Below, one piece after another: positions 1 through 64,000 of a DNA stretch of 64,000 bases (position 1 is the stretch's first letter; the number at the start of each line of letters is the position of its first letter). The notes beneath the pieces are model-generated. The model made no database searches. It was not told the DNA's origin and saw nothing but the letters and a program-made list of their open reading frames with translations. The stretch is taken from contig CP070695.1 in assembly GCA_020353515.1 (NCBI GenBank), positions 2,030,064 to 2,094,063 on the forward strand. The letters are read 5' to 3'. Source of the DNA: Candidatus Heimdallarchaeota archaeon. GTDB taxonomy: Archaea > Asgardarchaeota > Heimdallarchaeia > Hodarchaeales > Hodarchaeaceae. The translations under genes and the position numbers were made by a program.

Positions 1-98
1 ATTATAATAAATTACATTATCTTCCTCCTCATTATCATTTCGGATACAAGGAAGACTCAGAATAGTATGAAACAGATTAGCTTCGGAATGAGGATTAT

Positions 99-818
99 TT
101 GATGAAACCTAATTCATTGGAATTATGTAAGAAAGCCGCAGCAGAGAAAGCTGTTGAAGAAAACATCACAGAAAATATGGTCATAGGTGTAGGTAGTGGT
201 TCTACCGTTATCTATGCTGTAAAAAAGATTGCAGAGATGGATAAATCTCACAATCTGAAAGTAAAATGTATTCCCACTTCTTTTCAGTCTTCTCAGTTAA
301 TTATTGAAAATGAGTTGAAATTAGCATCATTAGATCAATATCCATTACTTGATCTTACTATCGATGGTGCTGACGAAATAGATGAAGATCTGAATTTAAT
401 TAAAGGCGGTGGGGGGTGTTTAGTTCAGGAGAAAATTCTTGCTTCAAATTCTAAAGCGCTAATAATAATTGCTGATTATCGAAAAAAATCAGAATTTCTC
501 GGAGAGAATTGGAAAACAGGTATCCCAATTGAGATCATTCCTCTAGCATATGTACCATTAATGAAAAAAATGGAAAAACTCGGTGGAAAGCCTCAACTTC
601 GGATGGCAAAAGCTAAAGCGGGGCCTGTGATAACTGATAACGGTAATTTCATTATAGATGTTGATTTTGGCATTCTTAAGAATCCTCTCAAACTCAACAA
701 TAAATTAAACACGATTCCTGGCGTTGTAGACACAGGATTATTTATTGGAATGGTTTCTAAAGCATTTATAGGACAAAAGGACGGGAGTACATTAGTTTTA
801 GAGGGGAAAAATCTATAA
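99..818 (+). CDS. rpiA: Ribose-5-phosphate isomerase A
   Basis: GVGSGST, DGADE, KGGGG, TDNGN and IPGVVDTG motifs; start TTG 99 or ATG 102. Confidence 0.97.
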   Translation: MMKPNSLELCKKAAAEKAVEENITENMVIGVGSGSTVIYAVKKIAEMDKSHNLKVKCIPTSFQSSQLIIENELKLASLDQYPLLDLTIDGADEIDEDLNLIKGGGGCLVQEKILASNSKALIIIADYRKKSEFLGENWKTGIPIEIIPLAYVPLMKKMEKLGGKPQLRMAKAKAGPVITDNGNFIIDVDFGILKNPLKLNNKLNTIPGVVDTGLFIGMVSKAFIGQKDGSTLVLEGKNL

Positions 819-865
819 TTAAAGCTATTTAGAGCTTAATTATAGAAACAGAAGGAAGCCTTAAG

Positions 866-1693
866 TTGGTAATTACATCTGATCTCAGAAATACTGTTGT
901 TACTGATACGATACATTCTCCTAACCTAGAAGATTCTATTAAACAAGCGTTGGAACCTCTTGGTGGTCTGAAGAGTTTCATTTCAAGGGATGATTCAATC
1001 CTTGTGAAGCCAAATTTTAATACAGGAGATCCCTTTCCAGCGAGTACAGATCCAGAATTTTTAGAAATTATGTTACGATTACTCCTTAGACACACACAAA
1101 ATGTAGAAATTGTCGAATCGTCAACGCTTCGGGCAAAAACAAGAGAAATAATTGAAAGCAAGGTGGGTGAGGTGTTAAAAGAGTTAGATATACCAATAAT
1201 CACAGAACAAGACTTTAAATTTACGTGGGTTGATCTCAAGTCTAAGGGAGCAAAATATCTGAAATCTGTCAAACTTCCCAAACGAATTCTTGATCCACAG
1301 AAGAAATTAATCCTTTTACCTTGTTTAAAAACTCATTTTATTGCCCAATACACAGGAGCAATAAAACTAGGTGTCGGATTCATGGAAAGAAAACAACGTG
1401 TGAGGATGCATATGAGCTGGCGTGTTCCTGCTAAAGTTGCTGAATTAAACCTAGGTTTCAAACCTGAATTAGTTATCATGGATGCCCGTAAGATATTTGT
1501 TACGCAAGGACCAGCTTCTGGAAAAGAAGAATCTCCTATGAAAATACTGGCTGGAACTAATCGCGTATCCATTGATATTAAGGGGATTAAAATTATCCAA
1601 TCGTATCATGAGAAAAATAAATTAGAGGGAAGAGATCCATTAGATGTTGGGACAATTAAACGAGCTTTAGAGCTAGGGATAGATGAATCCTGA
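866..1693 (+). CDS. DUF362 family protein
   Basis: ILVKPN..T.P, LPCLKTH..YTGAIK and IMDAR motifs typical of DUF362. Confidence 0.85.
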   Translation: MVITSDLRNTVVTDTIHSPNLEDSIKQALEPLGGLKSFISRDDSILVKPNFNTGDPFPASTDPEFLEIMLRLLLRHTQNVEIVESSTLRAKTREIIESKVGEVLKELDIPIITEQDFKFTWVDLKSKGAKYLKSVKLPKRILDPQKKLILLPCLKTHFIAQYTGAIKLGVGFMERKQRVRMHMSWRVPAKVAELNLGFKPELVIMDARKIFVTQGPASGKEESPMKILAGTNRVSIDIKGIKIIQSYHEKNKLEGRDPLDVGTIKRALELGIDES

Positions 1694-1938
1694 ATTTTAA
1701 CTATTATTTGATACAAAAAATTAGATGAAATATACCAGAAATAATACTCTGGATATAAACAGTCACATTAAGCTTGTACTTGTCAAGTATACCAGCCAAA
1801 ATTGTAAAAAATTTCAAGTTTCAATGGAGGCTTAAGTTTTGGAGTCTAAAGAAATTACAATGTTATTAATTTCATTATATCTTGTATTATAGTCATCTTA
1901 ACGATAAATGCTTTATTCTGTCTTTATGTTTTCCACTC

Positions 1939-2769
1939 ATGAAATTATGGGACTATCATACGCATACATCTCTTTGCAATCATGCTACTGGAACCATCGA
2001 AGACTACGTTAAAGCAGCTGTTGAGGTTAAGTTGGCTGAGGTCGGAATCAGTGATCATTTCCCTATGGATTTACTACCAGAGCACTTTCATATTTATGCA
2101 ATGACATTAAACGATTTTCCGAATTATATCGATGAAATCAAGCGATTGAAATTGAAGTATAACCAAATCCAAATCAGAATTTCATCTGAAGTTGATTACT
2201 TTCCGGAGGTTTTTGATGGTTATAAGAAACTTTTAACACCATACTTAGATGATTTTGACTATATCATTGGATCTATCCATGCTATTCCATGGAAAAATCA
2301 TGATGCAATACCTGTTGATGAATTACAAGCTGTCCCTCTGATAAGAGAGTTAGGAGTAGACCAGTTTTACTTAGAATATTATAATAATCTCTTAAGGATG
2401 GTGAAGACGAACTTCTACGATGTCGTTGGACATTTGGATCTTCCTAAGAAATATGGTTTAGTTCCTTATGATACTGATAGAATCTGGCAGAAAGTTCTAC
2501 AGTTATTAGACCAGATTGAAAGTAACGATTTAACAGTTGAAATTAATACTTCAGGATTGAAAAAGAGAATAAAACAGGAATATCCTAGCGAGGATATTAT
2601 TAAAGAATTAATTACGCGAAAGATTCCAATTACTCTGGGATCGGATGCTCATTCTCCGCAAGCTATTGGATTTAGATTTGAAGAGCTCATTACTAAAACT
2701 AAGAAATGGGGATTAACTGAAATATGTCAATATTCTAAAAGAGAGAGAAGCTTAGTCCCACTGAAGTAA
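1939..2769 (+). CDS. PHP-family histidinol-phosphatase (HisJ/HisK-like)
   Basis: DYHTHT..CNHA, ISDH, IGSIH, GHLDL, EINTSG and GSDAH motifs; ATG 1939 preferred over TTG 1882. Confidence 0.9.
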   Translation: MKLWDYHTHTSLCNHATGTIEDYVKAAVEVKLAEVGISDHFPMDLLPEHFHIYAMTLNDFPNYIDEIKRLKLKYNQIQIRISSEVDYFPEVFDGYKKLLTPYLDDFDYIIGSIHAIPWKNHDAIPVDELQAVPLIRELGVDQFYLEYYNNLLRMVKTNFYDVVGHLDLPKKYGLVPYDTDRIWQKVLQLLDQIESNDLTVEINTSGLKKRIKQEYPSEDIIKELITRKIPITLGSDAHSPQAIGFRFEELITKTKKWGLTEICQYSKRERSLVPLK

Positions 2770-3114
2770 ATGGATGAGTTAGAAAATTTAGGAAATTTCT
2801 GGTGTTGTTGCTAATGAGACTGTTTTTTGATGATGAGGATCTAAATCTGAGCTTATTCTTATGATTACTGGCCCGTGATAGTTCAGATATCTGATCAAAC
2901 CGTTTAAATCAGGATTAGAAGAATTCATATTCATCCTTATTTACTCCTTTTGGACTTTCATCAAATAGTCCGTTTTAAACTCGTACAAGGAGTGCTTTTA
3001 AGGACAGGGGGTGTTTTATCAAAGTAAAATTCAGGTTATTCGATCGAATTCTCCTCTAAATTTATGTATTCAAATTATTAATCCGACAAATTTAATGTGA
3101 AGAGCTTCTTCAGA

Positions 3115-4011
3115 TTATTGACTTAATTGGATTGTTGATTCAATTATATTGTAGTTTGTACGTAAATATTTCGTTATTCCTGACATGAGTTGTTTGTGAT
3201 CCTTATCTGACATAGGATTATTTACTTTCATGTGAGCAGAAAATACTAACATTTCAGGAGTGATTGTCCAAAAGTGAACATTGTAGAGATTTTTAATTTC
3301 TGGAAATTGGTCTCTTAACTCCTTAGTAACTATCTCAATATTTAATCCTTTAGGGGTCATTTCCAATAAAATTCTTGTACTATCCTTCAGAATTCCAAAA
3401 GCCCATATTGCAATAATCAAAGAGATGAATAAACTAACGAGCGGATCAATAAAAGTCCATCTTGTAAAATATATAACAATAGCAGCAAACACAATCCCAA
3501 TTGATGATGCAGTGTCTCCAATGATATGATAGAATAGGCCTTTTATATTCAAATCTTTTTTAATACTTCCTTGCAGAATAAAAATGCTTAATAAATTGAC
3601 TCCAAGACCAACAAGTGCAACAACTAACATTTCAAAGGCTAGAATTTCTAATGGATGGATAATTCTTAATATGGCTTCATAAATCAATGTAATGACTATT
3701 AAAAGAAGAAATAGACCATTAACAAATGCCGCTAAAATTTCAGCACGGTACAACCCAAAGGTTCTGTGATGACAGGGAGGTTTTCGTGCAATTATTATTG
3801 CGATTAAGCTGACTGCAATGGCAAAACTATGCGTGAACATATGTCCAGCATCACTAATTAGTGCAATACTATTTGTAATTAAACCTCCAATCACTTCAAC
3901 AATCATAACGGTCGCAGTAATTAGTAAAGATAGCAATAGTCTTTTCTTTTCCACGGTTCGATACTCAAATAGATGATCAGAGAAGGGGTTATCAGTTTTG
4001 TGATGATCCAT
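3115..4011 (-). CDS. Cation diffusion facilitator (CzcD/ZitB-like metal efflux)
   Basis: SIALISDAGHM, TFGLYRAEILAA, HIIGD and C-terminal HFWTIT..FSAH motifs. Confidence 0.93.
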   Translation of the reverse strand: MDHHKTDNPFSDHLFEYRTVEKKRLLLSLLITATVMIVEVIGGLITNSIALISDAGHMFTHSFAIAVSLIAIIIARKPPCHHRTFGLYRAEILAAFVNGLFLLLIVITLIYEAILRIIHPLEILAFEMLVVALVGLGVNLLSIFILQGSIKKDLNIKGLFYHIIGDTASSIGIVFAAIVIYFTRWTFIDPLVSLFISLIIAIWAFGILKDSTRILLEMTPKGLNIEIVTKELRDQFPEIKNLYNVHFWTITPEMLVFSAHMKVNNPMSDKDHKQLMSGITKYLRTNYNIIESTIQLSQ

Positions 4012-4145
4012 GATGAAATCTTTACCAATAGCTGAATCTAATCATTTTACACCTTTCTCATAGAGAATTAAAAAGAAAATCACCTCGAAAATCAAATCAT
4101 CTCTTGGAATAATTGATTTAAGAGAAAAGATGGTTACTCCTAATT

Positions 4146-5141
4146 ATGACAAATTTTAATCTCGATTCGATTCCAAGGATTCAGCTTTGCTTATTACCTA
4201 CTCCAATTGTCCCTTTGACAAGGTTATCGACACATCTTGGTGGAGTAAAGGTATTCATAAAAAGGGATGATTTGACTGGTGTTGCTTTTGGTGGTAATAA
4301 GAATCGAAAGCTTGAATTCCTTTTAGCTGATGCTAAGAGAAAGAAAGCTGATGTAATTGTAACAGAAGGAGCTTTACAATCGAATCATTGTCTACAAACA
4401 GCAGCTTGTTCCGCAAAGTTAGGTTTTGAGTGTGAATTGGTGTTATCGGGAAATATTCCTGAATTTATCACAGGGAATCTTCTTTTAGACCAGATTCTTG
4501 ATGTGAAAATACATCGAGCGAAAGATAGCTTTGAACGGAAAGAACTTATGGTACTGGTAGAAGAGGAACTAAAAGACAAAGGTAAAAGACCGTATATGAT
4601 TCCAACAGGTGGTTCTACTGACATCGGTGCATTAGGTTACTTAAAATGTATAGTAGAACTTGAGAGGCAATCAAAAGATCTGGGAATTATATTTGATTAT
4701 TTTGTTCATTCAACAGGTAGTGGAGGCACTCAATCAGGAGTTTTGATAGGAAAAGAGCTGTATTATCCAGAATTAGAAATTTTGGGGATTAGCGAAGGTG
4801 AGTCTAAACAGAAATTAAGAAAGAAAGTAAAAGAAATCATTGAGAATTTTAATAACATAAGGGGGTTGAATTTGGTGATTGGAGACGATAAGATCAAGAT
4901 ATACGAGGAGTATTTTGGAGAAGGCTATGGTATCCCCAATCAAGAAATGATTGAAACTGTGAAATTAGTGGCGAGATTAGAAGGAGTATTTTTAGATCCA
5001 GTTTATACTGGTAAAGCTATGGTCGGTTTAATCGATCTTGTGAAAACAGAAGTCATCCCTAAGGATAAAAATGTATTGTTCCTTCATTCAGGAGGAAGTA
5101 CATCAATTTTTAATTATTACAATGTTTTTCAGAAGGAGTAG
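4146..5141 (+). CDS. D-cysteine desulfhydrase family PLP enzyme
   Basis: KRDD..GGNKNRKLEF, QSNH, GSGGT and DPVYTGK motifs (Thr where true ACC deaminases have Glu). Confidence 0.9.
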   Translation: MTNFNLDSIPRIQLCLLPTPIVPLTRLSTHLGGVKVFIKRDDLTGVAFGGNKNRKLEFLLADAKRKKADVIVTEGALQSNHCLQTAACSAKLGFECELVLSGNIPEFITGNLLLDQILDVKIHRAKDSFERKELMVLVEEELKDKGKRPYMIPTGGSTDIGALGYLKCIVELERQSKDLGIIFDYFVHSTGSGGTQSGVLIGKELYYPELEILGISEGESKQKLRKKVKEIIENFNNIRGLNLVIGDDKIKIYEEYFGEGYGIPNQEMIETVKLVARLEGVFLDPVYTGKAMVGLIDLVKTEVIPKDKNVLFLHSGGSTSIFNYYNVFQKE

Positions 5142-5157
5142 GTTTCTTTTTGTTTCC

Positions 5158-6198
5158 TTATTGTTGAAATGCACTAATAGTATCCATAGCCAATTCAGGA
5201 GTACAATTATGGGGTAACATTACCACTGGAATATCTGTACCAAGTTGTCTTAATTCATCATAGCGTTTAACAACATATTCGGGAGGCCCAACTACTGCAA
5301 TACGATCAAGCATGTCCTGGGAAACGGAATTGGCTGCAGTCTCTCTATCACCAGCTAGGAATGCCTTTCTTATTCTGTTTGCTTCTGTTTCAAAACCATA
5401 TCTTTTAATTATCTCAAAATAAAACGTACCCATCCCCCCAATATAATAGGCGAGATTTCTTTGGATAAGGTTTTTTGCATTTTCTGTGTCTGACGCACAA
5501 GTAAGAATGTATGGTGTGATTTCGAGCTCTTCTTTAGATCTTAGTGTTCGTTCCCTTTTTTCTAATCCTAGTTTCAAATCTTGCTTTGAACTTGGAATTT
5601 CAGTGAAGGATGTCCAAATTGGAAACCAGCCATCAGCTAGTTCTCCTGTAATTTGCACATTCTTTGATCCCATAGATGCGAGAAATATGGGAATTGTCAA
5701 AGATGGTTCAAAGCTACTTAATGAAAATCGCTTTAAGGAGTAAATCTTTCCAGAGTAATTTACCCTTTCACCTGAAAATATCAAGCGTAATATTTCTAGG
5801 TATTCCCGAGTACGTTGTAGGGGAGAAGGTTGAAAGAAGTTTATTCCATGCCAGTCTTGAATGACAATGGGCCCACTTAAGCCTAATCCTAAAATGAAAC
5901 GCCCTTCTGTTAATTCATCAATGCTAGCTGCTGTTTGAGCTAATGTTGCTGGGGTTCGGGAAAAGAGATTAACGATTCCAGTACCTAAGATTAGTTCTGA
6001 AGTGTAGTGTGCCATGGTTGTTACTTGAGTAAAAGCATCATGGCCCCAACGTTCTGGAATAAACAGATGGGTGAAATTTGAGTTATCTAGTAAGGTTACC
6101 AGATCATGACATAAGGAAGGTTGTAAATAATCATACGATAAGGTGAATCCTAATTTTACTTGAGGAGACATGATGAATGCAAACTTCTGATTCCTCAT
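5158..6198 (-). CDS. LLM-class (luciferase-like) flavin/F420-dependent oxidoreductase
   Basis: PERWGHDAF, LGTGIVNLFSRTPA, GRFILGLG and GELADGW motifs; start ATG 6198 or 6171. Confidence 0.9.
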   Translation of the reverse strand: MRNQKFAFIMSPQVKLGFTLSYDYLQPSLCHDLVTLLDNSNFTHLFIPERWGHDAFTQVTTMAHYTSELILGTGIVNLFSRTPATLAQTAASIDELTEGRFILGLGLSGPIVIQDWHGINFFQPSPLQRTREYLEILRLIFSGERVNYSGKIYSLKRFSLSSFEPSLTIPIFLASMGSKNVQITGELADGWFPIWTSFTEIPSSKQDLKLGLEKRERTLRSKEELEITPYILTCASDTENAKNLIQRNLAYYIGGMGTFYFEIIKRYGFETEANRIRKAFLAGDRETAANSVSQDMLDRIAVVGPPEYVVKRYDELRQLGTDIPVVMLPHNCTPELAMDTISAFQQ

Positions 6199-6211
6199 AT
6201 ATAATCTTGAA

Positions 6212-7378
6212 TTATTGACGTCCAAAAGCAATCTTTAGTAACGATTCAGCCTCATCAAAAAAGTTCTTTATGACAACTGCGTATTCTTGATCCTCAAGTC
6301 CGTACTTCAAGTTGAACATAGTACCAAAAGAATCTAAGGCGCTCCACAAGAAACTTGAAATTCGATCTACAAGGAGAAAGATAATAAAATTCTCATTCTG
6401 AGATAGCATTATTTTCTTATCTAAGAATTGAATCATTCTTATGTTTTCAGTATTTATCATTTCTGTAAACAAGTTTAAAATAGCATGTACCCCTCCAGAT
6501 AATAATAAATCTTTCTCGCTAGATGAATCTCCTTTTGGAACTGTAAAATTATGAGAGAATAATAATAAACCCGATCTATTAATGACCAATAGCTTCTCAA
6601 TGTTTTGAAATTGTAGAAAGCCTACAGGTGCCTTTACATACGCTTGAAAAATCATCACACTACCAAGAATCACGTTAATATGGGGAGCAATGTGCTTCAG
6701 GAAAACCACTAGGTTAGGATTTAATAATTCTTCTAACTGATAGGCTCCAGCAATAATAACTAAAGTGACGAGATAATAAAGAATAATTGACCACTGCATC
6801 AATGTTACTTGTCTTTTCTGTAATTCATCTTCTGTACTGTTTTTGATTCTTCTAAGTGCTCCTAATGTGACAATAATTACGTAAATGACAAAATATGACG
6901 CGGGGAAGTTCGTTGAAAAGAGGAAGTTAAGAAATAACAAGAATAAAGTATTAGTTTCTGTCGTACTTACTGGAAATACTTCTGGGATCACTATTTGATA
7001 CATGACATTTAAAATGAAGGCACCTAGGAAAGCACCATAAAAAAAGCCGTGAATTGGGTTTATTCTTTCATTCTCGAAATAATCAATAAATAGCATGAAG
7101 AATCCCCCAGAGATTCCGCCGAAGAATGGGAATAACCAAACAAAAATGTTATCTTCTTGTAGATAAAAACCAACTGGATCATTAAAGTTTATCAAAAAAA
7201 ACCAGAATTCAATAAGCATCAAAATAAATAAGAGTAGATAAGCACCAGCTAGCAATGATACAACAGTGATTTTTGTTTCTCTCCATCTCTTACTTAGTCT
7301 GAAAAAAATAAAAATACTAACCAATAATTCTAGTAAAAAGACACCAAAACCAAAATAACTTATTATTGTTGGTGTCAT
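6212..7378 (-). CDS. 7TM membrane protein with C-terminal longin-like domain
   Basis: Seven hydrophobic segments in aa 1-250, then LLVINRSGLLLFSHNF...LLSGGVHAILNLFTEM longin-like pattern. Confidence 0.7.
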   Translation of the reverse strand: MTPTIISYFGFGVFLLELLVSIFIFFRLSKRWRETKITVVSLLAGAYLLLFILMLIEFWFFLINFNDPVGFYLQEDNIFVWLFPFFGGISGGFFMLFIDYFENERINPIHGFFYGAFLGAFILNVMYQIVIPEVFPVSTTETNTLFLLFLNFLFSTNFPASYFVIYVIIVTLGALRRIKNSTEDELQKRQVTLMQWSIILYYLVTLVIIAGAYQLEELLNPNLVVFLKHIAPHINVILGSVMIFQAYVKAPVGFLQFQNIEKLLVINRSGLLLFSHNFTVPKGDSSSEKDLLLSGGVHAILNLFTEMINTENIRMIQFLDKKIMLSQNENFIIFLLVDRISSFLWSALDSFGTMFNLKYGLEDQEYAVVIKNFFDEAESLLKIAFGRQ

Positions 7379-7475
7379 TATGAATCATTACTCATAATTG
7401 TGGAAGTCTACTGTTTCATGAACAATTGCTGTTTCAAAGTTGAATAATAAAAATGTTAGGAAATTCTTTGCTTTC

Positions 7476-8360
7476 CTATTTTTCTGGAAATAAAGGTGTA
7501 AAATTCTCTGATTTTGCCCGTTGGATTATCTCTTCTTGTTTACTTGTTCCCAGTTTCTGAAATTTCTTAACAGCATCAAGCACTAATGGCCATAATCGAA
7601 GATCACAGGGTAAGGAATATGTAGTAACCCCTTCTTGGGAAAGAGTATATCCTACTGCATCATCAATCCAAGTTTGTTCATCTAGAGGTTGGTACCATGT
7701 CCCATATTTCTTTGCGAAGGTCCATCTTCTTCTTGAAATTGCTTTGATAGCAATAACCCCAATATGCTTCTCTTGCGCAAGCTTTAGAACAGGTCGAAAA
7801 TCGTTACTAGGGTGAGGATGAGCCATTGCAGCGACATAGACAGGGATTAAAATCGTATCAAAGTATTCCTTAGACTTCAGTGCTTTTATCATGATTCTCA
7901 TGTCGCTATGACACGTGATACCAATATTTTTAATGAGATCTGTTTCTTTGGCTTCTTTAAAAGCTTCCATTGCTCCATCCTTTCCCATGATTTGCTCTAA
8001 TTCTTCCATTGTCGAAACTGTATGAAATTGGTATAAATCGAAATAGGATGTGCCTAACCGCTTTAATGACCGATTTAATTCCTTCCAAGCCCCCTCTTTA
8101 GTTCTTTCCATCGTTTTTTCGGATAAAAATATTTTATTACGGATTTTCTGAATCCAGGGGTGAATTCTGACCTCTGCTTCTCCATAAGAAGGAGCCACAT
8201 CAATGATATTCACGCCTTGAGCAATAGCATTCTCAATCGCTATATTAGCTCTTTCTTGAGCTGTCTTCGGATCTTGTTCCTGTAACCATCCTAATGCACA
8301 TCCACCCAAAGTTAAAATCGAAGCGTTGTGACCTGTTTTGCCAAATTGTCTAAATTCCAT
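7476..8360 (-). CDS. Aldo/keto reductase
   Basis: FGKTG, IDVAPSYG.AE, SLKRLGT.YFDLYQFH and IGIT motifs; ATG 8360 follows a GGTGA SD. Confidence 0.92.
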   Translation of the reverse strand: MEFRQFGKTGHNASILTLGGCALGWLQEQDPKTAQERANIAIENAIAQGVNIIDVAPSYGEAEVRIHPWIQKIRNKIFLSEKTMERTKEGAWKELNRSLKRLGTSYFDLYQFHTVSTMEELEQIMGKDGAMEAFKEAKETDLIKNIGITCHSDMRIMIKALKSKEYFDTILIPVYVAAMAHPHPSNDFRPVLKLAQEKHIGVIAIKAISRRRWTFAKKYGTWYQPLDEQTWIDDAVGYTLSQEGVTTYSLPCDLRLWPLVLDAVKKFQKLGTSKQEEIIQRAKSENFTPLFPEK

Positions 8361-8825
8361 GAAATCACCAAGAGAGCTATCTAGAAAAACATAAGATATG
8401 CTTTTCTGATAGTTTACCAAAAATGGATGTAAAGTTTATAAGAGGTAAAGCTCCTTCAGATACGATCCTAAATCCTTGGATGGGTTTGCTTACTGATGTT
8501 ATCAATTTCTTTTTTCTTAATCTCTCCTTTGTTACAACTTCCAATTGGAGCTGAAATTGATGTTAAAAGATCGAGTAATGTTTCCTCACCATTTTTCTTT
8601 AATATCACACTTATTACCCCTAGCATATATGATGATCGGACTTTTGTTAAGGGAAAATGAGGTAATTGGAAGGTATTATCCTAAGAATAAGGAATATATC
8701 AAGGGTCATGACGTAAGTGTCTTAATCCAAAGTTACATAAAACAGGTGAAAGGAGTTATCGAGGATTTTGAAGAAGAATAACTAATTCCTCTTCTAACCT
8801 TAGTTTTTATCAGAAGGGCTATTAA

Positions 8826-9563
8826 ATGGATTTTTTTGATCACACTTCGAAAGCGTACATTGAACCAATCGATGAGATTAAATTCTATCGTGCTGCTTAT
8901 CCAATTCCCTCTAAACTAATTTATTCCCCCTTTTCTCGTCCTGAGTTTCCACAAAAAAGTATGAAAGGAAAAATAAAGGAACTGCCAAAGTTATATCATG
9001 GTACCCATTTATATTGTATTAATGACTCAATTTTATACTTCCAAGGCCTTCTTGGAGCTCCTGCAACGGGTATTTTTTTGGAGGAATTAATTGCATTGGG
9101 AATTAAGGAATTCATTTTTCTTGGTTTAGCGGGAGCTATTCAATCTGCTTCAATTGGTGACAGAATTATTGTAACTGAAGCAGTACGGTTGGAGGGCACA
9201 AGTCATCACTATTTACCAACTCACGCGCCAAGTTTACCATCAATTGAGATGACAAATGATTTATCGGACTTTTTTTTGTCTAGAGGAATTTCATGCACCA
9301 AAGGGAAAATATGTAGCACTGATGCTCCTTTTAGAGAAACCTTCAATTTAGTTAATCAGCTACGTCAGAAAGAAGTTATTGCTATTGAGATGGAGATAGC
9401 AGCTGCCTTTGCCATTGCATCATTTCGTAATGTGAAAGCTGCAGCCATGGTAATCATAAGTGATGAACTTAAGGGTGATCAGTGGTCAAAGTTTCAACCT
9501 GATCAATACTCAGACACCTTTCTTGCTAGTTTTAATTACCTGTTGAACTACTTTTCCCAATAA
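8826..9563 (+). CDS. Nucleoside phosphorylase (PNP/UDP family)
   Basis: GAPA, FLGLAG, RLEGTSHHY, STDAPFRET, IEME and IISD motifs. Confidence 0.9.
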   Translation: MDFFDHTSKAYIEPIDEIKFYRAAYPIPSKLIYSPFSRPEFPQKSMKGKIKELPKLYHGTHLYCINDSILYFQGLLGAPATGIFLEELIALGIKEFIFLGLAGAIQSASIGDRIIVTEAVRLEGTSHHYLPTHAPSLPSIEMTNDLSDFFLSRGISCTKGKICSTDAPFRETFNLVNQLRQKEVIAIEMEIAAAFAIASFRNVKAAAMVIISDELKGDQWSKFQPDQYSDTFLASFNYLLNYFSQ

Positions 9564-9580
9564 AGAAGCTGGATTGTATT

Positions 9581-12064
9581 CTATTCAACAACTCGTAGCG
9601 CAGAAGTGAGATCCATTTTGATTAGTTTGCGAATTGATAGTAAGGGGGTTAATGTGACAAGAACAATTCCAATCAGTATGAGGATTATAAGGCTATCAGG
9701 ATAGAGGAATGATGTCAACCAGATTTCATTCATTGCTTGATCCACACGTGCTTCAAGTATATCGACTACAAAAGGTGAAAATAGGAAATAACCAGTTATT
9801 GTCCCCAGGAATCCTAAAATCATGGATTCTACCATTAAAATTAGCGATGAAGTTCGAATAGGGGTTCCAAAGGCAGCCATGGTCGCTAATTCTCGGGTTC
9901 GTTCATCAATATTCACTGTTGTAGTATTATATACCAAGAGTAGAGCTAAGATCAATACTACATATTGGATTACATCAAAAATAGATCTAAACATCTCAAT
10001 AAGCTCTTCATACACTTTAACCATTTTTATGACTGATTGGATCCCATTGTATCCCTGAAGATTGAAAAAATTTTGTTGGATAGATTCTTCCGTTATTCCT
10101 TCTTTCGGTAGAATCATCACTGCATTTACTAATCCAGTTACATTGAAAATTTGGTCATTTGATATATCACAAAATGCCCAGAATCGAATTTTACTATTTT
10201 GGATGCCAATTACCTGAAATGTTGTATTCTCTTTGGAATATTGGAGTGCTGATTTTCGATAAGGATGTTCAAGTGTGATTTCGTCTCCGATTTCAACTTT
10301 CAAATCCCGTGCAGCTTCCTGAGAAATGATTATCCCAGATGTAAGAATATATGGTTCAACCTCTCTGATTGTTTCTGGACTCCATATTGGATTAGAAAAA
10401 TTGAAGCAACGTAAAACTATAGTATAAGATTCGTGTTCTCCATGCAATGTTACTGGTATTTGGATCATAGGAACTGCTAATCTCACATCCGTATCCTTAG
10501 TAATGTTTGTCACAGGTGATTGTGACGTATTATATAAATTATTGAGTAACACATCGATCCGTCCTTCAGAATCCCCTTTTATGATCTTCTGTTCACTTTC
10601 TAACAAAAAATCTGCTCCATCAACAAATCCTAAGACAGCTGCAAGGACACAAATAGCAAGTGCAATTCCAGTTAAAGTTGAAACAGCTCTTCGAAGATTT
10701 CGGGAGATGTTGCGAATTGGGAATTGAATGAATATTGAACTTGGAAGACGGATCCATGTTAATAAAGGAGAAATTCCTCTACCTGAACTTACTTTGGGTC
10801 CAGTTTGAATTGCATGGATCGGTTGAATTCGAGTAGCTCGCCATATAGGCACAATAGATGCAATAAAGGGGATAAGGATCCCTAAAAGTGTTCCTTGCAG
10901 AAATAGTTCTGTTACCAGCCATTCTTTCCACACATGATAGGGTAAAAGATCCGTAATTACTTCTCCAAATCGATTTCCTAAGATTATTGCAAAAATATAA
11001 CCAAATATAATCCCTCCAAGTGCGATTTCAAGACTGAACAGTAAGTATCTATATGCAATCTGACGAGGTGACACCCCCAATGCCATGTTTATTCCAATCT
11101 CACGGCGTTGAGAATTCACAACACGTGAAATGAGATTATAAGCTCCGAAAGCAGCAATGATAAGGATGAGAAAAGAAAAAATGTAATATAAACTCTGATC
11201 ACCAGAGATATCTTCTTCTTGAAACTTATAGGCAGGATAATCCTCTTTTTCAATATATTCAAAAGAAATGAGGGAAAAATGATCTTGAAAGTAGTCTTTA
11301 AGATCTATGATAAGCTCCTCAAGATTGGCTTCAGGTGTTGTTAGTATCACAACCTCATTTACATATCCAAGAGGTAAACCTGTCGCTTGCTGAAGAATTC
11401 TTTGAGCTGCTTCAAGAGGAACGAACAGGGCAGCAAAAGATGATTGTGCATATACTAAATTCTCTTCGTTTACCACAAAATATTCAGGTGTCAGTGCTGT
11501 TCCAATGAATGATAGTTTAATGCCTCCTGTAATAGTAAGGAATTGTTTTTTAGGTTTCAAGTTGTGATAACTAGCAAAGTTATGTTCTACAAGACAAATA
11601 TCCTCTGCTGTTTCCGTTGATTTAATGTGTCGGCCATCTGTTACGTAAATACCATTTACATCTAAATTCTGAGATCCATCAGAGACATTGATGCCAATGA
11701 TGCGACCATTCACCAAAATGGTTTGATTAGAAGTAGATGCGTTAATTGTTGTCGGAAAACTTACTCGATATTCTAGTACATCAATCCAATTCTTATGTGA
11801 CAGATTCTGAAGAGCAGAAGAAAGCTCAGCTTGCGGTATCCAACTTCCAGGAAGCAGCTGTATTTTTAGATCAAACATATTTAGATCTTTGTTACTTTCT
11901 TCAAAGGCTTGTTGTCTCCAAGGAGTAGAGCTGCTCAATCCTGTATATATCCCAGTACCTAAACCTATTATTATTGCAATAGCTAGCACTTGGATTTTGC
12001 GTTGTCTCAAATCCCGAAAGGACCATTTAAGAAACAGCCTAAGATTACCCATGGTTTTCACCAA
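9581..12064 (-). CDS. FtsX/MacB-type ABC transporter permease (duplicated)
   Basis: Two FtsX halves (QRREIGINMALG; ERTRELATMAAFG) with large extracytoplasmic domains. Confidence 0.9.
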   Translation of the reverse strand: MVKTMGNLRLFLKWSFRDLRQRKIQVLAIAIIIGLGTGIYTGLSSSTPWRQQAFEESNKDLNMFDLKIQLLPGSWIPQAELSSALQNLSHKNWIDVLEYRVSFPTTINASTSNQTILVNGRIIGINVSDGSQNLDVNGIYVTDGRHIKSTETAEDICLVEHNFASYHNLKPKKQFLTITGGIKLSFIGTALTPEYFVVNEENLVYAQSSFAALFVPLEAAQRILQQATGLPLGYVNEVVILTTPEANLEELIIDLKDYFQDHFSLISFEYIEKEDYPAYKFQEEDISGDQSLYYIFSFLILIIAAFGAYNLISRVVNSQRREIGINMALGVSPRQIAYRYLLFSLEIALGGIIFGYIFAIILGNRFGEVITDLLPYHVWKEWLVTELFLQGTLLGILIPFIASIVPIWRATRIQPIHAIQTGPKVSSGRGISPLLTWIRLPSSIFIQFPIRNISRNLRRAVSTLTGIALAICVLAAVLGFVDGADFLLESEQKIIKGDSEGRIDVLLNNLYNTSQSPVTNITKDTDVRLAVPMIQIPVTLHGEHESYTIVLRCFNFSNPIWSPETIREVEPYILTSGIIISQEAARDLKVEIGDEITLEHPYRKSALQYSKENTTFQVIGIQNSKIRFWAFCDISNDQIFNVTGLVNAVMILPKEGITEESIQQNFFNLQGYNGIQSVIKMVKVYEELIEMFRSIFDVIQYVVLILALLLVYNTTTVNIDERTRELATMAAFGTPIRTSSLILMVESMILGFLGTITGYFLFSPFVVDILEARVDQAMNEIWLTSFLYPDSLIILILIGIVLVTLTPLLSIRKLIKMDLTSALRVVE

Positions 12065-12762
12065 CGAAGATCTTCAATTGAAACTTTTCCATTTTTTGGT
12101 TGCCCATCTTCTGCGATTCTTCCTGAGTGTAACTCAATAACACGATCGGTAATCCGGGCAATCTCACGATTATGTGTGACTAAAAGAACCGTGGTACCAT
12201 TATTTTGTTGTCTTAGTAAGAGCTCTAATATCTGTTTTCCTGTTCTAAAATCTAATTCTCCTGTTGGTTCATCTGCTAGAATGATAGGGGCCTCCTTCAC
12301 TAGAGCACGAGCGATTGCCACCCGTTGCTGTTCACCTCCAGAAAGTTGATGAGGAAAATGACGAATTCGTTCCTCGAGACCGACAGCTTTTAGCGCCTCA
12401 ATGGATTTTTGCCTACTATTCTTCATTCGTCCTAGATTTGCGACATATTGAACATTTTCTAAGGCTGATAACATTGGAAACAAGTTGAAAGTCTGAAATA
12501 TGAATCCAATTTTGTTACGGCGAAATTTAAACTGTTGACGTCGATTATAGCGAGTGATTTCTGTTTCATAAAACTTAATTGAACCTTCTGTTGGCCTATC
12601 TAAAGCTCCTACTAGATTTAACAATGTTGTTTTCCCACTACCAGAGGGTCCTAATAATACTACTGTTTCACCCTGTTCTACTTGTAAGGAAACGCCATCC
12701 AAAGCTTTAACAGTAACTTCTCCCATTTTATAATGTTTAGATAGTTTCTTAATTTCTATCAA
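12058..12762 (-). CDS. ABC transporter ATP-binding protein (LolD/MacB-like)
   Basis: GPSGSGKT, LSGGEQQR, ADEPTG and VTHN motifs; overlaps the permease start. Confidence 0.95.
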   Translation of the reverse strand: MIEIKKLSKHYKMGEVTVKALDGVSLQVEQGETVVLLGPSGSGKTTLLNLVGALDRPTEGSIKFYETEITRYNRRQQFKFRRNKIGFIFQTFNLFPMLSALENVQYVANLGRMKNSRQKSIEALKAVGLEERIRHFPHQLSGGEQQRVAIARALVKEAPIILADEPTGELDFRTGKQILELLLRQQNNGTTVLLVTHNREIARITDRVIELHSGRIAEDGQPKNGKVSIEDLRW

Positions 12763-12870
12763 AATTAATCAATCACTCCATTTAAGTGAATATAATAACT
12801 AAATATACTGTCTTTCCTTCTATTACTAACTTTAATTAATCTTCGTATATTTTTACTACAAACGAAGTAA

Positions 12871-12896
12871 TGTAAGGAACACTTACAAAGCTTACA
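12871..12896. promoter_or_regulatory. Candidate operator TGTAAG-N5-CTTACA plus an extra CTTACA half-site between divergent genes
   Basis: Inverted repeat 12871-12887 and a repeat half-site at 12891-12896. Confidence 0.3.
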
Positions 12897-12971
12897 CATG
12901 TTTATAAGGTATTTTAGTCATATAACAAGTTAGAAGAACTATTGAGAATCAAAGGATACTGAGTTGATAAA

Positions 12972-13727
12972 GTGTCAATTATCGTTATTGTTGGATTTCT
13001 TGCTTTGATAAGTTCCCTCCTCTTATTCTTATCAACTATTCTTACCTTTCCCCTTTTCAGAAAAGCCCGTGATGAAATCTTTCTTCATATGAATTTAGTT
13101 TTATTTCTATTTGCAACAACGCTCTTGATAACAGGTCTTTTTGCAATATTCTTACCCGAAATGTCCGAGGCGATTGAATATCTTAGTTTAATGAAACTCC
13201 ATTATTTATTAAGAATAGTAATACTCTTCATGTTACTAACAACAGTGGAATTTTCCTTTATTTACACTAATCTGTCCTCTAATCGCCTCTTTTTTCTTGA
13301 AAAATATATTCCATTAGTCCCCGCTTTATTTATCGGGTGGATCTGTGCTTCTGCAGTTACTGAAACTGATTTTCTAGACACTCTATCATTTTTCGGTCTT
13401 TATTTACTTACATTTCTGGTTGACCTGATGATAATCGTTCTTTTGATTCGATTACGTAACGTTCGTGAAAAATTTATTGATCGGAAGCCTGAACGAGCCC
13501 TTTTAACCCATGTCATAACAATGCTGGTTGCATTTTTATTTTATCAATCAGGTGACTTAATTGGATTTATAGGGTTTATGATCTCTCAAGATTTATACAT
13601 ATTAGCTCTCCTCTCTCAGTTTATCTTAATGCCAGTCTTTAGTTTTCTTTTACTTCTACAAAGTCGTTCCATCTGGAAAATCTTAGATGAAATTAATTAT
13701 TCATTATTACTGAATGAAATCAATTAG
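12972..13727 (+). CDS. Hypothetical multi-pass (about 7TM) membrane protein
   Basis: About seven hydrophobic helices and no soluble domain. Confidence 0.7.
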   Translation: MSIIVIVGFLALISSLLLFLSTILTFPLFRKARDEIFLHMNLVLFLFATTLLITGLFAIFLPEMSEAIEYLSLMKLHYLLRIVILFMLLTTVEFSFIYTNLSSNRLFFLEKYIPLVPALFIGWICASAVTETDFLDTLSFFGLYLLTFLVDLMIIVLLIRLRNVREKFIDRKPERALLTHVITMLVAFLFYQSGDLIGFIGFMISQDLYILALLSQFILMPVFSFLLLLQSRSIWKILDEINYSLLLNEIN

Positions 13728-13799
13728 GTTTTTAGTAGAATTTTCCTAAAGAAAAAGACTCTTATAAGATCAATCTTTTTTTGAGCTCAGGCGTTTTAG

Positions 13800-13985
13800 A
13801 TGACCAAGACTGCAGTCTTATCAGTGCGAATTCCCAATGAGGTGAGGGAGAAACTAGAACAATACGCTGAAATTTTGAGAATCAGACCCTCTGCTATTGC
13901 TGCGTTAGTTTTAGAAGATTGTATTGAGTATTGGGTCAAACAATACAGTGAAAATGCTTTGAAAAAAATTTGGGAGAATCTCTAA
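13800..13985 (+). CDS. Ribbon-helix-helix DNA-binding protein
   Basis: N-terminal beta strand VLSVRIP followed by two helices (EVREKLEQYA; PSAIAALVL). Confidence 0.7.
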   Translation: MTKTAVLSVRIPNEVREKLEQYAEILRIRPSAIAALVLEDCIEYWVKQYSENALKKIWENL

Positions 13986-14021
13986 GAAATTATCTTCTAT
14001 AACCCCTTATTCTTGATGCCT

Positions 14022-14585
14022 TCATTCTAATCTTCTCATGAAGGGATCTAGAAACGAATTGATTTGATCCCAATCACGATAATCTCTTCTTTCATTTAGG
14101 ACTATGTTTGGATCCTCTTCTGCTGCCATCCTCAACATTCTTTTATTCATCCACCCGAGATTACTAGTACTAGATAAATCGAATACTCCTCCAAATGCAT
14201 CATAAAGCACATTTTCTCCTAGATTTAAACTATATTCTTTAAAGACATCTACCAAATATTTTTTAATAACTGCTGGACGTTCATCGGGATTGGAAGCTTC
14301 TCCTGAACATACATAGATTCCAGTTAATATTTGATTCTCATTTATGGCTTTTACATTATTTTTCAAGAATTTTTTAGCTTCTTTCGTCCATCTTGCAATT
14401 CTAATTCCACTTCCTATTAATACCCCTGAATAATCTGTGATGTTTGGTTTTACCTTTTTCTTGGCTTTCAGGTTTACTAAATCAACTGTAAAACCATTTT
14501 CTTCTAAAATTTGTTTAAATTTGATTGAAACTTCTTCTGTATTACCAAAACGTGTTCCATATACGATTAAAACTTTTTTTGACAT
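14022..14585 (-). CDS. Flavodoxin-domain protein (HemG/Flavodoxin_5-like)
   Basis: IVYGTRFGNT, IGSGI, FGG and DYRDWDQI motifs; start ATG 14585 or GTG 14597. Confidence 0.88.
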   Translation of the reverse strand: MSKKVLIVYGTRFGNTEEVSIKFKQILEENGFTVDLVNLKAKKKVKPNITDYSGVLIGSGIRIARWTKEAKKFLKNNVKAINENQILTGIYVCSGEASNPDERPAVIKKYLVDVFKEYSLNLGENVLYDAFGGVFDLSSTSNLGWMNKRMLRMAAEEDPNIVLNERRDYRDWDQINSFLDPFMRRLE

Positions 14586-14732
14586 ATAATCTGACACCTT
14601 AGAGAGTATTTTTTGGTGGTGAATGAATGTAACAAAAATCTCTTGGGGAAAGGTTAATACATTTTATTATATATAATGTATCATCATAAGCTAATCCTGA
14701 AAGAACAGCAGGGAAAAAGGAGAAATCTATTG

Positions 14733-15353
14733 ATGACCGAAACTAGTTCCAGAAATGAAAGCCCAATGTGGAAGTACATCTATGCAATTGGGGGGATTGC
14801 ATCATTAATAATAGCTGTAATATTCTTTACTGCCCTTATAGAACTAATGACTGGTACATTTGAGTTCTTTCAAAATAATTTTGTAATCAGATTGATCAAA
14901 CTGCATGCTGAATATAATGAGAGTGCAAATGAATTATTACAGGGAGTTAACATCTTAGATCTGAGCATCCTAGTATTTGTTTGTCTTACAGTAATTGCTT
15001 TTTACCCGACTCTTAGAAATGTTAATGAAACATTAGCTATTATTGCTATATGCCAACCATTCATAGGAATATTGCTTTTCCTAATAACTCAAGAGATCGG
15101 TCGTACCACCACATTTTCTACTGCTTTAACAATCTCCGCTATAATATTGTGGTACGATCGATCCGATACAAGTGCGTTTCTAGGAGTTATATCAGCAGGA
15201 CTTATTTTAATCCCTGATATTAGCTTCATGTTCACTTATTCAGAAGTCTTGGCAATTATCATGAGTACTGGTTATTTATTATTTATTCCTTGGTGGTTTC
15301 TGAGTAGTTTGAAACTCTTCCAGCAAGCTAAGACAGCTCATCTCAGAAAGTGA
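14733..15353 (+). CDS. Membrane protein (DUF4386-like), paralog of 16240-17088
   Basis: YAIGGIASLI N-terminal motif and FYPTLRNVNE match YTVGGIAALI and LYYVLRSTNE of 16240-17088. Confidence 0.6.
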   Translation: MTETSSRNESPMWKYIYAIGGIASLIIAVIFFTALIELMTGTFEFFQNNFVIRLIKLHAEYNESANELLQGVNILDLSILVFVCLTVIAFYPTLRNVNETLAIIAICQPFIGILLFLITQEIGRTTTFSTALTISAIILWYDRSDTSAFLGVISAGLILIPDISFMFTYSEVLAIIMSTGYLLFIPWWFLSSLKLFQQAKTAHLRK

Positions 15354-15359
15354 TTAATA

Positions 15360-16199
15360 ATGATAGAATTACCAGAAGCAATTGTATTATCTAAACAAAT
15401 TAAAGATACATTAAAAGGAAAAGTTGTAAAATCGGCAATTAGAGGGCAGTATCCCCACAAATTTGCCTTTACTGGGAAATTCTCAGATAAAGAGTTTTCG
15501 GAGCTCCTTAAAGGAAAAACAATAAAGAAGAGCTGGGCAAACGGAAATGTAATTCTGGTTCATTTAGATCCTGGTTATTTACTGAGTCTTGGGTGTGGAG
15601 GAGAACGAATACTTTATCACAAAAAAGAAAAAACCCTTCCTAAAAAGCACCAGCTCTTAGTAGAATTCGACGATCAAACGTATCTAACAGTAACAATATC
15701 AGGATGGGGGGAAGTCAGATTACTCGAATCAAAAGATCTTGATAAACACCCTCATATATTTTTTGAAAGATTGGATCCACTTTCAGAAGAATTTACTCTC
15801 TCAGCATTTGAAGAATTAGTAAATAACCTTCCAGACAAGAAGAAATGCAGTGCGAAAAAATTTTACATTACAGATCCTGGACTAAGAGGAATAGGAAATG
15901 GGGTGATTCAGGATATATTCTTCTTATCTAAAATCCATCCGAAAAGAGAGATGAAGTCATTGTCTAAGGAAGAACGAGAACTCCTGTATGAAACCACTCT
16001 TACTGAGCTCAGAAAGATGATTAATCTTGGTGGGAGAGATAGCGAAAAGGATATTTTTAACAAACTTGGTGGATATAAGAGAATTTTACATAGCAAGACA
16101 GTAAATACTCCCTGTCCTCAATGTAAAACTATAATCAAAAAACAACAATATCTTGGGGGGACTATCTACTTCTGTGTCTCATGTCAAAAGATGGATTAA
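15360..16199 (+). CDS. Fpg/Nei family DNA glycosylase-like protein
   Basis: MIELPE N-terminus, H2TH GIGNG and C-terminal CPQC...CVSCQ zinc finger. Confidence 0.9.
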   Translation: MIELPEAIVLSKQIKDTLKGKVVKSAIRGQYPHKFAFTGKFSDKEFSELLKGKTIKKSWANGNVILVHLDPGYLLSLGCGGERILYHKKEKTLPKKHQLLVEFDDQTYLTVTISGWGEVRLLESKDLDKHPHIFFERLDPLSEEFTLSAFEELVNNLPDKKKCSAKKFYITDPGLRGIGNGVIQDIFFLSKIHPKREMKSLSKEERELLYETTLTELRKMINLGGRDSEKDIFNKLGGYKRILHSKTVNTPCPQCKTIIKKQQYLGGTIYFCVSCQKMD

Positions 16200-16239
16200 A
16201 ATTTGTTAGCTTAATCTTTATTATCAAAATCTCTTGAAA

Positions 16240-17088
16240 TTATAGAAATATTAGTAGAAAAGGTATTAAAATATAAATAACAAATGCTGTTACGATTATT
16301 ACACGGGGAAGCAGCCCCTTCTCCATTTTTACTGAATTAAATTCGTATAATTTTCGAGAAATTAAAACGTACCAAATTAGTAAAGCGGGTGAGGCAATGA
16401 GGTATGGTAAAAAGGTCATTTGGGGAGCAATAATTAACAAGATAAAATGCCCCATTACAAATCCATTTGCTATGATTCCAGCATAAGCAGTTGGTTTGCT
16501 AAAGATACTACTCTGAAACATAACGATAGCAATAATTAATCCTGAAAGAGAAACTAAGAAGTGACTTAAATAAATCCCAGTGCCTTGATAAACGGATCCA
16601 GGGTTATGGATTGCAAGTAATGCTTCTCCAGCAGTTAAAATAGTCGCTTTCTGGCCAATTGAAGCAGCAGCATATTGATTACTGAGAGACAGTAGAGAGA
16701 ATGCTTGATTAGACGCAAAGTAAACTGCTACTCCAATAAGACCTGAAATAAGAGCAATTGTCATGTAATCCTCATTTGTGCTTCTTAGAACATAATACAG
16801 AGTAATGAAAACCAAGCTTACAAGACAGTAATTAATGATGTCGAAGAAATCAAGCAATGTGAGTCCAAGGAGTACATTATCCTGCAATAATGTGAACCAT
16901 TCTTCTGCTGTTACTGGTGTCGGACTCGGCCCCCAATCAATAATTCCAAACTCTCTATACATAACAAACTCTGAACCTATATTTTTTCTAAATAGTAAAG
17001 CTGCAATGAGAGCAGCTATCCCTCCTACAGTGTAAATACTCTTTTTGGTTTGTTCTTCATCTTTTATAGCCTGTTCCATCGTGATCAT
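16240..17088 (-). CDS. DUF4386-like membrane protein
   Basis: Multi-pass protein with the LSLSNQYAAA...AGEALLA pattern. Confidence 0.65.
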   Translation of the reverse strand: MITMEQAIKDEEQTKKSIYTVGGIAALIAALLFRKNIGSEFVMYREFGIIDWGPSPTPVTAEEWFTLLQDNVLLGLTLLDFFDIINYCLVSLVFITLYYVLRSTNEDYMTIALISGLIGVAVYFASNQAFSLLSLSNQYAAASIGQKATILTAGEALLAIHNPGSVYQGTGIYLSHFLVSLSGLIIAIVMFQSSIFSKPTAYAGIIANGFVMGHFILLIIAPQMTFLPYLIASPALLIWYVLISRKLYEFNSVKMEKGLLPRVIIVTAFVIYILIPFLLIFL

Positions 17089-17308
17089 ACATCCATTGTT
17101 GTAAAAAACTTCAAATAAATGATAGTTAAAATTTGTCTAGGTTTCTATTATCCTTTTATCATCAAATCCATTCGATGAAGAGAATGAATCTTTGAACTTA
17201 ACCCAATGCAAAAAAAGCTTGTAATTTTTGGCTGTATTTACTTCCCTCTCTTAAAACATTGAAAGAATTCCATTCTTCGGACCCAAATTTCCATTAAATA
17301 GACTTATT

Positions 17309-18262
17309 GTGAATAAAATGGAAATTGTCATTTATTATTCTTTAATTGCGAGCTTTGCATTTTCGTTAGGGACTATTCTTTCAAAAGTTGCTCTCTCTGA
17401 AATTAAAAATCGTGATGTAGCTTTATTCTATCAATTATTTGTCAACTTTCTTTTCATTGCTGTACTTTTTCTTGTTATTCAACTAATCACACCATTTCCT
17501 TTTAGTGATCTAACCTTCAATGATTATTTTATTTTGATCGGATCTGCCATATTTGTTTATATTGCATTATTGTTTAGCTACTTGGGGTTGGAACGAGGTA
17601 ATGTATCCGTAGGGAAAGTTGTATCCTCCACAAGAGTTGGATTTAGTATAATTTTTGCTTATGTTTTACTAGTCGAATTGTATAGCCTTGATATTTATTT
17701 AATAATTTTGTTTATGTTAATTGGTGTTATTTTTGTTTCTTGGCATCAAGAATTACAACTTAAAGATTTCATTACCTTAAAAGGGGGTGGAATTATCTGG
17801 TTTATTATAGCAGCCTTTTTTATGGCTTTATCAAATTATTTCTTAAGCTCGTTGCAGAATACAATCGCAATTCAAGTAATCATGTTATTTAGACTAAGTA
17901 CCTTATTTCTGATTTCCATAATTCATACCTCTTGGCTAAGATTCTATAATAGAGGGAATATGAATTTTAAGCTAAATCGAAGAACTCTTGGATACATTAG
18001 CATTTATGTGATATGCTATATTGTTGGGGATTTTTTCCTTATTACTGCTTTAGGTATATCATTGACAATTTCCGAGGCAGTTATGACTACTCAAGCTATC
18101 ATCACTTTTCTTTTAATTCTAGTATTATCCCGAGTTAATTCATTAAAAGAATTAATTGCAGAGCCATTAGATCAAAAAACCCTAGTGATCCGATTTACAG
18201 GTATAATAATTGCGGTTTTAGCTACTCTTTGGCTCATCTATTCTTTAAATGGATTCCTGTAA
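17309..18262 (+). CDS. DMT/EamA family transporter
   Basis: About ten TM helices in two repeats; GTILSKVAL and YLGLERGNVS motifs. Confidence 0.8.
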   Translation: MNKMEIVIYYSLIASFAFSLGTILSKVALSEIKNRDVALFYQLFVNFLFIAVLFLVIQLITPFPFSDLTFNDYFILIGSAIFVYIALLFSYLGLERGNVSVGKVVSSTRVGFSIIFAYVLLVELYSLDIYLIILFMLIGVIFVSWHQELQLKDFITLKGGGIIWFIIAAFFMALSNYFLSSLQNTIAIQVIMLFRLSTLFLISIIHTSWLRFYNRGNMNFKLNRRTLGYISIYVICYIVGDFFLITALGISLTISEAVMTTQAIITFLLILVLSRVNSLKELIAEPLDQKTLVIRFTGIIIAVLATLWLIYSLNGFL

Positions 18263-18454
18263 ATGGGATTAATCATTCTAATCCTATTTTTTCAAACTTT
18301 TTATGTATAAAATATTGTCTCAATTCGAAAACGAAAAAAAAGGTCAGATTAATTTCAGGGGACTTTGAAGTTCTTCTATGGGAACCTTTAAGTAGTTTTA
18401 ATCTAGATTAATCATAAATTGAGTTTTTATAAAGCATAGAAGGACGGTTGGGTA

Positions 18455-18724
18455 ATGTATGGCGAAGATCCTGAATCTCGATTAATTAAAGCTGAAGCAA
18501 TTCTCCTAGAAACGTTATCCAAGCTTGTATGGATTGTCTCAATTCTTTATGGAGCCGAGCTAATCATAGCAGTCTTTGATAAAAGTTTTGATCTTTGGAA
18601 TAGAGGGGATTACAACGCAATTATACTTGCTCTTATTGCATTAGCAGTCATTTTCAAAGTTCTCGGACTGGTAGACAAACATATGATGGAATATTGGAAG
18701 CGGCAGGACGTAAAAAAGAGGTAA
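18455..18724 (+). CDS. Small hypothetical membrane protein (2 TM)
   Basis: ATG start and two hydrophobic helices. Confidence 0.6.
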   Translation: MYGEDPESRLIKAEAILLETLSKLVWIVSILYGAELIIAVFDKSFDLWNRGDYNAIILALIALAVIFKVLGLVDKHMMEYWKRQDVKKR

Positions 18725-18737
18725 TTCATACTTTCTT

Positions 18738-20216
18738 TTATACTGGTGGTTCACTTAACGGATAGATATCTATAGCGTTTGCTGTTCCCGCGATAGCATA
18801 TGAACCAGTCCCATTCCAATCCGACCAATAATTTCCCTGTGCTAAATCTGAATCATACCAATAATTGGATGTTCCATTATCAGATGCTTGTGAGGTTCCG
18901 TCGAAATTATTATTTATGAAAGAATTAAGACAGATCAGATTGGATTCACCACTCATCCAACCATCAAAATAGATTCCATACCAAGAATTATTTTCAATAC
19001 GATTGTATTTTATTTGACAATTCGAAGAACTCATTAAAAAAATACTTGCAGACCATAAAGACGTTGTATTAACACATAAATTGTTTGATATTGTGACAAA
19101 ATCTGAATTATCGTTAGTGATACAAGAATACTGGTTTTTTTCAAATTTATTAGATGAAATAATTACATAATCTGATTTAACACAATAAATTGCGTGTTCA
19201 CACGCCTCTATTGTATTATTTATAATAATTGATGAGGCAGAATGTATCAAGTCTATACCAATCCATGATTGTTTTAATATTGTGTTGTTTGAAACCATAG
19301 TTTCTTTTGAGTCTCTAATTACAATACCCCCCTCTTCCCCACCATTGGAGCATATATTGTTTGATATTTTAACATAGTCTGAATTAGTAATATTGATGGA
19401 AGTATCATCATTGTTTTCACATCTATTATAGGTAATATTTGCATAATCTGATTCATTACAGTCAATTGCGTCTCTACATGCTTCTAGTGTATTATTAGTA
19501 ATAAGAGATGAATCAGAATTACGCAAGGATATACCAGTGGATATAGCAATATCCTTTTCCAAGATGGTATTATTTGAAACAAAACTTGCTTTAGAATTTA
19601 CAATACGAATTCCTACTCCACCTGTATCTGAGATAAAATTGTTAGAAATATTGACTCCAGGGGATGAATGGATCGTGATTCCAGCTCTAGGCCAATCACC
19701 ATCGATTAATGTGTTTCCCCGAATATTTGCAGTTCCAGGGGCGACGTTTTCAATATGAATCCCTTTGTGATTTATTTCTATTGTACAATTTGTTATCACA
19801 AAGTGTTTAGTAGTGTCTTCAATGGAAAAACCAATTAGTTCCTCTGTTAAATAGTAATTAGAAAGGATATAAGGGTCAGCTTTAGTTCCTGTTCCAGAAG
19901 AGCTATACTTAAGAAAATCTGTATCTGAATAGATTTCAATGCCCGATCCATACGGTGGGTCGAAGAGAGGCCTTAAGAAGGTTGAACTTGCTATAATGAA
20001 AAACATAAAGACTATTCCTATTGTTACAATACTCCCTATAATAATTAATGATGGACGATAAGAAGGTGAGGGTTTTCTCACACCCTTCTCTTGTGATATA
20101 TGATGAGTAGATGGTTGTTTTTGCATTGATTTTGTTAAATCGGCTCCACAATGATTGCAGAATCTTCCTTTTGCAGTCGTTCTTAATTCGTTACCACAAT
20201 AAGGACATTGAAACAT
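18738..20216 (-). CDS. Zn-ribbon / TM / right-handed beta-helix (NosD/CASH-like) surface protein
   Basis: CPYC..CNHC, one TM, GTGTKADPYI, repeated I.NN.I motifs and C-terminal GNYWSDW; GGAGGTG SD. Confidence 0.85.
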   Translation of the reverse strand: MFQCPYCGNELRTTAKGRFCNHCGADLTKSMQKQPSTHHISQEKGVRKPSPSYRPSLIIIGSIVTIGIVFMFFIIASSTFLRPLFDPPYGSGIEIYSDTDFLKYSSSGTGTKADPYILSNYYLTEELIGFSIEDTTKHFVITNCTIEINHKGIHIENVAPGTANIRGNTLIDGDWPRAGITIHSSPGVNISNNFISDTGGVGIRIVNSKASFVSNNTILEKDIAISTGISLRNSDSSLITNNTLEACRDAIDCNESDYANITYNRCENNDDTSINITNSDYVKISNNICSNGGEEGGIVIRDSKETMVSNNTILKQSWIGIDLIHSASSIIINNTIEACEHAIYCVKSDYVIISSNKFEKNQYSCITNDNSDFVTISNNLCVNTTSLWSASIFLMSSSNCQIKYNRIENNSWYGIYFDGWMSGESNLICLNSFINNNFDGTSQASDNGTSNYWYDSDLAQGNYWSDWNGTGSYAIAGTANAIDIYPLSEPPV

Positions 20217-20261
20217 TTCAACACCTCCCTTAGAAAGAAGATTTTCTAGTTTAAAACTATT

Positions 20262-21554
20262 TTATACTGGTGGCTCACTTAAGGGATAGATATCTACAGC
20301 ATTTGCAGTTCCTGCAATAGAATATGAACCAGTCCCATTCCAGTCCGACCAATAATTTCCCTGTGCTAAATCTGGATAATACCACAAATTGGATGTTCCG
20401 TTATCAGATGCTTGTGAGGTTCCATCGAAATTATTATTTATGAACGAGTTGAGAAAAATGGTATTGGATTGCCCCTCTATCCAACCACCAGTAATGACGA
20501 CTCCATATTCTGAATTGTCCTCAAAACGATTGTAATAAATCTGACAATCGGAGGTAGAAGAAGCATAAATTCCTTGATAGGAATCTATGATTGTACAATT
20601 TTTGACAGTACAATTACTACTTACGTCTAAAGTGATACCAGAACTAAACCAAGAGGCCCATGAATACGAGGTATTAAAGCAGTAATTATTCGATATTTGT
20701 ACGAAATCTGAGTGGATTATGTTAATAGCTGTATAATAATTATTTTTACAGTTATTTCCTGTTATATTTGTGAAATTCGAATCAATACATGATATTGCTT
20801 CATCACAAGCTTTCAATGTATTATTATGTATAACTATTGAATCCGAATATTCTACAAATATACCTATGTACTGTTTCGAGATCTTGTTGTTTGCTATAAA
20901 ACATTCTTCTGATCCTTCAATTAGAATCCCCTCACTCCCAGCATTAAAAATAATATTGTTAGAGACATTAACTCCTGGAGATGAATAGATTGTGATTCCA
21001 GCATGGGGACCTGTTTCCCAAACCCAGCAATTTTGACGGAATATCGTGTTACCCCAAATATTTGCAGTTCCAGGCGCAACATTTTCAAGATGAATTCCCT
21101 CATAACACATATCTATTGTACAATCAGTAATTATAAAGTGTTTAGTCGTGTTTTGAATAGTAAAACCAATGAATTCGTCAATGAGATAGTAATTAGAAAG
21201 GATGTAGGGATCTTCTAAAGTTCCCTTTCCAGATGAACTATATTCAAGAAAATCAGTATCAGAATAAATCTCAATACCTGACCCAAGCGGTGGTCCGAAG
21301 AGAGAACTTAAAAAGTATGAACCTACAAATATGATAGATATAAAAACTACTCCAATTATTACAATACTCCCTACAATGATCAACCAAGGACGATAAGAAG
21401 GTGAAAGTCTTGCTACGCCCCTTTTTTGCGTTATTGGTTGAGTTACTGGTGTCTGTATATGAACCGACTTTGTTAGATTAACTCCACAATTAGTACAGAA
21501 TTTTGCTGTTTCAACTTCTAATTCATTACCGCAATGAGGACATTGAATCATCAA
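20262..21554 (-). CDS. Zn-ribbon / TM / beta-helix surface protein, tandem paralog
   Basis: CPHC..CTNC, TM and beta-helix repeats; C-terminal ~55 aa nearly identical to 18738-20216. Confidence 0.85.
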   Translation of the reverse strand: MMIQCPHCGNELEVETAKFCTNCGVNLTKSVHIQTPVTQPITQKRGVARLSPSYRPWLIIVGSIVIIGVVFISIIFVGSYFLSSLFGPPLGSGIEIYSDTDFLEYSSSGKGTLEDPYILSNYYLIDEFIGFTIQNTTKHFIITDCTIDMCYEGIHLENVAPGTANIWGNTIFRQNCWVWETGPHAGITIYSSPGVNVSNNIIFNAGSEGILIEGSEECFIANNKISKQYIGIFVEYSDSIVIHNNTLKACDEAISCIDSNFTNITGNNCKNNYYTAINIIHSDFVQISNNYCFNTSYSWASWFSSGITLDVSSNCTVKNCTIIDSYQGIYASSTSDCQIYYNRFEDNSEYGVVITGGWIEGQSNTIFLNSFINNNFDGTSQASDNGTSNLWYYPDLAQGNYWSDWNGTGSYSIAGTANAVDIYPLSEPPV

Positions 21555-21594
21555 ACACCTCTTTCAAAGTGAGTAAATTTTGAGAGCTTACTAT

Positions 21595-22365
21595 TTAAAT
21601 CCTTTTCTTATTCAAAGGACACATCTTGAGACATTCTAAGCAGTGATAATAACTATGGTCATCAACGCCTATTGTATTCATAATAGTCTCAAAGTCGATA
21701 TTTTTTCTTAATTCTGTATCTTGTAGTAAATGAGCCATAAGAGGATTAGTATTAGCGTTTCGAATACATAAATTGTGATCGACCTTACCATTAGTATCAA
21801 TAGCTTTAACATTACATGATTCGATGCATTCAACACAATCCATAGGGCAAATTGCTGCTTGGATTCTAGGAGATGGTTCTAAATGCATTGAAGTTAGAAC
21901 TCCTCCTATTAAAATTCGTGTACCATATTTAGGATGTCCTAATAGTCCACTTTTAGTTAGTCTACCTATACCAGCCTTTTCAGCCCAATAAACAAGTGGT
22001 ATTAATCCCCAAAAATCCCGTTTTACGATTTTCCATGGATAACAAGAGTAAATTGGGGTCGAAACATATCCTTTATTCTCTAAAAATAGGCAAAGAGAGT
22101 TTTCAGTAGCATCGATTGAACGATACATCATATTACAATAACGCCAATAGAGTAAATTGTCATTAGACTCAGAATAAATGACTCCCATTGGTATTGGAAC
22201 TCCAAAACAAATGACTGTTTTTACATTGTTTAAAAGTGCTTGAGGGGAGAATTCCTCCGGTATACGCTGTCCATTTTCCTCTATCGAAGCAAATCCAACT
22301 ATTTGGATCTCTTTTTCTTTAAGGAATTCTATAACCTCATTGTTCTTTTTTCTCACAAGAATCAT
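21595..22365 (-). CDS. QueG/reductive dehalogenase-like 4Fe-4S protein
   Basis: AEKAGIG....GLL.HPKYG.R motif and two Cys clusters (CPMDCVECIESC; CLECLKMCP). Confidence 0.8.
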   Translation of the reverse strand: MILVRKKNNEVIEFLKEKEIQIVGFASIEENGQRIPEEFSPQALLNNVKTVICFGVPIPMGVIYSESNDNLLYWRYCNMMYRSIDATENSLCLFLENKGYVSTPIYSCYPWKIVKRDFWGLIPLVYWAEKAGIGRLTKSGLLGHPKYGTRILIGGVLTSMHLEPSPRIQAAICPMDCVECIESCNVKAIDTNGKVDHNLCIRNANTNPLMAHLLQDTELRKNIDFETIMNTIGVDDHSYYHCLECLKMCPLNKKRI

Positions 22366-22461
22366 CTCAATAAATAGGAATGTAACTAAGATAGCGGATG
22401 AAAACAGGTATTAAATGTTAACTCCAATTAATACTCCAGAAATTTGAGTGTTGAATCAGAT

Positions 22462-23433
22462 TTATCCAAATTTTAAACCTTTTGTTCTATCTTCTATTGG
22501 AATGCCTAAAAGAAGTAGCCAATGCCAATAGACATCTTCCATGCTTAAACCAGAAACACTAAACTCTAGAACTTCTGTTTCCTGTCTATCGAGTAGTTCA
22601 TCCGTTATTTCGTCTACTTCTTTCTTAGTTTCTGCATAAAATTGGCACATTTGTCCCATTATTCGATGAGAGAATCCTAGTTCTTTGACAAATTCGTTTA
22701 TGTTAACAGAAGGGTGTGGGACAACTTTGACATCATAAGCATATGGAATCTGCTTAATAATGTCCGCAGTGTTTCCATATTTCATAACTTTGCCATCAGT
22801 AGTAAGCAATAATAGCTTTTCACAAAGACGGTCCACAACACTGGGATCATGGTCAATGAGAAGAATCGTTAGTCCTCGTTGCTTATCTAATTCATATATG
22901 TACTGTATTACTGACTCTTTTTTCTTGATATCTAATGTTGCAGTAATTTCATCAAGTACCAAGATTTTTGGATTTTTCATGAGAGCGATAAGGAAACGTG
23001 TCATAGCTTTTTGACCTTCAGAGAATCCTTCGATAGGAGAGTCAAGCATTTTTGTAAGATCGACATCATCCATCAAGGCTTGTTGATTCTTCCATGAAAC
23101 GCCTTGTAAATCAGAGAAAAAATCTAGAGTCTCTCGAAGGGTTAATTTCTTATGAAATGATAAATTGGGAGATACATAGGACAATAATCTTCTTGCATCA
23201 GCTGTTTGAGTTACAAGATCATATGGACCAATTCGTATAGAACCTTTATCAGGTAAATAGATTGATGCTAGAGTCCTGAGAAGAGTCGTTTTCCCACTCC
23301 CATTCGGACCAATAATTGCTAAGTTCTCTCCATCGGGTAAATGAAAGTCAATCCCTTTTAAAACATGTTTTTTATTTCCAAAAAATTTGTGCACGTCTTC
23401 TACAACAATCTCTCGGTCACTTGTTTGCGTCAT
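22462..23433 (-). CDS. ABC-2 type transporter ATP-binding protein
   Basis: GPNGSGKT, FSEGQ signature and LDE; ATG 23433 follows GAGGTGA. Confidence 0.9.
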   Translation of the reverse strand: MTQTSDREIVVEDVHKFFGNKKHVLKGIDFHLPDGENLAIIGPNGSGKTTLLRTLASIYLPDKGSIRIGPYDLVTQTADARRLLSYVSPNLSFHKKLTLRETLDFFSDLQGVSWKNQQALMDDVDLTKMLDSPIEGFSEGQKAMTRFLIALMKNPKILVLDEITATLDIKKKESVIQYIYELDKQRGLTILLIDHDPSVVDRLCEKLLLLTTDGKVMKYGNTADIIKQIPYAYDVKVVPHPSVNINEFVKELGFSHRIMGQMCQFYAETKKEVDEITDELLDRQETEVLEFSVSGLSMEDVYWHWLLLLGIPIEDRTKGLKFG

Positions 23434-23446
23434 ATTTCGTCTCACC

Positions 23447-24310
23447 TCAATAAAACTCTAACGTTCCACTATAAGCTGCTTTACGAGTGACTTTTTGCAT
23501 TATGAAAATGGCAAAAAATAGGAGAATGACTGAAATGAAACCATTTATTACAATTATAAGAAGAATACTTGAGGGAACTTGACCGATAATCAACATGGAG
23601 CGAAGACTATAAAGCATTCCTGTCGTAGGAATGAAGTATAATATTTCTTCAAGTGTGCCTAATCCAAATGTCCGAAGTACTTCTAAAGGGAAAAAATACC
23701 CGCTCAACATTGTTAATAAATACGATAGAAGGAAAGTTAATGGCCCACTTTTTTTAAAGATTACATTTAAGGTTGAAGCGAGAATTGTAATTCCCAACAT
23801 GAAAATCCAACTTATTACAATCAGTAAAAGTGTAAATAGGAGTATTTCAGGAGAAAAAATTAATGGATGGAGTATTGTTGTTTCCCCAAGTGGGACAAAT
23901 GATAGCACAAATACTATTGGTAGAACGAAGACAATTAAAGTCACTGAAGTCTTGATTGTACTTGAGGAAAACTGTCCCGCTATTAAATCGCTTAAAGTGA
24001 TGTCATTTGTTATGATAAAGCCCAAAGCACCTAGGGCTGCTTCATTAGGGATGACTGAGACGCCATCTTTGTAAGCTCTGTTGAATATCACCCAATAAAT
24101 TACTCCCACCACCAAAAACTCTTTTAGAAATCCTTCGTATAGAAAATTGTCAATGTCACTTGAAGCCACGACCTGTCCTAAAAACAGGAATGTTATTACG
24201 TCTACAGCAAGCCAAGCAAGGTCTGTTATGAAATTTAACTTATATTTCAAATCGATACGCAAATTTCTAATCATATTGGCTTTAAGAACTGTAAATGTTC
24301 TATTTGTCAT
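23447..24310 (-). CDS. ABC-2 type permease
   Basis: About six TM helices and LSGYFFP motif; adjacent to the ATPase. Confidence 0.85.
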   Translation of the reverse strand: MTNRTFTVLKANMIRNLRIDLKYKLNFITDLAWLAVDVITFLFLGQVVASSDIDNFLYEGFLKEFLVVGVIYWVIFNRAYKDGVSVIPNEAALGALGFIITNDITLSDLIAGQFSSSTIKTSVTLIVFVLPIVFVLSFVPLGETTILHPLIFSPEILLFTLLLIVISWIFMLGITILASTLNVIFKKSGPLTFLLSYLLTMLSGYFFPLEVLRTFGLGTLEEILYFIPTTGMLYSLRSMLIIGQVPSSILLIIVINGFISVILLFFAIFIMQKVTRKAAYSGTLEFY

Positions 24311-24482
24311 TTTTAACGCCCTACTAAGGATTCCTATGATAACTAGAGGATAGACTGAAAAAGCCTTTTACTTATTTATGGCAGTTTCTTAATAAAACTA
24401 ACTTCAGCTCTCAGGTTTATTTTTGAGAAAAAAACCCTAAGTATTAGTAGAAATCTGACACATAAGTTAGGAATGAACTATA

Positions 24483-25709
24483 ATGGGTCGAAATAAAAAT
24501 TATCATGGTTATAAAGCATTTCAGTATTTATCCCCTCGTATAGATTACAAATCGTTCAAATTACGTAAAGCAATTAAGGAAGAATGGACTTATTTAGTCC
24601 CAGTGTCAAAATCTGAGGAAGAACGGGTTGAGGAGATTCTTGAAAAGCATTTTGTGATTGATCTCCATGAACATCCTGTTATTATGCCTGAAGATTCGAG
24701 ACAATCAATTGAAATGTGGAGAGAGGGTAGAGAATTCATGGCTTACGAAGCGCTTTCTTACTCTGGTTTAGATGCTGTTTTCGACAATTTGATGAATGGT
24801 AGCGCTCTAATTACTTCAAAACACGGTTGGAAATGGAGTGATACAATCCATGACTTAGGACACCGTTTATGTGATATTGCTAATCAGGATTTCGTGATTC
24901 ATTGCACAAATGTCGAAGATATCATCACAGCTCATAAAACAGGGAAGCTTGCATGGGTCGCAGTACTTGAGTCTTCTTCATGCATTGAGAATGAGGTGGA
25001 TCGGATAGATATCCTGTACGGACTCGGGATTAGATCAATGGGTCTGAACTACAGCGAATCTAACATGCTTGGTTCTGGTTTACAAGAATTACGAGATGGA
25101 GGACTTACAGATTTTGGGTATGATTGCATAACTCGTATGAATAAGGTTAGGATGCTCATTGATGTGAGTCATGTGAGTGATCAGACGGCATTGGATGCTA
25201 TTGAGAGCAGTAAAACCCCAATTGTCGTTTCTCATGCTGGCGCCCGAGCTTTATTGCCCATTAAGCGTCTTTTCCCTGATGAGGTTCTCCAAGCTTTAGC
25301 GGAAAAGAAAGGAGTCATAGGAATTGAAGCTGCTCCAGGTTATACCGCTACCAAAACTCAGCCTATTCCCTCTATAGAGACTTATATGGAGCACCTAGAA
25401 TATTGCATGGAACTCATGGGTATTGATTACGTTGGATGCGGACCTGATACTCTTTATGGTGATCATGTGGGATATTATCATCTTGTGGAAGAACGACATC
25501 GGACTGCAGGTTTAGGTCACTATACACGACCAGGTCAAAAGAGGGATTTGAATGTGAATTCTTTGCCTGATTATGTTAAAGGTATGGAAAATCCTACAGA
25601 ATGTATGCCTAATATTACTAGATGGTTAGTTAAACATGGATACTCTGATCAGGAAATTGCTAAGATTATTGGTGGAAATGCCCTAAGAGTCCTTAAAAAA
25701 GTGTGGTAA
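24483..25709 (+). CDS. Membrane dipeptidase family (M19) metallo-dipeptidase
   Basis: DLHEH, GLTDFG..MN, IDVSH, VSHAG, GCGPD and IIGGNALRV motifs. Confidence 0.92.
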   Translation: MGRNKNYHGYKAFQYLSPRIDYKSFKLRKAIKEEWTYLVPVSKSEEERVEEILEKHFVIDLHEHPVIMPEDSRQSIEMWREGREFMAYEALSYSGLDAVFDNLMNGSALITSKHGWKWSDTIHDLGHRLCDIANQDFVIHCTNVEDIITAHKTGKLAWVAVLESSSCIENEVDRIDILYGLGIRSMGLNYSESNMLGSGLQELRDGGLTDFGYDCITRMNKVRMLIDVSHVSDQTALDAIESSKTPIVVSHAGARALLPIKRLFPDEVLQALAEKKGVIGIEAAPGYTATKTQPIPSIETYMEHLEYCMELMGIDYVGCGPDTLYGDHVGYYHLVEERHRTAGLGHYTRPGQKRDLNVNSLPDYVKGMENPTECMPNITRWLVKHGYSDQEIAKIIGGNALRVLKKVW

Positions 25710-25847
25710 AATCCGATTAGTTCTTCGATAACAAATCACTTAAAAACGAAAAAAGCGCTCTCCTACCACTCTAGAATAAGATGATAGGTTCTAAATACGC
25801 TCTGAGTGGACATCTATAGCTTTTAATGCCCTCGGAGGAACATTCCA

Positions 25848-27050
25848 GTGAGAGTAGCGAATTTACTAAACACTAACATTATCACGTTAACAGTAACACA
25901 TTTTTTATGGGGATTCGTCAATTCTGTTTATCTGATTCAAATACAACCCCTTTTATTATCGATATATGGTACCACTCCTGAATCAGCTCAAATTTTAGGC
26001 GCTATATTAACAATTGGGAGTTTTTCTGCAGTAATTCCGCTATTATTAGGTTTTTTTGCAGATTTATATGGAAGGAAAAGACTGATTATTATTGGAGAGA
26101 CGATTAGCCTTTTAGGATTAATCGGCCTTTCTATAGGAAATTCAGTGGTTTGGTTGTCGATTTTCAGTATTATTGTTTTTAACCTAGGAATTGGATTTTA
26201 CGATTCGCCATTACAAGGACTCATTCATGAATCAGCACTTGAAAAAAGAGGTTTAGCTTACTCTATTGTCTATAATTCTTCTTCTATAGCTGGTATAATT
26301 GCCTCCTTTATGATTCAAAACGAGATGATAAATGGAGAATATTTTATCTATTTTCAGATTAGTTGTTTACTATTCGCACTAGCCATAATGATAAATTTCA
26401 TTATACTCCGTGATACCGTCCAAAATAAAGATAAAATCTCTTTTCCATTGGTTCAGATATTTAAGAAACCATTATCCCGATTAACCGCGATTGCATTCTT
26501 TCTTGATACATTCTCGTGGGGTCTTCCTCTATCTATTGCGAATGGGATCTATATTATTCTATTTGGAGTTGATGTGGCTTTCATTGCAACATTAACATTG
26601 ACGTTAAGTATAGTACTCGTCCTCTTTCAATATCCTGCCGGTTTTCTCGTTGATCGTTTTGGTAGGCTTTTTGGTCTTATAATGGGAGAAGTTACAGGAA
26701 TTATATGGATAATTTTGACCCTAATTTCAATCACGCTACTTCAAGCGGAATTGTTAATCCTTGCTTATGCGATACTAGGAGTAAGTGTTGCTTTTTGGAG
26801 ACCTTCCGTTGTTTTGAGTTTCATTGAAGTTGATCCTGCTGCAGTTTCAACTAACTTTGGTATTCTTTCATTCGTTCAGCGTTTAGGAGGAGTCCCCACA
26901 GCAGCTGTTGCGGGGACACTTTTTCCCTTAATTGGATTCTCTCCTTTACTTGCTGTGACATTTATCGGAACATTGATTGTTATAGTTATGTTTTTCAAAA
27001 TTGACAGACTAGAGAAGAATCAGTTGGCAAAAACCATAGATATCCAATAA
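25848..27050 (+). CDS. MFS transporter
   Basis: About 12 TM helices; motif A GFFADLYGRK and GFLVDRFGR. Confidence 0.9.
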   Translation: MRVANLLNTNIITLTVTHFLWGFVNSVYLIQIQPLLLSIYGTTPESAQILGAILTIGSFSAVIPLLLGFFADLYGRKRLIIIGETISLLGLIGLSIGNSVVWLSIFSIIVFNLGIGFYDSPLQGLIHESALEKRGLAYSIVYNSSSIAGIIASFMIQNEMINGEYFIYFQISCLLFALAIMINFIILRDTVQNKDKISFPLVQIFKKPLSRLTAIAFFLDTFSWGLPLSIANGIYIILFGVDVAFIATLTLTLSIVLVLFQYPAGFLVDRFGRLFGLIMGEVTGIIWIILTLISITLLQAELLILAYAILGVSVAFWRPSVVLSFIEVDPAAVSTNFGILSFVQRLGGVPTAAVAGTLFPLIGFSPLLAVTFIGTLIVIVMFFKIDRLEKNQLAKTIDIQ

Positions 27051-27065
27051 TTTTGATGTGATTCA

Positions 27066-28331
27066 ATGACAATACCCCAAAAAACTTCAACTCGTAATGC
27101 GTACATGCTCCTCTTGGCATCTCAGATTGTTAATATAGGATTTGGATTGCTTGCTATATTTATTACCCTTTTAGCTGATGAGATTAATTTACGCCCTCTT
27201 GAAATTGGAGTAATCATATCAATATTTATGGTTGCACGAGCAATATCAGCAGCAATAATACCAGATATTTCTGACAGGGTTGGAAGGAAAATTGTGGTGG
27301 TTATATCACTTATTTTTTATGCAGCTAGTACAGCTCTGCTAGGATTTGCTCGCTCTTTTTTTTGGTTGTTCATTCTTAGAATTGTTGAAGGAGCTTCAGC
27401 AGGAGCAGTATTTCCTACAGCTGAGGCATTACTTGTCGATTCTGTTCCGAAAAAAGATCGGGGTGCGTGGATGGGGAAATATTTCACCACATTCAATTTT
27501 GGTTTCATTATTGGCCCCGCTTTAGGAGGTGTTTTGTTTACATTCGGAGAAAGCGTCATGCAACTAGACACGTTGTCAGCTTTCTCAATCCCTTTTCTAT
27601 TCACAGGCTTACTAGGTTTTCTCTCATTATTATCTGTGATGTTTTTTGTTGAGGATATTATTACAAAAGATACAGTTGATAAATTAATCACTGACGAAAT
27701 TGGTGATATTCCTAGTTCAATTACCCCCCATCTTAACTCATTTTTATTTATTGGAATATTAAGCGGATTTGCAATTGGTTTGGTCATCCCAATTTTCACT
27801 TTGCACATGACTGATGCGTTTCTTTTGAATGAAGGAACAATTGGTTTCATTTTTACTATAAGTGGAAGTTCAGCACTTCTAGTAAATTACCCTGCTGGTA
27901 AGCTTAGTGATAAAATGGATCGAATGGTGATCGTAGTAGTAGGAATGATCCTTACAGGTCTCGCTTTCATTGGTGTTGGCCTCTCTCTCTCCATTTCTAT
28001 TGCAATTATCTTTTTTATTTTCAGATCTTCAGCTTTTCAGGCTTATCTACCCGCTTATAGAGCTTTCCAGGCTGACAAAATACCACCAATGTTGCGGGGT
28101 AAGATTATGGGTAGGATTCAATCAGCCTTCAATGTTGGTGCAGTCTTTGGGCCTTTAATTGGGGCTGCAATTTATGAATTCTATGTTTCAGACATTCTCC
28201 AGATTCTTGAATATAGTTTTTATGGTGGTGGAGTTCCTTTTCTTGTTGCAGGGATATTCGGATTGTTTCAAGCTTTCACTGCTGTGTATATCCTGCGAAA
28301 TGAGAGAAAGAAGAAAGCTTCTCTTAACTGA
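27066..28331 (+). CDS. MFS transporter (DHA1-like)
   Basis: ISDRVGRK, RIVEG, GFIIGPALGG and GKLSDKMDR motifs. Confidence 0.92.
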   Translation: MTIPQKTSTRNAYMLLLASQIVNIGFGLLAIFITLLADEINLRPLEIGVIISIFMVARAISAAIIPDISDRVGRKIVVVISLIFYAASTALLGFARSFFWLFILRIVEGASAGAVFPTAEALLVDSVPKKDRGAWMGKYFTTFNFGFIIGPALGGVLFTFGESVMQLDTLSAFSIPFLFTGLLGFLSLLSVMFFVEDIITKDTVDKLITDEIGDIPSSITPHLNSFLFIGILSGFAIGLVIPIFTLHMTDAFLLNEGTIGFIFTISGSSALLVNYPAGKLSDKMDRMVIVVVGMILTGLAFIGVGLSLSISIAIIFFIFRSSAFQAYLPAYRAFQADKIPPMLRGKIMGRIQSAFNVGAVFGPLIGAAIYEFYVSDILQILEYSFYGGGVPFLVAGIFGLFQAFTAVYILRNERKKKASLN

Positions 28332-28468
28332 GTAGATCCAATTTTACTTCCTTGTACAGAAATGATTTGCATTAACCTACAGATTTATTAGGATGTCCTA
28401 AATGAAACCCAGAAACATCCAGAATTTTTAAAAATAAAACCCCTTACTTATTAGCAACATACATCATA

Positions 28469-30058
28469 ATGGAATCTTATTTATTGAATGAGAAATTTAC
28501 ACCGCAGGGTATTTCAATGAAAAAAATGATTAAATACCGAAAAAGCCGAAAAGAGCGCTTTAAGGAGAAGATTTGTGCATATTCAAAGGAAAAACGTGGT
28601 ATGTTTGGCTTATTTACTCTTCTTTTTTTCGCTCTTATGGGGGTATATGTTCCATTTTTAGCAGAATCAGGAGCTCTTCCCCCTCCCAATGGCTTGGAAT
28701 CGTATGTTGCTTCCGATTATCTACCCCCATCGTGGATTGAATTGTTCCCAAAAAGCTTAATCCCTGGTTCAGGTAATATTGTTCCTGATACACAGTTTAA
28801 GAAAACTAATAGTTGGTTTTTCAATGTTTCAGACCCCTCAGCCATGGCATTCGATTATGATTCAGAAGATTTCATAATTGGGACTAAATCAGTCCATTTT
28901 TCTCTTGTAGATAATCATACTGCTCTCAATTACCAAGGAAATATCAGAGGAAACTTAATTTTCCCATGGCCTTTTAGTCATCCTACCAATGCATCTCTCT
29001 ATTGGTACATGAAAATTATGGTAACTGGAAACTTAAGCATGTCTTCGTTTTCCCCATATGTTAGACTTCATTTACCAGAAGATTCGGCCATACCTCAGTA
29101 TTCCACTGATTTTCGTGTAACTCCTCCTCAGCATTCTGAATGGATACAATATACTAGGTACCTTTCTTATATACAAGTTTTTTATCTCTTCCAGCCTAAT
29201 ACAACTATTAATATTGAAATTGGTGTTAACTTTCGCGATACGACCCCCTCCTCGGTTGGAACAATTCAGATATGGTTTGATCAAATAGAACTTTATGTCA
29301 CTCGTCCAACTCACGGATTATTGGGTTCCAATCATCAAGGACAAGATGTCTTTGTGCAGATTTGTTACAGTATTCAGGTTTCATTTTTCGTCGCTTTTGT
29401 AGCAGGAATTACCTCTCTTATCATGGGTGTCATAATTGGAGTTATTGCTGGATATCGTGCTGGAGGAGTTTTTGATACAGTTATAATGCGAATTGTTGAT
29501 TTATTCCTAGTTTATCCCGCTCTACTTATCATTTTCTTATTGATGTGGCAATATAAAGTTATACTCTCTTTTTTACCGTTCTTGATCGCATTATTTACTT
29601 GGCCTACCACTACTCGGGTCATTAGATCTAGAGTCATTGTTGAACGTGAACAACTATATATCGAATCCGCAAAAGCAGCTGGTGCTAGCGATTGGTATAT
29701 TATTTTTCAGTACATATTACCTAATATCCTCGGTTTAATCTTCATTCAGTTTACTACAAATGCCGCGAATGCTGTTAATCTCGAAGCTGCATTATCTTAT
29801 CTGGATTATCCCTATAAAAGACCTGTTTTTGAAGAGGAAAGAAGAGCAAAAAAATTACCATCCTGGCTTTCTTGGGGTTTTATGCTAGCTGAAGTTCATT
29901 TTGAAGCAGGATACCACAATGGAGCATGGTGGGTTATAATACCACCTGGAATCTGTATTTTTCTAATGACTATTTCCTTCATGTTCATTGGTAACGCTCT
30001 TGATAGAGTTTTCAATCCGTTAAAATTCCAAGATAGATCGTTTAAACATAATTTTTAA
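28469..30058 (+). CDS. OppC/DppC-type peptide ABC permease with large inserted extracellular domain
   Basis: LLGSNHQGQDVF, YIESAKAAGAS (EAA loop), ILPN and WWVIIPPG motifs; beta-rich insert of about 180 aa. Confidence 0.85.
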   Translation: MESYLLNEKFTPQGISMKKMIKYRKSRKERFKEKICAYSKEKRGMFGLFTLLFFALMGVYVPFLAESGALPPPNGLESYVASDYLPPSWIELFPKSLIPGSGNIVPDTQFKKTNSWFFNVSDPSAMAFDYDSEDFIIGTKSVHFSLVDNHTALNYQGNIRGNLIFPWPFSHPTNASLYWYMKIMVTGNLSMSSFSPYVRLHLPEDSAIPQYSTDFRVTPPQHSEWIQYTRYLSYIQVFYLFQPNTTINIEIGVNFRDTTPSSVGTIQIWFDQIELYVTRPTHGLLGSNHQGQDVFVQICYSIQVSFFVAFVAGITSLIMGVIIGVIAGYRAGGVFDTVIMRIVDLFLVYPALLIIFLLMWQYKVILSFLPFLIALFTWPTTTRVIRSRVIVEREQLYIESAKAAGASDWYIIFQYILPNILGLIFIQFTTNAANAVNLEAALSYLDYPYKRPVFEEERRAKKLPSWLSWGFMLAEVHFEAGYHNGAWWVIIPPGICIFLMTISFMFIGNALDRVFNPLKFQDRSFKHNF

Positions 30059-31047
30059 GAATGACCTAAAATGAAATGAGGTTTATATGGTTCTTCCAAC
30101 CGTTTAATCTCATTCTCAGTTAGTTTAATGTCAAGAGCCTCAACAGCTTCTTCTACGTGTTCAATCTTTGTAGCTCCAATAATGGGGGATGTTACATAAT
30201 CCTTTGAAAATAGCCAAGCAAGGGCGATCTGAGCTGGTTTCACGTCTTTCTCTTGAGCAATTTCTACCACTCGCTCAACAACATCAAAATCTTCTGGTTT
30301 AAAGAAGCGGGGCTTCATATATCGGTCTGTACGAGCCCTGATATGATCATCCGCGTTCCCATCACGCGTATACTTCCCCGATAGAAAGCCTCGCGCAAGG
30401 GGGGACCATGGTATAACACCTAGTCCTTGGTCTTTACAGAGAGGCAACATCTCACGTTCTTCCTCACGATAACATAGATTATAGTGATTCTGCATGGTTC
30501 TAAAAGGTTCTAATCCGTACTGTTCTGCTAACCACAAGCTTTTTGCAAACTGCCAAGCAAACATCGAGCTAGCACCAATATGGAGAACACTACCGTTATC
30601 TATGAGAAGGTTTAATGATCGTAATATTTCTTCAATAGGAGTATGAGGATCAAGCCGGTGTATCTGGTAGAGATCAACATAATCCATGTTTAAACGATTC
30701 AAGGAATCCTTAATTGCGCGGGTGATATGATATCGGGAAAGACCACTTTTGTTTGGTTTGGGGGTTGTGACAAAACCTTCAACGGGGAAAAAAACTTTTG
30801 TTGCTATTACCACATCATCACGGTATTCTTTAAGCAGTTCACCAGTGATTTCTTCAGAGCGTCCTCGTGAATATACATTAGCAGTATCAAAAAAGTTTAT
30901 TCCTAGATCTAAGGCTTTCTCAACAATTGGCTGGGAAGCATTTATGTCCAAACACCATTTCAATATTGAAGGATCACCATAGGACATCATCCCTAAGCAG
31001 ATTCTAGAAACACTTAATCCGGTCTTACCTAGTTTAACATAATCCAA
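30055..31047 (-). CDS. Aldo/keto reductase (aryl-alcohol dehydrogenase-like)
   Basis: LGKTGL.VS.ICLG, FDTANVYS.G.SE, DLYQIHR and PWSPLARG motifs. Confidence 0.95.
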   Translation of the reverse strand: MDYVKLGKTGLSVSRICLGMMSYGDPSILKWCLDINASQPIVEKALDLGINFFDTANVYSRGRSEEITGELLKEYRDDVVIATKVFFPVEGFVTTPKPNKSGLSRYHITRAIKDSLNRLNMDYVDLYQIHRLDPHTPIEEILRSLNLLIDNGSVLHIGASSMFAWQFAKSLWLAEQYGLEPFRTMQNHYNLCYREEEREMLPLCKDQGLGVIPWSPLARGFLSGKYTRDGNADDHIRARTDRYMKPRFFKPEDFDVVERVVEIAQEKDVKPAQIALAWLFSKDYVTSPIIGATKIEHVEEAVEALDIKLTENEIKRLEEPYKPHFILGHS

Positions 31048-31105
31048 TCAATTTCACCATGTTTTATCAGTAATGATTATCATACATATTATTTGTATTT
31101 AATCC

Positions 31106-32230
31106 TTACTCAGTTTTTGATTTTAATTTATTTGCCTGTTCACGGAGGAGAGCGATACGAAACGTCAGGAAGTCTAATTGGTGGCTTCCTATTGGTGCTG
31201 GAATTATGGAAGGTAGCTTTTTCAATGTATTTGCTAATATTTCATGACCTACCAGATTTCCACCGTAACAGTCTACTCGGATCTCTTGCAAATAAACTCG
31301 ATAACGCTGGGTTAATACTAAGCATGTGGAGGTGAGAAAGACAAGTATAATCAGAATTAGAAAAATTAAAGAGAATGTGTTAAACGCAAGAATTGGTAAA
31401 TCATTTAAAATCAGAATTAAGGCATTTAACACAATAAAAATTCGGAAAGTTCGAAGAATTCCTTCTGTGCCTAAAATTAGATACGCAGTTCGAATATGAT
31501 GTCTTGCTAGATGTCCTTCTTCGTGACTTAATACAGCTATAAGCTCCTCATCGGTCAGCTTCCAATTAAAATATTGCGAGATCAAACAAATATTCTTCTT
31601 CCACCCAAGGGTCATGACCCCTGCAGAAAGAAACAACGATGCAAGTTCAACATCAGCGAAACGAAATTCGTTAATTAAGTGATTATTTGGATGGTTTTGT
31701 CTAACATGATTAACAATTTCAGTGCTGACTGGTGTTTGAGCAGTTGCCAATAATTTTCTTTTAGAATTGAGTGATAAGATAATGAACATACCTTGATACC
31801 CTAATGAAATGATTAATGCCAATCCTAGATATTGCCATTGAGGTAAATCAATGATTGTAGATCCAAAAAATATCGCGAGTAGAATTCCAAGAAAAACAAC
31901 AGAATAAACCTGGGTTATTAAATGTATAATAACCTCTCTCCAAGAAGGTTGGAAATGGACATGGGCCACTTCAATTGCATGTGATCGGAGCTCTGTATAA
32001 GACTTGTAGAAAAATAAGAGCATAGTGAGAAATAAACCAAGAGATATCACTGTTAAACTTATGTAGAAAAGTAAATCGTTGTTTATCAGGTATCCTAAGC
32101 CAATAACTAAGAGTCCAAAGACTAAAGGGTAAAATAATGCATATATTGCCAGGAGAAGGAAGTCACTTACTGGAAGGGGTACACCTCTCTTGGTATACTG
32201 TTCTACATCCATAAAATCTCGAGGATACAA
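31106..32230 (-). CDS. M48 (HtpX/Ste24-like) membrane zinc metalloprotease
   Basis: Multi-TM protein with LTDEELIAVLSHEEGH and downstream QEIRVD. Confidence 0.85.
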   Translation of the reverse strand: MYPRDFMDVEQYTKRGVPLPVSDFLLLAIYALFYPLVFGLLVIGLGYLINNDLLFYISLTVISLGLFLTMLLFFYKSYTELRSHAIEVAHVHFQPSWREVIIHLITQVYSVVFLGILLAIFFGSTIIDLPQWQYLGLALIISLGYQGMFIILSLNSKRKLLATAQTPVSTEIVNHVRQNHPNNHLINEFRFADVELASLFLSAGVMTLGWKKNICLISQYFNWKLTDEELIAVLSHEEGHLARHHIRTAYLILGTEGILRTFRIFIVLNALILILNDLPILAFNTFSLIFLILIILVFLTSTCLVLTQRYRVYLQEIRVDCYGGNLVGHEILANTLKKLPSIIPAPIGSHQLDFLTFRIALLREQANKLKSKTE

Positions 32231-32383
32231 TCAGAAGTTTCATTTTAAAATGACCTACTCCTTTAATCTTTTTAAGTTCAACTTATCTTCTCTACTAATT
32301 AACAGAATTCTGATAATATTTTAATAGGGAAAATTTCGATTTAGAATAATAAGCAAAGGTTAACTCAAGGAGATAACCTCATA

Positions 32384-33670
32384 GTGAAATTAGGCTCAAT
32401 GCAACCCCCAAAAGAATATAAATTCCTCCAGGAGCAAATTTTTGAGTTTTGGCCATTTAATAAGTTTAAATCTCCAATGAACGTCTTTTTACTACTGATT
32501 CTATATGTTATTTGGGGTATGACGCTTTTTCTCTATTATGACATTCCTATATACTATTTTATTGCGGGTTTTTGTGGAGTATTTGGCCTTTTTTTATGGA
32601 CTATTGGAATCTTCAGTTATGCAGATAATTTAAGGAGTGTACAAGTTGAGAGAATTAATGCTGCTAATAAAAAATTCCTAACAGAGTTTCTCGAAAATTT
32701 ATTTCATCCTTCCTCTTTAGTCGTAAGCGTTCTGGTATTTTCAGTTGTTATTACCTATTATTTTTCCTCTACTACATTTGGTGTTGAGAGTCTTCTTGTG
32801 AAAATTCAACAAGATATGAATCTCAATACATTACCTCCGATATTTCTGCTGTACATATTTTTACTTACATTTGATCTCTGTTATAGATTAGGGTTGTCTC
32901 TTTATGTGATCTTGACACAAATTCGTAGGAATGTCCGATTAGCTGGGTATTTAAAATCTCCTCTTTTAAGGACTTCTTTCTCCCCTGTTGATATTGCTAA
33001 CCTTGAAAAAATGGATTATTATAATTACATGGCAATATGCAGTAGTTTTACTCTCCTTCCTCTCGGAATTATTGATTTATTCTTGTTATATGCCCTTATT
33101 CTATTTATTGTGGTGACTTTTTCTCTTATGTTGGTTAATATTGTTCACTTACGAATTTTATATACTCGATCTTTCCCACAAGGGTTGTTGTCCTTGCTAC
33201 GTTCAGCAAAATTGGCAAGAGTGGCTACAATTTCTACTAATAGATTTCCTCATGTTGTTCCAACATTATTCGTCTTCGATGGTCGAAGTATTTTCATAGC
33301 AACTTCTATTATCAGTCAAAAAGTTAAAAACCTAAAACATAATGCTAATATTGCAATATTTATCGATTCACAGCCAGATGGAGATTTAACAAAGGGGACT
33401 GGTGTCTTAGTTGCTGGTCATGCGAAAATTTATGGATATAACATGTGGATGGGGATTATTTACTATCTAGTAAGAGGATTTAGGATGGTACGACTTCTTA
33501 TGTTATTTAGACGAAAATATCCTCATTACATCTCTCATTATCTAAAAGGACAGAGAGATCTCCCGCGAGCATGGCAAGTGTATCCAATTATCAGTAGAGC
33601 AATAGTTGAAATCATTCCTGATCAACTGTACTTCTGGAAAGCTTCACGGCCTACTTTAGTTAAATTCTAA
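32384..33670 (+). CDS. Membrane protein fused to a PNPOx-like split-barrel (FMN/F420-binding) domain
   Basis: About six TM helices, then LARVATI...PHVVP...KVKNLKHN.NIAIFID. Confidence 0.75.
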   Translation: MKLGSMQPPKEYKFLQEQIFEFWPFNKFKSPMNVFLLLILYVIWGMTLFLYYDIPIYYFIAGFCGVFGLFLWTIGIFSYADNLRSVQVERINAANKKFLTEFLENLFHPSSLVVSVLVFSVVITYYFSSTTFGVESLLVKIQQDMNLNTLPPIFLLYIFLLTFDLCYRLGLSLYVILTQIRRNVRLAGYLKSPLLRTSFSPVDIANLEKMDYYNYMAICSSFTLLPLGIIDLFLLYALILFIVVTFSLMLVNIVHLRILYTRSFPQGLLSLLRSAKLARVATISTNRFPHVVPTLFVFDGRSIFIATSIISQKVKNLKHNANIAIFIDSQPDGDLTKGTGVLVAGHAKIYGYNMWMGIIYYLVRGFRMVRLLMLFRRKYPHYISHYLKGQRDLPRAWQVYPIISRAIVEIIPDQLYFWKASRPTLVKF

Positions 33671-33673
33671 GTT

Positions 33674-34186
33674 GTGGTAACTTTGAAAGTAACATGTGAA
33701 TTAAATGGTCATGTTTGTGAATTACCTGAATTCTTAACTGAATTCTTCATTCATTCATCAATTTTGTATTGTAGTACAATTACAGGAAGCAAAAGTCCTC
33801 ATATACAACCTGCGATATTTATTAATGAACCCGGAAAATGTTCGATAGTCGTTTTGGCAAACAGTAAATCAGTATTGGTAAAGAATCTGTATCAAAATAC
33901 AAAGACATCACTAACGATAGATAAGGTCCATCCTCTTAATCCTTTCTTGAATAAAGGTATCATGATAGAAGCAATATCACATATTACAGACTCTAAGGAT
34001 GCGATTAAAGAAACTTTGAAAGATTTTGAAAGGAAATATTCTTTTGAAGTTGTTACAAAAATACTGGGCATTGATATTGTACGTTATTGTGTCAAAATCA
34101 GAGTATTACCTCTGAAAATTATCTATTGGGAGGGGCCAACATTTCAACGGTTTAGATGTCGAAAACGGAAATCAATCAATGCCTGA
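33674..34186 (+). CDS. PNPOx-like split-barrel protein
   Basis: ST...PHIQP, KNL..N.KTSLTID, GIMIE and IRVLP.KI.YW pattern. Confidence 0.7.
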   Translation: MVTLKVTCELNGHVCELPEFLTEFFIHSSILYCSTITGSKSPHIQPAIFINEPGKCSIVVLANSKSVLVKNLYQNTKTSLTIDKVHPLNPFLNKGIMIEAISHITDSKDAIKETLKDFERKYSFEVVTKILGIDIVRYCVKIRVLPLKIIYWEGPTFQRFRCRKRKSINA

Positions 34187-36002
34187 CTATGACACCATCT
34201 TCCATGATGATTTGTCTCTGTGCATAAGCAGCAATGTCTTCTTCGTGAGTAATCACTACGATAGTGGTCTTTGTCTCTTCGTGGAATTTTTTAAGTAAAT
34301 CCATTACTTGTTTTCCTGTACCTGAATCTAAATCTCCTGTAGGTTCATCTGCAAAGATAACTGCTGGACGATTGGTCAAAGCACGAGCTATGGCGACACG
34401 TTGCATTTGTCCACCACTTAATTGAGCTGGGAACTGCTTTGCTTGCTGATCAATGCCGACGCCACTTAAAAGAGCTTCTATTCGTCTTTTCACTCCTTTT
34501 CTCAACCCTCCAGCTAAGTCAGCTGGTAGAGCAACATTTTCTCGGGTGTTGAAGTGAGGAAGTAATGCATAACTCTGAAATATGAATCCCATCTCCCTTA
34601 AGCGTAATTCTGACTTTTCTGAGTCTCTCATTCGATGGAGATCTTTTCCCCTAAAATATACCACACCATGATCAGGGGAGTCAAGACTTGCCATACAATT
34701 TAACAATGTGGTTTTTCCTGCTCCTGAACTCCCAACTATAGCTACAAATTCTCCTTCCTTTATATCAAGATTCACTCCTCTTATCGCATAAACTGTTGTA
34801 CGACCTAGATTATAATTCTTGAAAAGTCCTCTCACAGCAATGATGACATTCTCATCAATTTGCACTGATTCAGTATCTGTTCCATTGATTAATTGAGTAT
34901 TAAAGCTGAAAAACGGTAGATCTGAACCAAAGTAATCTGACCATATCTTTAACATCTCTGCTTCTACAAATAGATCAATGCTTAATTCACTTATTGATGT
35001 TAATGCGCTTTTGAAATCCTTGACTGATTCTGTTGTTTCAACTCCATTAACTCCTTCATCTAGGTAATCACGAATACACAACTGACACCGTTGAATCAAG
35101 GTACCGACTTCATGGAGCTTTGATTTTCCTTCTTGAATTTCCTCTGAAATTCTAGTTATTGCTTCATTAAAGTCAAGAAAATCACTTTTCAGATCATATT
35201 GAGTCAAAGACATTCGAGGGACGTCAAACAAATTAAAAATTCGATAAATTAAATTCTCTAACGCTTGTAATGCGCTCAATTTTGCCGTTAATATACGTAG
35301 AAAAAGTTCAAACTTAGATTGGAGTTTCAAATTACTAGTTTTATAGTGTTGCTTTGAAATTTCATGTTCTAACCGCTGAAGAATGGCATTCATTTCGTCT
35401 AGGCGTTGAATAGTGGGTGTTACAAAGGTTACAAAGAAATTCGCTATAAGCATCTGATCAACTATATCCCCAATATTGATTGGAACTTCCGTCGTCTTCC
35501 CAGTGAATACTGGAAAATCAAAACCAGACAAGTAAAATCGATATTCTTGGAGTTCTTCAATATCCCAGAGAGTAATGAAGCTCTTGGTGCTTAGTTCACA
35601 AAAAATCCTGGGTAAATCAGTATTTATTTTCTTTAATTGTGTGTCGAGTTTTTTCGGTAAGCTCGAATCAATTTCCTTGATGAAATTCTTCACAATTTGA
35701 GAGGTTTCTCGTAATTCTTGATTTTCTCTCAGATAGCTCTTAAATCGTGCTTCATTGCTTTTATTATATTTAACAAATCGCTTGTAAATGGATCCTTTTT
35801 CAACTTTCTCAACTAATTTGGAGCTAAAAGTACCATTTTTCTTTTCAGCAGACACAAAAATGAAACTATTTAATTCTTGACTTGTTATAGCATCCCCACG
35901 AGCGTGTAGAATCTTCCTGAGATCTGAGGCGATGTTTACACGTAATTCATTATTGATAGACCTTAAGGGTTTGTCTATTAAAGCTGCAGTGTACACTTTC
36001 AT
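34176..36002 (-). CDS. ABC ATPase (LolD-like) with ~380-aa N-terminal helical extension
   Basis: C-terminal [22 protein letters not shown] and ITHE motifs; N-terminal region not recognised. Confidence 0.85.
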
Positions 36003-36004
36003 GA

Positions 36005-36766
36005 TTAATCCTCCGAGAAAGGTCCGTGTTCGACATGTGATATTTTCCCATCAATCATATGAACGATATAATCACATTTTTCGGCAATCCAGCGATTGTG
36101 AGTAACGAGAACGAATGTTTGACTATTAATTTTGTTAATACGTCGGAAAAGGGCCATAACTTCTGCACTAGTGGTGGAATCAAGATCACCAGTAGGTTCA
36201 TCTCCTAATATTATAGCTGGGTCATTGATTAATGCTCTAGCTACAGCTACGCGCTGCTGTTGGCCTCCTGAGAGTTCTAGAGGATCATGGTAAAGTCTAT
36301 CCCCCATTCCAAGGTCTCGTAAAAGCATTTTAGCTTGTTCTCTAGCAACAGCTGAATTTAGTCCTTTCAAGAGTAATGGGGTTTCCACATTCTCAACAGC
36401 AGTAAGAAATGTAAATAAATTAAAAAGCTGGAAAATGAAACCAATATTGTCTCTTCGAAATGCTGTCATTTCACCGTCGGAGAGCTTATTTGTATCAATA
36501 TTATTGATAATGATTTCCCCACCAGAATTCTTATCTAGATGTCCAATCATATTTAACAATGTAGTCTTACCACATCCAGAGGGGCCCATAATGGCCAGCA
36601 TTGCGCCTCTTTTGACATCGAGATCAATTCCTCTGAGGGCATGGACTTCATTTGACTTACCCTCATTGTATTTCTTATGCAATCCTCTTATCTGGAGAAT
36701 GGGCTGTGTTTCATCATAAATATGGAACTTAATTCCATCAATAATTATATCTTCAACATATGACAT
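36005..36766 (-). CDS. ABC transporter ATP-binding protein (LolD-like)
   Basis: [22 protein letters not shown] and VTHN motifs. Confidence 0.95.
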
Positions 36767-36781
36767 CTGGTTGCCTCCAAA

Positions 36782-39700
36782 TCATCCTACATATCGTAAT
36801 GCTTCCGCTGCGGGAATTCTAGATGCGACCCATCCTGGGATCGCTCCCGCAAGTAAACCAATAAAAGTAATAAGAGATAAATAGAACCCAATGGTACCCC
36901 ACGGGATTACTACTGGGACATTGAGCATATTAGCAAAACCTACATTAATAAAAAGTCCATTTACAACACCTATAAAGAGGCCAATGATTCCAAGGACTAG
37001 TAGTTCCAAAAGGGCTGCTAACATCACTTGTAATCTTGGGAAGCCGATTGCTCGCATCATCCCAATTTCTCTCTTCCTTTCTGCGACGTTTCTAACCGAT
37101 ATTACAGCCATACCGACCGCTCCTATAACTAGGCCGAAATTCACATAAATCTGCAGGAAATTTGTCATCTGTTCCATCATTTCGAGTTCTGCTTCTAGTT
37201 TGGAATAGAGGGATGTAGCGGTTACTACGATGAATTCATCATTGATTAATTTCCGATATCCCGATTTCTCGGTATTAGTAAATTCTTCGATCTTTCTCGC
37301 AATTTCCTCTATTGCTGGATCGTCAATTGCATAGTCAGTTTTAATTAGAAAAGCATCAAATTGATCAGGAGCCCTCGAAATTGGCGTCACCCCATCTGCT
37401 TCCCCAAAGAAATTTGAATATTGTGAAAATCGCTCTGGAATATAGAGATTTCCTAGTTGACTTCCGAAACCATCACTTGAGAACCCACCTGCAAAACCAG
37501 AAGATGAGAGAGGAAATCCTCCAGCTCGATTACTATCAAGTTTCCCACCAATGGTGAATGGTTGATAAATTGGGAACCCAAAATTTGAGGTGTTCATCGG
37601 TATCCAGATTTGCATCCCAATCGGTAGAATGAATGAATCTGTGAATACTATCGGATTTGTCAAATTGAGTGTTTCGATTTCATCCAAATCTTGTGAGAAA
37701 AGTTGACTCATACGACTGAAATCGAGATCAGATATTGTCTCTAAATCAAATGTTATGTTATAAACTGACATTTTGTAAGCTGGATCAAAGAAAACATCCC
37801 AAGCTTCCTTAGATAGGTCTAGAAGCTCCTCATCAGTATATTCGGCACCACCACCAAATCCCATACCAGATGAAATCATTCCAGGAGGTCTTACACCATC
37901 AGGAAATCCTGTCAGATAGAAATCATATCGCCAATCATCCTCTGAAGCATTTTTTGCGTCTCCTCGTATTTGTTCAGGTCGTAATTCACCAAAACCAATA
38001 GGAAGAAGATGAGATTGGGGATTATACTCTGGTGAAAAAGGATCCTTTGTTGCAACAAACTTAGTATAGTCAGTAGTGGTAGTAAAAGTCTTCATCCCAA
38101 TTATATCAGTTATACTAGAATCTAATTCATATAATTCTTCACTATAAGAGGTGTCTTCGAGAACTGTTTCAGGTTTACTTAATGTGACGATTAGATCAAT
38201 TCCGCGTGAATCGTCTTCAGATTGTCCTACTGAACTTTCAATGTTTGTTGCCACCAAAGACGCCACGGTAACGTTCAGTGTTAAAACCACTGCAAAAATC
38301 GCAAATGTGAGTGTTGAACGTGTCTTATGAGATGAAATGAGGGCAGGAGCGACTTGTGCTACTCCTTTCAGACCGCTGATCTTAATCAAAGATCCTCTGA
38401 GAAAACGCATCAGTGGCGAAAGATTCATCCCCACTAACAAAACAGATCCTACTACTATTTCAACAATGCTGATGATTAAGATATCCAATGCCTCACCAGA
38501 CATGTCACTAATCCATCCTTCACCCATAGCTACGACAAACATAAAGACTGGAATCAACCAAAGGACGATAGCACTAAGGTTGAATGCTTTCGTTCGACTA
38601 ATATATCGTGATAGTATAATCCCAAGCCCTGAAAACAGAAAACCAGCTCCTAGAAGGATGTTTTCCCATTCTTCAATGTTATCCCAGCCAGTAGTTTCCC
38701 AGATATATTGTAATTCTTCATTGAAGAAGCCATTATTTAAAAGAAAAATCGCTCCTATAAAAACTAGCAGAATTCCCACTATAACCAGATTTCGACTTGA
38801 CTTCTCCTGAAACATAATCTTTATCCCTCGTAGGGCCTCTACTATGTTTACACGAGAAGCTCTTAGTGCAGGAAGCAATCCTGTAATTATCCCAAGAATC
38901 ACCCCCACCATTACTGAGAAAATCATTACATTCTGCTGAACTATAGGTTGTACACTTGCTCTCCCAGATCCAAACAGACTAACAAGATAAAGAGCAACTG
39001 TTTGTCCAAAGAGTAATCCTCCAAAAAGGCCTAGTAAACCACCGATAATTCCTTGAAATAGCGTTTCTACTAGCATAGAGTAAAAAATACCCCTCCTTTT
39101 CTCCCCAACAGCCCTCAGTACTCCTGTTTGGAATTCTCGATCCTCGACAGACATCAATTGTACATTGGTTATAAGAAGGACACCTGTGATGATGATCAGA
39201 AGACCTAATACATTAAGAAATGCTGACATCATATTAAAAATCAAATCAATTATTCCGATATATTGTAAACGTGCCGAATCTATTGCATAAACAGAGGTTA
39301 TTTTTCCCTCGATCATTTTTTCAGGTAAAACTTCTTCAAAATCGTCAAATTGTTCTTGAAGAAAATCTTCCTTGATTGGTGTTTCAAAATGGTTGGATTT
39401 GAAAGTTATAAGGTAAGCACTAATGATATCCTTTTTACGGAAAATATCATTCAGACTTACCCAATCTTGTAATCCTTCCATGGAAAAGAGGATACCTCGA
39501 TACGAGGCACCTATTCCTGGCCGTCTAGAATCAAATATTCCAGCGATTGAGAGGTTAATCCTTTCAGTTGCAAATACAGGAATAAAAATGGGAAAGCCTG
39601 TAGTTGTATTGATAACGGGAAAACCAGTGGTTAAATTTATCATCATTGTGAGTGTTATGTTTGTAAATTCAGTCCTCAAATCCACAGGTAGCTCTGTACT

Positions 39701-40186
39701 TTTGTTAAGTCCTAAATCCTCGGCGAGATGACTCGAGAGCAGGATACTAGTATTATCTACCAGGATTTCATCAATTTCTAATATCGCATCTTCAGATTGC
39801 CAATCGTAAAAAGACCCAAATTCAGAGGGAAAATCAAGAGGAATTCCTGCCATTTCAACCACTGGTTCGAATTGAGAACCCACCATTGCTGGCCCATATG
39901 AGGTTAATTCTGACATGATGGCTAATTCGTTTTCTACAAGTGATGAAATGTTTTCTTCGTCTGCTGCTGTTAGATAACTTCCCGTAGCGTTCGTAACACG
40001 GATATCTACCTCACCTTCAGTCACTAGGAGGCTGGTAAGGAAAGCATTCTCCAACGTATCTGTAGTGATTTGAATACCTACCATTAAAGTAACACCTAAT
40101 GTGATTGCAAGAATCGCACTTAGATTCTTTGTTTTTCTGCGAACCAATGCTCTCTTAGCGATTTTTAGACTAGCTCTTAATCCCAT
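36782..40186 (-). CDS. Large FtsX/MacB-type ABC permease
   Basis: DREFQTGVLRAVG and ERKREIGMMRAIG FtsX motifs, two large extracytoplasmic domains, ALRY terminus. Confidence 0.9.
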   Translation of the reverse strand: MGLRASLKIAKRALVRRKTKNLSAILAITLGVTLMVGIQITTDTLENAFLTSLLVTEGEVDIRVTNATGSYLTAADEENISSLVENELAIMSELTSYGPAMVGSQFEPVVEMAGIPLDFPSEFGSFYDWQSEDAILEIDEILVDNTSILLSSHLAEDLGLNKSTELPVDLRTEFTNITLTMMINLTTGFPVINTTTGFPIFIPVFATERINLSIAGIFDSRRPGIGASYRGILFSMEGLQDWVSLNDIFRKKDIISAYLITFKSNHFETPIKEDFLQEQFDDFEEVLPEKMIEGKITSVYAIDSARLQYIGIIDLIFNMMSAFLNVLGLLIIITGVLLITNVQLMSVEDREFQTGVLRAVGEKRRGIFYSMLVETLFQGIIGGLLGLFGGLLFGQTVALYLVSLFGSGRASVQPIVQQNVMIFSVMVGVILGIITGLLPALRASRVNIVEALRGIKIMFQEKSSRNLVIVGILLVFIGAIFLLNNGFFNEELQYIWETTGWDNIEEWENILLGAGFLFSGLGIILSRYISRTKAFNLSAIVLWLIPVFMFVVAMGEGWISDMSGEALDILIISIVEIVVGSVLLVGMNLSPLMRFLRGSLIKISGLKGVAQVAPALISSHKTRSTLTFAIFAVVLTLNVTVASLVATNIESSVGQSEDDSRGIDLIVTLSKPETVLEDTSYSEELYELDSSITDIIGMKTFTTTTDYTKFVATKDPFSPEYNPQSHLLPIGFGELRPEQIRGDAKNASEDDWRYDFYLTGFPDGVRPPGMISSGMGFGGGAEYTDEELLDLSKEAWDVFFDPAYKMSVYNITFDLETISDLDFSRMSQLFSQDLDEIETLNLTNPIVFTDSFILPIGMQIWIPMNTSNFGFPIYQPFTIGGKLDSNRAGGFPLSSSGFAGGFSSDGFGSQLGNLYIPERFSQYSNFFGEADGVTPISRAPDQFDAFLIKTDYAIDDPAIEEIARKIEEFTNTEKSGYRKLINDEFIVVTATSLYSKLEAELEMMEQMTNFLQIYVNFGLVIGAVGMAVISVRNVAERKREIGMMRAIGFPRLQVMLAALLELLVLGIIGLFIGVVNGLFINVGFANMLNVPVVIPWGTIGFYLSLITFIGLLAGAIPGWVASRIPAAEALRYVG

Positions 40187-40209
40187 ATTAACACCTATTT
40201 AACGTAAAA

Positions 40210-40884
40210 TCATTTTTGATGAACTACTTTTGTACCTGCAACGAAATCTAACACTCTTTGTTTCCTACCCCGAGTTTTTTCTGATAATATTCCCAATAGA
40301 AAATCAAATGGTAAAAATGAGGCTAAAAAAGGGACCTTTGTCGTATTTCGAATCAATGATTGTGTCCAAGTAATATTAATTCCTGACTCATCTACAACTA
40401 TCAAACCCAATAATTTCTTTCCAAGGGTTGTAGAAAATGTTCTTTCTGCAATAATGAAATAGACTAAAATAAATATTACCATTGGAATTCCTACAAACAG
40501 AAACCCAAAGGGAATTCTCATTTCATACCATCTTATTTCATCAATATGAAAGTCTACTAAGATAAGCTGAAAGATAAAGAAAATCGCGTAAACCCCAAAT
40601 AATGATGCCATGTCGATAATGAATGCAATAAATCGAGTTCCCCAGCTGGCAGATCTTGTACCCCAATTTTGAGCGATACTTAGATTCTTTGCTACATCAA
40701 TTGGTGAACCGAAAACGACTGATGGTGGACGCTTTTCTGTCCCCATCGCATCTTGAACATCTCTTTTCAGTTCTTCGAGTACAGGAGTCTTGAGTGTCTC
40801 TGGATATGGAAGTAAAGAACTAATTTCTCTAATATAACCATCTATAGGGTCTAATACTTGTTGTCTAGACACTTTCTTATGCAT
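40210..40884 (-). CDS. HAAS-like domain + RDD family membrane protein
   Basis: N-terminal YI.EI...L...V..EL...FGSP..VA (HAAS-like), then RDD motifs RFIAFIID, TLGKKLLGL and QRVLD. Confidence 0.82.
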   Translation of the reverse strand: MHKKVSRQQVLDPIDGYIREISSLLPYPETLKTPVLEELKRDVQDAMGTEKRPPSVVFGSPIDVAKNLSIAQNWGTRSASWGTRFIAFIIDMASLFGVYAIFFIFQLILVDFHIDEIRWYEMRIPFGFLFVGIPMVIFILVYFIIAERTFSTTLGKKLLGLIVVDESGINITWTQSLIRNTTKVPFLASFLPFDFLLGILSEKTRGRKQRVLDFVAGTKVVHQK

Positions 40885-41230
40885 CTCCTTTACTCTTATT
40901 GGTTAATTCAAGCATTATTTCGTTAAATTCTTTTATGGATTTTTCCAGCTGCTTCAGGAATTCTTTTCCAGCCTCAGTTAGCGTGTAGAACTTTCGTTCA
41001 TTTTTATCTAGTTGACTGACTATTAATTTATCCTCCTCAAGTTTTGCAAGCATTGGATAGATATTGGATCCTGCGATAGAGATTTCTCCATTTGTTAACT
41101 CCAAGATCTTTTTTGTAAGAAGGAAGGCATAACTTCTTCCAATTTCAGCAAGAGTAAAAAGAATAAGAGGTTTAGAAAATCCCTTCTTGTATTCTGTTTG
41201 CCATTTTTGAAGGAGGAGATCGTCTGACAA
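40877..41230 (-). CDS. PadR family transcriptional regulator
   Basis: GSNIYPMLAKLE..LI and RKFYTLTEAG motifs; overlaps the HAAS-RDD start. Confidence 0.92.
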   Translation of the reverse strand: MSDDLLLQKWQTEYKKGFSKPLILFTLAEIGRSYAFLLTKKILELTNGEISIAGSNIYPMLAKLEEDKLIVSQLDKNERKFYTLTEAGKEFLKQLEKSIKEFNEIMLELTNKSKGDA

Positions 41231-41231
41231 C

Positions 41232-41286
41232 TATATTCAACTCTATCTATAGCTGAATATATAAGTCAATATATAGGTTACTATAT
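41232..41286. promoter_or_regulatory. Candidate PadR operator inverted repeats
   Basis: TATATTCA (41232-39)/TGAATATA (41254-61) and ATATAG-N4-CTATAT (41271-86), directly upstream of padR. Confidence 0.4.
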
Positions 41287-41585
41287 CGGTGTTCGTATCT
41301 TTCCTCCTTCCCATTTTTAGGTGAATTTTTGATGCTTCTTTGAAAGCAAATCCTGCTTATAAGCAGGGGAAGGTATTCAACTTGATCTTAAAAAGTGTTC
41401 TATTACGGAAATAGTAATTATTTTGGATCAACCACAGGAATATCGATGATTAATCTGATTTACTTCGAGGATCAATTTTTTGCATTAAGCTCAAAGCAGA
41501 TTGGTAGGTATATTTACACACTTTAGTCCATTGGTCTCGTAAGTGAGGGATATTGTGAAGGACTTGTACTACATTAAATTGACTC

Positions 41586-41915
41586 CTAATTCTGGACTAT
41601 AGCCTTTTCACGGAATAAATCTATACTAATTATTTGAATGGTTTTAAGCACATAGAAACCAAATCCAAACAGTATAATTCCTATCGTGGCTATAATGCAT
41701 CCTGATATTATAAACAGGAAAAAAATATGGGAAGGTTCAGTTATCCGTTCACCTAAGACTGATATACGATAAGTATTTGGAGAGAAAAATGTTAACCACG
41801 AAAATCCTGTAAGGGCGACTCCACTTACCAGAAAATAGAGTGCTACTATTCCCCATAGTATAACCATACTAAACATCTGAATTATCAACAAATAAGAAAG
41901 TATTTTCTTTAACAT
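41586..41915 (-). CDS. Small hypothetical membrane protein (2 TM)
   Basis: ATG start and two long hydrophobic segments. Confidence 0.6.
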   Translation of the reverse strand: MLKKILSYLLIIQMFSMVILWGIVALYFLVSGVALTGFSWLTFFSPNTYRISVLGERITEPSHIFFLFIISGCIIATIGIILFGFGFYVLKTIQIISIDLFREKAIVQN

Positions 41916-41980
41916 ACTCTTTCCTTCGATTTTTTGTCTTTGAAGTAAGTACCTTTTTGAATATTCTGCTAAAAGTTTGA

Positions 41981-42469
41981 CTATTCTGATTTACTTGTGC
42001 TGCGAGGGGCTATTTTATTTATTAAGCTCCTTAAAAGGTCAAAAGGTGATTTTTTCTCGCTTGGTCGAGTAAAAGAAGTTACCTTCTTTCCAATCCATCC
42101 TCCAATATATCCAAAACACCCTGTATATCCTCCAACAATGACACCTAAGATAATAAACATAATTATATTTGAAATTGCAAATCCTTGTATTATGATCAAA
42201 CCTCCAATAGCTAGAATAGGAGATAATATCACCCCACTGAGAAATGTGGTTTCAAATCCCTCCTTTGTACTTCGGGTCAAAAAACCACTAATTAATCCAG
42301 GAATCGCCAGAAAAATCCAAAATGTGGATATTACCAAATTGACATCTTGAATCGTATTGATTTCATAATTTAGAAATAGAAACAAGTAAGTAATTAAACC
42401 TACTTGAGGTAGAATGAACGCTATCATATCTGGGAGGTATAATCGTATTTCACTTTTACTTTCTGCCAT
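41981..42469 (-). CDS. Hypothetical membrane protein (about 4 TM, Gly-rich C-terminal helix)
   Basis: Hydrophobic helices; ATG 42469 avoids overlap with the upstream gene. Confidence 0.65.
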   Translation of the reverse strand: MAESKSEIRLYLPDMIAFILPQVGLITYLFLFLNYEINTIQDVNLVISTFWIFLAIPGLISGFLTRSTKEGFETTFLSGVILSPILAIGGLIIIQGFAISNIIMFIILGVIVGGYTGCFGYIGGWIGKKVTSFTRPSEKKSPFDLLRSLINKIAPRSTSKSE

Positions 42470-42539
42470 CAAATAATGCTCCAAATCTAAAATTTTCGTG
42501 CTTAAGAACTTATTTATTTTATCTTCAATATATTTTCTT

Positions 42540-43532
42540 TTATTCAAGTGAAACATTTTGAAATTTGATTTTTCCTGGTATTGGTTGCCACAATAATAGG
42601 GGTACTGATTCCCACATTTCTTGTGAGCTTTCAATAGACGGGGTGTCCATTCCAGTTAACACAGTTTGATATTTCGATAATAATCCCTTAGCAAGGTATG
42701 AGAAAGACTTTGCTGCAAGAAAAACTCTCTTAAGGTTTGGAAATTCATTAAAGTTTACATCAAACACCCTTTTCGCTAGTTTTTCTAAATTATTGATGTC
42801 CATATCCTTTTCTAAACAATAGACCCATGTTTCCTCTCCTGAAGGTTTAATTATTTTAAAATCACAAACTTTATCCCTCGATAAATGCTGAGAGGTAGTA
42901 ACTTCAATTTTTCCTGATATGTGTGAGGAACAAAATACTGCAAATCGAAGTTCAAAAGCACGAGGTTTTGAATCCAGTTGAATTAATGATGAAAACAAAA
43001 AAGAAATGAAACTAGGATCCTCATGTGCTAATCGGGTTAATAGATCACAAATTTTTTTGTTTCCATGATAATTGTTGAGATTTTGAATTTTCAAATCTCT
43101 TGCGAATTCTAATGTTAGTGGGATCGTTAGTCCCTCGACATCGCATAATTCACTGATTTGCGATTGTTCGTAACTAGATAAAGCTGTTGTAGGCTTACCT
43201 GTTTTTTTCCACCATCTCTTCTTTGTTTTTCCTTTTTCTTTCGACCCCATAAGGCTATGATAGAGATCTTCAGTCTCAGGACGTTTACCCGGAATGGTTC
43301 TTTTAGTGATTATAGATTTATCGACCTCTTCTTTAATTAATGGCTTTCCACAAATATTACACGAGTAAAACACTTTCCCTTCGTGATCCATACCTTGTGC
43401 TACTCCAATCTCACACAGAAAGTTCTTTTTACAGCTTGTACAGAACCATATCAAATCATTAGCATCATATTCTTGGGTTCTTCCTTTTTCATGATAGCAC
43501 TTACTGCATGAGGCTTGACATTTCACCTTCAT
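42540..43532 (-). CDS. Cys-rich Zn-finger protein with C-terminal restriction-endonuclease-like fold (degenerate)
   Basis: Eight Cys in aa 5-61 (CSKC, CTSC, CNIC); C-terminal FELRFA...CDFKI....EETWVYC pattern. Confidence 0.55.
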   Translation of the reverse strand: MKVKCQASCSKCYHEKGRTQEYDANDLIWFCTSCKKNFLCEIGVAQGMDHEGKVFYSCNICGKPLIKEEVDKSIITKRTIPGKRPETEDLYHSLMGSKEKGKTKKRWWKKTGKPTTALSSYEQSQISELCDVEGLTIPLTLEFARDLKIQNLNNYHGNKKICDLLTRLAHEDPSFISFLFSSLIQLDSKPRAFELRFAVFCSSHISGKIEVTTSQHLSRDKVCDFKIIKPSGEETWVYCLEKDMDINNLEKLAKRVFDVNFNEFPNLKRVFLAAKSFSYLAKGLLSKYQTVLTGMDTPSIESSQEMWESVPLLLWQPIPGKIKFQNVSLE

Positions 43533-43639
43533 TCAAATTAAACTCCAAAACTAATCAATGTCATTATATCAGTCATAGAATATCAATCTTTGTGAATAAG
43601 GGAGATTTACATCCAACAATAAGAATGAAATTGCTAATG

Positions 43640-44587
43640 CTAGAATACTACATTCTGAGCAAATTCTTGTTTCAAAAAATCTATGATTAACGTTTTAGGA
43701 AAACGGATTTTACCTTCTTTTCGGAATATCTTGATGCTTTTAGCAAAAGAAGCTTCTACATAAGTTAGAAATGATTCAGCAATTATCCGTGAAGTTATAG
43801 GATCGGATTCTTTATCAGTTACTATTGCACACATTACTCCTTCTCGTTTAACGGTCAATATACGGCCATGTTCGGTGGTAATTGAATTTAATCCCTCACT
43901 AGGTCCGATAACGCCACTGGCGAATTGATCAAGGGCATATAAAAAGCCAGGTACCATATCTTCATCGAAGTCTTCTCCAGTTTTTGTGAAACGATGAGAA
44001 GCAATGGGGATACCTGTAGGAAGATATAAATAGATACCAATCAGCTTTACCTTCTTCTGGGTAAGAATTGGAAGTATTTTCTGGGAGAACCACTCAATAG
44101 CTTCAATAAAATTTGTACCTTCTTTCATAGAGACCTGAAAGATTCGAAAAGATCGTTGTGGATTTTTTTTAGGAAGTTGATCTAATTTTATTTGTTGCAT
44201 CAATTCATCTAATTCAATTTGAGCGATATCTGACTTATTTGCTAGTATCAAGATAGGAGCTGTGTGATTCCATTCTAGACACTTCCAAAACCATTCAACT
44301 ACTTGATCAAATCTTTTGGTGTCACTCGAGTCAATAACAAAAATAATTCCATGGGATAATTGAACATAAGTTTTCCAGAACATCTCTCGAAATGAAATGT
44401 GTCCTCCTAAATCGAAAAGTTGGAAGAGACTCCCTTTCAACTCTACTGATTCTATATCTAGACCCTGAGTTGGGCTTATAGTAGGAACAAATTTTCCTGT
44501 AACTAACCTTTTTGCCAATGTTGTTTTTCCAGCATTTTCTAATCCTACTATAGCAATAGGAATCCGTTTTTCAGATAGACCTTCCAA
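43640..44587 (-). CDS. Arf/Sar1-family small GTPase with C-terminal longin-like domain
   Basis: GLENAGKTT, PTQG, FDLGGH, ANKSD and VSMK motifs; C-terminal GIYLYLPTGIPIAS...MVPGFLYALDQF. Confidence 0.88.
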   Translation of the reverse strand: MEGLSEKRIPIAIVGLENAGKTTLAKRLVTGKFVPTISPTQGLDIESVELKGSLFQLFDLGGHISFREMFWKTYVQLSHGIIFVIDSSDTKRFDQVVEWFWKCLEWNHTAPILILANKSDIAQIELDELMQQIKLDQLPKKNPQRSFRIFQVSMKEGTNFIEAIEWFSQKILPILTQKKVKLIGIYLYLPTGIPIASHRFTKTGEDFDEDMVPGFLYALDQFASGVIGPSEGLNSITTEHGRILTVKREGVMCAIVTDKESDPITSRIIAESFLTYVEASFAKSIKIFRKEGKIRFPKTLIIDFLKQEFAQNVVF

Positions 44588-44724
44588 GCTTGTCTCTTCT
44601 CCTTAAGAGGAGTATTTAAAAGTCAAAATGTTTTTCATATTATAGCTTGTTTGAGTAATAGATCGAATTTAATTTAAAAAGTATTCTAGGAAAATTATTC
44701 AGATACCTCTCCACATTTGGAATT

Positions 44725-45432
44725 TCATTTTCCTATTGGACACACTTTGATACAAACTCCACAGATTGAAACTCCAATGAATTCCATTTTTCTGATTCTT
44801 TCCAATCTAGTATGACATTTCTTCGCGTCAAGTACATCCTCTCTTTTTACTGGATATGCTTTGAAATCAAAGGATTTTAGTGCGTTTATTGGGCAGACAT
44901 CAATACATTTCGTACATTTTCCACAATTTTGATCCTCAAACGGTTTTCCTGCGTGTAATGGGATATCTGTTAGAACTGTTGCTAGTCGAACTCGTGGGCC
45001 AAATTTTGGTGTAATCAAGAGGAGATTTTTTCCTATCCATCCAAGCCCAGCACCTCTAGCAAATGCTTTGTGTGAAGCATTTGAATAGAGTTTGCTCAGT
45101 CCAATACTTAAAGATGCGGGGATAGCAAGAGCTGAATAGCCATAGTGGAGAATTTTTTCCGAAAGGCGTAATGTTATCAGATCTAGAAGAGAATTTGTAG
45201 TTGTGTAATAATGCGCGTAAATTTCTCCTGGGTTCTTATTCGTAATTAACTTAAAAACGTCTTGTGGTAAAGCAACTGCAATTGATATGGCATAATTAAA
45301 GTTTTCCAACAGGTTTGGAGGATTTGTGTTGAGTGATTGTAATGATTTTAATTCTGCTACACCTGCTAAAGTAGCTCCCAGCGTGAGAGCATAATCGATT
45401 ATATCATTTGTGAAATCTTGATTCTTCGACAT
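44725..45432 (-). CDS. QueG-like 4Fe-4S double-cluster protein
   Basis: SHK..A..AGLGWIGKN.LLITPKFGPRVRL; CGKCTKCIDVCP; CGVCIKVCP. Confidence 0.88.
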   Translation of the reverse strand: MSKNQDFTNDIIDYALTLGATLAGVAELKSLQSLNTNPPNLLENFNYAISIAVALPQDVFKLITNKNPGEIYAHYYTTTNSLLDLITLRLSEKILHYGYSALAIPASLSIGLSKLYSNASHKAFARGAGLGWIGKNLLLITPKFGPRVRLATVLTDIPLHAGKPFEDQNCGKCTKCIDVCPINALKSFDFKAYPVKREDVLDAKKCHTRLERIRKMEFIGVSICGVCIKVCPIGK

Positions 45433-45505
45433 CGTTTTATCCTCTAGAATTGTTTTTCCAAATATTTAGAATCATGAGATTTATTTTAACAGAGGTGTCA
45501 ATATC

Positions 45506-46276
45506 ATGAGTAAATGGAAAGAATTAGATCAAACGTTAAATAAATATCTTAGACTTGCTTCCTTTCCAATCGCAGTCAAACTTCTTGAAGATGACCAGGA
45601 ATTATCAAGGATTAACTTTTTAAAACGGCCAAAAAAGAAATTAGCACTTTGTCAGATTTTCAGTTACTCTCGCTACTATGGTTGGACAATAGGGTTCACT
45701 TAAGCTAATAATATTTGCCCTCTTGCAGAGATAGCTGTTGGGTTTGAACAACCATACAAATCCTTCTTAGAGGGGGATTTTTTTGTTGGAAGGTACAATA
45801 AAACTCCTGAAGGAGCCAAGAAAACATCAGAAATGATTCCTAGAATTCCTCATGGGAAAATTACGGCTATTGTTTCAGGAGCATTACATCGAGTTGATTC
45901 TGATCCAGATTTCATCTTGATTTATGGGAATTCTGCTCAAATGTTGAGGATAATCCAGGGTGCATTATGGAATGAAGGAGGTAGAATAACAGTATCAACT
46001 TTTGGTGATGCTGTTTGTGCTGATACAATATCAAAAGCTTTTCTTACAGGAGAGATGCAGATTGCTATACCATGCTTAGGTGATCGCTGATTTGAACTTG
46101 CCAAAGATAGTGATCTGGTTGCTTCTATACCCATTGATCTGATTGATCCAGTAATAGAAGGACTAGAAGGGACTCATAAGGGTGGTTCGCGATAACCGAT
46201 TCCTTTTGAGATATGTACCCCAGAAGCATTTACTCAAATGAGTGAATATTTAGAAGAAGCAAAGAAGGTACAATGA
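45506..46276 (+). pseudogene. DUF169 family pseudogene with three in-frame stops
   Basis: ORFs 45506 and 45833 share one frame; stops at TAA 45701, TGA 46088 and TAA 46193; read-through gives 256 codons with PIAVKL, CQ, CPLA, PDFILIYGNSAQM, CAD and PCLGDR motifs. Confidence 0.85.
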
Positions 46277-46279
46277 TTA

Positions 46280-46825
46280 TCAGGTAAAATTCCACAAGAG
46301 ATCAGATGGTACTAATTCTTGTTCTGTTCGTTTCATCTCGTAGCCATACTCATACGAACTTAAGCACATCAATGTCCGTGATCGAGCCACACCAGGTAGA
46401 TTAACGATTTTCAATATGATATGTTCTAAGGAATCAAGACTACGGGTTTTTACCTTAATTATTACATCAGAATCCCCTGTGATATGATGCATTTCAGCGA
46501 TCTCTAACTCATCTACCCGAAGAAGTAAATGTTGCTCAGTGAGAGCCCAGGTCTGTCTAGCACGGTCTAAAGCAACAAGAATGAATGCTGTAATTTCTTT
46601 ACCAAGTTTTTTCTCATTCGTGATGATGGTATAACCTAAAATGATCCCCTTTTCCTGAAGAGTGTTAATTCGATTTTGAATCGTCTGAGGGGAAACTTCC
46701 AGCTCCTCAGCAATCTCTCGTCGTGTCATCCGGGAATTCTTTTTCATTAATGTAATAATTTTGCGATCAATTGAATCAATATCATCTAGGTTGGTTATCA
46801 AAGTTAATTCCTCTATTAATCTCAA
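46280..46825 (-). CDS. Lrp/AsnC family transcriptional regulator
   Basis: DSIDRKII..NSR..EIAEEL HTH and HHITGDSDVIIKV. Confidence 0.92.
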   Translation of the reverse strand: MRLIEELTLITNLDDIDSIDRKIITLMKKNSRMTRREIAEELEVSPQTIQNRINTLQEKGIILGYTIITNEKKLGKEITAFILVALDRARQTWALTEQHLLLRVDELEIAEMHHITGDSDVIIKVKTRSLDSLEHIILKIVNLPGVARSRTLMCLSSYEYGYEMKRTEQELVPSDLLWNFT

Positions 46826-46979
46826 ATGTCCATTCTATTATATAAGACTATGTATATTTGTAAATCAATTCAGAATTTCAATAGAGTTTCGTCCATCAGA
46901 TAGTATATTAGACTAATCACTTTCATTAATTATCCAGAAGGAAATATTTTTTTTCAGACATAAATGAAGGTAGTTTGAA

Positions 46980-48317
46980 ATGAAAAGTAGCGTTCTAGTA
47001 AAGTCTGATCACTCCTCTTTCTTAATTAAATATGCAGATTGGGTTAAAAAGCTTCCAGAAAGTGAAATTCGCAGATTATTAAGATTTTCCCCTAAATATT
47101 ATTTTAGTGGGGGAAAACCTGGTATTCTTCCTGTTGACACCTTTCATCAGATAATGGAAGAAATTATTTCTGAAGAAAGGATCTTACTAAAGCGAAAAGA
47201 CAGTAAAGTTCTTGAGAAGTACAACTATGGGGCAACAGAAGGTAATGTAGATTTACGTACAATATTAGCTAATCGTCTCAGGAAGCGAGATCATGTTTCG
47301 TGTTCTGCTGAAGATGTCTTGATAACAGCTGGTTCTCAACAAACTCTTTTCGCTATTAATGATTGTTTAATCAATCCTGGAGATATTATTCTAACAACAA
47401 GACCAACTTATCTAGGTTTTTTATTACCTGCAGAGAAATTCGGTGCAATAATTGTCACTCTTCCATCAGACGACGGTGGTTTAATGCCTGAATTCATTGA
47501 TAGCGCAGTGAAGCTATGTAAACAGAAATTTAACAAGGTTCCAAAGATTTTATACACTATTCCTTATTCAGATAATCCCAAAGGGACGACACTTTCATCT
47601 AAAAGAAAACAACAGATAATTGACATTGTTTTTAGTTACAATGATCTCCTGATTGTCGAGGACGTTGCCTATAAAGAAATCCAATTTGGAAAGACTGGGA
47701 ATTACATTCGCCCATTAAAAGAAAATGACCCTGAAAATCAGCGAATTGCGTACTTGTCAACCTCTACAAAAGAAGCAGCCTCGTTTCGGATGGGGTATAG
47801 TGTCCTTCCGGAGGGCTTACGCCATGCTATGGTTAAAGCAAAAGGATATTATGATTTATGTTCGTCTGAATTTGTCCAAGCGATTCTTGCACGTTATTAC
47901 GAGAAATACATCGATCTAACACTTCCTTTAATCCGTCAGGGTTATGAAGAACGATGTAAAGCTATGGTTAAGGCGATAAAGGAGTATATGCCAGATGGCT
48001 CTAGTACTAATCCCACAGGAGGGTTTTTTGTTTGGTTTGAAGCAGCTAATCAGGATTTCGATTCTCATTCATTTGTTCAGAAGGCAATAGAGAAAGGAGT
48101 TGCTTATGTGCCTGGTTTTGCTTTTTATCCACAATTTGGTTATGCTGTTACTGAAGACTCCAAGTTGGTTAGACTAGAACGTCCAACAAACTCAATGAGA
48201 ATTGGATATTCATTATTATCTCCCAAATTCATTACAGATGGCATAAAACTCCTAGGAAAACTAATGAAAGAAGAAACAAGAAAAGTCCCAAGTAAATTTT
48301 CCACCTTCATGGTGTAG
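46980..48317 (+). CDS. PLP-dependent aminotransferase class I/II
   Basis: YGATEG, ITAGSQQ, NPKG, VEDVAY, STSTK..FRMG and GGFFVW motifs. Confidence 0.92.
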   Translation: MKSSVLVKSDHSSFLIKYADWVKKLPESEIRRLLRFSPKYYFSGGKPGILPVDTFHQIMEEIISEERILLKRKDSKVLEKYNYGATEGNVDLRTILANRLRKRDHVSCSAEDVLITAGSQQTLFAINDCLINPGDIILTTRPTYLGFLLPAEKFGAIIVTLPSDDGGLMPEFIDSAVKLCKQKFNKVPKILYTIPYSDNPKGTTLSSKRKQQIIDIVFSYNDLLIVEDVAYKEIQFGKTGNYIRPLKENDPENQRIAYLSTSTKEAASFRMGYSVLPEGLRHAMVKAKGYYDLCSSEFVQAILARYYEKYIDLTLPLIRQGYEERCKAMVKAIKEYMPDGSSTNPTGGFFVWFEAANQDFDSHSFVQKAIEKGVAYVPGFAFYPQFGYAVTEDSKLVRLERPTNSMRIGYSLLSPKFITDGIKLLGKLMKEETRKVPSKFSTFMV

Positions 48318-48345
48318 TACCTAAAATCCCATTATGTGAGTCTTC

Positions 48346-49287
48346 ATGGAAAATCGATCGTCTGCATATATTGCAGTATTTATTGCAGCAGTTTTATGGG
48401 GAACACCATATACAGTCGTCAAGATTGGATTATCAATACTTTCTCCTCCCTTACCTCCACTTGGTTACCTTTGGCTTCGTTTTCTAATTGCATTCCTGTT
48501 ACTATTTCCTTTATTTCTTTCCACACCAATCCGAAATGACATTTTTAAGCTCCTAAAGAACAAATCCATTGTCTTTCTTGGAGTAATTAATGGTTCAACT
48601 TATGTTTTACAATTTCTAGGACAAGTGGGGACAACTGCTGCAATAGCTACACTTTTAGCAAGCACATATTTAATTTCAACCCCAATCTTCTCTTCCTATT
48701 TTCAAGGAACGAAAATTACTCTAAAATTAAAGTTTGCCGTTTTTGGAGGGATTAGTGGAGCATTAATCGTTTCTTGGAGCGTTTCATCTGATATAACAGC
48801 TTTAGAGGACACTTTAACTTTCATTATCAGCACATTCTTAGTACTTATGTCAGGACTTGTATGGGGGGGTTATGGAGTAGCGTCTAGTGAGATTAGTAAG
48901 AAAGCTATAGAAGAAGGCATTGAAGAAATGGCTAATTCGCCAGCAGTATTCGCTTCGTCCAACTTCTTTTCTTTACTAATGGTTAGTATCTTAATGCTGA
49001 TATTAAATCAATCACCCAGTGTTGAATCACTAAAATTAGAGGCCTGGATAGCAGTAATATATTTAGCGGTATTTTGTACACTTTTACCATTCATTTTGTA
49101 TATCTACGCGGGTAAAGTGATTGAAGCAACAGAAATGAATGTTATTCTCCTTTTAAACATCATTGTAGGATTAATTATTGCACACATAGTTTTAGCTGAG
49201 GTTTTATCGTTTTTTGGATTACTAGGGAGTTTTTTGATAATTTCTTCGATTTATCTAGCAAGTTCATCAGAGGGTAATATAACTTAA
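48346..49287 (+). CDS. DMT/EamA family transporter
   Basis: AVLWG....K, LRFLIA and YLAVFCTL motifs; about ten TM helices. Confidence 0.9.
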   Translation: MENRSSAYIAVFIAAVLWGTPYTVVKIGLSILSPPLPPLGYLWLRFLIAFLLLFPLFLSTPIRNDIFKLLKNKSIVFLGVINGSTYVLQFLGQVGTTAAIATLLASTYLISTPIFSSYFQGTKITLKLKFAVFGGISGALIVSWSVSSDITALEDTLTFIISTFLVLMSGLVWGGYGVASSEISKKAIEEGIEEMANSPAVFASSNFFSLLMVSILMLILNQSPSVESLKLEAWIAVIYLAVFCTLLPFILYIYAGKVIEATEMNVILLLNIIVGLIIAHIVLAEVLSFFGLLGSFLIISSIYLASSSEGNIT

Positions 49288-49446
49288 TTAAGTCACAAAG
49301 TCTTTTCTTTTTCGCATCTCCTAATATAATTTAACGAAAGAAGTGATTTCAGTAGATAAAAGGTTCTTTTGACGAATCTACAAGGATTTTTACTTAGAAT
49401 TATGTCCTATTAAGCATTAAATACATGATTTAGCTACCGGGTACTT

Positions 49447-49686
49447 ATGCAAAAGTCAGTTATGAATAAGATCTGGAATATAATTACACTAGAGGGTTAT
49501 CTCAAAGGATTAACTAGGACTCCTCAACGAAAAATCTTTGTAATAAAAGATCCACAGACTAATCCCTCACTAGTAATAATGGATAGTAACGAATATTTCG
49601 ATAATGCGAATGGAGACTTGTTTATTGGGAGAGAATTACCAAGAAAAGACACTTTGATTGAGCTTATTCGAGAACACCAGAGCTAA
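49447..49686 (+). CDS. Small hypothetical protein
   Basis: 79-aa ATG ORF in an otherwise empty gap; no recognised motif. Confidence 0.45.
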   Translation: MQKSVMNKIWNIITLEGYLKGLTRTPQRKIFVIKDPQTNPSLVIMDSNEYFDNANGDLFIGRELPRKDTLIELIREHQS

Positions 49687-49969
49687 AAGGGCTTTACTAC
49701 ATGTGATCAAGGTAATAGAACATTTTGATCTCTAATGTAGTTCATATTTCCATTTAACTTAAAAAACCATAATGAAAGGTTTAAAATTCCTCAATGAATA
49801 ATCAATTAATCTTCTGAGATAGAATTGAGGAAAACATCGTGCTTGAATTCTCAAACCACATCTCATATATAGTTGGATTAGTAAGATTTTTTTGGGCTTT
49901 CAAATGATTTCAAGACTAATAATGTCCTCACACCAGTGTTTTTTTTAGATCTGATATGGAAGGAGTTAA

Positions 49970-50551
49970 GTGACGTATCCAATAGGGTATAGGGAGTCAT
50001 ATTTCAAGATATGCATAATTGGAGACGGAGGAGTAGGAAAAACTTCCTTACGTGAACGACTTTTAGGAGAGGATTTTGAAAGTACTTACTTGTTAACTAT
50101 TGGCGCTGATTTTGCCACTTATGAGACCGAAATTGAGAACCAACAATTCAAATTTCAAATCTGGGATTTAGCAGGACAACAACGTTTTAATGTAGTCAGA
50201 TCGATTTATTATAGGGGTTCACATGGAGCAATTTTAGTCTTTGATCAATCTCGACCAGAGTCATTTTCTAATTTAGAAGAATGGAAGAATGAAATGTATA
50301 CACACGTTGGTCGGAAGATCCCATTTATTGTGTTGGGGAATAAGAGCGACTTAAAGAATAGAATAGATCAGGTAGCTTTGCAGGAATTCATCGAAAAATC
50401 TGAAAATGAGTTTTCATTCCTCAATGTTCCATTTACAATACCATATCTTAATACATCTGCGCGTACAAGTTATAATGTTGAGGAAGCTTTCACGGCTTTG
50501 GCTCACACGATAAGAGATTTCATCCTCGCAACAGAAAACCGTGTAATATGA
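49970..50551 (+). CDS. Rab-like small GTPase
   Basis: GDGGVGKT, TIGADF, WDLAGQ, NKSD and TSAR motifs; AGGAG SD; no C-terminal Cys. Confidence 0.93.
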   Translation: MTYPIGYRESYFKICIIGDGGVGKTSLRERLLGEDFESTYLLTIGADFATYETEIENQQFKFQIWDLAGQQRFNVVRSIYYRGSHGAILVFDQSRPESFSNLEEWKNEMYTHVGRKIPFIVLGNKSDLKNRIDQVALQEFIEKSENEFSFLNVPFTIPYLNTSARTSYNVEEAFTALAHTIRDFILATENRVI

Positions 50552-50642
50552 TCAAGTAATGTAGAAACTGTCGAATATATTTGACTAATATAGAATGAAT
50601 TATAAAATAATGATCCCAAAATTCCAACTGGAGAAGAGTAAT

Positions 50643-51134
50643 ATGTCAAAAAACTTGAAGGAAAAGCTTATAGAGGAGTTTCCTGGTAAGATGGAAAACG
50701 AACAAGCATTTGTGATCCAATTCATAATGATTGAAGCTCAAAAAGGGAATAAACCTCCTTCTAAGGACGAAATTGATAACTGTATCCAAGAGATGATCAA
50801 AGACGGAACTTTTGAGAAAAAAGGGCCACTATTAATCTTGAAAACAACGAAACCAACAATCACACAGCTTGAAGAAGTGGAGGAGGAAGAGGAAAATTTT
50901 CCAGTTGTATCAGCGAGTTCTATTAAAGGAAATTTTACAGAAAACCAAAGGAAAATCCTCGCGGCATTTCAAGGAACATATGAGGATCGTACCGCTGTTG
51001 TTATGAACGCCACAATAACTGAATTGTCTCAAGGGAGAAAACCTCCTGATAAAGAAGCGTTGGAAAAAAGTATTGATGAATTAGTAGAAAATGGGACATT
51101 AGAACTAAAGGGGAGCTTATTAATCAAAAAATAG
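50643..51134 (+). CDS. Protein of two tandem ~60-aa winged-helix-like repeats with an acidic linker
   Basis: Repeat 1 G.KPPSKDEID..I.EMI.DGT.E.KG.LLI matches repeat 2 G.KPPDKEALE..I.ELV.NGT.E.KG.LLI; ATG 50643 follows GGAG. Confidence 0.7.
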   Translation: MSKNLKEKLIEEFPGKMENEQAFVIQFIMIEAQKGNKPPSKDEIDNCIQEMIKDGTFEKKGPLLILKTTKPTITQLEEVEEEEENFPVVSASSIKGNFTENQRKILAAFQGTYEDRTAVVMNATITELSQGRKPPDKEALEKSIDELVENGTLELKGSLLIKK

Positions 51135-51358
51135 AAGAAGTTGAGAGAATAGAATATATCACTGGGGTATTCTTTTAATAACATAACATAAGATTCCATA
51201 CTTTCAAATCAGAAATCTATGTTCAAAAAGACGAACAGTCCGTTCGTACTTTAAAACGCGATGTACTAATTTTACGGTAGACTGTTCGACTGTATAGGTA
51301 TTTAAACAGGTATTTTATGTAAATAACCACATTTAAAAAGAGACATGGTGATGATTTA

Positions 51359-53563
51359 ATGAAAATAAATGGGAAATTAAGAAAATACGGCCTTCTTTCC
51401 TCTGTTGGTGGAGGAATTGGTGCAATTCTGATTTTCATTTTAGCTCTTGGTTTCTTTAATCCACTAGATTTTCCGATAGATACTCCCTCATTTCCCGATA
51501 CAGATGGTTCCTTACTAAATGGAACTGCTTCAGCTTATAAAATCAGAAATAGTCTTCAAACCGAGTTTGGCCTTTATACCCCGATTGATTTATCTTATGA
51601 TCCTCAAGTTATACCTATACAAATCCAATCAAATTTAGCTAATGTCGATATGCAAGGATTGACTATTCAATCTAGAATAAATAAAGACCTAGAAAGATAT
51701 GGGTTTGCCTTAGTTGATGAGGGGTATGAAGACATTTATGAAATCTATCCGCGTGAGGAATATCCTAAGTTTATAACCACAGATCTTTGTTTACATGCAT
51801 ATCATGTGTTATATGATATCAGTTTACGAATATTGGAAGGGACTCACTTTAGTGATGATTTTAAGACAATGTTAGGCACTTTAAGAGCTGAACAAATTTC
51901 TCTACATGGTACAGTAACTGAAAATAGCGTTCAGGAAGCAATAATTAAGAATATCGCTTATCTCACTGTCATGTTGTACTTAATCGATAATACTACAGCA
52001 GTTCCTCAATATGTTGAGGGGCTAGTAACCTCAGAACTGGCAAAAATTGATGCTGGAGTTAGAAGTGAATCAACTATTTTTGGTTATGATGAAGATTATA
52101 CTCAGTATAAAGTACGAGGGCATTATACACGTAATGTTCTCCTCTCAAATTATTTCAAAGCTATGATGTATGCTGGTCGGATGGGATTTTTACTTCAAAG
52201 TCCAACTGGTGACATAGAAATGGGTATCAATCATACACGAATGGCTATGTTGCTTCTATCCTCCTTTAATGCTACTATAGGCTCTGAGACTGTTTGGGAT
52301 TACTGGGATCGTGTGTATCAACCAACTGCTTTTTATGTTGGAGCTAGCGATGATTTAACCCCTACTGAATATTATATAATTTGGGAGAAGTTTTATTCCC
52401 CTAAAGGCGATCGGTTAGCAAATGATGAGTTAATTATGGAAATAATCAATGAAGCTAAAACCTTTCGTAAACCAAAGATAAATTCCATGTTTGTATTGGA
52501 CGCTTTTGAATATGAGAATGTAACTCAGGGATTCAGGTTTATGGGTCAAAGATTTATACCAGACTCCTATATTTTTCAACAGCTAGTTCATGATAAAGTT
52601 GGTGGCCGCTTGTTCCCTAATGGTTTAGATGTATTCTCAGTTTTTGGCAGTCCACGAGCAGAATTTCACCTTCAATCAGAAAATGAAAGTTACTTTGATT
52701 ATAATTCCCAAATTCTAAAGCTCAGAAGTGAATTTTCCAATTTAACTGATTATGATTGGACACAAAACTTGTATTGGTTATGGTTGTATTCTTTATTTCC
52801 ACTGTTACACCCCGTAACAGAAGGTTATCCTGGATTTATGCTCAGTAATGCCTGGTTGGACAAAGCTTTAATGACTGTAATGGGTTCGTGGGCTGAATTG
52901 CGACATGACACGATTTTATACGCTAAACAATCTTATACGTTAGAGAGAGGAGCAATAGAACCACCACTAGGGTATGTTGAACCATATCCTGAAGTGTATG
53001 CCCGACTAGGAGCTTTAGTTCGACTTATGAATAATGGATTAGAAGATAGGGGCTTGGTTATTGAAGGGTTTAGTTTTAAGCTTGAAATAATCGCAGAACA
53101 ATTTGATCGTTTAGTAGAAATCAGTATCAAAGAACTTGAAAATAGACCCCTGAACGAGAGTGATAAAACATTCATTAATAATTTTGGGGAGGAAATTGCG
53201 ACTATCGCCAGTTTCAATGATCCTGAAGCTGATCCTTACGTAAGCGAAGCAGATGACCGTATGGCTATTATAGCAGACGTACACACTGATCCAAATTCAG
53301 GACAAGTATTAGAGGTAGGCACTGGCAATCCGTACGTTATTTATGTCGTTATTCAGGATCATACTGGGAAACTACGTCTAACTCGTGGAGGTACATTTTC
53401 ATATTATGAATTCAAGTATCCGATGACTGATCGGTTGAATGACGAAGAATGGCATGAAATTCTTAGTTCTAATCCTCCACCATTACCTGAATGGGTTTCT
53501 AGTCTACTGATAATACATCCAAGTGAAAATAGTCTGCAATTGATTGCTATCAGAGAAGATTAA
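51359..53563 (+). CDS. DUF3160 family membrane-anchored protein
   Basis: FITTD..LHAYH, DYTQYKVRGHY, GQRFIPDS, SWAELRHDTILYAKQ, GYVEP, ADVHT and SYYEF motifs. Confidence 0.9.
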   Translation: MKINGKLRKYGLLSSVGGGIGAILIFILALGFFNPLDFPIDTPSFPDTDGSLLNGTASAYKIRNSLQTEFGLYTPIDLSYDPQVIPIQIQSNLANVDMQGLTIQSRINKDLERYGFALVDEGYEDIYEIYPREEYPKFITTDLCLHAYHVLYDISLRILEGTHFSDDFKTMLGTLRAEQISLHGTVTENSVQEAIIKNIAYLTVMLYLIDNTTAVPQYVEGLVTSELAKIDAGVRSESTIFGYDEDYTQYKVRGHYTRNVLLSNYFKAMMYAGRMGFLLQSPTGDIEMGINHTRMAMLLLSSFNATIGSETVWDYWDRVYQPTAFYVGASDDLTPTEYYIIWEKFYSPKGDRLANDELIMEIINEAKTFRKPKINSMFVLDAFEYENVTQGFRFMGQRFIPDSYIFQQLVHDKVGGRLFPNGLDVFSVFGSPRAEFHLQSENESYFDYNSQILKLRSEFSNLTDYDWTQNLYWLWLYSLFPLLHPVTEGYPGFMLSNAWLDKALMTVMGSWAELRHDTILYAKQSYTLERGAIEPPLGYVEPYPEVYARLGALVRLMNNGLEDRGLVIEGFSFKLEIIAEQFDRLVEISIKELENRPLNESDKTFINNFGEEIATIASFNDPEADPYVSEADDRMAIIADVHTDPNSGQVLEVGTGNPYVIYVVIQDHTGKLRLTRGGTFSYYEFKYPMTDRLNDEEWHEILSSNPPPLPEWVSSLLIIHPSENSLQLIAIRED

Positions 53564-53620
53564 ATTTCTTATTTCGCTCTTTTCCTCCCTTTTTTTCTCT
53601 TATTTTTTATATTTATTATA
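53564..53620 (+). terminator. Oligo-T-rich archaeal-type terminator region
   Basis: Long pyrimidine/T tract immediately after the stop codon. Confidence 0.4.
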
Positions 53621-53736
53621 TTGTCAAGTATTTCTATCAAGTAGCACGTTTCTTAATCTTTAAAGGATGGAAGATATCATATCCCTTCAAAACATATTGG
53701 AAAGAAAAAGCCAGTTCACATATGTAATGAAATCAA

Positions 53737-54204
53737 ATGACCAAAGATATGGGAGTTAAAGTAATGGAAGAGCTTTCAGATGAATTATTACAAGGAAAAA
53801 CAATGAAAATCTATTGGTTCTTACTTACTCATGGTGAGAGTGGTATCCGTGAGATTAAACGTCATCTCAAAATTTCTTCTCCATCCACAGTTTCTTATCA
53901 CATGAACAAACTTGTTGAAGCTGGTTTGGTCTCAAAATCGTCAACAGATAAGTATAATATTGAGGAGACAGTAAAAACTGGTATTTTTGGGCTATATGTT
54001 AAAATAGGAACCCGTATGATCCCGAGAATGTTATTCTACATATCTTTCTTTACAATAGGGTGCTTCTTATATCTGTTAATAATCTTTAATAGAGGGACTA
54101 TTGTTATTCATACTGAAGATTTCTTATTTTTGTTATTTGTGATTTGTGGGATCATATTTTTTTGTTATGAGGCTTATAGAATATGGATCATGAAACCCTT
54201 GTGA
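53737..54204 (+). CDS. Winged-HTH regulator with two C-terminal TM helices
   Basis: GIREIKRHL.ISSPSTVSYHMNKL..AGLV, then MIPR and two hydrophobic helices. Confidence 0.85.
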   Translation: MTKDMGVKVMEELSDELLQGKTMKIYWFLLTHGESGIREIKRHLKISSPSTVSYHMNKLVEAGLVSKSSTDKYNIEETVKTGIFGLYVKIGTRMIPRMLFYISFFTIGCFLYLLIIFNRGTIVIHTEDFLFLLFVICGIIFFCYEAYRIWIMKPL

Positions 54205-54220
54205 ATAGCGTTAAATAGCT

Positions 54221-54889
54221 TTAAATTTCAGTTAAATGTTGCCAATTCAGAACCATATTGTTTACGAGTAATAAAGTCAACACTACCCATGGAAAAACTA
54301 TTTTTTTTCGTTTAACTTTCCATAGAATAACTCCAGATATAAAGGTGAGAATCAGATCCAATATTGGATAAGCTGCTATTAATAAAGCCTCTGTCAATGA
54401 TTCCACATCTATAGCTATCGGGATATTCAATATCAAAATTAGAATAATAGCCAAACATACTCCAAATAATAATAGCAATAGGAGTACTTCTACCCTTTTA
54501 ACTTGAACTTCCATTGTCCTCCATTGCATCACTAGTCCTAAGAAGAAGATTGCATAACCTATAATTCGGAGTAATCCCCCAATAATTGATTCTTCAGCTT
54601 CAGTTTGAAGGATATAATTGTATAAAATACCAATTGCCCATGTGAATATTGCTGCTGCAATTAATAACCAAGCCCTTTTTGCTTGTGCTTGAATGTTAAA
54701 CTTTAATACGAAAGCTACCAAAATGAGTCCAGAAATAACGAAAATTACAAACCCGCTAATAGCTAAGAGATTCCTATAATCTTCTGGATTAAAAGGTTGT
54801 ACTAACCAAGCTGTAATAATAAAAACAGTGATTAATGACAGTAAAAAGTAAACTATTGAATAACGATTTAAGATTTTTATGACATACAG
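54221..54889 (-). CDS. Multi-pass membrane (sensor-like) protein, probable CTG start
   Basis: Frame stays open upstream of TTG 54721 with two more TM helices; GAGG lies 8 nt before CTG 54889; AWLLIAAAI and AYPILDL motifs. Confidence 0.6.
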   Translation of the reverse strand: MYVIKILNRYSIVYFLLSLITVFIITAWLVQPFNPEDYRNLLAISGFVIFVISGLILVAFVLKFNIQAQAKRAWLLIAAAIFTWAIGILYNYILQTEAEESIIGGLLRIIGYAIFFLGLVMQWRTMEVQVKRVEVLLLLLLFGVCLAIILILILNIPIAIDVESLTEALLIAAYPILDLILTFISGVILWKVKRKKIVFPWVVLTLLLVNNMVLNWQHLTEI

Positions 54890-55158
54890 TTGAAAAGCCT
54901 CTTTTTGATGGTATTTAGAAAATAGTGAATATTCTTAAAAATTTTTACTCACTTTTCTTTCTTCTCTTTGATTAGTAACAGCTAACCGAGAAAAAATCCT
55001 ATATTAATCACATTTTTCTCACTGATTGACACAATAAGTGAATTTTACAAAGAAAATATCAAAGGTTACAATAAGGAAATTAGTAGCATTTTTATTATAT
55101 GTATCTTTAGATCAAAGTACTATTTTAATCAGAAATAATTTTTCGAAGGGGCGAAATA

Positions 55159-56241
55159 ATGGCTTTAAGCAGGCGTGCATCGGTTGCAGAACATTGGGCT
55201 CTTTTTGTAGAAGGTACTGAAGTCAAGTGGCATTTTGGAAACCCATCAAATGAATTCCTCGAGGTTGTTTCCAATTTTTTGATGGGCTTGGGAAAATTAG
55301 GTAAGGAGCTTTTCGGCACAGAAGGTATTGCCAGTATCATCTTTGATCTTAGGGGGCATGCTGGATTAAAAGCGTCCGAAATTTTCATCGTTTCATTAGA
55401 AGAGAAGTTCTTCTTGATAATTTCGGATCCTTCAGTTACGTTATTATTAATTTCAGCGGAAGGAGGCATTCCAGAAGATATTCAAATTATTATGAAAGCT
55501 GTTTTAGTAGGTCAAGCCAGTATTCTTTACTCAAATATGGTAGCAGATGTAGACGATGAAAAACAATCCGAAATAGAAGAGCATTTCAGGAGCATCATTG
55601 CTGATATTAATGAAGAATATTTAGTAGATGAAAGTATTAATAATATTGTAGGGGTTGCAGGATCCAATTTTTCAATCCTATCATTTCAAGAATTACTTTT
55701 GCTCCATTACTACCTCCGACAAGCCGCTGAAAGAACAACAGAAATATTACCAACTCATGAGGGTTTTTCTATAATCGCTAATCTTGATGGCTTTGATATT
55801 CCATTTGCATATAATATCACAAATCAAGGGATATGGGCGGGATTCTTTGCAGCAATAGTTGGTTTTATTCATTCATTATTTGAATCTAAACCCCGCTACA
55901 TCTCTTTTGGAACCACAGAAATTTATAAATTACGCTTCGTATTCGGAAAAGATTATTTTATGGCAATCGACTCTGGATTGACTTCAGATCTGTTATTAAA
56001 GAAAGATTTTCATAAAAGGCTTTTCGCTACTCCATATGCTATCTTGGTAGACATGAGTCCTGGTATTAAACGACTGTTAATTGAAGAACTTCTCCAATAT
56101 CATGAGTCTCGGTTAAATTCTCTTAGTGCAGCCACCCTCTTAGATACATTTGTTGGAGATGATGATACTCTTGCAGATCTTAGTCAAGATGAGCGTATTA
56201 TACGAATTTGGGGAAAGTTACTCTTAAGTTTCCAGAAGTAA
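55159..56241 (+). CDS. Soluble protein with two longin-like domains
   Basis: Two beta-hairpin/helix units: WALFVEG...VVSNFLMGLGKLGKELFG and IIANLDG...IWAGFFAAIVGFIHSLFE. Confidence 0.55.
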   Translation: MALSRRASVAEHWALFVEGTEVKWHFGNPSNEFLEVVSNFLMGLGKLGKELFGTEGIASIIFDLRGHAGLKASEIFIVSLEEKFFLIISDPSVTLLLISAEGGIPEDIQIIMKAVLVGQASILYSNMVADVDDEKQSEIEEHFRSIIADINEEYLVDESINNIVGVAGSNFSILSFQELLLLHYYLRQAAERTTEILPTHEGFSIIANLDGFDIPFAYNITNQGIWAGFFAAIVGFIHSLFESKPRYISFGTTEIYKLRFVFGKDYFMAIDSGLTSDLLLKKDFHKRLFATPYAILVDMSPGIKRLLIEELLQYHESRLNSLSAATLLDTFVGDDDTLADLSQDERIIRIWGKLLLSFQK

Positions 56242-56319
56242 TATATTAATCAATTAGAAACACCTTTTTTACTAGATTTTTTGTAATAGGATAAATGATT
56301 TCAAAGGTAATTTGTTATT

Positions 56320-57114
56320 TTGGTGTTAAGATTGACTCATGTCAAGCAATTATTTGATTTATCAGGAAAAAAAGCATTGGTGACTGGTGGGGCATCTGGA
56401 ATAGGATATACTATGGCCGAGGGATTAGCTGAAGCAGGAGCTGCTGTTGCTATTTGTGGTCGAGGAAGGCATGGTTCATTAGAAGAAGCTTCTTCGAGCC
56501 TTGAAAAAATTGGGTCTGAAATAATAGCGATTAAATGTGATGTGAGTGTTGAAGACGATATTCTAGAACTTGTGAAAACTTTGGATGATCAGAATTTTCC
56601 CATCGATACCCTTGTTAACAATGCAGGAGTCAGCTGGGGACATGACTCGGAAACAATGCCATTAGATCGCTGGAATATGGTTATTGAAACGAACTTAACT
56701 GGTTTATTTGTTGTTACACGAGAGGTAGCTAAAAAATTCATGATTCCTAAAGGGAGTGGATCAATTATCAATATTGCTAGTGTTTCTGGACTAACAGGTG
56801 GTGAGATTGGAATCGCAGCGTATTCAGCCTCAAAAGCTGGTGTTATTGGTATAACAAAACAACTAGCAATTGAATGGGCCTCTCTTGGAATTCGAGTCAA
56901 TGCAATTGCCCCTAGTTGGTTTCCTTCATATATGACTCGTCATTTCACGGGAGAGGACAGTCCTTATCGCGAAGTTTTACTAGCAGATTGTCCCTTTGGA
57001 CGTTTCGGAGAATCCTGGGAGCTAAAAGGACCCATAGTTTTTTTATCTAGTAGAGCAAGTTCGTACATTACTGGTACTGTAATCCCTGTTGATGGAGGAT
57101 ACTTGGCAAAATGA
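56320..57114 (+). CDS. SDR family oxidoreductase
   Basis: TGGASGIG, NNAG, YSASK and VDGG motifs. Confidence 0.95.
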   Translation: MVLRLTHVKQLFDLSGKKALVTGGASGIGYTMAEGLAEAGAAVAICGRGRHGSLEEASSSLEKIGSEIIAIKCDVSVEDDILELVKTLDDQNFPIDTLVNNAGVSWGHDSETMPLDRWNMVIETNLTGLFVVTREVAKKFMIPKGSGSIINIASVSGLTGGEIGIAAYSASKAGVIGITKQLAIEWASLGIRVNAIAPSWFPSYMTRHFTGEDSPYREVLLADCPFGRFGESWELKGPIVFLSSRASSYITGTVIPVDGGYLAK

Positions 57115-57914
57115 ATTCTAAAAATGTTTTAGATTTATTCAAATTAACAGGAAGAGTGGCACTTGTGACTGGGGGCGCCAAAGGGGTGGGAACAGTAATA
57201 AATGAAGGTCTTCTGGAAGCTGGGGTTACTACATTGATATTTTGTGGTCGAGGAAGACATGGTTCATTAGATGATGAACGAAATCGCTTATCTGAATCAT
57301 TTCCATCAACAAATATTCATGCTTACCAGTGTGATATATCAGATGAATCACAGGTTAAATCCATGATACAGAACATAAAAAAGGAGGTGGGAGGAGTTGA
57401 TATTTTGATTAATAATGCTGGAGTCACTTGGAATGCTCCAACAGTAGATCAGACATTAGCAACTTGGCATCGAGTTTTAGATATCAATCTTACAGGATTA
57501 TTTCTCATTACTCGAGAAGTTGCAAATGAACTCATGATTCCAAAGAGTGGAGGAACGATTATCAATATCAGTAGTATCTTAGCTTTTCAAGGAATAGCGG
57601 TTGGCAGCCAGATTGGATATACTGCTTCCAAGGCTGGTGTTTTGGGGTTAACACGACATCTGGCGATCGAATGGAGTAAATGGAATATTCGTGTGAATGC
57701 AATCGCACCCTCATTTATCGAAGGAGATACAATGGCTAAAGTATTCACTAGTGAGGATAGTCCTATGAGAGAGACCCTCCTTGAATCGGTTCCATTGAAA
57801 CACTTTAATCATCCAAATGATATAAAATCCGCTACATGTTTCTTAGCTTCTGATGCTTCATCAAATATAACAGGTCAATATCTCGTTTTAGATGGTGGTT
57901 TATCAGTAAAATAG
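57111..57914 (+). CDS. SDR family oxidoreductase (tandem paralog)
   Basis: TGGAKGVG, NNAG, YTASK and LDGG motifs; shares CGRGRHGSL with the previous SDR; ATGA overlap. Confidence 0.95.
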   Translation: MNSKNVLDLFKLTGRVALVTGGAKGVGTVINEGLLEAGVTTLIFCGRGRHGSLDDERNRLSESFPSTNIHAYQCDISDESQVKSMIQNIKKEVGGVDILINNAGVTWNAPTVDQTLATWHRVLDINLTGLFLITREVANELMIPKSGGTIINISSILAFQGIAVGSQIGYTASKAGVLGLTRHLAIEWSKWNIRVNAIAPSFIEGDTMAKVFTSEDSPMRETLLESVPLKHFNHPNDIKSATCFLASDASSNITGQYLVLDGGLSVK

Positions 57915-57928
57915 ATAGGTGATCTAGA

Positions 57929-59113
57929 ATAACGGAAATAAATAAAATTAAGGGCCTTGATCAAACAGTTAAAGCTGGTAAAGTAGCGCAAAATGAAAAG
58001 AACCTCCTTCTTGATCATTCTCCAGATTATTTTCTTGAGAATTATACTGAATCATTAAAGGTCATCCAACAACAGGGAAAACCCCTATTAGGGTACTTTA
58101 CCAACCGTATTCCAGTTGAAATACTGCATGCATTGAATACTTACCCAATTCGTATGTTATCAATAGGGTCATCTACTCAAGGGGCTTCTGAACGATATAT
58201 TCAATCCTTTGGATGCTCTTGGTTACGTCATATTATGGATATTGGGATTGCTAAAGGTTATCAGGCCTTAGATGGAGTCATCTTTTCTGCAGGCACTTGT
58301 GATTCTCTTCAAAATGTTTCCGACATCTGGAGAAAGGTCTTTTCTGAACAATGGGCATATAATCTAACCTTTCCAGTATTGACAGATACTAAAGCTGCAG
58401 TAGAATATCTGCAAAATGAATTTGAGACTTTGGTGCAAAAAATATCAGAAAAATTCCCTGACAATCCTCATGGTTTTACAATTACTGATAGTATAAAATT
58501 ATATAACAGGAAAAGGATTAATCTTCAGAAGCTACTGAGTCTTGTTTCAGAACGAAGATTTAGATACAGTGATTTCTTTAAATTGGCACTCCTTGGGGAT
58601 ATCCTTCCAATTGAGACAATTAATCCATATTTAAGTATAAAAATCGAGCAGGTTGAATCATCTTCTCAACTCACCATACCTGATTCCCCCCGTCTTCTTT
58701 TATCTGGAGGGATGTTTGATAGCTTCCGCTTATTTGAGGAAATTCCTGAGTTTGACCAAATTGTAACTGATGATTTGTCTTTCGGGGCGAGAAATTTTAA
58801 GTTCTCTATACCCCAAAGTGGATTCTTACAAGGTTATGCTCAAGCCTATCTGGAACGAATTCCCGATCCTACTGCGTTTGATATGGAAAAACGTTGGAAA
58901 GGCCTTGAAGAAGCCATTCGTCATCATAACATTGAGGGTGTGATCCTATTAGGAATGAAATTTTGTGATCCCGATTCTTTCGAATTTGTCTCTATCCAGA
59001 ATAATCTTAAGGATCTCGACATTCCTTATCTTACTTTAGAAACATCCCCTGATTTATCAAACATTCAACAGATACAAACACGACTTTCTGCATATATCGA
59101 GATGTTATCCTGA
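57929..59113 (+). CDS. 2-hydroxyacyl-CoA dehydratase / benzoyl-CoA reductase subunit (HgdB/BcrC-like), probable ATA start
   Basis: GCSW, TCDS, KFCDP and TRLSAY.E motifs; conserved GYF...IPVEILHA lies upstream of the track start at 58133; frame is open to ATA 57929, after AGGTGAT. Confidence 0.85.
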   Translation: MTEINKIKGLDQTVKAGKVAQNEKNLLLDHSPDYFLENYTESLKVIQQQGKPLLGYFTNRIPVEILHALNTYPIRMLSIGSSTQGASERYIQSFGCSWLRHIMDIGIAKGYQALDGVIFSAGTCDSLQNVSDIWRKVFSEQWAYNLTFPVLTDTKAAVEYLQNEFETLVQKISEKFPDNPHGFTITDSIKLYNRKRINLQKLLSLVSERRFRYSDFFKLALLGDILPIETINPYLSIKIEQVESSSQLTIPDSPRLLLSGGMFDSFRLFEEIPEFDQIVTDDLSFGARNFKFSIPQSGFLQGYAQAYLERIPDPTAFDMEKRWKGLEEAIRHHNIEGVILLGMKFCDPDSFEFVSIQNNLKDLDIPYLTLETSPDLSNIQQIQTRLSAYIEMLS

Positions 59114-59128
59114 GAGGTGAAGATCATA

Positions 59129-60388
59129 ATGTCTAGCAAAGACTCTGAACGGGTATATCGGCGACTTGAGAGTACTCAAAGTATTAAGAATTCCCAGGCC
59201 ATGTATTATTTTCAGAGTAAAAATCCCTACATATATGATGAAGGGAAAAAGATTGCTTGGGTAACATCAGGCGCACCTGTAGAATTTCTAATTGCCATGG
59301 ATATCATTCCTCTCTATCCTGAACAATATGGAGCCATAGCAGGCGCAGCCAAAGACTCTACCAGATTATGTCAAGTGGCAGAGAACCATGGATATAATAC
59401 AGATCTTTGTGCTTACGCGCGAACTTCGTTTGGTAGTATATTTGCTCCTGATCCTCCCACTCCCATGCATGAAATTGATGGTACTGGAGGATTAGCACGG
59501 CCAGACATGTTGATTGCAGGCAACAATATCTGTGGGACTGTTTTGAAATGGTATCAGGATTTATCACGCTTCTTCAAGATTCCATTATTCTTATTCGATA
59601 CCCCCCCTTTGACTGGGAATCGTCTACCAAAATATTATTTGGATTATGTAACAGTCCAATTGCAAAAGTATGTTGAGTTTCTAGAAATCCAAATGGAGAG
59701 GAAAGTAGACGAGGATGAGATGATTGAAACTATGCAAAATTCTCTTCAGGCTATAGATTTATGGACCCAAATTCTAGAACTTTGCAAAAATAAGCCAAGT
59801 CCATTGAACTGTGCAGATCGATTCTTATTAATGGCTCCCGTAGTAGCACAGCGGGGAACTACTGAAACTGTCTCAGTATATGAGGAGGTTTTATCAGAAG
59901 TTAAACAGCGAGTTGACGCGGGTCTTGGAGCAATCACAGTCCCCGAAAAATATCGGTTATTGTTTGATAATATACCAATATGGTTTAATCTCTATGAATT
60001 CTTTAATTCATTTGCTGCAAAAGGAGTAGTTTTCCCAGTTGATACTTACACACAAGCTTGGTCCCAACAGGGAAGAATAATTGAATCTGGGGATTTAATA
60101 CGGGATGCTGCTATAATGTACTCAAATATTTACCTGAATAAGACTCTACAGCATAAAATAGACCTGATTAGCAACCTTGCCACTGACTACGAATGTGATG
60201 GGATCCTATACCATTCTATGAGAAGTTGCAAGCGATATAGTTTAGGACAACCGATTACTCGACGAGAAGTGACTGAAAAGACTGGTAAACCAGGTATCAT
60301 TGTAGAGGGAGATATGTGTGATAATAGAAATTTTAGCGAAGAACAAGCTTGGACAAGAATTGAAGCCCTATTAGAATTAATCGGTTGA
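59129..60388 (+). CDS. 2-hydroxyacyl-CoA dehydratase / benzoyl-CoA reductase subunit (HgdA/BcrB-like)
   Basis: PVEFL..YPE, DLCAY, NICGT, RSCK, EGDM.D and TRIEA motifs; ATG 59129 follows GAGGTGA. Confidence 0.9.
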   Translation: MSSKDSERVYRRLESTQSIKNSQAMYYFQSKNPYIYDEGKKIAWVTSGAPVEFLIAMDIIPLYPEQYGAIAGAAKDSTRLCQVAENHGYNTDLCAYARTSFGSIFAPDPPTPMHEIDGTGGLARPDMLIAGNNICGTVLKWYQDLSRFFKIPLFLFDTPPLTGNRLPKYYLDYVTVQLQKYVEFLEIQMERKVDEDEMIETMQNSLQAIDLWTQILELCKNKPSPLNCADRFLLMAPVVAQRGTTETVSVYEEVLSEVKQRVDAGLGAITVPEKYRLLFDNIPIWFNLYEFFNSFAAKGVVFPVDTYTQAWSQQGRIIESGDLIRDAAIMYSNIYLNKTLQHKIDLISNLATDYECDGILYHSMRSCKRYSLGQPITRREVTEKTGKPGIIVEGDMCDNRNFSEEQAWTRIEALLELIG

Positions 60389-60410
60389 GACATACAAAGA
60401 GAGAGAGATT

Positions 60411-60977
60411 TCAAGTTTTATACTTGTTATATAAGGTCAATCCTAATTTATGGAATGCCGCGTTTACATTTACACCAGTTTTAGCTGAAGTTTCAAAATA
60501 GTTGATATCATCATTAATATTATCTAAACTTGTGATTAACTCTCCCGAAATATATTTTCTCGCTTCTTCACTGTTGATTTTATCCTTAGTTTCGTTTTGT
60601 AAATCGGATTTATTACCAAGCACAATAACCAAAATATCTGATGATCCTGAATGCTTACTGAGTTCATTCAGCCACTTATCTAGGCTAAATAAGGTATCGG
60701 GTCGAGTAATATCGTAAACTAAGAGAGCTCCAACAGTGTGTTTATAGTAGAGTGTTCTAACAGAACGGAAGGTTGGTTGACCTGCAAGATCCCAGATCTG
60801 AAATCTAATCTTCTTGGATCTAGCACCATGGTTTAATATGACTTGTTTTGAGACAAAATCAGTCCCAATTGTTGGTACATAATCTGTGTCGAATCCTCGT
60901 CCTAAATATCTATTTCTTAATGATGTTTTTCCTACTCCTCCATCTCCACATAAGGATATTTTAACCAGTAATGCCAC
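60411..60977 (-). CDS. Rab-like small GTPase
   Basis: GDGGVGKT, PTIGTDF, WDLAGQ, NKSD and ETSAK motifs. Confidence 0.93.
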   Translation of the reverse strand: MALLVKISLCGDGGVGKTSLRNRYLGRGFDTDYVPTIGTDFVSKQVILNHGARSKKIRFQIWDLAGQPTFRSVRTLYYKHTVGALLVYDITRPDTLFSLDKWLNELSKHSGSSDILVIVLGNKSDLQNETKDKINSEEARKYISGELITSLDNINDDINYFETSAKTGVNVNAAFHKLGLTLYNKYKT

Positions 60978-60998
60978 TATTTTGTCAAACTCCTTTCA

Positions 60999-61565
60999 TT
61001 AAGAATAATATTTGCTGTAACTTCTTAATCCTAATTCCGTGAAAGCTTTATCAACATTTACACCTGTTTTTGCGGAAGTTTCAAGAAATTGAATCTTGTT
61101 GTCAATATTCTTAAATTTGTTTGTTAATTTATCGTTTATGAATTCTTGCGCTTCTTTTTCATTAATGTTATGAGTACCGACGTCTCGTAAATCTAATTTA
61201 TTGCCAAGAACGATGATTACCATACCTGTTGAACCAGAATGTTGATTGAGTTCATCTAACCAGCGTTGTAAATTGTATAAGGTCTGTGGACTAGTGATAT
61301 CAAATATGAGGAGGGAACCTACTGCATGTTTGAAATAAAGCGTCCTTACTTCACTGAAAGTTGGTTGGCTCGCAAGATCCCAGATCTGGAATCGAATCTC
61401 TTTAGATTCAGAACCCACTTTTATTGCAGTTTTTTTTGTTACAAAATCTGAACCAAGGGTTGGTAAGTATTCACTCTGGAAACCCCTTCCTAAATACCTA
61501 CTTCGTAAGGAAGTTTTCCCCACCTTCCCGTCTCCACATAAACAGATTTTTGTTATTAATGCCAC
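60999..61565 (-). CDS. Rab-like small GTPase, tandem paralog with atypical G3 (DLASQ)
   Basis: GDGKVGKT, PTLGSDF, WDLASQ, NKLD and ETSAK motifs. Confidence 0.92.
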   Translation of the reverse strand: MALITKICLCGDGKVGKTSLRSRYLGRGFQSEYLPTLGSDFVTKKTAIKVGSESKEIRFQIWDLASQPTFSEVRTLYFKHAVGSLLIFDITSPQTLYNLQRWLDELNQHSGSTGMVIIVLGNKLDLRDVGTHNINEKEAQEFINDKLTNKFKNIDNKIQFLETSAKTGVNVDKAFTELGLRSYSKYYS

Positions 61566-61662
61566 TACTTAACAAACACCCAATATATTTTACCTATATT
61601 TTAAGCACAACAAATAATTACATCTCTTGGTATAAAATTATATTTCTTTAATGATATTGTAA

Positions 61663-61962
61663 TCTAGGTTAGAAAATGCCTGTAAACATAACCCTGGAGA
61701 TATGCCAGTTGTATTATTAATAAAGTGGCAGATAAAAGGATTACACATAACGGTACAAGATTATGGAGAAGGCCTACCTGCTGAAATAATTGCTAAAGTC
61801 TATAGCCCTTTTACCTCTAGAGTTACAAGTTATAGCGCAGGAGGTCTTGGTTTAGGATTGACGATAACTAAAAGTATTATTGATCAACATGGCGGGGAGA
61901 TTATTATCGAAGCAGCAAAGAATGAGGGTACAAAAGTCAGGATATTTATTCCACCAGTTTAA
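61663..61962 (+). pseudogene. Isolated HATPase_c (histidine kinase ATP-binding) remnant
   Basis: N box LENACKH (from 61669) lies upstream of the ATG; G1 DYGEG, F box and G2 GLGLGL present; in-frame TAA at 61660 and no HisKA domain. Confidence 0.7.
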
Positions 61963-61970
61963 TATCATTT

Positions 61971-64000
61971 TTAGAGATTAAATTGAGGGATGATAATTTT
62001 CACATCAGGAGAACAACCAATCCAAAGAGCTTCGTAAATTTGCTCTGGAGGAATTTTAAGAAGTTTAGCTAAGATACTCCAGGCATCATTATATAAAAGC
62101 ATTCTTGATTCTGATAATAATCCTTTGTCTGCAGCTTCGTTAAATAGCTTTTCAGGATGGTGTGCTGCACGTTCGGGGAACCTGTGAGCAACAACTAGAC
62201 ATTTAAGCGAATTAAGTCCAGCTCGAGAGATAGGAATATCAATCCGTCCTCTCTTTAATCCTTCATCAAACATTTTCAATTTAAAAGTATCTATAACGAA
62301 TGGTTTCAGTAAAGGGAGAGGAAAATATTTATTGAGAATTGATTCAACCTGGGGGCCATAAAATCTCTTATCAACAATTCCAAGATCTTGGATCGAGATA
62401 TTTTTTTCGAGATCCTGAATCGCACGAGAAAATATCTTTTTTGTGAATCTAGATGGTTTTTCTCTAAGAAACACAAATATTCTGAATGTTGGTGTTGCTG
62501 CAATTAAAACTTGGACTTGGTGTTGTTCAATTACACTCATACGAATTATTCCATTCTCTGTTTCCGAAACCTCTTCATCTTGTTGTACTTGCTCCATAAA
62601 ATCTGCTTGAAATGACTGGAGAAACGTATCAATACTTACTGACAGGCCACTCAATGTATCATTTAATGTTTCACCTTTCTGGTACAAGACATTGGTTATA
62701 TTATAAATAGGAACGCCAACTTCTGTGCTTACTAGAATTGTATATACATTAGAAATTATCAATAATCTATCTTCAAACTCTCTCAATCTTTTGAATTTTA
62801 CACTTCTTTTTCTTTGAATGGAACGTACAGGTAGAAGTATACCGATAAGAATAATTATTGTGACAAGTACAATTAAGAATATTTGTGGTAGATTAAGCTC
62901 TGGCTGAAGTAGTTTAACAAGACGTTCTTCATGATCATGTGTATCAATCGAAGAATTTTTCATTCTTGAATTACCTAATCCATCCGTTGCATTTACATAA
63001 CATGAGAAGTGAACATCTGGATCGAAATCATATGCAATAGTGACCCAGTACCACCAAATCACACCTGAGTTGTTAAGGTAAATCATTGGGATTTGGAAAT
63101 TCTCACTAATTTCAGAACCTGCTCCCATCCTAGAAATTGTAGAAGAATTAGTGATTGAATAATGGAGAATAGCTCCTACTATTCCAGAATATTCCTCAAG
63201 TTTTGCATAAATTATCAAATTTTCTGGATTTTGTTCATTATCCTTCTCCAAAAGTATCTCAAGTACTCTTGGAGGAGCTTTGTCTTCTGCTGTAAAATTG
63301 AACTTGAAGTAATTGAAAATTCGAAAAGTTTTTCCTCCAGTGTTAAATTGCGAAAAGGTATAAATTCTTACAGATATACTTTCGTTCATCCAATCTAATA
63401 AATCTATTGTTAAATTCCAATGATTTGAATTGAGGTGAGTACCATTCAATAGAATAAAACTACTATTTGGGAAAGTAATCTCAAACTTAACCATAATGGA
63501 ATCATGGAAGCTAATATCTGTAATTTCTGCAGTGAGATTATAACGGACATCCATTGATATATCTGGTTGAAATTTATAACTTTCAATTAATGGACGACTT
63601 ATAATGCTAATCATGCTCAAATTCTTTGGTAAACCAGTTACTATCCCATCAAAAGGTATGAATCTCGCATACCATACTTCTCCAACTCTAGTATTATATT
63701 TCTGTATAAAGGTTTGATTTTCAAAGTCTCTCATTTCGACCCAAGAACCATTTAGCAGTTGTTTAAACCATTGGATTAGAGTATGGTCAGGATCCATATC
63801 ATTATCAGAGAAAGTATAAGTGATGTTTATATGCTCATCAACAACGTAGAATTCGTTCATTCTAGTATTTGGTGTTACATTGGCCAAACTTTCATCGAAA
63901 TAATAAATCAGATTCAATATCAGAGGTGGTGAATTAATTATCTTCAATGTAGATGAGTTAACAAAACGCGACCATTGAGTTCCGTCAGTATTGCGTATAA
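61971..64000 (-). CDS. Large single-pass surface protein (Ig-like domains, TM, cytoplasmic longin-like and helical domains); 5' end beyond the window
   Basis: Frame open to the window edge; N-x-S/T-rich beta domains (NSPP, DKAPP, YVNATD..GN); TM IFLIVLVTIIILIGILLPV followed by a basic stop-transfer; YTILVSTEVGVPIY...LSGLSVSIDTFL longin-like pattern. Confidence 0.8.
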   Translation of the reverse strand, partial: IRNTDGTQWSRFVNSSTLKIINSPPLILNLIYYFDESLANVTPNTRMNEFYVVDEHINITYTFSDNDMDPDHTLIQWFKQLLNGSWVEMRDFENQTFIQKYNTRVGEVWYARFIPFDGIVTGLPKNLSMISIISRPLIESYKFQPDISMDVRYNLTAEITDISFHDSIMVKFEITFPNSSFILLNGTHLNSNHWNLTIDLLDWMNESISVRIYTFSQFNTGGKTFRIFNYFKFNFTAEDKAPPRVLEILLEKDNEQNPENLIIYAKLEEYSGIVGAILHYSITNSSTISRMGAGSEISENFQIPMIYLNNSGVIWWYWVTIAYDFDPDVHFSCYVNATDGLGNSRMKNSSIDTHDHEERLVKLLQPELNLPQIFLIVLVTIIILIGILLPVRSIQRKRSVKFKRLREFEDRLLIISNVYTILVSTEVGVPIYNITNVLYQKGETLNDTLSGLSVSIDTFLQSFQADFMEQVQQDEEVSETENGIIRMSVIEQHQVQVLIAATPTFRIFVFLREKPSRFTKKIFSRAIQDLEKNISIQDLGIVDKRFYGPQVESILNKYFPLPLLKPFVIDTFKLKMFDEGLKRGRIDIPISRAGLNSLKCLVVAHRFPERAAHHPEKLFNEAADKGLLSESRMLLYNDAWSILAKLLKIPPEQIYEALWIGCSPDVKIIIPQFNL

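Follow-up and report, generated by a model that had tools for sequence, protein, structure and literature searches.

How does a giant surface protein with a longin-like cytoplasmic tail come to be encoded beside two Rab-like GTPases in an archaeal genome, and might the tail and the GTPases work together? The longin fold is used by eukaryotes to dock small GTPases, and in the Asgard archaea, the prokaryotes most closely related to eukaryotes, dozens of Rab-, Arf- and Rag-like GTPases are encoded together with many longin and roadblock proteins. To our knowledge, it is largely unknown which regulators pair with which GTPases in these organisms. In MK-D1, longin and roadblock genes generally do not share operons with GTPase genes, and pairing is hard to predict for that reason (PMC10933270). 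The locus described here lies at the end of a window of 64,000 nucleotides (the whole stretch of DNA analyzed) from a Candidatus Heimdallarchaeota archaeon, and offers a rare and specific candidate for such a regulator-GTPase pair, one longin-tail family with one Rab-like clade, that is conserved across genomes and can be expressed and assayed directly.

The receptor gene occupies positions 61971-64000 of the reverse strand, where its C-terminal 675 codons and the stop are found. A 100-N scaffold gap directly beyond the window end (C1:2094064-2094163) cuts the gene and the N-terminus is lost; full-length syntenic orthologs comprise 1610-1650 aa. An apparent receptor ORF of 715 aa was dismissed as an artefact because its reading frame crosses the gap. 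The 367 visible residues of the ectodomain (62898-63998, reverse strand) contain 16 N-X-S/T sequons compared to 4.9 +/- 1.95 expected, a number reached in none of 5000 shuffles (0/5000), and the description of a surface protein rich in N-glycosylation sequons, given in the initial annotation, is thereby upheld. The same shuffle comparison showed no enrichment in the tail (3 sequons vs. 1.2 expected), and the giant surface proteins carry 44-64 sequons each. The visible ectodomain is probably made up of tandem beta-sandwich (Ig/PKD-like) modules. The earlier label "Ig-like" holds as far as some weak leads and goes no further, these being Pfam matches in orthologs, all of them sub-threshold, and Ig/PKD/cadherin-like Atlas neighbours of the ectodomain, with values of 0.80-0.84 in the feature comparison and TM 0.42-0.53 in the structural one, likewise to be taken as leads. 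Within the visible part of the receptor, 19-residue windows with a mean hydropathy above 1.6 occur only at residues 368-391, and this single transmembrane helix (62826-62897, reverse strand) is the only strongly hydrophobic stretch, in agreement with the one helix formerly placed at about 62826-62883. On its C-terminal side comes a strongly basic stretch, as would suit a cytoplasmic tail. From these sequence features, the product of the locus is predicted to be a type-I giant surface protein that is heavily N-glycosylated.

The cytoplasmic tail is 284 aa long and starts with a basic juxtamembrane helix (tail residues 1-25; 62751-62825, reverse strand; helix 2-26 in the AlphaFold2 model, pLDDT 92-96). 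The AlphaFold2 model and structural alignment place a longin domain at tail residues 26-174 (62304-62750, reverse strand), where a longin-like domain had been proposed at about 62330-62750. The model (pLDDT 90.6, pTM 0.88) has the longin order of elements, beta-beta-alpha-beta-beta-beta-alpha-alpha, across tail residues 27-167 (strands 27-34, 39-44, 95-101, 104-110 and 114-120; helices 52-80, 126-142 and 153-167). Solved longin domains superpose on model residues 26-173 with 116-133 aligned residues, an rmsd of 3.0-3.6 A and Z of 9-10.5, and the best matches in VIA-align were Sec22b (Z 10.5), synbindin (10.1), Ykt6 (9.9), sedlin (9.7) and VAMP7 (9.6). The best 50 matches in both VIA searches were longin or roadblock domains, with longins ranking first, and all the best Foldseek matches of the tail belong to the same two groups, so that the tail does adopt a longin fold. 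The longin matches include platforms of Rab/Arf-family GTPases, namely TRAPP subunits, Mon1-Ccz1, SRX and CPLANE. No family rose above noise when the tail was searched with Pfam and NCBIfam, and the tail profile found nothing relevant among PDB sequences, with no sequence-level match to a longin. By sequence, the tail family is restricted to one order.

The longin domain is followed by a C-terminal helical domain of 110 aa (61974-62303, reverse strand), which AlphaFold2 modelled alone with a pLDDT of 93.2. Foldseek found no match for this domain, and the best VIA matches, with Z up to 5.3, were mostly winged-helix-type domains, a weak resemblance for which "winged-helix-like" serves as a lead. 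Conservation in the tail is strongest in helix alpha1 of the longin domain and along the edge with beta1-beta2 and beta4-beta5. A G-x-P motif, G37-V38-P39 (62709-62717, reverse strand), is situated in the beta1-beta2 loop and at the start of beta2; among ungapped rows of the tail family alignment (A4), the glycine is present in 30 of 30 and the proline in 30 of 31. At the beta4-beta5 junction there is a conserved basic residue, R115 (62481-62483, reverse strand), which is arginine in 30 of the 33 rows of the tail alignment and lysine in three.

It is conceivable that the tail is a longin-type GAP of the FLCN, NPRL2 or SMCR8 kind, i.e. an off-switch, for the neighbouring GTPases, in which R115 would be the arginine finger and G37-x-P39 would shape the catalytic pocket. 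The G-x-P occupies the place of the GP motif described for longin GAPs and for Asgard longins, where the beta1-beta2 loop ends and beta2 begins (PMC12290439), and the conserved arginine at the adjacent beta4-beta5 junction would be its neighbour by the longin sheet order 2-1-5-4-3, as deduced from topology. A longin with a small C-terminal domain also recalls the layout of NPRL2 (bioRxiv 10.1101/2020.10.19.343400), and the tail resembles FLCN-FNIP, GATOR1 NPRL2-NPRL3 and C9orf72-SMCR8 in having glycine and proline ahead of beta2, a conserved arginine close by and the two domains. Those complexes, however, are soluble heterodimers with Rag and Arf GTPases as clients, whereas here the tail is membrane-bound and the candidate client is Rab-like. 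The motif itself is G-x-P, not GP, with one residue between glycine and proline, and the basic residue is not arginine in every member. FLCN, NPRL2 and SMCR8 are missing from the best 50 fold matches, which do include SNARE, TRAPP and AP longins (Lst4 matched the longin model with Z 7.9-8.3), and neither Pfam Folliculin nor NPR2 matches the tail; in this genome as a whole, Folliculin (PF11704) has one weak, unrelated match and NPR2 (PF06218) none, neither at this locus. The linked GTPases, moreover, retain their catalytic glutamine. We consider a GAP of this particular kind rather unlikely.

Two tandem Rab-like GTPases had been noted about 400 bp downstream of the receptor on the same strand, and the start of the first is indeed found 405 bp past the receptor stop. 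Both proteins are 188 aa long and encoded on the reverse strand, GTPase 1 at 60999-61565 (Pfam Ras, E 4.6e-39) and GTPase 2 at 60411-60977 (Pfam Ras, E 3.9e-41). Sister genomes have a single GTPase, of which GTPase 2 is the conserved ortholog; it groups with those of loci L040 and L011. Its G motifs are canonical (G1 GDGGVGKT, G3 DLAGQ, G4 NKSD), and its best PDB matches are Rab11, Rab10, Rab7 and Rab2, at 1e-29 to 7e-32, as well as a Thorarchaeota Rab. In the tree, GTPase 1 falls within the tail-associated clade as a divergent sequence. Its G1 motif reads GDGKVGKT and its G3 motif DLASQ (61365-61379), whereas all 23 others among the 24 locus GTPases have DLAGQ. A C-terminal cysteine for prenylation is absent from GTPase 2 and from 23 of the 24 locus GTPases altogether, with one exception, and for this reason these proteins are better called Rab-like than canonical Rabs. 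Since the clade GTPases have no N-terminal extension either, they appear to need a membrane partner.

On balance, we lean slightly towards a reading in which the longin tail is a membrane docking and regulatory platform for the linked Rab-like GTPases. Anchored in the membrane, the tail would bind the adjacent GTPases, which themselves lack a lipid anchor, and it would probably work in dimeric form, like longin and roadblock platforms in general. Where the surface protein sits, whether it clusters or what its ligand state is could then decide the place and time at which the GTPase is bound or switched; the regulation may be GEF-like, GAP-like or a matter of plain anchoring, and may extend to some downstream effector. 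A more far-reaching version, which we regard as doubtful, is that pairing of two giant surface glycoproteins, driven by contact or by a ligand, brings their longin tails together as a dimeric platform by which a dedicated Rab-like GTPase without an anchor is switched, no kinases being involved.

A tail gene followed on the same strand by a GTPase like the one in the window (P0003-like) occurs in 15 genomes, with spacings down to 13 and 18 bp and, in one case, an overlap of 10 bp. A clade GTPase lies within about 1.1 kb and on the same strand for 17 of 28 tail genes, and nine of the 28 have no adjacent GTPase, including a 69%-identical paralog in this genome (L006) and the tail gene of the one sister-family genome examined (L053). 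One GTPase gene, at a distance of 2.2 kb from the L006 paralog, was not accepted as linked, being on the opposite strand, across an assembly gap and from a distant clade. Several features of this linkage are new here. The tail-adjacent GTPases, 21 of 21 in the 15 genomes, form one clade (SH-aLRT 98-99) in a tree that includes this genome's 43 Ras-like GTPases and in which the adjacency label changes only twice over the 5-95% range of 200 bootstrap trees; conversely, 21 of the 23 clade GTPases adjoin a tail gene, the two that stand away from any being at C1:2491674 and in genome G059 (L077). Paralogous receptors of 2180-2450 aa, located in different genomic contexts beside an ABC/FtsX transporter, retain a GTPase subclade of their own, although the GTPase gene has shifted, to the upstream side in L007 and L054 and to the downstream side in L050. 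Finally, the absences coincide in four of the five genus genomes that lack a tail match: G049 (93% complete), G050 (87%), G068 and G057 are also without clade GTPases, while G059 has one. The tail tree and the GTPase tree contain the same major groups. The neighbourhood is thus conserved, in keeping with the module suggested in the initial annotation, and a single GTPase clade accompanies the tail family at paralogous loci elsewhere as well. The idea in the initial annotation that extracellular binding is relayed straight to the GTPases by the longin tail is a hypothesis that goes beyond this linkage, and its kinase-free character is an assumption. In the literature searched, we found no description of a longin-tailed receptor with linked Rab-like GTPases.

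Throughout the genus the neighbourhood is conserved as a whole, HGD and SDR genes included, and part of the synteny therefore reflects plain descent. In a mirror-tree analysis (partial Mantel) of 12 orthologous loci, tail and GTPase distances were no better correlated with each other than each was with those of the neighbouring metabolic HGD gene, and the partial r of -0.19 indicates no co-evolution signal beyond phylogeny. This fits a reading in which shared descent or co-regulation alone keeps the GTPase clade and the tail family side by side without any interaction, the tail binding instead another longin or roadblock protein, the cytoskeleton or ESCRT parts. About a third of the tail genes being without a GTPase neighbour points the same way, as does a distant longin-tailed receptor 24 kb away, which is partnered by a soluble protein and gelsolin, not by a GTPase. 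Descent or co-regulation by themselves nevertheless appear improbable to us, given that the adjacency outlasts rearrangement at the paralogous loci and is exclusive to one among many GTPase clades, and that the absences of tail and clade GTPase are correlated across genomes.

The 405-bp spacer between receptor and GTPases contains, in antisense orientation (61702-61962, forward strand), an 86-aa histidine-kinase relic that corresponds to the C-terminal HATPase_c part (Pfam E 1.3e-16, profile positions 36-108 of 111), and for this reason the receptor and the GTPases may not be co-transcribed in the window. The relic has no close paralog, the best being 42% identical. It was rejected as a conserved partner, its only relative in other loci being a full-length kinase that adjoins the GTPases in G048. 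Three ORFs of 423 aa near three paralogous loci were likewise rejected as a shared partner, as they are unrelated (HGD-D, aminotransferase and GNAT).

The linkage of tail and GTPase that agrees with a docking platform would equally support control in the opposite direction, in which the GTPases act on the receptor, through its insertion, sorting, polar placement, clustering or turnover, and the longin tail is a cargo or effector handle for the GTP-bound GTPase. MglA positions surface adhesion complexes and SR-beta pairs with the SRX longin, and structures of SRX-SR-beta are among the fold matches (Z 7.2-8.0). Huge proteins with so many sequons may plausibly need dedicated handling, but the locus has no conserved genes for secretion or glycosylation, and nothing separates such inside-out control from outside-in signalling. 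We regard this inside-out reading as rather unlikely.

As a membrane platform for a Rab-like GTPase, the longin tail invites comparison with several known systems. It has its fold in common with the TRAPP core (Bet5/Trs23 = TRAPPC1/C4, sedlin), Mon1-Ccz1 and Fuzzy-Inturned (CPLANE), in which the client is also a Rab-type GTPase, and TRAPPIII-Ypt1 and Mon1-Ccz1 matched the longin model with Z 9.2 and 8.0-8.1, respectively. These are, however, soluble multi-subunit complexes recruited to membranes, whereas the longin of this locus forms the cytoplasmic tail of a type-I surface glycoprotein, with no sequence similarity to their longins and no TRAPPC3-like partner encoded nearby in the locus. The SRP receptor (SR-alpha SRX with SR-beta) similarly joins a longin and a small GTPase at a membrane, but there it is the GTPase SR-beta that is membrane-anchored, while here the longin would be anchored and the GTPase soluble, and an SRP-type NG domain is absent. 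The longin SNAREs Sec22b, Ykt6 and VAMP7, which are the best structural matches, combine longin and membrane anchor in one chain, as the receptor does; they differ in being tail-anchored proteins that begin with the longin, contain a SNARE helix and lack an ectodomain, in contrast to the order ectodomain-TM-longin without a SNARE motif found here. MglA-MglB, a bacterial Ras-like GTPase with its roadblock GAP, and the Asgard roadblock proteins provide a prokaryotic precedent for a small GTPase regulated by a dimeric platform that shares the superfold (Z 6.7-8.1), although MglB is soluble and of the roadblock type, and the topology of the tail is that of a longin with C-terminal helices.

A longin platform carried by a surface protein hints at a way in which the switching of small GTPases could have become linked to the cell surface before there were endomembranes. 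If the proposed coupling is true, it would amount to a prokaryotic pathway from receptor to small GTPase at the plasma membrane, operating without kinases, and close relatives of eukaryotes would possess a logic later used for cargo- or receptor-coupled regulation of Rab and Arf GTPases.

Elsewhere in the window, a 360-aa protein encoded at 55159-56241, to which the tail profile showed no similarity in hhalign, has a weak match to Pfam LANC_like as its sole Pfam result.

The receptor gene, which encodes a single-pass surface protein, is read on the reverse strand as an open frame from the window end to a stop codon at 61971-61973. The genome sequence is scaffolded across 113 gaps of 100 N each, one of which lies directly past the window end (C1:2094064-2094163, C1 being the contig), so that the gene is cut at its 5' end; a '715-aa ORF' is an artefact of translating across this run. 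Complete syntenic orthologs are 1610-1650 aa long and start with a basic stretch and a hydrophobic signal-type segment. The gene is also broken by assembly in at least three related genomes (loci L040, L011 and L013), and such breaks across assemblies suggest repetitive or paralogous ectodomain sequence. Only one segment of the 675 visible residues is strongly hydrophobic (residues 368-391; 62826-62897, reverse strand), in agreement with the one transmembrane segment that the initial annotation had placed at about 62826-62883, and an Arg/Lys cluster following it indicates that the C-terminal 284 residues, the tail, are cytoplasmic.

The visible ectodomain (367 residues) carries 16 N-X-S/T sequons vs. 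4.9 ± 1.95 expected by composition (0 of 5000 shuffles), bearing out the description of a sequon-rich surface protein, while the tail shows no enrichment in the same comparison; full-length relatives have 44-64 sequons outside and 0-3 inside. Its proposed Ig-like character is only a lead: orthologs give sub-threshold Pfam matches to prealbumin- and Ig-like domains, and Atlas neighbours are consistently Ig/PKD/cadherin-like, but at scores of 0.80-0.84 by features and TM 0.42-0.53 by structure.

No family was recognised in the tail by Pfam or NCBIfam. Run in full against 1.8 billion representative proteins, phmmer returned only 60 clusters, and in all of them the module makes up roughly the last 280 residues of proteins that reach 2550 aa. 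An AlphaFold2 model built from an alignment of 53 of these relatives (pLDDT 90.6, pTM 0.88) consists of a juxtamembrane helix, a beta-beta-alpha-beta-beta-beta-alpha-alpha unit and a compact helical domain. Foldseek matched the model only to longin and roadblock proteins, with modest E-values. Among 48,161 representative chains, VIA-align ranked longins at the top (synbindin Z 10.1, VAMP7 9.6, Sec22 9.2, sedlin 9.2), with a Lokiarchaeota longin at 8.8 and roadblocks at about 7-8; a second run gave Sec22b Z 10.5, Ykt6 9.9 and sedlin 9.7. These alignments span model residues 26-173 and place the longin domain at 62304-62750 (reverse strand), matching the initial annotation (about 62330-62750). 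The last 110 residues, modelled separately (pLDDT 93.2), had no Foldseek match and weak VIA matches (Z ≤5.3) to winged-helix-type domains.

Beyond the receptor stop, a distal (60411-60977) and a proximal (60999-61565) GTPase gene lie on the same strand. Both encode 188-aa, clear Ras-superfamily members (Pfam). Their nearest relatives of known structure are without exception Rabs (Rab11, Rab10, Rab7, Rab2 and a Thorarchaeota Rab), as expected for the annotated tandem Rab-like pair, and the stretches TIGTDF and LVYDIT resemble RabF motifs. Neither has a C-terminal cysteine or an N-terminal extension, and both are therefore without a membrane anchor of their own. The distal GTPase is orthologous to the one GTPase found at this place in the two closest genomes, and the proximal one is a divergent extra copy. 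The G3 motif of the latter is DLASQ (61365-61379, reverse strand) instead of DLAGQ, which is unique among 24 related GTPases; this copy could be a switch-impaired paralog, or the change a single-base MAG error.

Since the genome yields 58 Ras-family matches, chance adjacency had to be excluded. Among the 83 genomes of the class from which tail-bearing loci were drawn, the tail was found in 16 of 21 other genus genomes and one of two sister-family genomes, and nowhere else; an HMM search of 400 phylum genomes added only weak longin-only matches and one partial match. A same-strand GTPase of one clade follows the tail gene at L040, L042, L043, L045, L046, L047, L048, L049, L050, L051, L056, L011, L013 and L020; at L007 and L054 the GTPase is upstream. 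In a tree that takes in the full set of 43 Ras-like GTPases that phmmer retrieved from this genome, the 21 tail-adjacent GTPases and one lone copy form a single clade (SH-aLRT 98-99), and adjacency changes exactly twice across the 5-95% range of 200 ultrafast bootstrap trees. The closest in-genome relatives of the distal GTPase are the lone copy, the proximal GTPase as its tandem twin, and another tandem pair encoded immediately upstream of a receptor paralog that is 2180 aa long and has the same tail. Inside the clade, GTPases adjoining receptors of 2180-2450 aa group separately, and the tail tree has the same major groups. These large paralogs stand in a different context, with an ABC/FtsX transporter as neighbour, and where the GTPase lies has shifted between genomes; adjacency has therefore outlasted rearrangement. 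Conservation of the neighbourhood, proposed initially as a check, is thus seen both in multiple genus genomes and at paralogous loci. In four of the five tail-less genus genomes (G049, 93% complete; G050, 87%; G068; G057) the best matches to GTPases of the kind that follows tail genes are orthologs of other GTPases; the fifth, incomplete one (G059, 74%) has a clade member.

At L049 (G054:C69:111000-130999) tandem tail-bearing receptors of 1907 and 1619 aa precede two GTPases, one from the main group of the clade and one from the subclade otherwise beside receptors of 2180-2450 aa; a search of this genome (86% complete) yielded none of these larger receptors. Weak longin-only matches lie close to the C-terminal ends of further very large proteins of 627-2768 aa (for example G052:C120:10053-10556, G271:C7:116678-117145, G156:C24:8267-8602). 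They come from this genus and from a remote family within the phylum, and hint that membrane-proximal longin tails are more widespread than the present family.

Part of the synteny reflects simple descent, because a convergent metabolic block at 55159-60388 (forward strand; a 360-aa protein, two SDR and two 2-hydroxyglutaryl-CoA-dehydratase D-component (HGD-D) genes) is also conserved beside the locus across the genus. The 360-aa protein was considered as a double longin, and neither hhalign against the tail profile nor Pfam supported this. Across 12 orthologous loci a partial Mantel test detected no tail-GTPase co-evolution beyond that shared with the HGD gene (r 0.76 vs. 0.885 and 0.90; partial r -0.19). 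No GTPase adjoins nine of the 28 tail genes. Among them is the 69%-identical paralog in this genome; the GTPase close to it is unrelated, and an assembly gap separates the two. A distant relative of the receptor lies 24 kb from the present locus in this genome. The lone copy (C1:2491674-2492231, reverse strand; L092), a recent copy of the distal GTPase and the sole clade member in this genome not beside a tail gene, sits amid PAS/DUF835, hybrid histidine kinase and MCP-domain genes, and may serve an unlinked receptor paralog at C1:1499658-1504496. Linkage without any interaction between tail and GTPase would accommodate the shared descent and the Mantel result, and is rather unlikely given the single clade and the rearranged paralogous loci.

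Longin and roadblock dimers are classic docking platforms for small GTPases, as in TRAPP, Mon1-Ccz1, Ragulator, MglB and SRX (PMC10933270). The longin tail, anchored in the membrane, and the Rab-like clade, which has no anchor, are inherited jointly. On the simplest reading, which we favour by a little, the tail would recruit these GTPases at the membrane and probably regulate them. The same co-inheritance would suit an inside-out arrangement in which the GTPase handles the receptor, to which we give a low probability. That the tail might act as a longin-type GAP is suggested by a G-x-P that is universal in the family and sits where the beta1-beta2 loop ends, and by a conserved Arg where beta4 joins beta5; however, the motif has one extra residue, the Arg is Lys in three members, and GAP longins are not among the 50 best fold matches listed, for which reasons it is kept as an improbable sub-hypothesis.

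The coupling of a dedicated Rab-like clade to a type-I surface glycoprotein that bears a longin platform combines known parts in a new way, and we found no description of it in the literature. Eukaryotic longin platforms are soluble complexes, longin SNAREs are tail-anchored without an ectodomain, and the partner GTPase of SRX is itself anchored. Longins fused to two-component domains have been described, as has a roadblock-Rab-DENN operon (Liu et al., bioRxiv 10.1101/2020.10.19.343400), and GTPase and longin genes of MK-D1 are generally unlinked (Tran et al., PMC10933270). The present locus contributes a clade-level, multi-genome and paralog-resolved tie of a receptor to a specific GTPase.

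The two GTPase genes are separated by 21 bp containing GGAG, and the receptor and proximal gene by 405 bp, close to the 400 bp noted initially for this co-directional arrangement. The longer gap holds A/T-rich TATA-like stretches and an antisense 86-aa ORF (61702-61962, forward strand) that matches the C-terminal part of a histidine-kinase ATPase domain (HATPase_c, E 1.3e-16), its end being 9 nt away from the stop codon of the receptor; the GTPases may therefore have their own promoter here. The fragment has no close paralog in the genome (best 42% identical) and probably survives as a relic from a rearrangement by which the extra GTPase also arrived. Receptor and GTPase are 13 and 18 bp apart in two genomes. 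At L048 (G048:C208, 12180-15446) the two genes overlap, the GTPase starting 10 bp before the receptor ends, and a second GTPase follows. Right past the latter lies a convergent, full-length histidine kinase of 615 aa; no other gene at the fetched loci is related to the relic.
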